The notes under the pieces: model-generated
Seen by the model: the letters and a program-made list of their open reading frames with translations, nothing else
Databases searched by the model: none
Told to the model about the DNA's origin: nothing
Shown: positions 1 through 64,000 of the stretch, piece by piece
Layout of the letters: each line of letters opens with the position of its first letter
Numbering within the stretch: the first letter of the stretch is position 1
Position numbers and translations under genes: made by a program
Assembly (NCBI GenBank): GCA_002104945.1
Contig: MCFH01000045.1
Span: 390,261-454,260 of the forward strand
Length of the DNA: 64,000 bases
From: Piromyces finnis finn
Lineage: Eukaryota > Fungi > Neocallimastigomycota
Direction: 5' to 3'

Positions 1-2268
1 AGTATTACCAGAAGAATTATTATCTGTAGCATTATTAGAATCATTACTTGATGGAACTAATGCTTTGTAAAATTCAATTGGAATACCATCCGGACCTGAT
101 GCTTTATAATTTGGAGTAGTGAGGATAGCTGACTTGACTTCATCAATACTAATATCTTGGTTGATATCCCACTCATCAAGCATAGGAAGTGAAAAACGTT
201 TATTCGTTGGTTCTTCATACCAATGCTCCAAATCAAGACTTACACCACTTGGGTCTGATGCAAGATTTTCGAAATGATCATGCCACACTTCTAGTTGTTC
301 TTCCGTAGCAACAACTAATTCTCCATTTTTATTTTTAATTGGTTGAGCAATAAAGAAAGAATCTTTTCCAATTTTTGCAGTTTTCTTGATCCATTTCCAG
401 GCCTTCTTAGGATTATGACTCTTCATATACTCACATCCTGTTTTAATCCAATGAAGATATTCTTGCTTCCTAAATTCATTACATCTTTTGTGGATGTAAT
501 CAATGAGTTTACGGTAGATTTTAATTCTTTTAATAAATTCATCTATATCATAAATTCTTTCTTTTTTAAATCTCTTATACAACTTCATTTTGATTTTTTG
601 AAGATTAAAAATTTGTTGTGAAATATGAAATGAAGACTTTATAACATTATTTGCTGAAGTAATACTGAGCTCGTCTGCAATTGAAAAAGCAGTTGAAGTA
701 AACTCTTTGGAAAGTTCATCTGTAGAAACATTAGGATCGTTGAATTTTGCTGAAAGTATTTGGAATTTATTATGACTGAGAATAGATTCCTTTTCCTCAA
801 TACATTTTAATCTATTCCATTTCAGAATTTTCTTAGGAACATTAAAGTCATTAGAAAAATCTTCCATAGGAATAATTTTACCATTAATAAGAAGTGGCTT
901 ATGGTCTGATACAGGATAAAAATTATTTATAAATGATCCTGAGTGAATAAGATCTTTCATCTTCGAATTGATAAGAGCATGGTCAATGTCGGAAGATTGA
1001 TCACCTCGAGTCCAAGAGATAGTAGACCCTCTAAGCGGAAGAATTTCCCAATCTCCTAATCCATTAGTTGATAACCAGTTGGATAATTTTACTTTAGACA
1101 TATTAAAATCACCAACAAGAATCGATGGATGGGATGAATGAGTTTGTAACCACAAGCGAACTTCTAACTTTGCATGATCAACATAGATGTTGTGATGACT
1201 ATGAGGCATATAAACATTACCAATCGAGCATTTGAATCTATTCCAGAGACTAAAAGTATAAATAGAAATAATATACTTTCCAGAGAAGTTTTCAAGTGAG
1301 GCTTGACATGAATTGTGAAAACCTAAATATAAACCTCTCATTCCCGGAACTGATTCGTCAGCTTTCTTGAAAAAGTGTCTATAGTTTCGCAAAGTAACAC
1401 GACAAGGATAATCTGTATTCGATCCAGAACCATTACCAGTTTCTTGGAAACATAAAAATAATGGTTTGAAAATAGCTGTGAAATAGCTAATACTATCTCT
1501 CTTTTCGTGATTCCACCCATTGGTGTTCCAACTAAGACAAAAAGAAAAGCTATCAGGCTTGTTGGATGAGGAAGAATCGTTGCTATTATTATTATTATTA
1601 AAGTCATCGTTATTAATGGATGATGCATCAGAGGAATAAGTAGAACTATTACTAGATGGCTGTGAAACTGAAGAACTATCAACTATTGAACTGTTATCAG
1701 AGTTGATAGAGCTATTAGAATTAATTGTTGAATGTTGAGATTGAAATTGTGTTTGCTGTAGATCTGGAATATTTTCATGATGGGAAACTTGTTGAAGATC
1801 CTGTTGAAGATCTTGTTGAAGATCGGATTGTTGATGAGATTGTTGAACTGATTGTTGAACTGATTGTTGAAATGATTGTTGAATAGAATGTTGATGTTTA
1901 TTAGAAACTAAAATTTTACGTTTGAGAGTGGAAAAAGTGTATTTGTGATTCCTTCTACTACGAGCTGAAAAGGAAATTGAGGTAACTGAAAGTTTCTTCT
2001 TTAACATGTGTAAGATTTTAATACAATCTTTTGATGAACCATGAACCTTGACTAAGAAAAAGTGATCATTGAAAGTTTGAAAATATTTAACACTAATAAC
2101 TGAATTAAATTTATCTTCTAGAATAACCTCGAGTTTTTCCCATAGCATATTTACTGACCATGATCGAATACCACGGATAAAGAAGGAGCGAATATCATCT
2201 AAGGGGATACCATAAGACCGGGTACCACGTCTGATATAATTCTTGTCTTTAATATAAAGGACTGACAT
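1..2268 (-). mobile_element. Non-LTR retrotransposon (LINE), single long ORF: RRM-like N-terminus, Q/S/N-rich linker, AP-endonuclease, start of RT region; runs off the window at position 1
   Basis: Hand translation gives 756 uninterrupted codons from ATG 2268 to position 1. APE motifs occur in order: SWNTNG, LCFQET, GNVYMP, LVGDFN, SDIDH, SDHKP. The pre-RT motif KASGPDGIPIEFYK follows. It is not in the ORF track, probably because there is no stop inside the window. Confidence 0.92.
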
Positions 2269-2864
2269 GATAATAAATTCTAATTAAAAATATTGAATAT
2301 AAAATAAATACTAATAAAAATTATAAATATAACGTATATGGAAAAAAAATCTGTCTCTCTCTCTTCTTAAAAGTACTGGATAGTACAAAAATTGTTACGA
2401 TGCTTTGTTTAAAGTTTCTTTTTTTTGAATTCTAGTTGTAAATTTTCTTTAAAAATTCTAGTTTTGGTTTGTTGTTAGTAAATTCGAATCGCTTTTTGAC
2501 ACTAAACTTGTTTGACTTTACTTTTCATTAAATATTTAAATTGGTAAAAAATTTGAATCAAGAATGTCGACACCAGAAAGCTTGTGAATAGTATTTTTAC
2601 ATGATGTAGAGTGAATCAGTCTCTTACAAGAAACAATACAACAATAGCTACATGAATATAAAAATACAATGCAAATGCTAAAGTTGACTACATTGGATTC
2701 TTACAAGAGAAGAGTAGTACTACATGAATACATGAATAAAAGAAAAAATACAGCAACAAAATGTATTACTCTTCTAATTAAATACTATACAAACTTACCT
2801 GAATATCAAACATTCAACTTATTCATCAAATACTTAAATTCGATGGATAAATGTTTTTTAATCG

Positions 2865-3506
2865 CTCAGTACCATGAGCTTAGTCCTAATAATTTTCCCT
2901 TAAAGACTAACCAAGCATCCATTGCGCAATGCTTGGATTTAATTCTTCCTACTCTCTCAGTACCATGAGCATGAGTAGACCCCCTTGAGAAACTACATTT
3001 ATTAAATAAATGAAGGCACGTTTCCAAGAGGGCACCAAGCATCCATTGCGCAATACTTGGATTTAATTCTTTCTACTCTCTCAGTACCATGAGCATGAGT
3101 AGACCCCCTTGAGAAACTACATTTATTAAATAAATGAAGGCACGTTCCCAAGAGGGAAGCTTAGTCCTAATAATTTTCCCTTAAAGACTAACCAAGCATC
3201 CATTGCGCAATGCTTGGATTTAATTCTTTCTACTCTCTCAGTACCATGAGCATGAGTAGACCCCCTTGAGAAATTACATTTATTAAATAAATGAAGGCAC
3301 ATTCCTAAGAGGGCACCAAGCATCCATTGCGCAATACTTGGATTTAATTCTTTCTACTCTCTCAGTACCATGAGCATGAGTAGACCCCCTTGAGAAACTA
3401 CATTTATTAAATAAATGAAGGCACGTTCCCAAGAGGGAATGAGCATGAGTAGACCCCCTTGAGAAACTACATTTATTAAATAAATGAAGGCACGTTCCCA
3501 AGAGGG
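2865..3506. repeat. Modular tandem array of hairpin units (basic period 124 bp, higher-order period 281 bp)
   Basis: Modules: A (TTAGTC..GACTAA) at 2880 and 3161; B (CCAAGCAT..AT[G/A]CTTGG) at 2911, 3035, 3192, 3316; C (TCTACTC..GAGTAGA); D (CCCCCTTGAGAA..TTCCCAAGAGGG) x5, ending at 3506. Confidence 0.95.
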
Positions 3507-4190
3507 ATCATTAACTAAATTACTATCTAAATTAGATTATTATTGTTAAGGCCAATAACAAAATGCACAATGTAAAAATGATAAAACTTAACGGACTCCT
3601 TTCTTTATATCTATAGATTTTATGAATTAATCTCTTACTTTGATAATGCAAATTTCACTTATTTACAAAATCTAAAATAACATAAATTATCAAAATATAA
3701 TAACACACGAAATACAGTCATTTCAACTATTATATATGCTTAAAAGTATTACTTTCAAAAATTAATGATAAGGACAAATAATTTTAATTATTTTATATTA
3801 AATTAGTTTTATTTTATTTTTTGCCTTATTTTTGTTTAGTATAAATAGTATTATTATTAGTTTATAATTAATTTTTCAATATTGCTTTTATTTTATTACG
3901 TATTTATTTTCTTTTTATTATTTGATTAATTTATTTATTTATTTATTTACTTTTTATATTTGCATTAAATTTTTTTTACTAGTTTATATAAAAAAAATCT
4001 TTTTAAAAATTTTACTTTTAAATATAAAAACAAAATCTTTTACTATTTTATAAATAATTTTGGGAGGGATGGTTTATAAATATGCAAATTTTTAATTCAA
4101 CGTAAGAATTTAAAAAATTGGTCACTGATTTTTTTAAAAACCTATTTTGACTTAAAAATTTTAGTTTAATAAATTACTTTTAAAGGCAAT

Positions 4191-6730
4191 TTACATCTTT
4201 TCGTGGAAGGTACGGGCAATAACTTCCTTTTGTTGAGCTGGAGTTAACTTAACGAAGTTAACAGCGTAACCAGAAACACGGATGGTAAGGTTTGGATAGT
4301 TTTCTGGGTGAGCCATAGCATCTTCAAGAGTTTCACGCTTGAGGACGTTGACGTTAATGTGGTGAGCACCCTTGGTGAAGTAACCATCTAATAAACCGGA
4401 AAGGTTACCTTGACGTTCTTGTAAAGTCTTACCAATGGTGTTTGGAACAATAGAGAAGGTGTTAGAGATACCATCCATACAAGAGTCGTAGTTAACCTTA
4501 GCGACAGAAGAAAGAGAAGCAACAGCACCAGAGAATTCACGACCGTGCATTGGGTTACAACCTGGAGCGAAAGCTTGACCAGCCTTACGACCATCTGGAG
4601 TAGAACCGGTCTTCTTACCGTAAACGACGTTAGAGGTAATGGTAAGAACGGAAAGAGTGTGCTTGGCACCACGGTAAGTTGGGGTCTTTCTGAGCTTGTT
4701 GATAAGCTTGTCAGTAACAGTTCTGGCGAAGAAATCAACACGGTCATCATCGTTACCGAATTTTGGGAATTCACCTTCAATCTTGAAGTCAACAGTTAAA
4801 CCGGTCTTAGCATCACGGATTGGAGTGACCTTAGCGTACTTAATAGCAGAGAAGGAATCAGCAACAACAGAGAGACCAGCAACACCGAAGGCCATAAGAC
4901 GACGGACATCGGTATCGTGAAGAGCCATTTGAAGGGCTTCGTAACAGTATTGGTCGTGACAGAAGTGGATAACGTTCATGGTGTTGACGTAGAGCTTGGC
5001 AATCCAGTCCATAGCCTTGTCGTAGGTTTCCCACATCCAGTCGAATGGAATTGGACCTTCTGGAACTGGACCGAAGTCTGGACCGACTTGCTTACCGGTT
5101 CTTTCATCCTTACCATGGTTGAGGACGTAGAGCATAAGCTTGGCAAGGTTACAACGAGCACCGAAGAATTGCATATCCTTACCGAGTCTCATGGCAGAAA
5201 CACAGCAGGCAATACCGTAGTCATCACCGAATCTAGCGGACATAAGAGCATCAGATTCGTATTGAATGGAAGAGGTATCAATAGAAACCTTAGTGGCGAA
5301 GTCCTTGAAGTTCTTTGGAAGAGCCTTGTTCCAGAGGACAGTAATGTTTGGTTCTGGAGCTGGACCTAAGTTGTAGAGAGTGTTAAGAACACGGTAAGAG
5401 GTCTTAGTAACTAAGGTACGACCATCGCTACCCATACCACCAAGAGACATAGTAACCCAGGTTGGATCACCAGCGAATAAATCGTTGTATTTTGGAGTAC
5501 GTAAGTGACGAGCGAAACGTAACTTAAGGATAAGGTTATCAATGATTTCTTGAGCTTCAGCTTCAGTGATAACACCGTTCTTTAAATCGTTTTCGAAGAA
5601 ACAATCAAGGAAGGCATCAACACGACCAAGAGACATAGCAGCACCATCTTGTTCCTTGATAGAACCTAAGTAACCGAAGTAAACGAATTGAGTAGCTTCT
5701 CTAGCGTTCTTAGCTGGCTTAGAGATATCAATACCGTAGGACTTGGCCATTTGAGTAAGTTGCTTAAGAGCCTTGATTTGGTCAGCAACTTCACCAATCT
5801 TCTTCATGGTTGGTTCGTCCATTAAACCCTTTTGGAGTTCAACTCTGTCCTTTTCCTTTTGGGCAATAAGACGGTCAGTACCGTAAAGAGCAACACGACG
5901 GTAATCACCAATGATACGACCACGACCGTAACCATCTGGTAAACCAGTCATAATAGCGTTGGAACGACCAGTTCTCATTTCCTTGGAGTAAAGATCGAAG
6001 ACAGCGGTGTTGTGGGTCTTACGGTAGTCAGAGAAAATGTGTTCAACTTCCTTGTCCATTGGAACGTTAACAGCGGCAAGAGCGTTCTTGACCATGTTAA
6101 CACCACCGAATGGCTTGATAGCTCTCTTAAGTGGAACATCAGTTTGGTAACCGTAGATAACTTCGTTATCTTTGTCAAGGTAACCTGGCTTGTGAGAGGT
6201 AATGGTAGATGGAGTGTGTGGATCAACATCGTATAAACCACCGTTGGCACGTTCCTTGGCTAAGTATTCTTCAGCCTTGGCGAAAAGCTTCTTGGTCTTT
6301 TCAGTTGGACCAACAAGGAAAGAATCATCACCTTCGTATGGGGTGTAGTGCTTCTTAATCCAACCTTCGACATCGATTTCACTCTTGGCAGCAGCATCGT
6401 TAGTGATGACTGGAGCTTGAGTAGCGTAGGTCTTAGCTTGCATAGCTGGGACCTTCTTGGCAGACTTAAGAGTAGTCTTCTATTATATAAATTTTTTTAT
6501 TTATAATTTATATTAGTAATCTATACAATAATTTTATTTTTATCTTTTTTATTAAAATATTCTTGTATTTAATATTTTATTAAAATGTCATTAATATTTA
6601 CCATAGCTGGGGTGTGAAGAGCACGGGTTGGCTTGGCCATTCTGACACCAGCGACCTTGGTGGCAGCAACAGCATTAATAGAAACAGTGTTAGCAAGAAC
6701 ACTGACGTTGGATAAAGCTAAGCTTTCCAT
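4191..6730 (-). CDS. PFL: Pyruvate formate-lyase (formate C-acetyltransferase), ~805 aa, with N-terminal hydrogenosomal-type targeting extension; 2 exons (6730-6602, 6479-4191)
   Basis: Active-site IACCVSAM and C-terminal glycyl-radical RVSGY are present. GT-AG intron 6601-6480 joins [11 protein letters not shown]...HTPAM to [16 protein letters not shown] in frame. Codon bias is strong. Confidence 0.97.
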
Positions 6731-9700
6731 TTTATTTGTTTTAAATATATAAATTATTTAGTTTGACAAATTGTGAAGAAAAAAATTAAAGTGATTTTTA
6801 GCTCTATTTAAATGAATCTCGGTTAAATTAAATTTTATTTAAACGAAAATCAAAAAATATAAATCATATAAATAAAATATATTACAATATATTATTATAT
6901 ATTACAATATTAATTAATGTGAATATTTTTGTAATATATTATATGTAGTATGTATCTACCCTAACAAATTATATAATTAATCTTAATATATTACATAATA
7001 TATTATTTTTTTAATTTTTCCATTATTTCAATTCTTTCAAAATTAATATATTAGGATGAAATTTCGATATTGAAAATATCATAAAACTATTATATTATTA
7101 ATATATTAATTTATAATAGTAATTATATATTATCATTTTTAAAAATTTTCAATTTCTTAATTTTTTTATTATAAATGCATTCATATAACTATAATATCAT
7201 AATATATTATTATTAAAAAGTAATATAATAATATTACTATATAATATATTATTAAATATATTGTAATTAATTATTTTATATTTTATAATATAAATTCAAT
7301 AAATAGTATTAAAAATAATAATCTTCTAATTCTTTCTATTAATTATTTAAAACTATTAAAATATAAAAGTATTAATGAATTCAGTAGATAGTCTAAAATA
7401 TCATTCATATAAACATAATAGTATTCATAACAAATATTTAATATACATGTATTTATTATTAAAAAAAACTGTTTATTTGTAAATAGCACTCTTTTAAAAT
7501 AATAAAATAAGCAAAAAAAAAAAGTATACATAAGTTATATAATATATTTAATAAACTATATGTTAAACAACAAAAATATTCGAAAATATTATAGTATTTA
7601 CTTCTTATAGTATGTACTAAAATAAATAAAGAAAAATTATGACATAATAAATACATTATATACGAAGTATTTATTATTACTAAATAAGAAAAAATTACGT
7701 GTAAAAAAAAAAAAGATTTTTTATATTTTAAAAATAAAACTCCCCATAAATCCAATTAATAAGGATTTTTCATCATTAATTTAAGAAATACAATGTAACA
7801 TATTTCAGTAGAAATTTATTATAAATTATAGATTTTGTATAAAAATAATTTTGGTTTCTCTTAATATTATTTTTCTTAAATGAGAATGTGAAGAAAGATA
7901 GCTATTGAAATTAAAAAAAAAAAATTAATAAAACTTTTTCGTAATAACATACAAAATATATAATTTAAAAAGTAATTATATTTAAAAAATACACGATATT
8001 CATTATGTAGTTAAACTTATATTTAAATCTAAATATAGGAACAATCAAAAAAAATTTTAAAATTATTTTAAAGATGCCAATAAATACATAAATTCGAAAT
8101 AACTTTTATCTTTTTTTATATAAATGATAATCCTTTAGTTCCATTATTTCCATTAAAAATAATAGAAATTATAGTTATTAAATATTTTTTGTATTATCGA
8201 TTTTACCTTAAAAAAAAAAAAAAAAAAAAAAAAAGCATTTAAATAAATAATAAAACAGGTAAAGCTAATATTATAGTTTAAATTCTAATAATTTAAAAAA
8301 TTATAATAAAAGATTTGCAGCATTATTTTCGCATATTATAGAAAAAATTGAAAATACTTTAAAAGCAATAATATAAATTTTGATGAAGTTTTTATTAATA
8401 TGAATAAATAAAAAAATCTTAAATATTAATATATGTATGGTATAATAGCATTTAAAAAATAGTGAACATTCAATGTTTTTGTTATTGTTATAATTAAAAA
8501 AGTAATAATTCTTTAAATGGTTATATAACTTTACATTTATTTCTTTGCTATTCTATTACAAATTAAAGTTTGCATTTAATAAAAATTTTATTACTATTTA
8601 AAAAACTGCTTTATTCATTTATCGAGGATTTTTATTGAAAAACCAATTTATTACTTTTATTTTTCTCTATAATGTAATTTATTAGTTTTTATATTCTTTT
8701 TAAAAAATCTACACATATTAAAAATTTTAAATTGAAATTTTAACTATAATATATTATTTAATTTAAAATACTACCTTTATCATCATTTTTAATTATATCA
8801 CAATTTGGATAAATTAAATTTATTCTCCAATAAAAAATCAACTAATAATAATACTTAAAATAAGAAAGAAATTGACATACCAACAAATCCACAAATTTAT
8901 AAAAAAATAGGTAATAAAATATTAATAAAATATAATCTAAGGAAATACAAAAATGAAAAATACCAATATTTAATGATTGTTATAAATATTTTAAAATAAA
9001 TTATATACATATACTATTAATAATTTTTATAACTTAATAAAAATTATTTTAGAAATTTAGGAATAAATTACGATTAAGTTATTCTAACCTTTGATAATAA
9101 TGAATTAATTTATATAATAAATAACTTAATTTAAAGTAATATAAAGTATGTTTGTCAATAATAAAAAAGCATTAGATAAATATTGATTTTATTAAAGCTA
9201 CTTTAATCTTCCTACTTGGAATATTTTATCTTAGTATATTTTGAATTTTTTTTATATATAAAAAAGGTAATAAAGATTAATCGTCTTAAATAGTATAACT
9301 ACTAAAAATTCTTTATTATCATTTTTAATACAATTTCTTTACATCATAATATAAATGGTTGATTTATTATATATTTATAAAATTTTATATTCATTAAAAA
9401 AATAATAAATATTTTAATATAAATATATATTTCTTAATATTTTAATAATAAATAATGTATAAAAAATATGCAAAATGTATTTTTCTTTAAATCTTACTTA
9501 AGTATCATTATTATTAACAAAAAAAAACTAAACAACAATTTAGTAATTACCGTTTTTTAAACCTATCCCTTTTTATTTTTATAATAAGAAATCCTTTTTC
9601 ATTATTCACAATTATTCTATAATAAATATTTTTTCATTGTAATTTTAATTTCTTTATACTTCTTTTTTATTAAATGCATATAATTTACATATTTGAATAT

Positions 9701-12557
9701 ATTTTATTATATGGAACTAAGATAATATTATTTAAATATTATTCAACTCACAATATATTGTTAAAATTAAATATATTTAAAAAAAGATATACTATGGAGC
9801 TATAAAAAGATTTTACTTTTTTTAATCGATCCTTAAATTATATCTTATATAATAAATGGATTATGGATAAATTTTTATATTATAATACAATGTTAATATA
9901 TTACAATAAATCAGTATCCAATTAAATATATGATTAGGATTTATGTACATTACTTCAATATTATTAAAATGGAGTATACTCATTTTATTATTTGGCTGCT
10001 AAATAGCCAATCATTTTTGTTAAATTTATCTATCCTATATATTATGTCATAAATTGAAGGTGTTTTTTGTAAACATTTTATATTGATCAAATAACTAATA
10101 TAAAATTTCAAAAAAAATAAAATAAAAAAGATTATCATATTATTATTACTTTTTTTTTTAAATTATTAAATATTTCATTTAATATTAATAAAAATTTATA
10201 AAGTTTTATTTAATAATATTTAATAATAAATAAAGAGAAAGAAAAAAAGAGAATGTACATATTATATAAATATAAATTTGTGAATATAGTTTTAAGTTAA
10301 TCATAATTTTTATTCGTTTTTCATAGTAAATGTAGATATATTATTTTATTAATACCTATATTTACCTATTCAAGTAAATTTGAATTTTATATTATTTTTA
10401 TATAATGTTAGTGAGGTTGAAAGTAAAAATAAAAACTAATAAATAATTATTAAAAGCTAGATAAATATATTTAATATTATGTTATTCCGAACAAAAATTA
10501 ATATATTATATAATTATTAATATAAGAATTTCTACTTACTTATTATATACTTATTTTATTTTAAAAAAAAAACAAAGTAGTTACTCCATTTTTATTATAA
10601 TTAGTATTATCTTTTTTAATGTTTTTATATACTGTATAAATTATTACTTTTTTGTTTTTAGTACTTTTACAAAAATCAATGTTGATAATTTTTAAAAAAA
10701 AAAAAGAGTAAAAATTTTGAATAAAAATAAAAAGAGAAAACATATTGGTTTTTATATATTTTTTATTGTTAAAAGATTCAATAAATATTTTATAAAGATA
10801 TTACATATATTAAATTGTCGTAAACTTTAATGTCTGGCATAAATGAACTATTCAATATAACAATATAGATAAGATATTTTGAGTATCACGCACTCACTAA
10901 ATAAAAAAATTAAAAAAAAAAAAATTCCTTATATTATTCAAATGAAAAAATATATCATCTTTCTTGAAAAAGTAATAAAATTTATTTCATTTGAATATAG
11001 AGCTTTTTTAATAAAAAATTTTGTTTAATCTTCTTTTGTTTTATACTATTTTGCATTATACAATTGTTAAATAATTTTAATAACTTATATATATATGTAA
11101 TAATAAAGGAAAGGTAAAAAGTATATTATTTGATTATTTGTTTTATTTATTTTATTTTATTTTTATTTATTTTTTTATTTATTTATTTTGTTAGTTAGTT
11201 AGTTAATTATTATTCAAATATAAATTTTCATTAACATTTAATTGAAAGCTAATCAAATATATTTTATCTCTTTTTTATTCAACATCCCAGAATTTTATAT
11301 GATGAATCAAATAATTATTTTTTTTATTATCATTTTTTATAGTATATAAATAGTATTTTGTTAATCCTATATATTCGATTTTCTAATACTTATGTTTATA
11401 TATATGCTGTAATCCTTTATATTTTATATTTTATTGAAAAATATGTTATATAAATTATAAAATAAAATATATTTTGCATAGATTCATTTGTAATTAGTAA
11501 TATTTTTTATTTTTTAAATAGCTTTGTAAAATAATACCTTGTAGCTTTAATATTATTATGTAATAATTAATGTAAAATAAAAATAGATTAATAAATAATA
11601 AAAAATCAAAGTTTTATAAACATTACAATAATTACTAGTTAAGTTTTTTATTCTTTCTATTCTTTATATATATTAATGAAGAATATGTAATAATTTTTAG
11701 TGACCATTTAATCTAACCCTTTATTTATAAGTTCTAACCTCTAACCTCTCCACTTATTTTTATTAAAAATTAGTATTTTAATTTTTATATAACAAAAAAA
11801 TAATAAATAAATTGGAACTTTGGAAAACTAAATAATATTAAGATATTAAATATAAATGATGTTAAATAAATAATATTTATTATACACTATTAATATATTA
11901 TTAACTTAAATTTATATGATAATATTATAATTATAAAAGCATTATATAAACTTGAATTATTATGGAAGTAATAATATTTGTTATTTTATTATAAAAATAT
12001 TTCATATGCATTAGCTGATAAAGATTAACAAAGAAAAAAATATTTAAAAAAATACAATTAAATCGAAAAATGGAAAACCAATTTAAAGATTATAATATGC
12101 AATAATAACATTCTATAATACATTATATCCAAATTTAATTTAATAAATAGTGTATAATTCAATCATTTTGAAGATATTTTAAAATTCATCAATTACATAA
12201 ATTAACTTTTAGAATTTTAAATTTTGAATATGAAATAATAAGATTATACTAAAAACAAATAAATATTTAAAAATATATATTTATAACATTGAAAGAACAT
12301 CTTTAGTATTATTAAAAATTATTTATATATTGATAAAATTATCAACATTATATGTATTTTATCAACTTTATTAAATTGAAATAAAAAAAGATTTAAAATA
12401 ATAAACATTAAATTAGATTCATGTTTTAAAAAAAAATAATCTATAACATATACTCATAGTTAATTATAAATACAATATAATTTAATATTATATAAAGATA
12501 TTTAAATTGCGAAATTAATATTAATTAGTTTATGATAATTGTAATAAATAAAAAGTA

Positions 12558-12608
<51 letters not shown>

Positions 12609-12707
12609 GATATTAGATTTAAATACGAATGAAAAAAAAAAGAATTTTAATAGTTTTTAATTATGGTGTTTAATATATATCTTTTATAAACTTTAAAACA
12701 AGAATAT

Positions 12708-12750
<43 letters not shown>

Positions 12751-12924
12751 TCAATTCAATTAAAGTGTAAATATAAATAAAAATAAAAATAAAAAAAGGC
12801 AATATATTGAAAAAGTATCAAAATATTTTTATCGTTTTTTTGAACAAAAATATTGTTAATTCATTTTGATAAAATTATGCTATATATATAAATATATATT
12901 TAATCTAATATTAATTTATTAAGA

Positions 12925-12958
<34 letters not shown>

Positions 12959-13714
12959 TAGATTTTTATAAGTAATAATAGAGTAATAGGTAATAGGATA
13001 GAAATATCATTACATAATTGTAAAAGAGTAAGATTGTAGGTGGTAAAAATAAGGTTTAATATTTGTTTTGAAAATCAATTTATTACTATTAATTTTTTTT
13101 TTAAAGTTATATACATATATAAATTGAAGTGTATTTTTTTTTTTTGAATTATAATATTTAATCTAGTTAGTGTATTTATCTTTTTCTTTCTTTCTGTTTG
13201 AAGTAATATATATATATATAAATATACATATTTTTTAAAAGAATATTGTATTCTTGATTATTAAAATTAATAACTTTGTGTTTTTTTAATGCCTATTTGT
13301 AATTTAATTATTTCATATATATTTAATTTATAAAGTTTTTCTTTTTTAATTTAAATGGATAAAGATATTAAATATAATTATTAATTAAAAAACTTGGATG
13401 CTTTATATTTTAATTAAAAAATTTTATAAAATAATAATAATTAATTTACATCTTTTTAAAACAAATTTCTGTTTTAAAATATATCATTATTATTATTTCA
13501 TTTAGATGATATTATAATACTTTGTTTCAAGAAATTTTATTGTTATTATTGTTAATATCATATTTAGATAATTTTATTGAATTGTTTTTTTTTATATTAC
13601 ATATCATATATTAATTTATTCCTTCATATTTATATATACAATAATAAATTTTTTATTACTATTTATAATAAATCCTATTAGTTAAATTTATTATTAAAAG
13701 AGAATTTTATAGTT

Positions 13715-13941
13715 TTTAAAAACATAAAAAAATAAATACAATTGTCTTTATAAAGTAAGTTTAAAAACATAAAAAAATAAATGCAATTGTCTTTATAAAG
13801 TAAGAAGTTTGTTAATTATTGAATACAACAATAATTAATATTATGGGTGATTATAATATTATAATATATTAATTATGTTAATTATTGAATACAACAATAA
13901 TTAATATTATGGGTGATTATAATATTATAATATATTAATTA
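13715..13941. repeat. Two adjacent tandem duplications (45 bp x2 at 13715-13804; 66 bp x2 at 13810-13941)
   Basis: Near-perfect direct copies read directly from the sequence. Confidence 0.85.
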
Positions 13942-14640
13942 TAATTCATTTTTTTAAATTAATTTTCTAATTATTATGATGGAAATCAATTCCGAATATT
14001 ATTTAATAATTTTGCCCATTGATCTACTCATATACTATTAGTCATTTAATTTTGACATTTAAAAAATATAGAATTAAATAATTTTATATTTTATTTTCAA
14101 TCAATAAGTATTATAGATTTATATTTAATTTAACTTAATATATACTTTTTTTTTTTTTTTATAAATTGCTATAAATTGAAATAGATTTAATTGTAGAATA
14201 TTATGAATATTATTATCAACTTTTGAATTTCTCTGCATAATCTATTTCCTAATTATTATACGAAATATATATATATTTATTATTAATATCTTAATAGGCA
14301 CGCTAAATATTTTATAACATTTATATTTTTATAGATTTCTTTATTATAAACTATATTTTAAATTTATAAAGCAATTTTATAATTATTTTTAAATATCTGT
14401 TATTAATTCTTTATGTTTTTAATACCTCTTTATTATTTAAATGAAATTTATTATATTTTATATTATTTTTTTAGTGATTTATTGATGAAATTATATAAAA
14501 AAATTGATTAACGACAATTAAATTTATTTTTAAAAATATGTATTATAAATTTAATTAAAATTGTAATGATTGTAATGTTTTGAAAAAGATTTGATGTCAT
14601 CAACAAATACTTAATAAAATTATAATGATAATTATATAAT

Positions 14641-14955
14641 CTATATAACCAATTCTATATAACCATAATTATAATTTTTGAAATACCCCGGTATCATAAA
14701 TTCCATATATACATCGTTTAGATAACATTTATAGTTAGTTTTATACAAATCAAACGAATCACAATATGTTTTACCATAATAATTATATGATTTTCTATAG
14801 TTAAAAAGAATATTATCACAAAGTTCTACTAATACCTTATTATTGTTAAAAACACAATAAGTATCAAAAAGAATATTATCACAAAGTTCTACTAATACCT
14901 TATCATTGTTAAAAACACAATAAGTATCAACACAATTAACATATAAAAATTTCAT
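14641..14955 (-). CDS. Possible orphan ORF or exon (Cys/Tyr-rich) with an in-frame 63-bp duplication
   Basis: 104 codons stay open in a stop-rich background. The 21-aa unit DTYCVFNN(D/N)KVLVELCDNILF occurs twice. No family is recognised. Confidence 0.3.
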   Translation of the reverse strand: MKFLYVNCVDTYCVFNNDKVLVELCDNILFDTYCVFNNNKVLVELCDNILFNYRKSYNYYGKTYCDSFDLYKTNYKCYLNDVYMEFMIPGYFKNYNYGYIELVI

Positions 14956-17475
14956 TCTAAATTATTATTACATTTGTAAAAAATAAATGTATTATAACAA
15001 TGTTCATTAACAGGGTTTTCTAATTTAGTAATATTTATCTAAATATGCTTTACAAATATATAATTTTATGTTACCATTTTATTTGATATTTTAATAAAAA
15101 ATGGTTTACCATATTTATAATCCAGTGAAACACAAATATTAGTTTTTCAAAAATATCTTCCATAGTTTTCATTTTTAATATTTAATACTTGTTATAAAGA
15201 GTTGTAATATTATTATATTTTAATTTCCATAGAAGTATATAATTTGAAAAAAAAAATACATATTGAATTTAACAAAACTATTTTTATTTAAATGTTACAT
15301 ATATAATTTCTATTGTTATTATTCTATGTTAAGAACTACATTATAATAAAACATTTTTTATTTTTTCTTTCATGTAAGTAAAACTTAAATCCTTTTTTTT
15401 TATTTCAATTCATATTATTTAATACTTGTCATGTGATGCATTTTAATATTCATATATTCATTGTTCCATATATTAAATCTTAAATACAAATTATTATTAT
15501 AAATAATATATTATAATATATTTTTAATTATTAAATTTAAATTAAACAATTAACTTAATACAAATTTAAAATATCTAAAATATAATCACAATATACTTGA
15601 TTTGTTATTATAATTATTAACATTAGTTTTAATATTTTCGTATAATTCTTTTTTTTTTTATTTTGTATTTTTGTTTTTATTATAAATTTTTTTTAAAATG
15701 TTTTAATATTTTTATAAATACATCTGAATTAATTTTGTATTATATACCTTAGTTTTTTAAAAATTGAATCATTCATTCATAATTTCCTTTTTTATATACA
15801 ATTAACTCAACAAATTAGGTTAACATCCAATTTTCTTTTAAATTTTAAATATTGTACATTATACTATAACATAACAATAATAACATGTAACGTGATTAAT
15901 AATTAATGATATTAAAAAAATGAAATATTTTAGTAATAAGATAAATTATATACTTTTATTATTATTATAATAATATTATGATATTTATTTATTTCTTCAA
16001 CTTTTTATTTATTTGTTTATTATTATTGAAAATTTTTTAATATTTATTTCTCATATAACTAAAGATGAAAGAATTATAAATTTTTAAATAAAAATAAAAA
16101 ATAATAATATAATATGAAGATTTAAATATATAGCTTTTTGAACTATTAAATAAAAAATAATATTTAAAGTTAAATTATAATTTTAATTCTGATGAAAAGG
16201 GATGAAATTGTTGATTGAATATTTATCCATCATTGTATATTAAAAACAACCTCATTTCATATATGAGCATTCTAGTTATTACTATTATACAATTTTAAAA
16301 TTGAATATTGTGGTAAATGAAAGGTTTGAACTAAATTTTTTAATATACCTCAATATATTAATTTTAATTTTAATTGTAAATAAATCATTTCATTATTATA
16401 ATATTGAATGTAATTATTATTTATTTTTCATATATCCTTTTATATCCTTTTTGATATTATTATTAAATTTAATGTTTTTTTAATATTAAATAATGATTAC
16501 ACAAACTCTATTTACTATTAAAAAATACAATAACGCTTTTCAGTAAATTAAATATATATTCCAATAAAGGCTATAATATATAATATCTATTACATATGGT
16601 CAGTCATTGATGGGAAAAATCATAAAAAATAAAGTTTTATCCTTATTTTAATAGAATATAAAACATATATTTTCTATTAGCTATGGAAACAAAGTAAAGG
16701 AAATAGGAAGAAATTATTCTTTTATTTTAATATAAATTTTTTAAGATTTTATTTATATATAATAAAGTTACAATAAATTAAAAATAATAATATTTAAACT
16801 TATTATTTTCATATCTTTTTTTTTGGTTCATGTTAATTAAAAATTTAATAATATTATTATTTAATATACTTTCAAATTTTAATATTAATTAATTGAATTT
16901 TATTATTGGAACATTTTCTATATAATAGTTAAAAAAGTATTCCATTCAGAATTTTTTTTTCAATTTTTTTTTAAAAAAATAATAAAAAAAAATTATATAT
17001 ATTTTATAAAAAAAGATTCAAATAAATTAAAAAAAACATTACTAAAAGAATAATACAAATTTTTTTAATAATATTTTTTTTATAGAAAAAATAAATAGAA
17101 TTTATTTTTTTAAAGAAGTAAAATAATTAAAGAAAAAATATAAGAGGTAATTAGAACTTTTATTTTAATAAAAAATAAAAATTTAATTGAAAACGCGCTT
17201 AGTTAATAGTTGAATAATTAATATATATTTTATTAATTTATAATAAAAATTTAAATTCGAAAGAGTATTAAATAAAAAAAGTTCTAAAAAAATATTATAC
17301 TAATAAAATTATATATTTTTATATATGTATATATAATATCTAAAATATACTTAATAAAAATAAAAAAAATATCATTTTTTAAAAAAAATTCAATAGATAA
17401 TTATAAATTATCAATAATAAATAATAATAATAATTTAAGCATAATTAATATTATAAATCAAATAAATAAGTCAAA

Positions 17476-19509
17476 ATGAATATGAAGAATCTTAACATCA
17501 TTTTTGCTTTCATTTACGTTGCTAATTTGGTTCTTTCATCACCAATTAGAAACTATGAAGAAACATCTCCAGCTATTATTGCTGAAGAAGAATACATTGT
17601 TTCTTCTCTTGAAGATTGTGATTCTAATGATGAAATCGAAATCAAGGGTGATAATTATGTAGTAAAGAATGAAGAAGATTGCTTATCTGGTGATGAAATT
17701 ATTAAGGATGATGAAGCTATTGTTCCAGCCGCCTCAGATTATGAAGTCTCTAATGTTGAAGACTGTGAATCTGGTGATGAAATTATTGAAGAAAAGGAAC
17801 CAGTTGCTCCATCAGTTGAAGAACCAGCTGAAAAGCCAGCTGATGAAGAATATGTTGTTGATAACGAAGAAGACTGTGAATCTGGTGACGAAATTGTTAA
17901 TGAAAAGGAACCAGTTGCTCCATCAGTTGAAGAACCAGCTGAAAAGCCAGCTGATGAAGAATACGTTGTTGATAACGAAGAAGACTGTGAATCTGGTGAC
18001 GAAATTGTTAATGAAAAGGAACCAGTTGCTCCATCAGTTGAAGAACCAGCTGAAAAGCCAGCTGATGAAGAATACGTTGTTGATAACGAAGAAGACTGTG
18101 AATCTGGTGACGAAATTATTAATGAAAAGGAACCAGTTGCTCCATCAGTTGAAGAACCAGCTGAAAAACCAGCTGATGAAGAATATGTTGTTGATAATGT
18201 AGAAGACTGTGAATCTGGTGACGAAATTGTTAATGAAAAGGAACCAGTTGCTCCATCAGTTGAAGAACCAGCTGAAAAGCCAGCTGATGAAGAATATGTT
18301 GTTGATAACGAAGAAGACTGTGAATCTGGTGACGAAATTGTTAATGAAAAGGAACCAGTTGCTCCATCAGTTGAAGAACCAGCTGAAAAGCCAGCTGATG
18401 AAGAATATGTTGTTGATAACGAAGAAGACTGTGAATCTGGTGACGAAATTGTTAATGAAAAGGAACCAGTTGCTCCATCAGTTGAAGAACCAGCTGAAAA
18501 GCCAGCTGAAAAGCCAGCTGATGAAGAATATGTTGTTGATAATGTAGAAGACTGTGAATCTGGTGACGAAATTGTTAATGAAAAGGAACCAGTTGCTCCA
18601 TCAGTTGAAGAACCAGCTGAAAAGCCAGCTGATGAAGAATACGTTGTTGATAACGAAGAAGACTGTAAATCTGGTGACGAAATTGTTAATGAAAAGGAAC
18701 CAGTTGCTCCATCAGTTGAAGAACCAGCTGAAAAGCCAGCTGATGAAGAATACGTTGTTGATAACGAAGAAGACTGTGAATCTGGTGACGAAATTATTAA
18801 TGAAAAGGAACCAGTTGCTCCATCAGTTGAAGAACCAGCTGAAAAGCCAGCTGATGAAGAATACGTTGTTGATAATGTAGAAGACTGTGAATCTGGTGAC
18901 GAAATTGTTAATGAAAAGGAACCAGTTGCTCCATCAGTTGAAGAACCAGCTGAAAAGCCAGCTGATGAAGAATATGTTGTTGATAACGAAGAAGACTGTG
19001 AATCTGGTGACGAAATTATTAATGAAAAGGAACCAGTTGCTCCATCAGTTGAAGAACCAGCTGAAAAACCAGCTGATGAAGAATACGTTGTTGATAACGA
19101 AGAAGACTGTGAATCTGGTGACGAAATTATTAATGAAAAGGAACCAGTTGCTCCATCAGTTGAAGAACCAGCTGAAAAGCCAGCTGATGAAGAATATGTT
19201 GTTGATAACGAAGAAGACTGTGAATCTGGTGACGAAATTATTAATGAAAAGGAACCAGTTGCTCCATCAGTTGAAGAACCAGCTGAAAAACCAGCTGACG
19301 AAGAATACGTTGTTGATAATGTAGAAGACTGTGAATCTGGTGACGAAATTGTTAATGAAAAGGAACCAGTTGCTCCATCAGTTGAAGAACCAGCTGAAAA
19401 GCCAGCTGATGAAGAATATGTTGTTGATAATGTAGAAGACTGTGAATCTGGTGATGAAATTATTAACCAAGCTGATGAAGCTTTAAGTGATGTTGAAGAT
19501 TCAGAATAA
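17476..19509 (+). CDS. Secreted highly acidic repeat protein (677 aa, 15 x 37-aa repeats, one Cys per repeat)
   Basis: Hydrophobic N-terminal signal peptide (IIFAFIYVANLVLS). The 111-bp unit EKEPVAPSVEEPAEKPADEEYVVDN(E/V)EDCESGDEI(V/I)N spans 17791-19467. Codon usage resembles PFL. Intronless. Confidence 0.9.
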   Translation: MNMKNLNIIFAFIYVANLVLSSPIRNYEETSPAIIAEEEYIVSSLEDCDSNDEIEIKGDNYVVKNEEDCLSGDEIIKDDEAIVPAASDYEVSNVEDCESGDEIIEEKEPVAPSVEEPAEKPADEEYVVDNEEDCESGDEIVNEKEPVAPSVEEPAEKPADEEYVVDNEEDCESGDEIVNEKEPVAPSVEEPAEKPADEEYVVDNEEDCESGDEIINEKEPVAPSVEEPAEKPADEEYVVDNVEDCESGDEIVNEKEPVAPSVEEPAEKPADEEYVVDNEEDCESGDEIVNEKEPVAPSVEEPAEKPADEEYVVDNEEDCESGDEIVNEKEPVAPSVEEPAEKPAEKPADEEYVVDNVEDCESGDEIVNEKEPVAPSVEEPAEKPADEEYVVDNEEDCKSGDEIVNEKEPVAPSVEEPAEKPADEEYVVDNEEDCESGDEIINEKEPVAPSVEEPAEKPADEEYVVDNVEDCESGDEIVNEKEPVAPSVEEPAEKPADEEYVVDNEEDCESGDEIINEKEPVAPSVEEPAEKPADEEYVVDNEEDCESGDEIINEKEPVAPSVEEPAEKPADEEYVVDNEEDCESGDEIINEKEPVAPSVEEPAEKPADEEYVVDNVEDCESGDEIVNEKEPVAPSVEEPAEKPADEEYVVDNVEDCESGDEIINQADEALSDVEDSE

Positions 19510-20757
19510 AGCATTTAATTTATGCTATTATTTTAGTAATAATTTTATTTCTAATAACAATAAATTAAATATGTATTATTATTAGAAATAAAATAAATTG
19601 TATAAAATATATATAATTTTTTTTTATAAAAGAAAATTATTTTTCATTAATTTTTTTATTTTTTTTCATAAATGTTAAAAAGAAAAAAATTTGAAAGATA
19701 AATATATTAATATTAATATATTAACATTTTTAGAATAAAAAATAATTAAAAAAAAAAAAAAAGAAATATTTAATAGTAAATAAATAATAATAAAAAATAT
19801 TTATCAATATCAATATCTTAAATTAATAAAGAAATACAAAAATTAAAAAAAAAAAAAAAAAATAGCGAAATTAAATACATTTGTAAATTATATTTTATGA
19901 TTTAGTAAATGTTTTTTTTTTTTTTTTTAGTTGCAGGTTATGTCCCATGAATTAAAATAATTATCATTTTTGAAAATTTTGGTATGTGGCACAAATAAAA
20001 TGCTGCTGAATTTTTTTTTAAATAATTTGGTAAAGTGAAGCTTTACTTTTATTTATACATAAACTCAACACAATGAAAATGATAAAATATAATAAATAAT
20101 ATTCTTTATTTTTCCTTTTTTAAATTGTAAGTAATTATATTTATTTTAAAGGACAGCTTTATAAATAAATATATGAAAAAATTATTATATTTTCATAAAT
20201 ATAATTATATCTTTTTTTTTAAGTACTCTAAATTTTATTTTAAAATATATACATTGAAATAATTATTTCTATGATTTTAAAGTTTGATTATTATTTTTTT
20301 ATTTATATTAACTTTTCACATGAGTAATATTTATTATTTAATTTAATAAATTCAAAATAAACATAAATATATGATATTATGTACCATACATAATGTAATT
20401 GTAATCAAAGAAAATTAAAGAATTTTTAAATTTGTAATAATAGCGAATCAGAAAAAAAAAATAAAATATTATTATAAAAAATGTAAAAAGTATTACAATA
20501 ATAATAAAAAAATTCCAATTACTAATTTAATTAATTTATAATATCATTTAACTGATAATATATTAAATATTAATTAGAAAAGATAGAATAGAAAAATATA
20601 TATATATAATATATTTTTTTTTATTTTATATATTAAAAAAAAGAGTATTATTTGATACAGAATTTAGTATTATCCATTTATCTTAGAAGATAGTGTCTAT
20701 AATACTTTTACTTTTTTTATAATTTAATTCATTTATTCAGAAATATAAATAAAAAAT

Positions 20758-23700
20758 ATGCAAGCACCAGTTATTGTTTTAAGTATGTTATTAATTTATT
20801 TTCTTTTATTTTTTTTTAACTCTGATGATAATTAGGTCCATCAAATTAATCAATCATCTATTTATTATCCATCACAATATTCTTGGAATTTATAAACATT
20901 GACTAAATAATGATAAAGATAATACTATTAATATATAAATAAATCAAACATGATTTAAATAATCAAAATATGGAAATATTTTTTTTTAATTTTAAATGAA
21001 ATCTATTTTACTATTTTATTATGAATTTTTAAAATATATTTGTAATTATGAAAAATAAAAGTAAAGATCAAATAAATGATCGAAATTATAGATTAAACTG
21101 TTATATTAATATTATAAATTCACTTATTATACCAGTAATGAGAAAAAAAAAAATAATTATATAAGATAAAATTAATACATATTATTCAGGATCGAAATTA
21201 TATATCATCACAATTATTATTAAATATCAATATATATATATGTATATATACATAACATAAATTTATATTATGCTAAAATATTTATTTATTATTATATATT
21301 AAAATTCATTGCATAATTTTATGATTTTTTAATTATTATTATTATATAACACTTAATAAAAGACACCAACGCCAAAAGAGAGCAAGGTAAGAAGGCTCAA
21401 TTATCTAACATTCAAGCTGCCAAGGTATAAAAAAAATTTTTTTTAATAATATAATAGAAACTTAATAAAAATCATATAAATATAAATATAAAAATGTATT
21501 TATTATAAGTTCATTGATCAACGTAATTTAACAATATTTTTAAAATTCAATAATGAAAGTCACTTTTTTTTTATTTACATAATAAAAATGAGATATATTC
21601 ATTCAACAGATATTTATTTAAAACTTATTAAATAATAATTAAGAAAGGATTTTGAAAAAATTAAAAAAAATTGATTTTAATTTTTTAATTTTATATGTAT
21701 TGTGTTATTTATATATCTTTTTAATATTATTTAAAGATTGTTTCCGATATTATTCGTACTTGTCTTGGTCCAAGAGCAATGTTAAAGATGATTTTAGATC
21801 CAATGGGTGGTATTGTTCTTACTAATGATGGTAATGCAATTTTAAGAGAAGTTGATGTTGCCCATCCAGCTGCAAAGTCTATGATTGAACTTTCTAGAAC
21901 TCAAGATGAGGAAGTTGGTGATGGTACTACTAGTGTAATTATCTTAGGTAATTCATTGTTTAATTATTATTTATCATATTGAATATTATTCTTACATTAA
22001 ATTATTATTTATTTTTTATTACTATTTAACTTATGAAATTATTATTAAATATTATTAAAATTAATAAAATTGAAAATAATCAATAACATTTTTAATGAAT
22101 ATTATAAATTTAAATTATTTTTTTGATGAAAATAGCTGGTGAAACTATTGTTTCTGCTATTCCATTCCTTGAACGTAACATTCACCCAATTACTATCATT
22201 TCAGCTTACAAGAAGGCTTTAGAAGATGCTATTTCTATTTTAGATGAAATTGCTCTTAATGTTGATGTTAATAATGATGAAGAAATGATTGCTTTAATTA
22301 AGAGTTCTATTGGTACTAAGTTCATTAGTGCTTGGGGTGATATGATGTGCAAATTAGCTCTTGATTCTGTTAGAACTGTTTCCACTGAAATTAATGGAAA
22401 GAGAGAAGTTGATATTAAGAGATATGCTAAAGTTGAAAAGGTAAATTTAAATATTTAATAGCATTATATAATAGTTAATTATGTGTTATTATTTATATAA
22501 ATATTGATATTATTTATATTAATTTTATTTTATTTTATACTAATTATTAATTATAATCAAATTTATAAAATTGTTATATTTTTTTAAATTATTATTATTG
22601 TAATAAAAAAAGATTCCAGGTGGTGAAATTGAAGATTCTCGTGTTTTAGATGGTATTATGGTTAATAAAGATGTTACTCATCCAAATATGAGACGTAGAA
22701 TTGAAAACCCAAGAATTATTTTATTAGATTGTCCACTTGAATATAAGAAGGGTGAATCTCAAACTAATGCAGAAGTTACTGATGAAAAGCATTGGGCTCG
22801 TCTTTTAGAAATTGAAGAAGAACAAGTTAAGCAATTATGTGATTCTATTATTGCTCTTAAACCAGATTTAGTTTTCACTGAAAAGGGAGTTTCTGGTAAA
22901 TATCTTCATTCCATATTTATATATATATAGTTACATTTATTATTATAGTTTTTATTGAATACTAACTGATAACAATTAAAATAATTTATAATAAAATAAA
23001 TACTAAAAATGCAATTTTTATTTTAAAATTATTAATATAATTTAAATAGACTTAGCTCAACACTACCTTATGAAGGCTAATGTAACTGCTATTCGTCGTG
23101 TTAGAAAAACTGATAATAATCGTATTGCTCGTGCTACTGGTGCTACTATTGTTAACCAAGTCGATGATCTTAAAGAATCTGATGTTGGTACTGGTTGTGG
23201 TTTATTTGAAGTTCAAAAGATTGGTGATGAATATTTCACTTTCTTAACTAAATGTAAAGATCCAAAGGCTTGTACTATTATGTTACGTGGTCCATCAAAG
23301 GATATTCTTAATGAAATTGAACGTAACTTACAAGATGCTATGGCTGTTGCTAGAAATGTTGTTTTCGAGCCAAAATTATGTCCAGGTGGTGGTGCAACTG
23401 AAATGGCTATCAGTGTTGGTTTAGCTAAGAACAGTCAAAATATTAGTGGTGTATGTTTATTATAATATTATATATATATATTATATAAAAAATGCAATGG
23501 ATGATTTAAAATATAAACTTATAACTCTTATATTAATATATTAATAATAAAAATTAGATTGAACAATGGCCATACAAGGCTTTAGCTGATTCATTCGAAG
23601 TTATTCCTCGTACTTTAATTCAAAATTGTGGTGGTAATGCTATTAAGGTTTTAACTCAATTACGTGCTAAGCATGCTCAAGGTCAACATACTTGGGGTAT

Positions 23701-24150
23701 TGATGGTACAAAGGGTGTTATTGTTGACATGAAGGAATACGGTATTTGGGATCCATATGCTGTTAAGGCTCAAACTATTAAGACTGCCATTGAAGTATGT
23801 ATTATTTTAATTGAAAATATGAATTAGATATATATTCTAAACTTCTTAAAGATAATTGTATAATTTGATATGTAATATATTAATACTTTTTATATTTTCT
23901 TTTCTTATAGTCATCATGTATGCTTTTACGTGTCGATGATGTTGTTTCTGGTATGTCAAAGAAAACTGAACAAGAACCACCAAAGCATGCTGCTGACGAA
24001 CCAGAGGTAAATAATAAATATTATAATAATTAATATATAGAGTTTATATGTTTTATTTAAATTTAATTAATATTAATATATAAATATTAAATATTTATTG
24101 ATATAATTATAATAAATATAATATAAAAATAGGGTATGCAATTAGAATAA
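20758..24150 (+). CDS. CCT3: T-complex protein 1 subunit gamma (CCT3), 9 exons
   Basis: Exons 20758-20782, 21363-21424, 21737-21947, 22136-22440, 22613-22895, 23050-23450, 23558-23794, 23911-24006 and 24133-24150 join in frame via GT-AG. Motifs: MQAPVIVL, TNDGNAILRE, GDGTTS, IENPRIILLDCPLEYKKGESQT. Confidence 0.96.
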
Positions 24151-25378
24151 ATACATTTCAGATTAACATTCATTTATTTATTTTTTAATATTTTAAGTAA
24201 TCATTTAAAATACCATATATACAAGATATTTTAATGAAACAATAATCACAAATAAAAAAAAAATAATAAGAAAGTAGAAAGAAAATTTCAAAAGCAATAT
24301 AATATAAAATATTTATAATTAAAAATAGTAATTATATAATAATAATTAATAATAATTAATAATGATAATAATAATATTAAAAAAAATATTGTATAAAATA
24401 ATTCCAAATCCAAGTCATAAAATCAAATATACAAACAAACACATATATATATAAAACCTAAAGAAAAAAAAAAACTTTTTTTTTTAATACTAATATTTAA
24501 AGCAAATAAAATTTAAAATAATTAAAAAAAAAAAAAAAAAGAAGTTTACTTTATTTGTGTATTTCGAGCTGTTATATATTATTAAAATTAAATAATATTT
24601 ATAAATAAAAAAAATTTATTTGCATTGATATATTTAAAAAATTTTGAATTTTGCACAATCTTTATATTTTTTTTAAAATTTTTGGAGAATAATATATTTG
24701 AGTTGATTAAAGTATGTTTTTTAATGTTTTCCTTATTGCCAAAAATTCACAATAGAAATGATAAGATTTAATTATTTATGCTTTTAGAGTTACATTATCA
24801 AATGTATCTTATATTTTCATATGAAAAAAAAAAAAAAAATAATAATAATAAATAGGCAGATTCAATATTATTTGGGGAAATATTAAAATATGAATTAAGA
24901 TAAATATAGAAGTATCATGAAACTGAATAAAAATCATTATGATGAATCAACAATATTAAAGCTCTCATATATAATCATTAAAATACTAAATAAATTATAA
25001 AAGATATAATTTTTTTTTAAATATTTATTGAATAATTTATTAAATAAAAATTATTAATTTCATTTAATTGTATAAATACATATAAAAAACTTTATGAAAG
25101 AATAAAAAAAATTAGAAATACATTATTATTTTTATTTAATGTTTAAAATTTTATTTTTTATTTTTAAATAATTTATTAAAAAATTATAAACTTTATAATT
25201 ATCTTCTATTAAAATAACTATTTTTTTTTTTTTTTTTTTTTAAAAAATTCTATGAATATACAAAAAAAGAGAAATACTTATAATAAATTTATGCGTTTAC
25301 TTTTTTTTTTTTTTTTTTTTCTATTGATTTAATACATTATAATATAATAATATTGTTATTTATCTTTGATTTTTTTTT

Positions 25379-25952
25379 TTAATCTTGATCTTCCATATTG
25401 GTACTATAATTATTTTCTGAATCATCAACGGTTAGATTACATTCAGAATCATTTTCAGTCTCACTTCCTGTTTTACTATTGAAATCTTCTTGTATACTTT
25501 CATCTCGTTCACTTTGAATATCTTCTTTTTCATAAGGAGTCTTTTCAATATTACTCATACCAGTATCCAATCCCATACCAATTCCTACAAATGCTCCACT
25601 TCCAAATGCTAAACCACTAATACCTCCTCTCTTTTTAACGGATGTAGATTCCTTATTCTTTTTCTTAAGATTTCCCTTCTTCTTTAATCTTGCATTTTCA
25701 TTTCTTAATTGTTGTTGCCACATTTTATAATATTCACCAGATAAATTCAAAAGTTCTTGATGACTACCTCTTTCTACGATCTTACCATCTTTAACTACAA
25801 GAATCAAATCTGCTCCAATAATTGTACTTAATCTATGTGCAATAACAAGTACAGTTCTATCTCTAGTCATTTCTGATATTGCTTGTTGAATATGTCTTTC
25901 TGTTCTTGTATCTAAAGCTGATGTTGCTTCATCTAATAAAATAATAGATGAA

Positions 25953-25983
<31 letters not shown>

Positions 25984-28900
25984 GTTTTATATAAATTAAA
26001 TTAAAAATAGTTTTTATTTTAAATACACAATAATACAAAATCAAAAAAAAAAAAAAATAATGAAATTAAAATTATTTATTATTATACCTTTAAAAATGTT
26101 CTTGCTATAGCAATACGTTGTTTTTCACCACCACTAAGACGTAGACCACGTTCACCGACCTTTGTATCGTAACCTATATTAAAAATTAAAAAATTATAAT
26201 ATATAAATTTAACAATAATTAAACTTTACAAGCAAATTAATTTGTAAAAAATGATTACCATCAGGCATAGCCATGATTTTATCATGGACTTGGGCCAATT
26301 TTGCAGCTTCTTCTACTTCTTCATCTGTAGCATCACATCTACCATAACGAATATTATATCTAATTGTATCATTAAATAACATCGTATCCTAAATAATAAT
26401 AATATTAATATTTAATATTTATATAATATTTAATTTAATTTAATGGTATAGTTTTTTATATATTTATTAAGTATTCATAATAAATTATTAAATAAATTTA
26501 AAAACTTTATGCTTTACTTGAGAAACAACACCAATATTGCTTCTTAGTGATTTTTGAGTAACATTTCTGATATCTTGACCATTGATTAAAATGCTTCCAC
26601 CATCAACATCATAGAATCTAAATAATAATCTTAATATTGTTGATTTTCCAGATCCTGAAGGACCAACTAATGCAACTGTAGAACCTGGTTTGATAGTAAA
26701 TGTAATATCTTTTAACGCTGGTAATCTAGGATCGTATGAAAAGAATACATTTTCTATAAAAATATTTTTGTTATTAAAATAAATTATATTTTGTGCAAAA
26801 AGGTTACTATTCATTTTTTTAACTTACTAAATTCCACTTCAGCTTCCTTATTCTTTTCTAATACAATAGCATCAGGCTTATCTTGAACTTCAACTGGTTC
26901 TTGGAATAGATCGATCATTTTTTCCATATCAACAAAATTCTTTTGTATAGCTCTGTAATAATTACCAAACCAATTCAATGGACCATATAATTGAGTAATG
27001 TAACTTAAATATAATACAAAATCACCCACTGTCATTCCCTCTAATCTCATAATTCTAAGAGCACAAATAAAACATCCTACTAAAAGACCTGTTTGAATGA
27101 TTACATTTTGAATTAAGTTCAATAATGTTGAAGTTATATTACTTTTAAGGGCGGCTTTTTGGTATTCATCAATAGCATCGCAATATTGATCTGCTTCAAA
27201 GTCTTCAGCATTATAATACTTAACAGTTTCAAAATTAAGTAATGAATCAACTGCTTTAGCTTCCATAGCATTATCAAGTAAATTTGTCCATCTTCTATAT
27301 TTATTACGCCATTCAGTAATAATAATTGTTGTAATGATAAATAATGCCATAGTCATAAACACAATTATACCAAATGTAGCATCAAACATTAATGTAAAGT
27401 ATGCACAAGCAACAGTAATATCCACTAATGTTGGTAAAATATTAAATAAAATTGATGATAATAATGTAATAATACTGGAAACACCACGATCTTTTCATTA
27501 TTTATTGAATATTTATTTAAATAATTATTATATTATTTTTTTTTTTCAATTTTAATGTTAGTATATATTATAGGATATATTTATAATTTTGTAATATTAT
27601 TATTATTCAAAGAAATATTATTTTTATTTATTATTAATATTTTATACGTTAATATTAAAAAATAATAGTTTAAAGGATCAAATATAATAAAATCATTAAT
27701 ATAATATAAATAAAATATATACATGTATTTTTTTATACTGAAAGAATAAACATACCTTGAACTCTTAAAATTTCTCCAGTTTTTCTATGAAGATGGAAAC
27801 GTAACGATAAACTGTGTAAATGCTTAAACATACTAATTGAAATTTCTCTTGTAGTATATTGACCAACAGGTATCCACATAAAATTTTGAAGACTGTTTAA
27901 TAAACCAACACCACTTTGTAAAAATTTTAAGAATACAAACAAAAATATGTCCTTGTATGGAACAGAAGCCGGTGTGTCATCTCCAGCTTCTTTTCCGAAA
28001 TAAACCCCAAGACCTCCTTTTGATAGATTACCAAACGAATTAATAATACGTTTATATTGAATTGGAACGAATACATTAACAACACGACCAATAATTAGAA
28101 TAATAACACATAATATAATTAATATTTGTAAACTCAAATTTTCACGTCCACATGGCCAAATGAATGGAATTAATTTTTTAAATTTTTGATAGAATTCACC
28201 TACAGTATTTGGTAATTTATATTTTTCATTTGTAGTAACTGATATATCTGGAATTGGGGTATTGGACCAGAATTTTAAAGTTCTCCATGATGGACGATTA
28301 CGATCTCTATAATTTTCGTCACGATGTCCTGGTTTACGAGATTGATAATAATTTGTTGGATTAATAGGAATTTGAGTATACCAATAGTTCTTAGTTCTCC
28401 AAATATGGATAAAGAATCCAATGCATATTAATAAAACAATATGAAATATAAATCTTAAATAATAACTTGCTGAAAATCCAGGTGCATTCATGAATAATCT
28501 TGATTCATTACTTAACTCATCTTTGTGAGAATTATAAATCTTTCTTGTGTACCCTTCAAAAACCATTAAAATAAATGACCAAATCCAAAATCCATGGATT
28601 GTCATTTGAAATTTAAATTTCCAATCTTTAATGAAGTAGAATGGTATTGAAAGACACCATGCAATAATTGGAATTGTAAAAACAAAAATAAAGTTTAAAG
28701 GAAGTTTTATATCTATTCCAGAAGAAGACTCATTTTTAAGAAATATATTTGATAAAATTCCAAAAAGATCAAAAATATGTAATGAAATAATAAATGTTAC
28801 TGCTATTTTTGATATAGAAATTGTTCTATCAAAATTTTCATTAAGTGGACGATAGTAACTATGATTTTCTTCATCTTCGTCTTCATCTTCACTTTCACTT

Positions 28901-29361
28901 TGTTCTTCAACGTCATTTAAATCTAAGATAGTATACAAATAAATATAAATATATGAATATTATGTAATAATTAATTTATTTTTAATGAAGTACAATATTT
29001 TTATAATTTATATAGTTATTAGAAAAATAATATTTGACAAATTTTATTAGAAGCATAAAATATATTTTTTTTTTCTTTTTTTTTTATTTTTATGAATTAC
29101 ATATATATATATTATATATATTATAAAATATTGAAATAAAAATAAAATAATTAAATTATAATTACTTCTATATTGTCTTCGGATTTTCGTTTTTCTTATT
29201 TTATTGAACCACACAATTATTGCAAATATTAAAAGGTATGAATCAAGAGCTATTGGAAGAATGATATGTAAATAACAAGGTGATATGAAACCAAAACTTA
29301 AAAATTTCGGATCTCTACAGAACGGTAGTAGAGTATCTTTACCGTTTGTATCTGAATTCAT
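25379..29361 (-). CDS. HMT1: ABCB-type half transporter of the HMT1/ABCB6 group with N-terminal membrane extension (multi-exon)
   Basis: Motifs: [40 protein letters not shown], Walker [10 protein letters not shown], signature LSGGEKQR, Walker [18 protein letters not shown]. The long hydrophobic N-terminal extension fits HMT1/ABCB6 rather than ATM1. Confidence 0.85.
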
Positions 29362-31103
29362 TTTTTTATATTATTTTATTTTACTTGCTATTATATTTTA
29401 CTTTAAATTTGGAAAAAATTATTAGAGATATAATAAATTCTTTCTTATATATAAATCTCGAGAATTTTTGAAAATTTTATGTATTTCTTTTATTATTAAC
29501 GACAAGCTTATAATATATAAATAGGTATTATAATTAAATATTAAATATAAATAAATAATACTGTACTACTTCTTTCTTTTGAATTATTGATTAGTAATTC
29601 AATTTCATTAAAGTATAATTCTAAATTTCAAAATTTTCACTATTCCAATTTTATTAAAAGTATCATTAAAAATACTGTAATTCTAATATTAGTGTTTCTT
29701 AAGAAAGTACGAGCTGATAAAACTACTTTACAATTTAAATTTAAATTATACTGAAAATAATTTAAACTTTTTATTTCTTTAAAATGTTTTGCTTCTTAAT
29801 TATTAATTATTAAAAAGCATGACAATAGAAAATATAATATTGAATTTAATTATATGCTTATTGATAGTTGACAATAAATTTTACATTAAAAAAGGGTTCA
29901 TATTGAATTATGAAAGTTGTTCATTCTTACATATTTAATAAAATAATTAAAGTTAATAATAAGTGAGAAATAAAAAAATATTTATTTAATAAACTTCATT
30001 ATATGCTAGATGTTAGACTTACTTTTCTTTTCTTCTTTATAATATATAAAAATATATTAATTTTATTTTCTCTATTTTATTATTATATATTAATAATAAT
30101 AAGAAGAAAAAAAACTTATAAAACAGTTTCTATATAATAGTTTTTTTTTAAGTATTACTAAAATTATCTGTTAATGATAATTGTTTTTTCTTTCTTTTTT
30201 ATTTATTTAAATATATTCTATACACATATATAATTTTATATTAATATAATATATTTTTCATTACAAAAATTTAATTCAATTATCAATTATGACTTAATTA
30301 TATTAGTTTAAGTTGTATAAGTTATCATATTGCTGTAAGCAACTTTTTAAGTCAATATTCAAACCATACTTTTCTTTATTCTATAAATTAAAAAACTTTA
30401 AATTGAATTCATATTGAAAAATTACTAAAAATAATTTGGAAAATTTAATAAATTATGAATTTATTATAATATTTATTAATTTAAATTGTATCATCGCATA
30501 TTATTTAATTTCAATATATATGAGACTACATTAATTCTATTAAAGTTTAAAAAAATTTTAATTTTATACCATAAAAGGTAATTGTAACTATTAATATTTT
30601 TTTAAAAAAAAATAGCTACAAATATAAAAATATAAAACTAAAACTTGCTTTTTTATACAATTGATATAAAATATTTGATTAATATTCTTCTTGTTATTTG
30701 ATATCATTGGAATTATCTATAAAATAATATAAATGTAAATGAATATTAATTATATGGTTATTATTAGAATAGTAAATTTATTTTAATGTTTTAAATAAAT
30801 ACATTTTATAATTAATTCCTTGTAATTTTTAAATTTAAAGAATTATAATTGCCTTTTAACTTAAAGGAAAAATATTCTTTATGTTTTATTTTAAACAAGT
30901 TTTATAATATACTATAATTTTACCTAAATTCCTTACATTATTAAAAATGTGAATTAAAACAAATAAAATAAAAAATTTTATTAATATATTCCCATATATT
31001 TCAATTTTTATGATTTTTATATGATTTTTATATTATTATAAATTTTTAAATTTAACAATTTATATCACATTTTACTACTATTATTTTATATTACATATCA
31101 TTT

Positions 31104-31105
<2 letters not shown>

Positions 31106-31163
<58 letters not shown>

Positions 31164-31694
31164 TTCCGAGTGCATTTCTCCCATCGATCAGAATTAGCTC
31201 CAATGGTGGTTCTTAGAGAAACGTTGGCTCATTCCTATTGCTAGGTGGTTGTGACCCTCCTGGTCTGTCATACTGTTTCTTCAGCTTCGACGCTCACTTA
31301 ATCCATGTACATTAGATGCATGTCGTTGTACGATATTTCACAACTACAATGCTAAGCCTCTTATAGTCAATTTGATCACGTGTCAACCGCCCCCTAATGT
31401 TTACACTTAAATTGATTAAGGAATATTATGTGTTTTTGGCATAGCCTAAGTCACCACTTATTAAGTTCTAATTTGGAATGTACCATGTACACTAGACCCT
31501 CTCAGGCCGGCTAGACGAGTGTTATTATCATAGTAGTAAATTAGAAAGTTCATTTATACTTACCTGAATATCATAACCCAACCCATGGCAAACCCAGTGG
31601 GAAAATCCACAGGCACTGACATCTGCGGGGTCGAACCAGAAGCCTTATGTATGCTAAGGAAACGCCTTAACAACCAGGATAAAAACTGGAACGA
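31106..31694 (-). mobile_element. tRNA-Ala(AGC)-derived SINE with LINE-derived 3' end, ~55-nt poly(A) and 13-bp target-site duplication
   Basis: TSD ACATATCATTTTA lies at 31093-31105 and 31695-31707, and poly(T) on + at 31106-31160. The minus-strand head has tRNA spacing: TATCCTGGTTGTTAAGGCG (A-box/D-arm), loop TTAGCAT, B-box GGTTCGACCCC (31637-31627). The 3' part matches LINE remnants at 51419-51449 and 52367-52420. Confidence 0.88.
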
Positions 31695-32107
31695 ACATAT
31701 CATTTTAAATATTTTTATTAAATAATGTAGAATGCTTTAATAAAAAATAAAAAAGTATATTTAATAGTATTTTTTAAATAATTATTTTATAATAAAGTGA
31801 TAATTGGTTATTTTCTTTATTGATAAAAGTATAAACCACATATTTCAAATAACCAATGAATTATCTTTAAAATTTCAAAAAAGAAAATATTTATTAAATG
31901 CCCAGAAATTATTTTTCTGGTTAAAAATTAAAATTTAATATATGAGGAAAAATAACTTTTATAATAATTAAAAAAATAATAAATTAATTAGTATTTTTTT
32001 TCTTTATATAATAGGTTGATAATTTATTATTAATTAAAATTTATATATAAAAAACAGTTTTAAAAATAATATATTTATATTTACTATTATTTATTATTAT
32101 TACTTAC

Positions 32108-38317
<6,210 letters not shown>

Positions 38318-39281
38318 TTTATATATATAAATTGTCAGAAATTATTATTATCTAGAATTGTATCAATTAATGAATTTTTTTTTTTTTTTTTTATGTATTA
38401 TACATTATATAATATATAAAAAATATCTTCTTTTATATTTTTTTTCTATTTTTTATATCTATTAAAAAAATAAAAAAGAATAATAATATATATTATATTA
38501 AATAAATAAAAACACAAATACAATATAATATATTTATTTTAATTATTTTACTATTTATTTTACTATTTATAACAAATATAATAGATTTTACATAAAAAAT
38601 ACTCCAAAAAAAATTTTTTTAAAAAAATAAATTTAATTATATTATATAATAAATTTAAATTATAAAGAAAAGATCATTATTAAAATAATTAAATATTATA
38701 TATATTTTTAAATAAATCCTCATTATATATTTATTATATATATATACTTTTTTTAAATAATTTTTTTATTATGTTTTCAATAAATATATATATCATTGTA
38801 TTATTGTATATATTTATTTAAGCATTAATGTTAATATTATAATAATTTTTTTTTATCAATTATTGGCATTGGTTTACTATATAAAAAATTAATAATACTG
38901 TTTAAAAAAAAAATAAAAAAAAAAACATAGTAAATTGCTATTATTAATATTATTACTGTATTGTTATTGTAATGTTATTATTACTATATGATTTATAATA
39001 TACTTTTTATTATTGTTATTATTATTATTACTATTATTATTTAATTTTATTTTCTTTGTTATATTCGTATTAATTCATTTAATTGTAATTACTATAATCT
39101 ATATATTATTTTATTTCTTATATATATATATATAACAATATAATTATTTAACAAAAAAAACTAAAAATTAAATAATATTTATATTAATATTTTTAAAAAA
39201 TATGTTTTTAATAAGAATGAAATATCATCAAATGGTATAGAAAAAAGTATAATATTTAAATCAATTAATTTATTCTTATGT

Positions 39282-44655
<5,374 letters not shown>

Positions 44656-44861
44656 ATTATTTACAAAACTTTTTTATATATAATTATATTTATTCTTTTT
44701 TTAATTAAATATAATATAAGAAATCATAAAAATATTTAATAATGTATCTATTTTTTTTAAAATAATAATAATAATAATAAATAAATAAATAAATTATAAA
44801 TTATAATTATTTATAATTAATTTGATATAACTTACATTTTACAACTTTCTAATGTTTATTG

Positions 44862-44895
<34 letters not shown>

Positions 44896-45544
44896 TCTTT
44901 TCTTCTTACTCTTCTTCTATTACTCAATAGATACTGTATGAATATATTTATATTAATGTTAATAACTTCAAAAAATTGTATGCTATATAAATTGATGTAA
45001 TAATGTTTTATGATTTTAAAAAAATATTAAATGCTATATTTGTAATAATTATAAAAATAAATAAGTTTTCTTTTCTAAATTTTAATTTATTATTACTATT
45101 ATTACTATTTAAAAAATATATATTAATATACATTTTTATTGTTATTATTTATTATTTATTATTATCATTATTATTATTATTATTATTATCCATTGGGATA
45201 TAATATATTTGTTTTAAAATTATTTTACCTTTTAATCACTCTTATTTTAAATTTATTTCTTAATAAATAAATAATACCATTTTTATATATATATATATAT
45301 ATAAAGAAAAGAAAAAAAAGTTTTATATTTTTATTTTTATTATTGATATATCTAAATTATTTTTATGACCAGAATTCTTCTGTTCTTTTGTCTTTATTCT
45401 ATATATATATATTATTTTTTTTTTCTTTTCTAAATGAAATAAAAGGTTATATTTATTTATTTATTTATTTATTTTATTGAATGAATTTCTGGTACTTTCT
45501 TTTATTTTTATTAATACTTTAGTAGTGTTTTTTTTGTTTTTTCT

Positions 45545-45580
<36 letters not shown>

Positions 45581-45638
45581 ATTGTTGTTGTTGTTGTTGT
45601 TGTTTTGTTTGTTTATTTTACTTTGTTTTCTGTTTTAT

Positions 45639-45699
<61 letters not shown>

Positions 45700-47440
45700 T
45701 GTTTTTCTCTTTTGTTTTTTATTTTTTGTTTTTGTTTTTGTATTATTCTCTATGGTAATTTATAATGTTTGTTTATTTGTTTATTTGGTCTATATATAAT
45801 ATTGTTTTATTTTCGTTATTTAATTATCTTAATAATTTACTTGTTATTTAATGTTATGAAATATCTATTTCCGAATTTTAACTTTACTTATTTTTATTAT
45901 TTTATCTTTTAAATTTATATAACTTATGTTCTAAATAATATTATTCCTGTTTATTTACTGTTGAATTTTTTTATTTTCCTAAAATAAAATGTACATTAAT
46001 AAAGTTATTCTTTATTCTTTTACAATTTTATCTTATCTCTCAATATCTTGAATATTAGAATATTAAATATTGCATTATTTCTTATATTTCATATATTTAA
46101 TATTTTATTATTAATTTATTTGGAATGTGGTTATCGACTTTATTAAAATATTAAATAATTAAACTTCATATCAAAATAAATAAAAATAAATGAGTAATAT
46201 TAAATCCTTTCTTTTTTTTATTATTTGCTGTGATATGTTTAATTAGTATATCAATTTTTTAAGAATATATATATTAATAATAATCTTTACACTGCTTAAT
46301 GTTCTAATAAATTCTTTATATTAATATAATCTAATAATAAAATTAAATTATGATTTATAATATAACTATTAGTTTATTAAGGAGCATCCAAATAAAATAA
46401 AGCATTAATATATGAAGTAAATAAATATTAAAAATAATATTAAATGGAAAATTTAATAATTAATTATTCTTATGATTAGGATAAATTAATTATAATAAAT
46501 AACTAATAATAATTTAATTTCTCAATAATTGTTAATTAATGTTAATTTTATGTATTGTATTTATATATTAATACATAAAAATGAAAAATAATAAAAGATA
46601 ATATTTTATTTTAATTACAAATAATCGATTTTCTTGTTTATGTCAAATTATAAAGCTAAAAAGAAATAAAAATACTATTGATAATATGTAATATTAATCA
46701 TTTTTATCATCTACTTTTTTTTGCATTATTAATTCATAAATTCATAATGAAGTTGTATTAATTTTTTAATATAAATAATAAATTTTAGGGTTAGATTAAA
46801 AAATTATAAATAATTGAAAATATAAAACTTTAATATTTACGTATATAAGATTCATTAATAATATAAATAATCATATAATCATATTTAAAAAAAAAAATAA
46901 GATATAAAATCACAATAAACAGTATACCTTTAATTTTTTTTTTCTGTATTAATTCAAATTCTTTAAAATTGAATATTGAATTTTTATTGCATAAAATAGA
47001 AATAGGTATTCTAATTTTAGTATCAAAATTTTATTTTTTATATTACCAAATAATAAGCATTATATAATATGCATTAAACAATTTTCCCATATTTAATATT
47101 TCTTCATTCAATAGTATTAAATAAATACAATAAACACATCTTTAAATACCAAAAAAAATAGATATAATTGTAGTATAAAAATTATAAGCTTATTCATTAT
47201 ACCACCATTATTGTTGTTAGCTTTTATTTTTTATTTTTTTAAATATATTTTGAAAATTTCTATATTAGGTATAATTCTTTAATACTTTTATTAACTTTAA
47301 TAATTAATAAAAGTATTAAAATATATTTTAAATTTTAAATATTTTTTTTTACTTTTATGACAATAAATTAATAGTTTATGTATAAAATATTGTAGATAAC
47401 TAAGAATTTTAATTTTAATTTATATTAATAAGCTGAACTA

Positions 47441-47586
<146 letters not shown>

Positions 47587-48945
47587 AAGATTATGCGCCT
47601 CAATTAAGAATATAAGCTTTAAACATTTTGGCGTTAGTATAAAGTCACACAAAATTTATTTTAAAATATTTTAAATAAAAATATTTTTATAAATGGAAAC
47701 TTTAAAAGATAAAAAATATATTATAATTAAATATGAAATTCTTAATTAATTGATACAACTCAGTTCAATACACTCAGGTTTTGTGGAATGACTTATATAC
47801 TTTATTTATAAAATATACATACTCAATATTTATATGATCGTAAGAATATCTACTCCTAACTATTATATTCTTAGATAGAGACTAATTTACTATATTTTCT
47901 ACTAATTTACACTAAAATCTAACTATAAAGCTTGTTTGTTTATATTAAATACTATATATACTTTAATTTATCACATGATTATAAAAATATGATAAATACA
48001 TTAATGTACTAAATAAAATGAACTAAAAACTATGTTATAATCTATTTCAGTATTACATTAATTTATATTTATATAACATTTATAATAAAATTCAATTATA
48101 TTATTAAGGTTTTTATGTTCATTTTATATCATAATATTATGATGTATATAATTATTCATACATTTTTATTTAAAATATTTATCCTTAATGAAATTTATAT
48201 GTAATATTTTTTAAGTTTTTTTTATTTAAATGATATTTAATTTTATAAATTAAAATCAATATAAAATAATTTTTATTTCTTTATATTACAACTTTGATAA
48301 TTATTTGTTTTGTGTAGAATAAAATTAAATCAGCTTCAGACAGTGATGAAAGACGAAAAATTACTTCTAGACTACGTAGTAGTCTATTATATATTATATT
48401 AAAAAAACTTTATTCTTTATTTGTATTATAAAAATATAATGTTAATATTTCAATATTTTAAATAGAGTAAAAATATTAAATTATCTTTTTTTTTTGCAAG
48501 CAAGATGATTTATAAAAAGTTTAAATATTTATAGTTTTTACATAAATTATTCAATGCAACTAAGATAAATTATATAATATAAAAATTTAATAAATATTAT
48601 TAAACACTTAAAGAGTTTATAATATTTTTTTGAATAAATAAGAAAAATATTAAAAAAAAAAAGGTCAAACTTTTAACATTTAGTAGTAATTTTATTCACA
48701 TTTATATCTAATTAATATTTTCAAATTATTCTAACCTTTAATAAATTTAAAGGTTAGGTCATATAAATTATCATTTCTGTACAATAAAAAAATAATATAT
48801 AAAGTAATTAAAAAAATAATTAAAAAAATAGGTTTTAAAATTATTAATTCATATAAATTATCAAATTATCATTATATTTAATAAAAAAGAATATATATAT
48901 ATATAGCAATAACAATATATATATAGCAGGAGCATTATATCAAAC

Positions 48946-50799
48946 ATGAGAAAGAGTAATGAATTATTTATTTATAGTATTAATATATTTATTATAATTA
49001 TTAATTCTTTTATCGTTAAATGTCAATATTTTTTAATATTTATAAAAAAAAGAATACATTGATGAAAATGGAAAATTACATAGAAGGTATAATATATACA
49101 TATATACATATATTATATATTTATTTAGAAATGAATTTGGAATTAATATTTAAATTTAATTTTCATTTATTATTATTATTATTATTATTTTTTAATTATT
49201 TAATATTTTAATTAAAAGAAAACCTAAGACTGGTATTCTTTTATTGAATATTGGCTCTTCTAAATCGGAATTTCATACTCGCAATTATTTAACAAAGATG
49301 TTTACTGATAAAGATATTATACAACTTCCTTGTCAGAGTATATTAGGAAGATTTATTGCTTTTATGATTACAAAAAGAAGTATAAGAAAACATCAATTAA
49401 TTGGAGGTTTTGATTATGTTAATTATTGGACAAATATTCAAGCTGAAATGCTAGGAGAATATTTAGATTACCATTCACCTGATACAGGCATTGTATATTA
49501 AAATTTATTTATTTTTTTTTTTAAAAGATATTATACTATATAATATTTAAAAAATTTATTTTCTGTACTTATCTTTTATTTTGAAAATTAATTTTATTTA
49601 AAAATTAATAAATATTTTTATAAATAAAAAATAGCACCTCATATAGTTCTTCATTGCCAAAGATATAGTGAACCAACAGCCGATGAGGCTATTCAAAGAT
49701 TACTAAAATCCGGTGTAAAATTCTGTGTTGCTTTTCCATTATATCCACAGTATTCAATGACAACTACTTTAAGTAGCTTAAAAAATTTAGATAAAGCAAT
49801 AGATTTGTATGATTCTCAAGGAAAAATAAAATGGAGTGTTATTCAAAGTTTTAATAGTCATTCGGCATATTTAAAGGTAAATATAAATAAATAAGAGTAA
49901 ATATTATGTAAATACTTAGAATTTAACTTAAATATATATATATAATAATAAATTTATTTAATATTTTTATATAAGTATTCTGTTAATACTTATTTACTAA
50001 AATAATTATATTGCATTATTAAATTTTATTTACTTATTTATTTTTTAATAATTATTAGTTAATTGCTGATTGTATATTATCAACATTAAATGAATTTCCA
50101 AAAGAAGAAAGAGATAAAGTTAATGTTATATTTTCTGCTCATTCTTTACCATTAAAAGTTATAGAAAAGGGTGATCTGTATAAATCTGAAATTAAAAAAA
50201 ATTTAAGAAAAGTTAAAGAAATTTTAAATATACCAAATCCTATTTATCTTAGTTGGCAAAGCCAAGAAGGTAAAAATTGGCTAGAACCAAAGACTATTGA
50301 TGTTATTAAGTCAATTTCCTATATAGAAGGTTATGGGAATGCAAATATAATTGTTTTTCCTTTATCTTTCGTTTCTGATAATGTCGAAATTTTATATGAT
50401 ATTGATGTTCTTCAAGCAGATATTGCAAAAAAGAGTGGTATTAAATGTTTCAAACGTTGTGAATCATTTAATGATAATCCACAATTTATTGAAGCTTTAG
50501 GTAGTATTTTTCTTGATCACCTAAAACTTTTACATTCTGATACTAATATTGAGAATGAAGATGATCTAGATGATCTTGATAAATATTTAAATTTTGCTTT
50601 AATTGATAATAATATTAAGAGATATATTGACAGTTCAACTGACTTGAAGCATCGTCACTTCCAGAATTACGATGAAAGAAGAAAAAAAAACTTATCGTTT
50701 AACAACGGAAATATTATATTTTTTATTGTAATAATATCTTTATTTTCAATTATCTGTTTATTAAGATATTTCAAAAATTATGATAGCTTTTTTATGTAA
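48946..50799 (+). CDS. HEM15: Divergent ferrochelatase (HemH/Hem15 family), ~431 aa, with C-terminal transmembrane segment; 5 exons
   Basis: Exons 48946-48955, 49053-49086, 49219-49487, 49635-49876 and 50059-50799 sum to 1296 nt and stay open. Motifs: KPKTGILLLNIG, SPDTAPH..RYSEP, FPLYPQYSMTTT, FSAHSLP, GDLY, WQS..WLEP, SFVSDNVEILYDID, ESFNDNPQFI. Confidence 0.88.
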
Positions 50800-51380
50800 A
50801 CCAAAATATATATTTTTAAACTATCTATCCTTAAAATCAATATTAATTCAATGAAATTATTTTATTCATATATATGCTGATAAATTTTAATTAAATAATA
50901 TTTTAAAAATATAATAAAAAGTAATAGCAACTAAATAAGCTATTGTAATACACTAATAGCTTTTAAAAAATCGTTATAATCATTATTAATTATTATCTTA
51001 GGAATGTAATTTGCAATTATTGAAAAAAAAAAAAAAAAAAAAGAGTATAATGTATTCTATTAATTTTAATTAAAAAAAAGAAGACTTCAGCCTCAGAGTC
51101 AAAGAGAGGAATTAGTTGAGTTTGGCCTGTATTATATTATTGGCTATTTTTTTTTTTTTTTTTTTTTTAACAACGGGAAATAAATAAATAAAATTTTATT
51201 ATTAATTTAATTAAAATTATAATACATCTTATAAAAAATAAAAGTAAAAATTAAAATAATATGTTTAAATAAACACAAATGAATAAAAATTGGGTATAAT
51301 GTATTTTAGTAATTTTAATTAAAATAAGAAAGCTACTGCTAGACTAAAGTATAATAATTGTAGTTAAGATCAAAATTTTG

Positions 51381-52341
51381 TCATGGGACAAAATTATGAT
51401 CTCCATTAGTTGCGCTGGCCCTCCTGGCCTGTCTTACTGTTTCTTCAGCAATGATACTCTTTGTTGTTGCTTCAAACCTTTTGAACATTAATAATTATTG
51501 GCCAATAAGGTATTAAATAATATAATTTGAATTTTTCCACTTGTTAAAACATATAACCTGAGCTATTGTGCATTTGACTGACAATAGAGGAATATTTAAA
51601 TCTTTTGAGATAGAGTATAGAGATAGAGATATAAACAATACAGCTTTATGAACTCCGGCAACCCATCGTATTCCTTCGTTAACATGTTTCTGAGCAATCC
51701 TAGACTTAGCTTTGTTGGATCCAAGTAATGGTGCAAAATGTGAAACTCTATTGATCACTTGTGAGTTAATTACTAGCTTTTTGAAAGGAATAAGAATATT
51801 AGGATTTCTTAAGAATTTGCTGACTGGGAAAGGTCCTTTCAAAACCTTGTTATTAAGAGCTTTAATAACTGGTTTAAGGGACAAATTCTTATCAAGTAGA
51901 ACACCAATATAAATGTAGCAATCGGTAATTGAAATGGATTTTTCTGCTAAATAAAATGTTGGATCTTTCTTGTTCTGTTTTTCTAATGATTCAGGACGAA
52001 TCACCATCGTTGAACATTTCTGGATACCAAATTCCATTAATACAAATCCCATTCATTAACTCTTTTTAGTAACTTTTTAGCATCCTATTGATGGAGAACA
52101 AATAACTATATCATCTGCAAAAAGTCTACCACATCATTGAATGTCTCCTAAGCTAACTCCGAGATCTTCGCACTCTTTAAAAATATCAGTAATAAAGAGA
52201 TTAAAAAGAATAGGTAAAAGTAGGCAATCTTGACGGACTTCTTTCTTCACATCAAACGATTTCGAGAATTGACTATCTAATTTGACGTTAGTCTTAGATG
52301 TTAAATTTAAATTTTTGATAAATTGTAAACTCTTTCCTCTA
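51381..52341 (-). pseudogene. Decayed, 5'-truncated LINE reverse transcriptase (RT core to ORF C-terminus)
   Basis: Minus-strand translation gives EVRQDCLLLPILFNLFI (degenerate GVRQGCPLSP.LFN), LFADDIV and YIYIGVLLD, with in-frame stops and a frameshift between them. Confidence 0.88.
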
Positions 52342-52510
52342 TTTTTTTTTTTTTTTTTCTTTTTTTAACTTCTGAGTGCATTTCTCCCATCAATCAGAGT
52401 AAGCCCAAATGGTGGTTCTTTCTTAATAACAACTAAATCTCCAAACACTCTTGATTGTTGTTTTAAAACTTTTGAACATTGACTATTACTGTCAAGTTGC
52501 GCAAGAATTT
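52342..52510 (-). mobile_element. Short 3' fragment of a second LINE copy: ORF-end homology, conserved 3' tail, poly(A)
   Basis: Poly(T) at 52342-52366. Segment 52367-52420 is 48/54 identical to SINE 31161-31214. Segment ~52450-52495 resembles ~51462-51510 of the adjacent RT remnant. Confidence 0.75.
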
Positions 52511-53072
52511 TGGTTTAAAGTTTAACATTGACAATCAAAAATGAATATCACTTCATCAGTATTCATTTTAATTATTTTGAATTGTTATTGATATTACTCT
52601 TATTAATAAATTTAAATATTTTTTTTTTATCGCACCAACATTTAATTAACTACCAAAATACAAAAACAATTTAAATAACTATTTATACTCGTTATTCTTT
52701 AAGCTCTAAAAATTTATATAATTTCATTTACAAAAAATTTTTAATAATATTATGATTATTTCTTTACTAATCCTTATTTTTTAATTGCTTTACATTATAC
52801 ATTTTAAGTTCCATTTTATCTCATATTAAAATTATAAATCTAATCCATTAATATTCATATTTTTCTTCGAAAAACTAAATATAACAATACTCTATAATTT
52901 TAAAACTTAATTATTTTCATTACTCTTTTCAATCCATTTAATTATACTTATTTTACACATTAAACTAAAATTTACTATTATAACACTTTACTATATGTAC
53001 TTTAATCCATTAATTTGACAAACACCTTTTCAATTTATTAATTTAAATTCGGTTTATTTTACAACTCATAAC

Positions 53073-53470
53073 TTATTGTTCAAGAGTAGCTCTGGTGTAA
53101 ATAAGTTGAGACTTGTGAGAAGAGATTAAACGAATTAAACCCTTTTGTTCAAGTTCCTTAAGAGCAGCACGGGCTAAGGAACCATTGATCTTAAGACGGT
53201 CAACTAATTGAGATGGAGTAATTAACTTGTAAGTTGGAACTTCCTTGAAGAGTCTGTCGTAAGTTTCCTTATCGAAAGTAACAGCATTGTTGGCCTTGTC
53301 CTTAACCTTACCGGCGGACCACTTCTTCTTCTTAGCCTTACCTCCAGCTTTAGCTGCGGCTGCTTTAGCTGCCTTATCTGGTGCCTATATATATTTAATA
53401 TTTTATTAATAATTTAATTCTTTCATCCATTAATATTACATTTAAAATATATTCATCAAATAATTACCAT
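53073..53470 (-). CDS. RPS25: 40S ribosomal protein S25 (eS25); ATG-only first exon
   Basis: Exons 53470-53468 and 53384-53073 give MAPDKAAK...[61 protein letters not shown]. Confidence 0.97.
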
Positions 53471-54144
53471 TTTGATTTATTTTCAACTAAGTAACTAGTA
53501 CGAAAATATTAAAAGAGAAAGAACTAATTAAATTATAAACTGTGGTACTTTTGTTAATACTTCATTTTAATGTGATAGCCAATCAAATAATTATATTAAT
53601 TTCAGTTTCAACAAATAAAATTTATACATTAAATATACTACAAAATTTACCAATGTATACATTAGTAATGTTTATTATTTTAAATAGTACAGAAATTAAG
53701 CATTAAAAATAAAAAATAAACAATAGGATATTAAATTTTACAAATACTCAAAATAAAATAAAACAACAAAATTTCTTTTTATAATTTAACTTGATTTTTT
53801 ATTAATATATTTTCAAATATATATTATATACTATATATTTTTTAATTGCTCTATTTTTTGTATAATTTACTACTACTATTAAATTTTTAATAAAAATTAT
53901 ATTTAGAAAAATTTCAAAAAAAAAAAAAATTATAAACTTATAAAAACTATGTTTTTTTTATATATTATTTTTATTATACAGCAATTTTTTTTTAATATTT
54001 TTTCGTAATCTAAAATGTTAAATTTGTCATTTCATTTCTTAATATTTCTAATTAATTAAATAAATTTATAATAATTTTTATTATTATTTATTAACACAAT
54101 TTCAATAATGTTATAGTTTCATAACAATAAATTCAATTATCCAT

Positions 54145-54561
54145 TTAGACATTTGTTTTGAAATTAGTAGCATCGGTTTTATTATTTGATGTAGCTGAAG
54201 GTTTTGATACAGAAGCAGTAGATATATTATTATTGTTTGAAATTTGTGGTGTTGGTATAGTTTTAACAGCAGAGGTTAAATCAGTTTTATTAGATTCGCT
54301 TTTTTCTTTATCATCTTTTTTACTTTTGTCTTTTAATTTATCTCCACAAACTCTAATTTTTTTTTTAATTATTGGAAATAAAAGCCAACAGTCATAGGCA
54401 TCTTCAGCTTGAATTGATTTTCCTGAACAACATAAACTATTCCATTCTCCACATATTTCATTACCATCTGCAATACAATTTGTTCTTTCAAATATACCAT
54501 CTTTAGTATAAATGACATTTACCAAACATATTATTAAAGCAATATAATAAATTAATTTCAT
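54145..54561 (-). CDS. Small secreted protein with a six-Cys knottin-like module and S/T/K-rich tail
   Basis: Signal peptide MKLIYYIALIICLVNVIYT, followed by C-x7-C-x6-CC-x12-C-x13-C. Confidence 0.7.
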   Translation of the reverse strand: MKLIYYIALIICLVNVIYTKDGIFERTNCIADGNEICGEWNSLCCSGKSIQAEDAYDCWLLFPIIKKKIRVCGDKLKDKSKKDDKEKSESNKTDLTSAVKTIPTPQISNNNNISTASVSKPSATSNNKTDATNFKTNV

Positions 54562-55312
54562 TTTGTTTGTTATATATATATTTTTTTTATATGTATTATT
54601 ATTTTTATTATTGGAAAAATAACTTTCAACAAAAAAGTAATTTTAATATAAATTTTTATTTATTTAGTTTTTTTTTTTAAAAAAAAAGACTTTTTTTTTT
54701 ATTTTTAGGTTTTTTATAATAAAGAATATTTGATAAATAAATATTATATTGTATTATATTATATTATGTATTAATTAAAATTTAAATTAATTATTATTTA
54801 TTTTGTCTCTAGATTATTTATTGGTGTGAAATAATTATTATAATAATATTTTTTAAAGTTAGTAACCAAATATGCCATATATTTACTTAATTTAATATTT
54901 AATTAACAGAAAACTTTAAAACAAAATAAAGGATATAATTTCTTTTTTTTTAACTTTTCTAGACAATTTTAATGGTTAATTTATTTATTATATTTATATT
55001 AATTTTTATGCTAAATTAATGTGTTACACTATTTTACTGTTGATTAATTCATTAATGTTACTACAGAAATTTACGATATAAGTATATGTATGTAACTATG
55101 AAATTATCAATTTCATATTAAATAAGATTATTATATTACTTTTGTAATTATTTAATATATATAATATTTAACAATATATTTATAATTGAAAAAAAAAAAT
55201 ACTTTTATTAATTGAAATTGTGGCATATATTATAATTTATTTATTTAATATTAATTCATATATGCATTAATATAATTTTTCAAGTTTTTTTTATAATTAA
55301 TTATTCCACATC

Positions 55313-59019
<3,707 letters not shown>

Positions 59020-60990
59020 ATTATATTATTAATAAATTATATTGTAACCTTTTTATGTAATAATTAAATAATTATTTTTATTTTTTTATTGAAAGGTATA
59101 TTTTCATATACAAATTTAAAAATAAGATTATTAAAAGCTATAAACTATAATGAACTTTATACTTTTATATTAAATATACTTTAAAAATTATGAAAATGGA
59201 AATTAAAGATAACAATATAAATAATATTATAATAAAATATTAATATTACACAAAATTACTAATAAAAGCAAAACAATGAAAAAAAAGGAACACTAATGAT
59301 GTTATGAAGTTATTTTTTATAATTCTTAAATACGCTAATTGAAAAATAAAAGATTTTATAATTTCTTTTGAATATATCACATGATCAATTATTGATTTTC
59401 ATAAAATCTGATTTTTTATATCAATTAATGATAATACTAGCTATATAATTATATATTATTAATAATATTAAATATACCATAGTAGCTTTTTATATATAGA
59501 AATAAAAGGTAACATTAATATTTAAAAATAAGCATTTAGATATCTTCGTTATTGAGATCTTTATTAATATTAAATTAAGTCAACATAGAATAGAAAATTC
59601 GATTTTGTAATTATATTTTATTATTGGAAAATAAAATTTTATTTAAAATTTTTAAAAAAGTATTATGTCATTTTAAATTATAAAAGCTGATGTATGGCAG
59701 TTAATTCTATTATGTGTTACCAATTATTTTCAAAATACAATATGTAATTAGAAAAACAATTAAAAATTATTAAAAAAAAAAAAACTGAATAGCAAATTAA
59801 CTACCCAAACAAATAAATATATATGTAAATGAATGAATAAATAAGCATTTTCTTTTTACTGCCTTAGCTAAATTATTTAATAAATAAAGTTTAATTTTTT
59901 GAATTAATTTTAAATTTATTCATTTCAATCACATGTTTGTAGTTCAAATATTTCAAATATTATAAAAAGATAGAAACTATTTATCCATTCTAAAAAAAAA
60001 GTTTAAAAAACTATCTTTGTTTATGTTATTATTATTATATTAGATATTATTACATTAAATGTAATATTATTATTAAAAATCCTCATTTTTTATTTTTAGT
60101 TTTTCAAAGTAATTTAAATATTATCTATTGTAACTGCCTAACTTTTTTATTTTTCAGAAAAAATAATCAGTAGTTTAGATTTTTTTTTTTTTTTTTTAAA
60201 TTTTTATAACAAATTCTAAATATATAATTTACAAAATAATATATTATACATTATAATAAATAAATTAAATATGTTTTTTTTTTTATAATGAAAATATAAT
60301 TGATTTTTCGTAAATGAAAATATTTCAAACTTTAATAATTAAAAGTAAAAATTTTTGTTTTGAAAAAGTTTTAATAAAATGTAATTCAATTCTTTTAATT
60401 GATGTATATATTTTTTGTTATTTATTTTTTTTAAATCATAATTTATAATATAATTTATTAATAAAATATTAAAAAGCGTTAACAAAAATTTGTAATTATT
60501 TTATTTCTTTTAAATTTATCATTATATCATTATATTAATTAATTATTTTTTTTCAGAATTTATTTTAATATTTATTCATTTGTTTATTATTGTTAATAAC
60601 ATTGAAAACGATTTTGTTAAAATATTTTTATTTTTTATTTTACTTAAATTAGCATATTAAAAAATTTGTAGTTTTATTATGGTTTTTGATTTTTTTTCAG
60701 ATTTAATAAATATATCCTTCATAATGAGCTAACAATTTTAATAGATAAATGCAGATTATTAAAACTATTTTATTTTAATAAAATTAAATTAATATTAATA
60801 ACAAATGTTATAATTATATAGTTATAACAAATTTATATATCTTTGTTATAATATACTAACATAATTCTTTAAAACAACGATAATAATAGCATTGTTAATA
60901 AAAACTATTTAATATAATAGACCAGAAATTTAATATAAAATATTTTCTTGTTATCAGTAAAAGATATTATTAGAAATAGATATATGTAAA

Positions 60991-64000
<3,010 letters not shown>

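Follow-up and report, generated by a model that had tools for sequence, protein, structure and literature searches.

Every jump of a LINE requires it to re-create its own start signal, and to our knowledge little has been learned about LINE 5′-end signals outside L1, R2 and L1Tc. In the L1 elements of mouse and rat, tandem 5′-UTR monomers (A, Tf, Gf) stand before a non-repeated leader, vary in number from copy to copy and are the presumed seat of the internal promoter; in mouse L1, truncation affects the 5′-most monomer. The 5′ RNA element of R2 is said to be bound by the R2 protein, a finding attributed to Christensen, Ye and Eickbush in 2006. This folded RNA, which belongs to a non-LTR element with one ORF, has a structure conserved beyond its sequence and offers a model for 5′ signals that act in cis and are recognized by the protein of the element itself (see also PMC4117753, PMC11194090). 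The trypanosomatid L1Tc begins with Pr77/L1TcRz, a short structured module conserved clade-wide at the first bases of the LINE, in which one sequence serves both as DNA promoter and as RNA (PMC3383444, PMC3185411). Two described processes can bring additional element sequence to a LINE 5′ end. In Zepp of Chlorella/Coccomyxa, same-family insertions in the same orientation build nested or head-to-tail clusters (PMC3446292), and non-LTR RTs jump between templates, leaving extra element-derived sequence at 5′ junctions that is all in sense orientation and sometimes serial (PMC8857657, PMC2718515).

The array studied here lies in a 64,000-nucleotide stretch of the Piromyces finnis genome (assembly GCA_002104945.1, contig MCFH01000045.1, positions 390,261 to 454,260), hereafter the window. 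We consider it quite probable that the array consists of stacked 5′-terminal heads of an L1-like, single-ORF LINE with a poly(A) tail, nested in the window and sharing a conserved sense-strand fold. Like the rodent monomers, it is made of tandem sense-strand units, variable in number, at the extreme 5′ end of an L1-like LINE, ahead of a non-repeated leader and the ORF. Unlike the monomers, the unit is 124 nt long (about 200 nt in mouse), its blocks are fixed at base 1 of the element and end variably, and it is a conserved three-hairpin RNA module that is single-copy in relatives.

For a structured 5′ tip, Pr77/L1TcRz and the R2 5′ RNA are the nearest precedents, although none of the features that define either was found in the head. 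In comparison with Pr77/L1TcRz, the P. finnis head has no HDV-like fold, Rfam match or sequence similarity, the hosts are unrelated, and inherited internal junctions in the P. finnis LINE argue against efficient self-cleavage. R2 carries a restriction-like endonuclease and is site-specific for rDNA, whereas the P. finnis LINE is APE-type, L1-like and dispersed. In contrast to Zepp, the P. finnis copies are dispersed over many contigs instead of forming one cluster per chromosome, and their insertion points cluster near resident 5′ ends, with no single landing sequence recognizable from four TSDs. The resemblance to template jumping likewise comes from the sequence pattern, and at least some of the junctions, unlike jumps, are nestings flanked by TSDs. 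The head is described here as an uncatalogued, structure-conserved 5′ RNA module in the L1-like LINE of an early-diverging fungal lineage; no paper describing such a head in the LINEs of anaerobic fungi was found in the literature.

The array and the LINE that carries it

The P. finnis genome assembly (56.46 Mb, 232 contigs) was searched with one 281-nt unit of the array. As a result, 52 of 383 candidates were scored as matches, at 97-100% identity. At each of the 30 loci fetched, sequence similarity to the window ends exactly at the right edge of the array and extends leftwards for at least 1.7 kb, through the same leader and into the same LINE ORF, which supports the placement, in the initial annotation, of the array upstream of a minus-strand LINE. 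This LINE has a single ORF, which encodes about 1511 aa in intact copies and contains Exo_endo_phos (APE) and RVT_1 (RT) domains, a weak zf-RVT match and an N-terminal domain of unassigned type. Its RT is nearest to human L1 ORF2p (E 9e-33, versus 6e-18 for R2). Copies carry a poly(A) tail and TSDs, such as TAAGTCACCACCA in the copy L065, and the TSDs of full-length copies begin at the array edge and end past the poly(A).

Searches with the N-terminal part of the protein gave at least 150 matches, most of them 97-100% identical and many with open frames of ~1512 aa. By exact or near-exact counting, the genome holds 345 A|c junctions, marking at least as many leader-bearing copies, versus 572 D starts, together with 238 exact canonical B′|G|D junctions. 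The LINE family is young, its copies being 97-100% alike, and very abundant in the P. finnis genome. The number of units differs between copies; of 29 loci selected by protein, roughly one in four carries extra blocks.

The module order c-A-B-C-D-B′-C-D-A-B-C-D-B′-C-D-c′-D assigned initially to the + strand (window 2865-3507) is correct. TRF and a repeat search resolved the array into two 281-nt units of 98% identity (2877-3157 and 3158-3438), a 124-nt sub-unit within them and a terminal 69-nt unit (3439-3507). Folding returned a stem-loop for each module, as had been claimed, with hairpin A weak (z -1.5). The accompanying statement that junctions fall at or near hairpin boundaries fails for the junction of c′, which lies inside hairpin C. 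Read on the sense (minus) strand, the basic 124-nt unit is D-C-B, composed of D (54 nt), C (32 nt), an 11-nt linker and B (26 nt). The usual leader front is D-C-B′-D-C-B-A (281 nt), and hairpin A is followed by a partial C-like stretch, ~600 nt of non-repeated sequence and the ATG; the canonical leader measures 889 nt and has 19 upstream ATGs.

When 16 kb around the array were mapped onto a full-length reference copy of the LINE, the order in sense direction was nt 5038-5075, nt 1-68, nt 1-280, a full copy (nt 1-5699 plus poly(A)) and nt 241-409, beyond which lie another copy (nt 1-3069 joined to nt 5093-5126) and an older divergent LINE. The 40 nt from nt 241 to nt 280 are found on both sides of the complete copy, at window 3158-3197 and, just past its poly(A), at L032:3460-3499. 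Therefore, window 3158-3438 is the leader of a resident copy (R) and 2877-3157 is the leader of a nested copy (copy 1). Full-length copy 1 inserted into the resident leader at the A/c boundary with a 40-bp TSD, the left copy of which is the last 40 nt of the R leader, and the resident leader sequence is collinear after the poly(A) of copy 1. Insertion in the same orientation, with a TSD and with the resident resuming past the poly(A), is a feature of self-nesting LINEs. The repeats recognized as a tandem array are thus real, but no single tandem duplication produced them; each 281-nt unit derives from its own LINE copy, and the two copies, one inserted in the other, are of different subfamilies. 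Their second-D haplotypes differ accordingly, being AGTACC in R (28 units in the sample) and GACGCC in copy 1 (7 units).

All of these parts lie on the minus strand. The leader of R (3158-3438) is divided into D-C-B′ (3315-3438), D-C-B (3192-3314) and A (3158-3191), and that of copy 1 (2877-3157) into D-C-B′ (3034-3157), D-C-B (2911-3033) and A (2877-2910). The non-repeated part of the copy 1 leader (2269-2876) begins with the partial C-like stretch c (2865-2876) and includes a GTAAGT at 2798 and, at about 2592-2748, a block conserved in related LINEs. An origin of this non-repeated part from decayed heads was considered and dropped, the similarity being marginal (score 31 versus a shuffle maximum of 32). 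The ORF of copy 1 (1-2268, ATG at 2268-2266) continues past the window start and has a frameshift near residue 979.

On the other side of R, the outermost block (3439-3507, LINE nt 1-68) comprises hairpin D together with 15 nt from the start of hairpin C and a single T, and directly before it blastn to the full-length reference copy placed a 37-nt sense-oriented patch of the LINE ORF (3508-3543, LINE nt 5038-5075). The A|T|D junction occurs only at this locus genome-wide, and the junction of the outer 69-nt block (C position 15 + T + D) occurs at three loci. The 69-nt block may be inherited, a further resident or re-copied, and the 37-nt patch may likewise stem from nesting or from RT re-copying. 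At the right-hand end of the local cluster, the joint of copy 2 between nt 3069 and nt 5093-5126 shows TCCGG microhomology and then abuts the older LINE; this end fits neither a simple nesting model nor a simple re-copying model.

The window is extremely AT-rich (12-25% GC outside genes), the array is GC-richer than its flanks, and a pyruvate formate-lyase gene (window 4191-6443) adjoins the array. The AT-richness had at first suggested a tRNA-targeted element like Dictyostelium TRE, an idea that was rejected when a tRNA scan of the window found none.

Fold and conservation of the head

One 124-nt unit folds on the sense strand into three hairpins (-43.5 kcal/mol, z = -4.8), a value that 0 of 200 shuffles equalled. 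In the outer unit of R, on the minus strand, hairpin D (3385-3437) begins at element base 1 or 2 and has a 12-bp outer stem with two G-U pairs and an inner stem of 6-7 bp, hairpin C (3353-3384) has an outer stem of 7 bp and an inner one of 4 bp below the 6-nt loop UGGUAC, and hairpin B′ (3316-3341) has a 9-bp stem and the 8-nt loop GCGCAAUG. On the sense versus the antisense strand, z was -4.0 versus -3.0 for D and -2.9 versus +0.1 for B′, whereas C folded slightly better on the antisense strand (-2.1 versus -3.3). Because the whole 281 nt gave an equal z on both strands (-6.1), the strand signal is visible only in single modules and in G-U counts. In the latter, the minus-strand G-U bias pointed out in the initial annotation proved real, with 5 G-U pairs per unit on the sense strand versus 1 on the antisense strand.

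The paired C-G to T-A change noticed in D is also real and affects D positions 14/41. Among 102 units, these positions hold C-G in 54, U.G in 7, U-A in 28 and C.A in 2, and they can pair only when the register is shifted by one and a C is bulged out. The C-G to U-A exchange is a compensatory change that passed through the sense-strand U.G wobble (7 copies versus 2 with C.A). With the register shifted by one, the two D variants (3020-3032 and 3301-3313) that had been flagged as exceptions for their + strand G-T pairs pair normally. Folding is retained in every major D haplotype (-14.5 to -20.3 kcal/mol). Within the family, substitution density is about equal in stems and loops when position 1 is excluded, as is expected for young copies that are mostly dead.

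A protein search recovered relatives at 73-30% identity, and an alignment-based metagenome scan recovered eight related contigs. Heads were compared with those of six metagenomic relatives with a 5′ end (L066, L068, L069, L070, L072 and L073; 43-54% protein identity), which together with the P. finnis LINE make up seven lineages; the closest relatives (73% identity) are outside this set. All six begin, within a few bases of the apparent 5′ end, with a D-like hairpin that has a C-rich 5′ arm and a G-rich 3′ arm, followed by a two-tier C-like hairpin with a 6-nt loop of GUAC or AUAC core. A B-like hairpin with the invariant 8-nt loop is present in four of the six and missing in L066 and L069, hairpin A was not found in the relatives, and tandem heads are absent from the related LINE contigs. 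The L068 type of B hairpin is in turn absent from the P. finnis genome. At the level of primary sequence, the lineages share the conserved motif CCCYxxAGGGAxCGTA at +1 to +20. The palindrome ATTGCGCAAT is perfect in P. finnis and L070 and lost in L068, L072 and L073, in which the 8-nt loop GCGCAATG is kept on a new stem.

The stems themselves are respelled between lineages. The outer stem of C is written TCTACTC/GAGTAGA, ATCATCT/AGATGAT, GAAGCTT/AAGCTTC or AACTTTACT/AGTAAAGTT, its inner stem CTCA/TGAG, CTCG/CGAG, AGCTG/CAGCT, GTTG/CAAC or ATTCCT/AGGAAT, and the stem of B CCAAGCATT/GATGCTTGG versus AACATTAT/ATAATGTT; the helix table shows respelling of the D stem as well. Nevertheless, all seven lineages fold into D and C, with B where present, at mononucleotide-shuffle z of -2.9 to -7.3. 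The sense strand is the more stable in six of the seven, the exception being L069 with a more stable antisense strand, and the G-U pairs summed over the seven lineages number 25 on the sense versus 10 on the antisense strand.

The helices of C and D were counted from per-lineage folds, since MAFFT alignment of whole heads and of the inner C hairpin mis-registers the stems, and pairs were counted only on the gapless alignment of B. In that alignment, seven of nine pairs have changed on both sides, 90.7% of cells are paired versus 30-52% with the partner slid, the covariation score was reached by none of 500 shuffles, and the loop-closing pair alternates between U.G and U-A. The covariation check thus found compensatory changes in independent lineages, though with only about three stem types among the seven lineages, that is, few independent events. 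A covariance model built from P. finnis and L070 finds the 5′ ends of L068 (E 6e-4) and L072 (E 3e-3); this model handles the C hairpin of L068 and L072 poorly, and the resulting alignment, full of chance matches, was left out of the pair counts.

The suggestion of a structured leader on the LINE-sense strand is supported by these six independent relatives, which keep the fold with respelled stems. The same hairpins with respelled stems and conserved loops, together with the excess of G-U pairs on the sense strand, make the head fold look like an old sense-strand RNA structure under selection. It matches no catalogued ribozyme or other RNA family, in agreement with the remark in the initial annotation that no ribozyme core was recognizable. 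None of the Rfam 15 covariance models matched window 1-9000 at E <= 1, and over 2560-3520 only chance-level miRNA/lncRNA matches (E 3-8) were obtained, with no ribozyme even at E <= 10.

Stacking of heads and rival explanations

Each block of the stacked heads starts at base 1 of the element (CCCTCTTGG, plus 0-2 additional bases), and the ends vary, falling at about nt 5, 12, 32, 66, 69, 120, 126, 131, 133 and 280. At least eight junction types combine a fixed 5′ start with a variable 3′ end, and those at c12 and c15 are carried by dispersed copies at five and three loci, respectively. In addition, a sense-oriented LINE patch of 24-218 nt, from the ORF or the 3′UTR, abuts the 5′ end at 18 of 54 loci, at times two in series (L006, L023) and often preceded by the poly(A) of another copy. 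No antisense or longer patch was found among the 54 loci.

Nesting is likewise seen beyond the window. L063 is nested with a 10-bp TSD, and in L059/L040, which is among the three loci with the junction of the outer 69-nt block, the first 15 nt of C stand just before base 1 of the inner element, with C running from base 1 again after a poly(A). We infer a nesting with a 15-bp TSD in the latter case, taking the poly(A) as the inner element's own from its position and length. The nick sites of the four TSDs compared have no common motif, and junctions cluster in hairpin C (c12, c15, c19).

Two routes may together explain these patterns. A copy could nest in the leader of a resident, after which transcription from the resident's start site would make the extra heads heritable. 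Alternatively, RT that has run off the 5′ end of its RNA could re-copy the head or other LINE RNA. The patches fit such re-copying, whereas nesting at random should leave long flanks, collinear with the LINE and in either orientation. Judging from these junctions, the heads would be stacked by self-nesting, which is seen here with its 40-bp TSD, and probably also by RT re-copying. The initial proposal of a template-switching product is accordingly retained for the short sense patches and head fragments, which fit RT re-copying, but not for the main duplication in the window, which is a nested insertion.

It is unlikely that all extra blocks came from RT jumping off the template 5′ end to an internal site of another LINE RNA, with no nesting at all. 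Such jumps are documented for non-LTR RTs (PMC8857657, PMC2718515), and they agree with blocks that all share a fixed 5′ start but differ in their 3′ ends, and with the short sense-only patches, some of them serial. However, the 281-nt repeat is flanked by a 40-bp TSD with the resident leader resuming past the nested poly(A), the sequence that follows the poly(A) begins at nt 241 instead of nt 1, which would not be expected of a run-off jump, and L063 as well as L059/L040, with its inferred 15-nt repeat, also look nested. Quite unlikely, too, is a reading of the units as DNA-level promoter monomers as in mouse L1, with palindromes that bind dimeric transcription factors and RNA hairpins that are incidental. 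Pairing is kept despite respelled stems in three separate hairpins, G-U pairs concentrate on the sense strand, and L068, L072 and L073 lose the palindrome yet keep the loop on a new stem, so that a promoter role alone leaves the covariation unexplained. Promoter monomers would nonetheless suit an array of varying unit number at the start of a LINE dependent on an internal promoter, the motif shared at +1 to +20, and the resemblance of the perfect palindrome of P. finnis and L070 to a bZIP/C-EBP-type site; mouse L1 promoters are built of monomers (10.1101/2022.08.06.500894).

Self-cleavage by a ribozyme in the head, releasing the LINE RNA at base 1 in the manner of the HDV-like ribozymes of R2 and L1Tc, would account for a structured module exactly at the 5′ end and for blocks that all share their starting base. 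It has a precedent in the dual promoter/ribozyme of the first 77 nt of L1Tc (PMC3383444, PMC3185411), and the internal segment of D and the loop of C are complementary in all seven lineages, making a pseudoknot possible. We still regard it as highly improbable, given that no Rfam ribozyme matches even at the loosest threshold and that the head consists of three side-by-side hairpins and not of a nested double pseudoknot. Moreover, the 238 exact internal B′|D junctions, as well as the rarer c12 and c15 junctions of dispersed copies, have been inherited through RNA; as internal unit starts have passed through RNA in hundreds of copies, efficient cleavage there is unlikely, and the self-processing module considered in the initial annotation is disfavoured. 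A satellite or a MITE terminus merely adjoining a LINE would also be tandem, palindrome-rich and GC-richer than its flanks, but the same leader and ORF follow the array in 30 of 30 array-found loci and the TSDs of full-length copies enclose the array together with the poly(A), leaving this explanation a negligible probability. The preferred reading is thus that of stacked 5′-terminal LINE heads with a conserved sense-strand fold.

Possible functions and significance of the head

The conserved elements of the head hint at contacts within and between RNAs. In all seven lineages, the segment just past the 5′ arm of D can pair with 5-6 nt of the apical loop of C, with a pairing sum of 37 versus 23.8 +/- 2.2 for shuffled loops. 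Since a GUA/UAC core is present in both partners, non-cognate combinations of D segment and C loop reach almost the same score, and a tertiary contact between the two may be taken as a lead. Both conserved loops also hold self-complementary tetramers, GCGC in B and GUAC in C, which would allow loop-loop pairing between two RNAs.

With stacked heads as the preferred reading, a reasonable but tentative possibility is that the LINE RNA requires the head in cis, for instance for recognition or 5′-end marking by the element's own protein. As DNA, the head would also have to carry or overlap the internal promoter. Such an overlap is very likely, since an internal promoter is required by the LINE and a primary-sequence motif within the first ~20 nt is common to the lineages. 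A more specific version, which we put forward as distinctly improbable in its entirety, would have the head act as a cis-acting 5′ recognition and pairing signal, in which the internal loop of D kisses the loop of C, GCGC and GUAC pair two LINE RNAs, and the LINE's own protein reads the signal and so marks the 5′ end of the template. The GCGC and GUAC loops would then act much like a retroviral dimer-initiation site, and this affinity would also account for the insertion of new copies into existing heads or for the re-copying of such heads by RT. If this were true, the birth of LINE 5′ monomer arrays would become visible.

For genome annotation, such arrays are LINE leaders, neither satellites nor novel genes. 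The head offers a compact RNA element for probing protein binding, promoter activity and translation control. Moreover, the youth of the family leaves intermediates of monomer stacking readable, in the form of TSD-flanked nestings, short re-copied fragments and inherited junctions, and the contrast between single-head relatives and the multi-head P. finnis family is clear, so that the long-open origin of LINE 5′ monomer arrays becomes directly testable.

Conserved features of the LINE leader and ORF

In the non-repeated part of the LINE leader, a block at window positions 2592-2748 (minus strand) has counterparts in four metagenomic relatives (L066:1357-1513, L072:415-549, L073:3079-3142 and L070:733-777), being 68-81% conserved across LINE lineages with proteins just 43-54% identical. 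The motifs TTCATGTAG, TGTAAGA and GATTCACTC recur in this order within the block. A match to the 5' splice-site-like consensus CAG|GTAAGT lies at window position 2798 (minus strand), ~530 nt upstream of the ATG, and is resembled by ACAG|GTAAGT in the metagenomic relative L068. The leader also contains 19 upstream ATGs.

The N-terminal region of the LINE ORF (residues 1-240, e.g. L065:5598-6317, minus strand) comprises ~100 residues that are conserved in all relatives in the protein alignment, followed by a Q/S/N-rich low-complexity stretch. The conserved residues had no match in Pfam and may represent an RNA-binding domain of the ORF1 type that has been joined to the single LINE ORF.

Sequences neighbouring the array

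An intact pyruvate formate-lyase ORF of 750 aa without introns is located at window positions 4191-6443 (minus strand), its GC content of 42% being far above that of its surroundings. This gene agrees with an anaerobic, hydrogenosome-bearing fungus as the host.

Downstream, the merged region C173:378261-394260 of the same contig revealed a second LINE copy on the minus strand (L032:243-2441). It carries an internal deletion, with nt 3069 and nt 5093 of the element linked through a TCCGG microhomology, and ends at nt 5126, adjoining an older, divergent LINE RT that is 68% identical to the young family. The nt 5126 end is accounted for neither by a simple nested insertion nor by simple re-copying.

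Head stacks, upstream pieces and self-nesting

Longer or different head stacks are present at four other loci of assembly G000, in the form of a ~259-nt higher-order repeat (67+68+124; C1:904291-905058), two 69-nt blocks in succession (C18:37129-37415) and 32-nt blocks (C1:2521228-2521284 and C57:547350-547406). In a survey of 54 P. finnis LINE loci (L001-L062), covering 400-1400 nt of the sequence that precedes the 5' end at each locus, a third of the full-length 5' ends (18/54) had a 24-218 nt piece of LINE ORF or 3'UTR ahead of them. These pieces are in sense orientation in every case, occur two in series at some loci, and frequently directly follow the poly(A) of another copy. This pattern looks like serial template jumps, or like a landing bias near the 5' junctions of earlier insertions.

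L070, one of the metagenomic relatives, likewise sits inside a LINE ORF: its upstream flank (L070:1-47) encodes the APE-domain motif SDHKP, so self-nesting may be a trait common to the whole clade.

Follow-up and report, generated by a model that had tools for sequence, protein, structure and literature searches.

Several parasites and gut microbes hold on to a ferrochelatase without synthesizing porphyrins. Why they do so is an open question, which is raised again by a gene of the gut fungus Piromyces finnis, found in a window of 64,000 nt (the whole stretch of DNA analyzed here, from contig MCFH01000045.1). In Neocallimastix lanati, heme is essential and the heme pathway incomplete, which has been suggested to hold for the whole clade (PMC8561657); the need for external heme mentioned in the initial annotation of the window is in the published record. 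Gut fungi are an unusually clean eukaryotic case of this question, in that an apparently vertical mitochondrial gene seems to have exchanged its organelle address for a tail anchor, and the product has lost the iron-sulfur cluster and carries other residues in place of the two substrate ligands that are most conserved, with the catalytic network frozen. The answer bears on how anaerobic fungi acquire heme, an essential and costly medium component, on the site of heme production or handling in cells that have no respiring mitochondria, and on which ferrochelatase residues are truly indispensable. It might also connect to a 40-year-old observation, as relayed in a later article, that porphyrins trigger zoosporogenesis.

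On the sequence evidence set out below, the gene is best explained as belonging, in P. finnis, to a lineage of eukaryote-type ferrochelatases (Hem15/FECH) that is specific to gut fungi. We found no description of the protein in the literature on ferrochelatase in Neocallimastigomycota or anaerobic fungi, or on tail-anchored ferrochelatase.

Gene structure and expression

The P. finnis ferrochelatase gene spans positions 48946-50799 of the window on the plus strand, as do all features below (+), and comprises five exons separated by four spliceosomal introns. Its spliced coding sequence translates exactly into a 431-aa NCBI protein, "ferrochelatase-domain-containing protein [Piromyces finnis]", with which the gene model of the initial annotation agrees residue for residue. 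The gene already carries an automatic GenBank annotation.

Exon 1 (48946..48955) consists of the ATG plus 7 nt, giving Met1 to Lys3 and the first base of codon 4; the closest in-frame stop 5′ of the ATG is at 48910. Exon 2 (49053..49086) encodes a conserved N-terminal motif, [YF]ID-x-x-G-x-[LI], which the structure model shows as a beta-hairpin rather than a presequence. The LLNIGSS motif, the lip helix and the GGFDYV loop all lie in exon 3 (49219..49487). It is followed by intron 3 (49488..49634; 147 nt), which has a GC-AG donor; the junction formed across it, ...SPDT joined to APHI..., is borne out by intron-free ortholog transcripts. Exon 4 (49635..49876) contributes QRY (R164/Y165 in human numbering) and YPQYSM (Y191; Met for C196), and exon 5 with the stop codon (50059..50799) supplies the chelatase domain's second half and the C-terminal extension in full. 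Four neighboring ORFs gave no Pfam match.

Transcript contigs from gut fungi, intron-free and 1.3-1.5 kb in length, contain the whole ORF including the tail. Since in-frame stops stand 3 or 13 codons 5′ of the ATG in these contigs, the N-termini are complete. Expression in P. finnis itself is indicated indirectly, by four sequencing runs that contain 0.42-0.58 of the sampled words, where 0.51-0.60 would be expected for exon-only RNA.

A ferrochelatase with its catalytic residues in place

The PF00762 profile matches residues 18-338 of the protein over positions 1-315 of 317, scoring 254 bits against a cut-off of 27, and each of the three large exons matches it separately. The best solved relatives are human FECH (E 3e-70), yeast Hem15 (2e-59) and bacterial CpfC (about 1e-22). 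In a Foldseek comparison, the AF2 model of the P. finnis protein (pLDDT 89.8) aligned with human FECH at an E value of 1e-33, a TM score of 0.86 by target and an rmsd of 1.9 A over 329 columns. Judged by the profile match and this model, the protein is a full-length ferrochelatase with the whole class II chelatase fold.

The catalytic set is present as His213 (H263 in human numbering, the catalytic base; codon at 50140..50142), Glu295 (E343), Asp292 (D340) and Phe289 (F337), together with Arg114/Tyr115 (R164/Y165), Asn25 (N75) and Trp259 (W310). H263, E343 and F337 are invariant in all 56 aligned sequences, and D340 in all nine gut-fungal copies among them. The catalytic His that the initial annotation had assigned to FSAHSLP is indeed His213, and its SDNVE proves to be the pi-helix motif (50374..50388), with D292 at D340, N293 at H341 and E295 at E343. 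The altered motifs that it listed are likewise there: LLNIGSS, and GGFDYV where the canonical sequence is GGGSPI. The reaction that defines the family is the insertion of Fe2+ into protoporphyrin IX; for the P. finnis protein, chelatase activity is predicted.

Loss of the presequence and cluster, gain of a predicted C-terminal anchor

Canonical opisthokont enzymes have 38-65 residues, almost none of them acidic, ahead of the core. In the gut-fungal copies the core starts at residue 18-23 (about residue 18 in P. finnis), and two to four of the first 15 residues are acidic in every copy whose N-terminus is present. Together with the complete N-termini of the transcripts, this upholds the earlier statement that no presequence is present.

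The positions of the [2Fe-2S] ligands C196, C403, C406 and C411 are taken by M146, F364, I367 and K372 in P. finnis, and none of the nine aligned gut-fungal copies has a Cys at any of the four. Canonical opisthokonts generally have these ligands (15-16 of the 16 compared), but they are not universal in fungi. The C-terminal Cys cluster reported as missing is therefore missing, and so is the fourth ligand, C196 (Met).

The C-terminal extension ends in a hydrophobic helix, IIFFIVIISLFSIICLL, at residues 404-420 (50713..50763), 17 residues long with a GRAVY of 3.3; the next-best 19-residue window of the protein scores only 1.42. A 17-residue hydrophobic C-terminal helix had been noted before, and correctly so except for its distance from the end, which is 11 residues and not 12. 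The flank ahead of it is basic (+4 in 12 residues), the 11-residue tail after it has a net charge of +1, and the AF2 model places a helix at 402-430 (pLDDT 82-93). Over 12 gut-fungal copies, the helix has a GRAVY of 2.3-3.65 and lies 0-15 residues from the C-terminus, with charges of +3 to +5 ahead of it in most copies and 0 to +2 after it. All 12 have this single C-terminal helix and neither another membrane span nor a signal peptide, which is the layout of a tail-anchored protein. No hydrophobic C-terminal window was found in 13 canonical opisthokont enzymes (best 19-residue Kyte-Doolittle score ≤1.5, never C-terminal). The gut-fungal protein would thus be inserted post-translationally as a tail-anchored protein with a cytosolic N-terminal domain, an orientation suggested by the positive-inside charge pattern only, and the tail-anchor rules do not specify the membrane.

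Within the extension, residues 362-376 (50587..50631) form a 15-residue motif, LNFALIDNNIKRYID, which occurs in 12/12 gut-fungal copies and only in gut-fungal ferrochelatases. There is no Pfam match on residues 335-431. The AT-rich genome raises the content of Ile, Phe and Leu regardless.

Conservation across gut fungi

The 11 further complete gut-fungal copies that we examined (Piromyces, Neocallimastix, Anaeromyces and further transcripts) all have the same architecture, and the gut-fungal copies fall into two old paralog lineages. Because these 11 copies likewise show the tail, the short N-terminus and the altered motifs, and because the 13 canonical enzymes lack a hydrophobic C-terminal window, these features are not due to chance. 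The tail, which was looked for in both orthologs and transcripts, is present in both paralogs (12/12 copies) and in the intron-free contigs that hold the whole ORF. A Piromyces sp. E2 model was left out of these tail statistics because of its odd, Ala-rich C-terminus, which probably stems from an error in the gene model, and the second copy of that strain, a fragment between assembly gaps, is uninformative on fusion or tail.

Synonymous divergence between gut-fungal copies is saturated, and dN/dS is 0.13-0.22 for the core, 0.12-0.34 for the extension and 0.13-0.26 overall. These sequence comparisons support retention of the lineage under purifying selection. One might still see here a decaying relic of a lost heme pathway, whose hydrophobic end arose by chance from AT-rich sequence: one or more gut-fungal copies depart from the canonical opisthokont enzymes in 40 of the 95 columns that are invariant among the latter, and the terminal branch of P. 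finnis has about twice the length of those of its nearest relatives. Against the overall dN/dS, reading frames intact in three genera and two paralogs, a hydrophobic tail in every one of the 12 copies and the existence of transcripts, we find this idea barely credible. A pseudogene was rejected on the dN/dS values, intact frames and transcripts.

A rebuilt active-site mouth

R115, Y123 and S130 are described as ligands of the porphyrin propionates and as being among the small number of residues that never vary in ferrochelatases (PMC9133952). In the 47 other ferrochelatases compared, the R115 position indeed holds Arg (Lys in two) and the Y123 position Tyr throughout. In the gut-fungal copies, both residues are replaced in 9/9 aligned sequences, R115 by Ile or Ala and Y123 by His, and the GGGSP loop reads GG[FY]SH. 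S130 is retained in seven of the nine, P. finnis not among them: this protein has I65 for R115 (codon 49367-49369), H73 for Y123 (49391-49393) and D80 for S130 (49412-49414), all encoded in exon 3, and additionally Asn for H341 and Ile for M76. Because all five of these positions are changed in P. finnis, canonical protoporphyrin binding may be impaired. The lip helix, in turn, is more hydrophobic than that of canonical enzymes.

The change from SDHIE to SDNVE, which the initial annotation had listed among the altered motifs, does apply to P. finnis but not to the family as a whole, as three of the nine aligned gut-fungal copies keep the His. In addition, Asn occupies the H341 position in 7/31 non-opisthokont ferrochelatases. 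The replacements of R115 and Y123, absent from that list, are more telling than H341N.

Origin of the gene

In a maximum-likelihood tree, the gut-fungal clade stands beside long prokaryote-type branches (support 90/95, not starred), and SDNVE also occurs in an Actinomycetota enzyme. Both would suit a gene of bacterial origin, acquired by horizontal transfer in place of a vertical Hem15 ortholog, an origin compatible with any function. However, the stem of the clade measures 2.15 changes per site, which makes long-branch attraction likely, and an AU test did not reject opisthokont monophyly (p 0.08). The best bit scores are to animals and chytrids (253-264, whereas non-opisthokont sequences reach 204-210 at best); the core runs collinear with that of the opisthokont enzymes and lacks the indels near 52, 101-105 and 166 of most prokaryote-type sequences; and animal FECH has the RKPKTG start as well. 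Given these points and the four spliceosomal introns, we hold a bacterial source to be quite unlikely. The gene looks like a eukaryotic mitochondrial gene that was inherited vertically and re-addressed.

A possible role in porphyrin salvage

What such an enzyme would do must be judged against its usual place. Canonical ferrochelatase works at the matrix face of the inner membrane. The suggestion that the gut-fungal enzyme has been relocalized fares well as far as the lost presequence and cluster, the conserved anchor and purifying selection are concerned; place and function are a further step. Our preferred reading, to which we give an even chance, is a cytosol-facing, tail-anchored chelatase that salvages exogenous porphyrin, its activity, substrate and location being what we infer. 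Its catalytic domain would face the cytosol from an endomembrane, namely the ER or the outer hydrogenosomal membrane. Fe2+ would be inserted there into porphyrin taken up from the gut, so that a heme-auxotrophic fungus could supply its cytosolic and ER hemoproteins with heme by a second route. Defined medium must still contain heme, which means that no internal pathway can be feeding the enzyme. With its propionate-binding lip altered, the enzyme would be expected to take in or bind porphyrin differently from the canonical one; the porphyrin might arrive from the bilayer or from a carrier, or bear different side chains. Functional ferrochelatases are known from other heme auxotrophs, namely Porphyromonas gingivalis (PMC13096392) and nematodes (PMC3596385). 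Our literature search found no demonstration that metal-free porphyrin can substitute for heme in gut fungi; the wording "haem (protoporphyrin IX)" in the methods of two papers is ambiguous and was not counted as evidence. As a more speculative and rather unlikely variant, the gut-fungal enzymes could have been re-purposed once the heme pathway had been lost: with a hydrophobic lip that is devoid of the two propionate ligands, they would work at the cytosolic membrane face on tetrapyrroles other than protoporphyrin IX, such as the chlorophyll-derived porphyrins that abound in the rumen, or one paralog could be the long-sought receptor of hemes and porphyrins for zoospore release.

A protein with so altered a mouth need not be an enzyme. 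It could be a non-catalytic, membrane-anchored receptor, chaperone or sensor of heme or porphyrin, for example in porphyrin-induced zoospore release: R115 and Y123 are replaced in all copies, and S130, H341 and M76 in P. finnis too; the stem of the clade is very long (about 2.1 changes per site); two paralogs could have divided roles; and hemes and other porphyrins induce zoospore liberation, according to the passage of PMC7609409 that cites Orpin and Greenwood 1986. Yet H263, E343, D340, F337, R164, Y165, N75, Q302, S303 and W310 are invariant across all copies of both gut-fungal paralogs. A mere binder would not be expected to keep the proton-abstraction network, so that this invariance in the face of saturated synonymous divergence counts against it, and Asn at H341 is found in 7/31 other ferrochelatases as well. 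We therefore regard a binder as unlikely, if worth keeping in mind.

The intact catalytic network would also serve the reverse reaction, in which iron is removed from imported heme as an anaerobic stand-in for the oxygen-dependent heme oxygenase; the iron would supply the many Fe-S enzymes, or excess heme would be detoxified. A strict anaerobe with heme uptake is a fitting host, and an enzyme that faces the cytosol, as it is predicted to do, would meet the imported heme. No sequence feature distinguishes the direction, though, and the loss of the propionate ligands is explained no better than by salvage. Moreover, the anoxic rumen keeps ferrous iron in solution, which makes its scavenging from heme seem a weak selective force, and we consider this direction improbable. 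We give similarly little credence to a conventional location, in which an internal or cryptic signal takes the protein into the hydrogenosome and the C-terminal helix anchors it in the inner membrane, to which the canonical enzyme attaches by its lip. Presequence-independent import does exist in reduced mitochondria, and the basic flank beside the helix resembles some organellar anchors, but the N-terminus has its two to four acidic residues among the first 15 and a structured, conserved motif instead of a presequence, and a helix 0-15 residues from the C-terminus with a positive-inside flank is the defining layout of a tail anchor. Nor are hydrogenosomes known to need heme.

Comparison with known ferrochelatases

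Human FECH and yeast Hem15 share with the gut-fungal enzyme the Pfam family, the fold (rmsd 1.9 A to 1HRK-type chains), 38-42% identity, a collinear core with the RKPKTG start, the catalytic His/Glu/Asp/Phe and the top-face Asn/Arg/Tyr. They differ in that the gut-fungal enzyme has no presequence and no [2Fe-2S] cysteines including C196, that R115 and Y123 are replaced and the GGGSP loop is rebuilt, and that P. finnis has Ile for M76 and Asn for H341. A one-residue deletion and a three-residue insertion are unique to the gut-fungal clade, whose C-terminal extension, ending in the predicted tail anchor, is also new. The gut-fungal host, unlike those of the human and yeast enzymes, has neither a complete heme pathway nor a respiratory chain.

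P. gingivalis HemH (PMC13096392) and the nematode ferrochelatase (PMC3596385) are alike in being the last pathway enzyme, retained by and useful to an organism without porphyrin synthesis of its own, and their presumed role, metalation of scavenged porphyrin, is the one that we propose for gut fungi. In contrast, neither has been reported to be tail-anchored or to lack the propionate ligands, and the nematode gene is of bacterial type, whereas the gut-fungal gene looks vertically inherited and eukaryotic.

The type II ferrochelatases of plants and cyanobacteria with their CAB helix (PMC8529089) resemble the gut-fungal enzyme in having a core, a linker and a single C-terminal membrane helix. 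A CAB domain was considered and rejected, as the motif E-x-x-[NH]-x-R is absent from the last 100 residues in 12/12 gut-fungal copies and residues 335-431 match no Pfam family. The core of the gut-fungal enzyme belongs to a different lineage, and its membrane helix was gained independently.

Ferrochelatase identity of the Piromyces finnis gene product

The gene at 48946-50799 on the forward strand of this very AT-rich window (scaffold MCFH01000045.1, assembly GCA_002104945.1) comprises five exons (48946-48955, 49053-49086, 49219-49487, 49635-49876, and 50059-50799, all forward), which splice to 1296 nt. Their exact translation is P0001, a 431-aa product that GenBank names "ferrochelatase-domain-containing protein [Piromyces finnis]" and that agrees in every residue with the gene model of the initial annotation. 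G+C content is 26% in the exons versus 8% in the introns, three of which are GT-AG; intron 3 (49488-49634) is GC-AG, with its junction (...SPDT/APHI...) confirmed by intron-free ortholog transcripts. Positions 49179-49218 lie in a low-complexity tract toward the 3′ end of intron 2.

P0001 matches PF00762 over residues 18-338 (254 bits). Among proteins of solved structure it is closest to human mitochondrial FECH (E 3e-70) and yeast Hem15 (2e-59), the bacterial coproporphyrin ferrochelatases being much weaker matches (about 1e-22). An AlphaFold2 model built from a 56-sequence alignment (mean pLDDT 89.8; core >90) superimposes on human FECH at 1.9 Å over 329 columns. The catalytic His and Glu, retained according to the initial annotation, are H263 and E343 in human numbering and prove invariant in 56/56 sequences, as do F337, R164, Q302, S303, W310, D274, and Y276; N75, Y165, and D340 are retained in all gut-fungal copies of the alignment. 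Alignment and model together show P0001 to be a ferrochelatase whose predicted chelatase fold and proton-abstraction network are intact.

As for expression, the gut-fungal orthologs P0002, P0005, and P0007 lie on 1.3-1.5 kb contigs with AT-rich untranslated flanks, and their ORFs are unbroken over all four intron positions, tail included; we take these contigs for transcripts. As to P. finnis itself, four runs from three studies contained 0.42-0.58 of the 31-mers sampled from 48700-51000, the expectation being 0.51-0.60 for exon-only RNA and about 1.0 for genomic DNA, an indirect fit to exon-only RNA of the window gene.

Remodeled termini and active-site mouth

We compared the gut-fungal proteins with 16 canonical enzymes (animal, chytrid, zygomycete, and aphelid) and 31 more distant ferrochelatases. 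In the gut-fungal copies the core starts at residue 18-23, preceded by a leader with 2-4 acidic residues and a conserved [YF]ID-x-x-G-x-[LI] motif that the AlphaFold2 model folds as a beta-hairpin, whereas canonical enzymes carry 38-65 residues before the core, with acidic ones almost absent. Ortholog N-termini are complete, since in the transcripts the ATG is preceded by an in-frame stop at a distance of 3 or 13 codons; in P. finnis, the closest in-frame upstream stop lies 12 codons 5′ of it. The proposed absence of a presequence is thereby borne out.

Also as proposed, the C-terminal C-x2-C-x4-C is absent from the aligned gut-fungal ferrochelatases; with C196 replaced by Met, Val, or Ile, 0/4 of the [2Fe-2S] ligands are left. 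About 90 new C-terminal residues take the place of the cluster region, arranged as an acidic stretch, a conserved motif (LN[FIL][AT]L[IV]DNN[IV]K[RK]YID in 12/12 copies, i.e., the window gene plus 11 other complete ones), a basic stretch, and a single, strongly hydrophobic helix. This extension has no Pfam match and, in a word-limited search, matched only gut-fungal ferrochelatases. The P. finnis helix spans residues 404-420 (GRAVY 3.3), with a charge of +4 in the preceding 12 residues; the tail that follows (net +1) is 11 residues long, not 12 as initially annotated, while helix and basic flank stand as described. The tail helix is present in orthologs and transcripts alike, being hydrophobic in 12/12 copies and carried by the intron-free contigs.

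The active-site mouth has changed as well. A recent review lists R115, Y123, and S130 as the propionate ligands and counts them with the few residues that do not differ between any ferrochelatases (PMC9133952). Position 115 is Arg or Lys in 47/47 other sequences and Ile or Ala in 9/9 gut-fungal copies; position 123 is Tyr in all 46 others with a residue at this column and His in 9/9 gut-fungal copies. P79 and P131, invariant elsewhere, are replaced, and GGGSP becomes GG[FY]SH. Mean hydropathy of the lip helix (human 106-118) separates the groups, since the gut-fungal range (0.78-1.18) and that of canonical opisthokonts (-1.19 to -0.06) do not overlap. P. finnis goes beyond its relatives in S130 to Asp (Ser in 7/9 copies) and H341 to Asn. 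Two indels, a deletion of one residue and an insertion of three, are unique to the clade, and 55 of the 95 columns that do not vary among the 16 canonical enzymes are conserved throughout the gut-fungal copies.

Where the lip helix begins, P0001 reads LPCQS (residues 51-55, window 49316-49330). The Cys of this LPCQ[SGN] motif occurs in 9/9 gut-fungal copies of the 56-sequence alignment, in contrast with a hydrophobic residue in the canonical enzymes displayed there, and might serve as a new ligand or as a site of lipidation.

Two paralog lineages in gut fungi

Cluster look-ups and a focused tree resolve the gut-fungal ferrochelatases into two old paralog lineages. Type A (SDN[IV]E and YPQYS) includes the window gene, Piromyces sp. 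E2 65898, Neocallimastix californiae ORY50133 (also in N. lanati), and several transcripts. Type B (SDH[IL]E and FPQYS; support 95/97) includes N. californiae ORY85196 (also in N. lanati), a Piromyces sp. E2 fragment, and transcripts. Anaeromyces robustus ORX64230, which keeps the His, sits at the unresolved base of the tree. Both lineages contain Piromyces and Neocallimastix, so the duplication is older than the split of these genera. Of the reported change of SDHIE to SDNVE, the His-to-Asn step applies to P. finnis and type A but not to type B or A. robustus; H341N arose within type A. Among gut-fungal copies, His-to-Asn at 341 and Tyr-to-Phe at 191 are almost mutually exclusive. In P. finnis, no type B copy of ordinary length turned up. 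The "partial" E2 type B protein is an assembly artefact, since it is bounded by assembly gaps (N runs 1-5978 and 6779-8717 of L007, from KZ151012.1).

Pairwise dN/dS among four coding sequences was 0.13-0.22 for the core and 0.12-0.34 for the extension, ratios that are rough because dS is near 1. The tail helix varies freely in sequence while staying hydrophobic. Judged from these comparisons, the lineage is under purifying selection, has lost presequence and [2Fe-2S] cluster, and conserves a single predicted C-terminal helix with a positive-inside flank across two paralogs and three genera, which marks a conserved family, not a single-genome oddity.

Evolutionary origin

The stem of the gut-fungal clade is long (about 2.1 changes per site), and in the maximum-likelihood tree the clade joins long prokaryote-type branches (support 90/95, not starred), a classic long-branch setting. 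An AU test did not reject gut fungi inside opisthokonts (p 0.08). Vertical descent from a fungal Hem15 gene, likely though not proven, is favored by bit scores (253-264 for crayfish and chytrid versus 204-210 for the best non-opisthokonts), by a core collinear with opisthokonts and free of the indels near 52, 101-105, and 166 of most prokaryote-type sequences, by the RKPKTG start common to P0001 and animal FECH, and by the four spliceosomal introns.

Possible function

Heme proved essential by experiment in N. lanati, whose pathway for it "appeared to be incomplete"; the authors suggest that the whole clade lacks de novo heme synthesis (PMC8561657). Bacteria and nematodes both include heme auxotrophs that have kept a functional ferrochelatase (PMC13096392, PMC3596385). 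Our literature search returned no description of the gut-fungal protein, nor of any tail-anchored opisthokont ferrochelatase. We are apparently dealing with an undescribed, automatically annotated lineage that is re-addressed, cluster-less, and rebuilt at its substrate mouth.

The reading to which we give roughly even odds is that P0001 would be inserted into the ER or the outer hydrogenosomal membrane by a tail anchor, with the catalytic domain on the cytosolic side and the hydrophobic lip dipping into the bilayer; gut-derived porphyrin would then be metalated to heme where the remaining hemoproteins are made. What the initial annotation observed is confirmed, and the relocalized enzyme that it proposed is partly supported, with presequence and cluster lost and the C-terminal helix conserved. 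What speaks most strongly against protoporphyrin being handled in the canonical way is the replacement of the propionate ligands, which also keeps three other readings in play. A non-catalytic binder or sensor is the least improbable of these, if clearly a minority view; H341N is weak evidence for such a loss of function, since 7/31 distant ferrochelatases, e.g., an Actinomycetota enzyme with SDNVE, have Asn there. Reverse de-chelation strikes us as improbable, and a conventional organellar location as equally so. A decaying relic was excluded.

Genomic surroundings

The neighboring genes, with no visible link to heme, encode a 1471-aa protein kinase, ribosomal protein S25, a small Cys-rich protein, and an ARMH3_C protein. 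The kinase gene (39282-42449, reverse strand, plus upstream exons at L006 337-5710) lies upstream of the ferrochelatase gene on the opposite strand, and the C-terminal half of its product is a very long Asn/Ser-rich low-complexity region. Directly downstream of the ferrochelatase gene, where G+C rises to about 30%, is a 179-aa ORF (51513-52052, reverse strand) for which a Pfam search gave no match. Long AAT/ATT-type trinucleotide runs at 47425-47652 and 57809-58178 produce poly-Asn, poly-Ile, or poly-Leu ORFs, depending on the frame.
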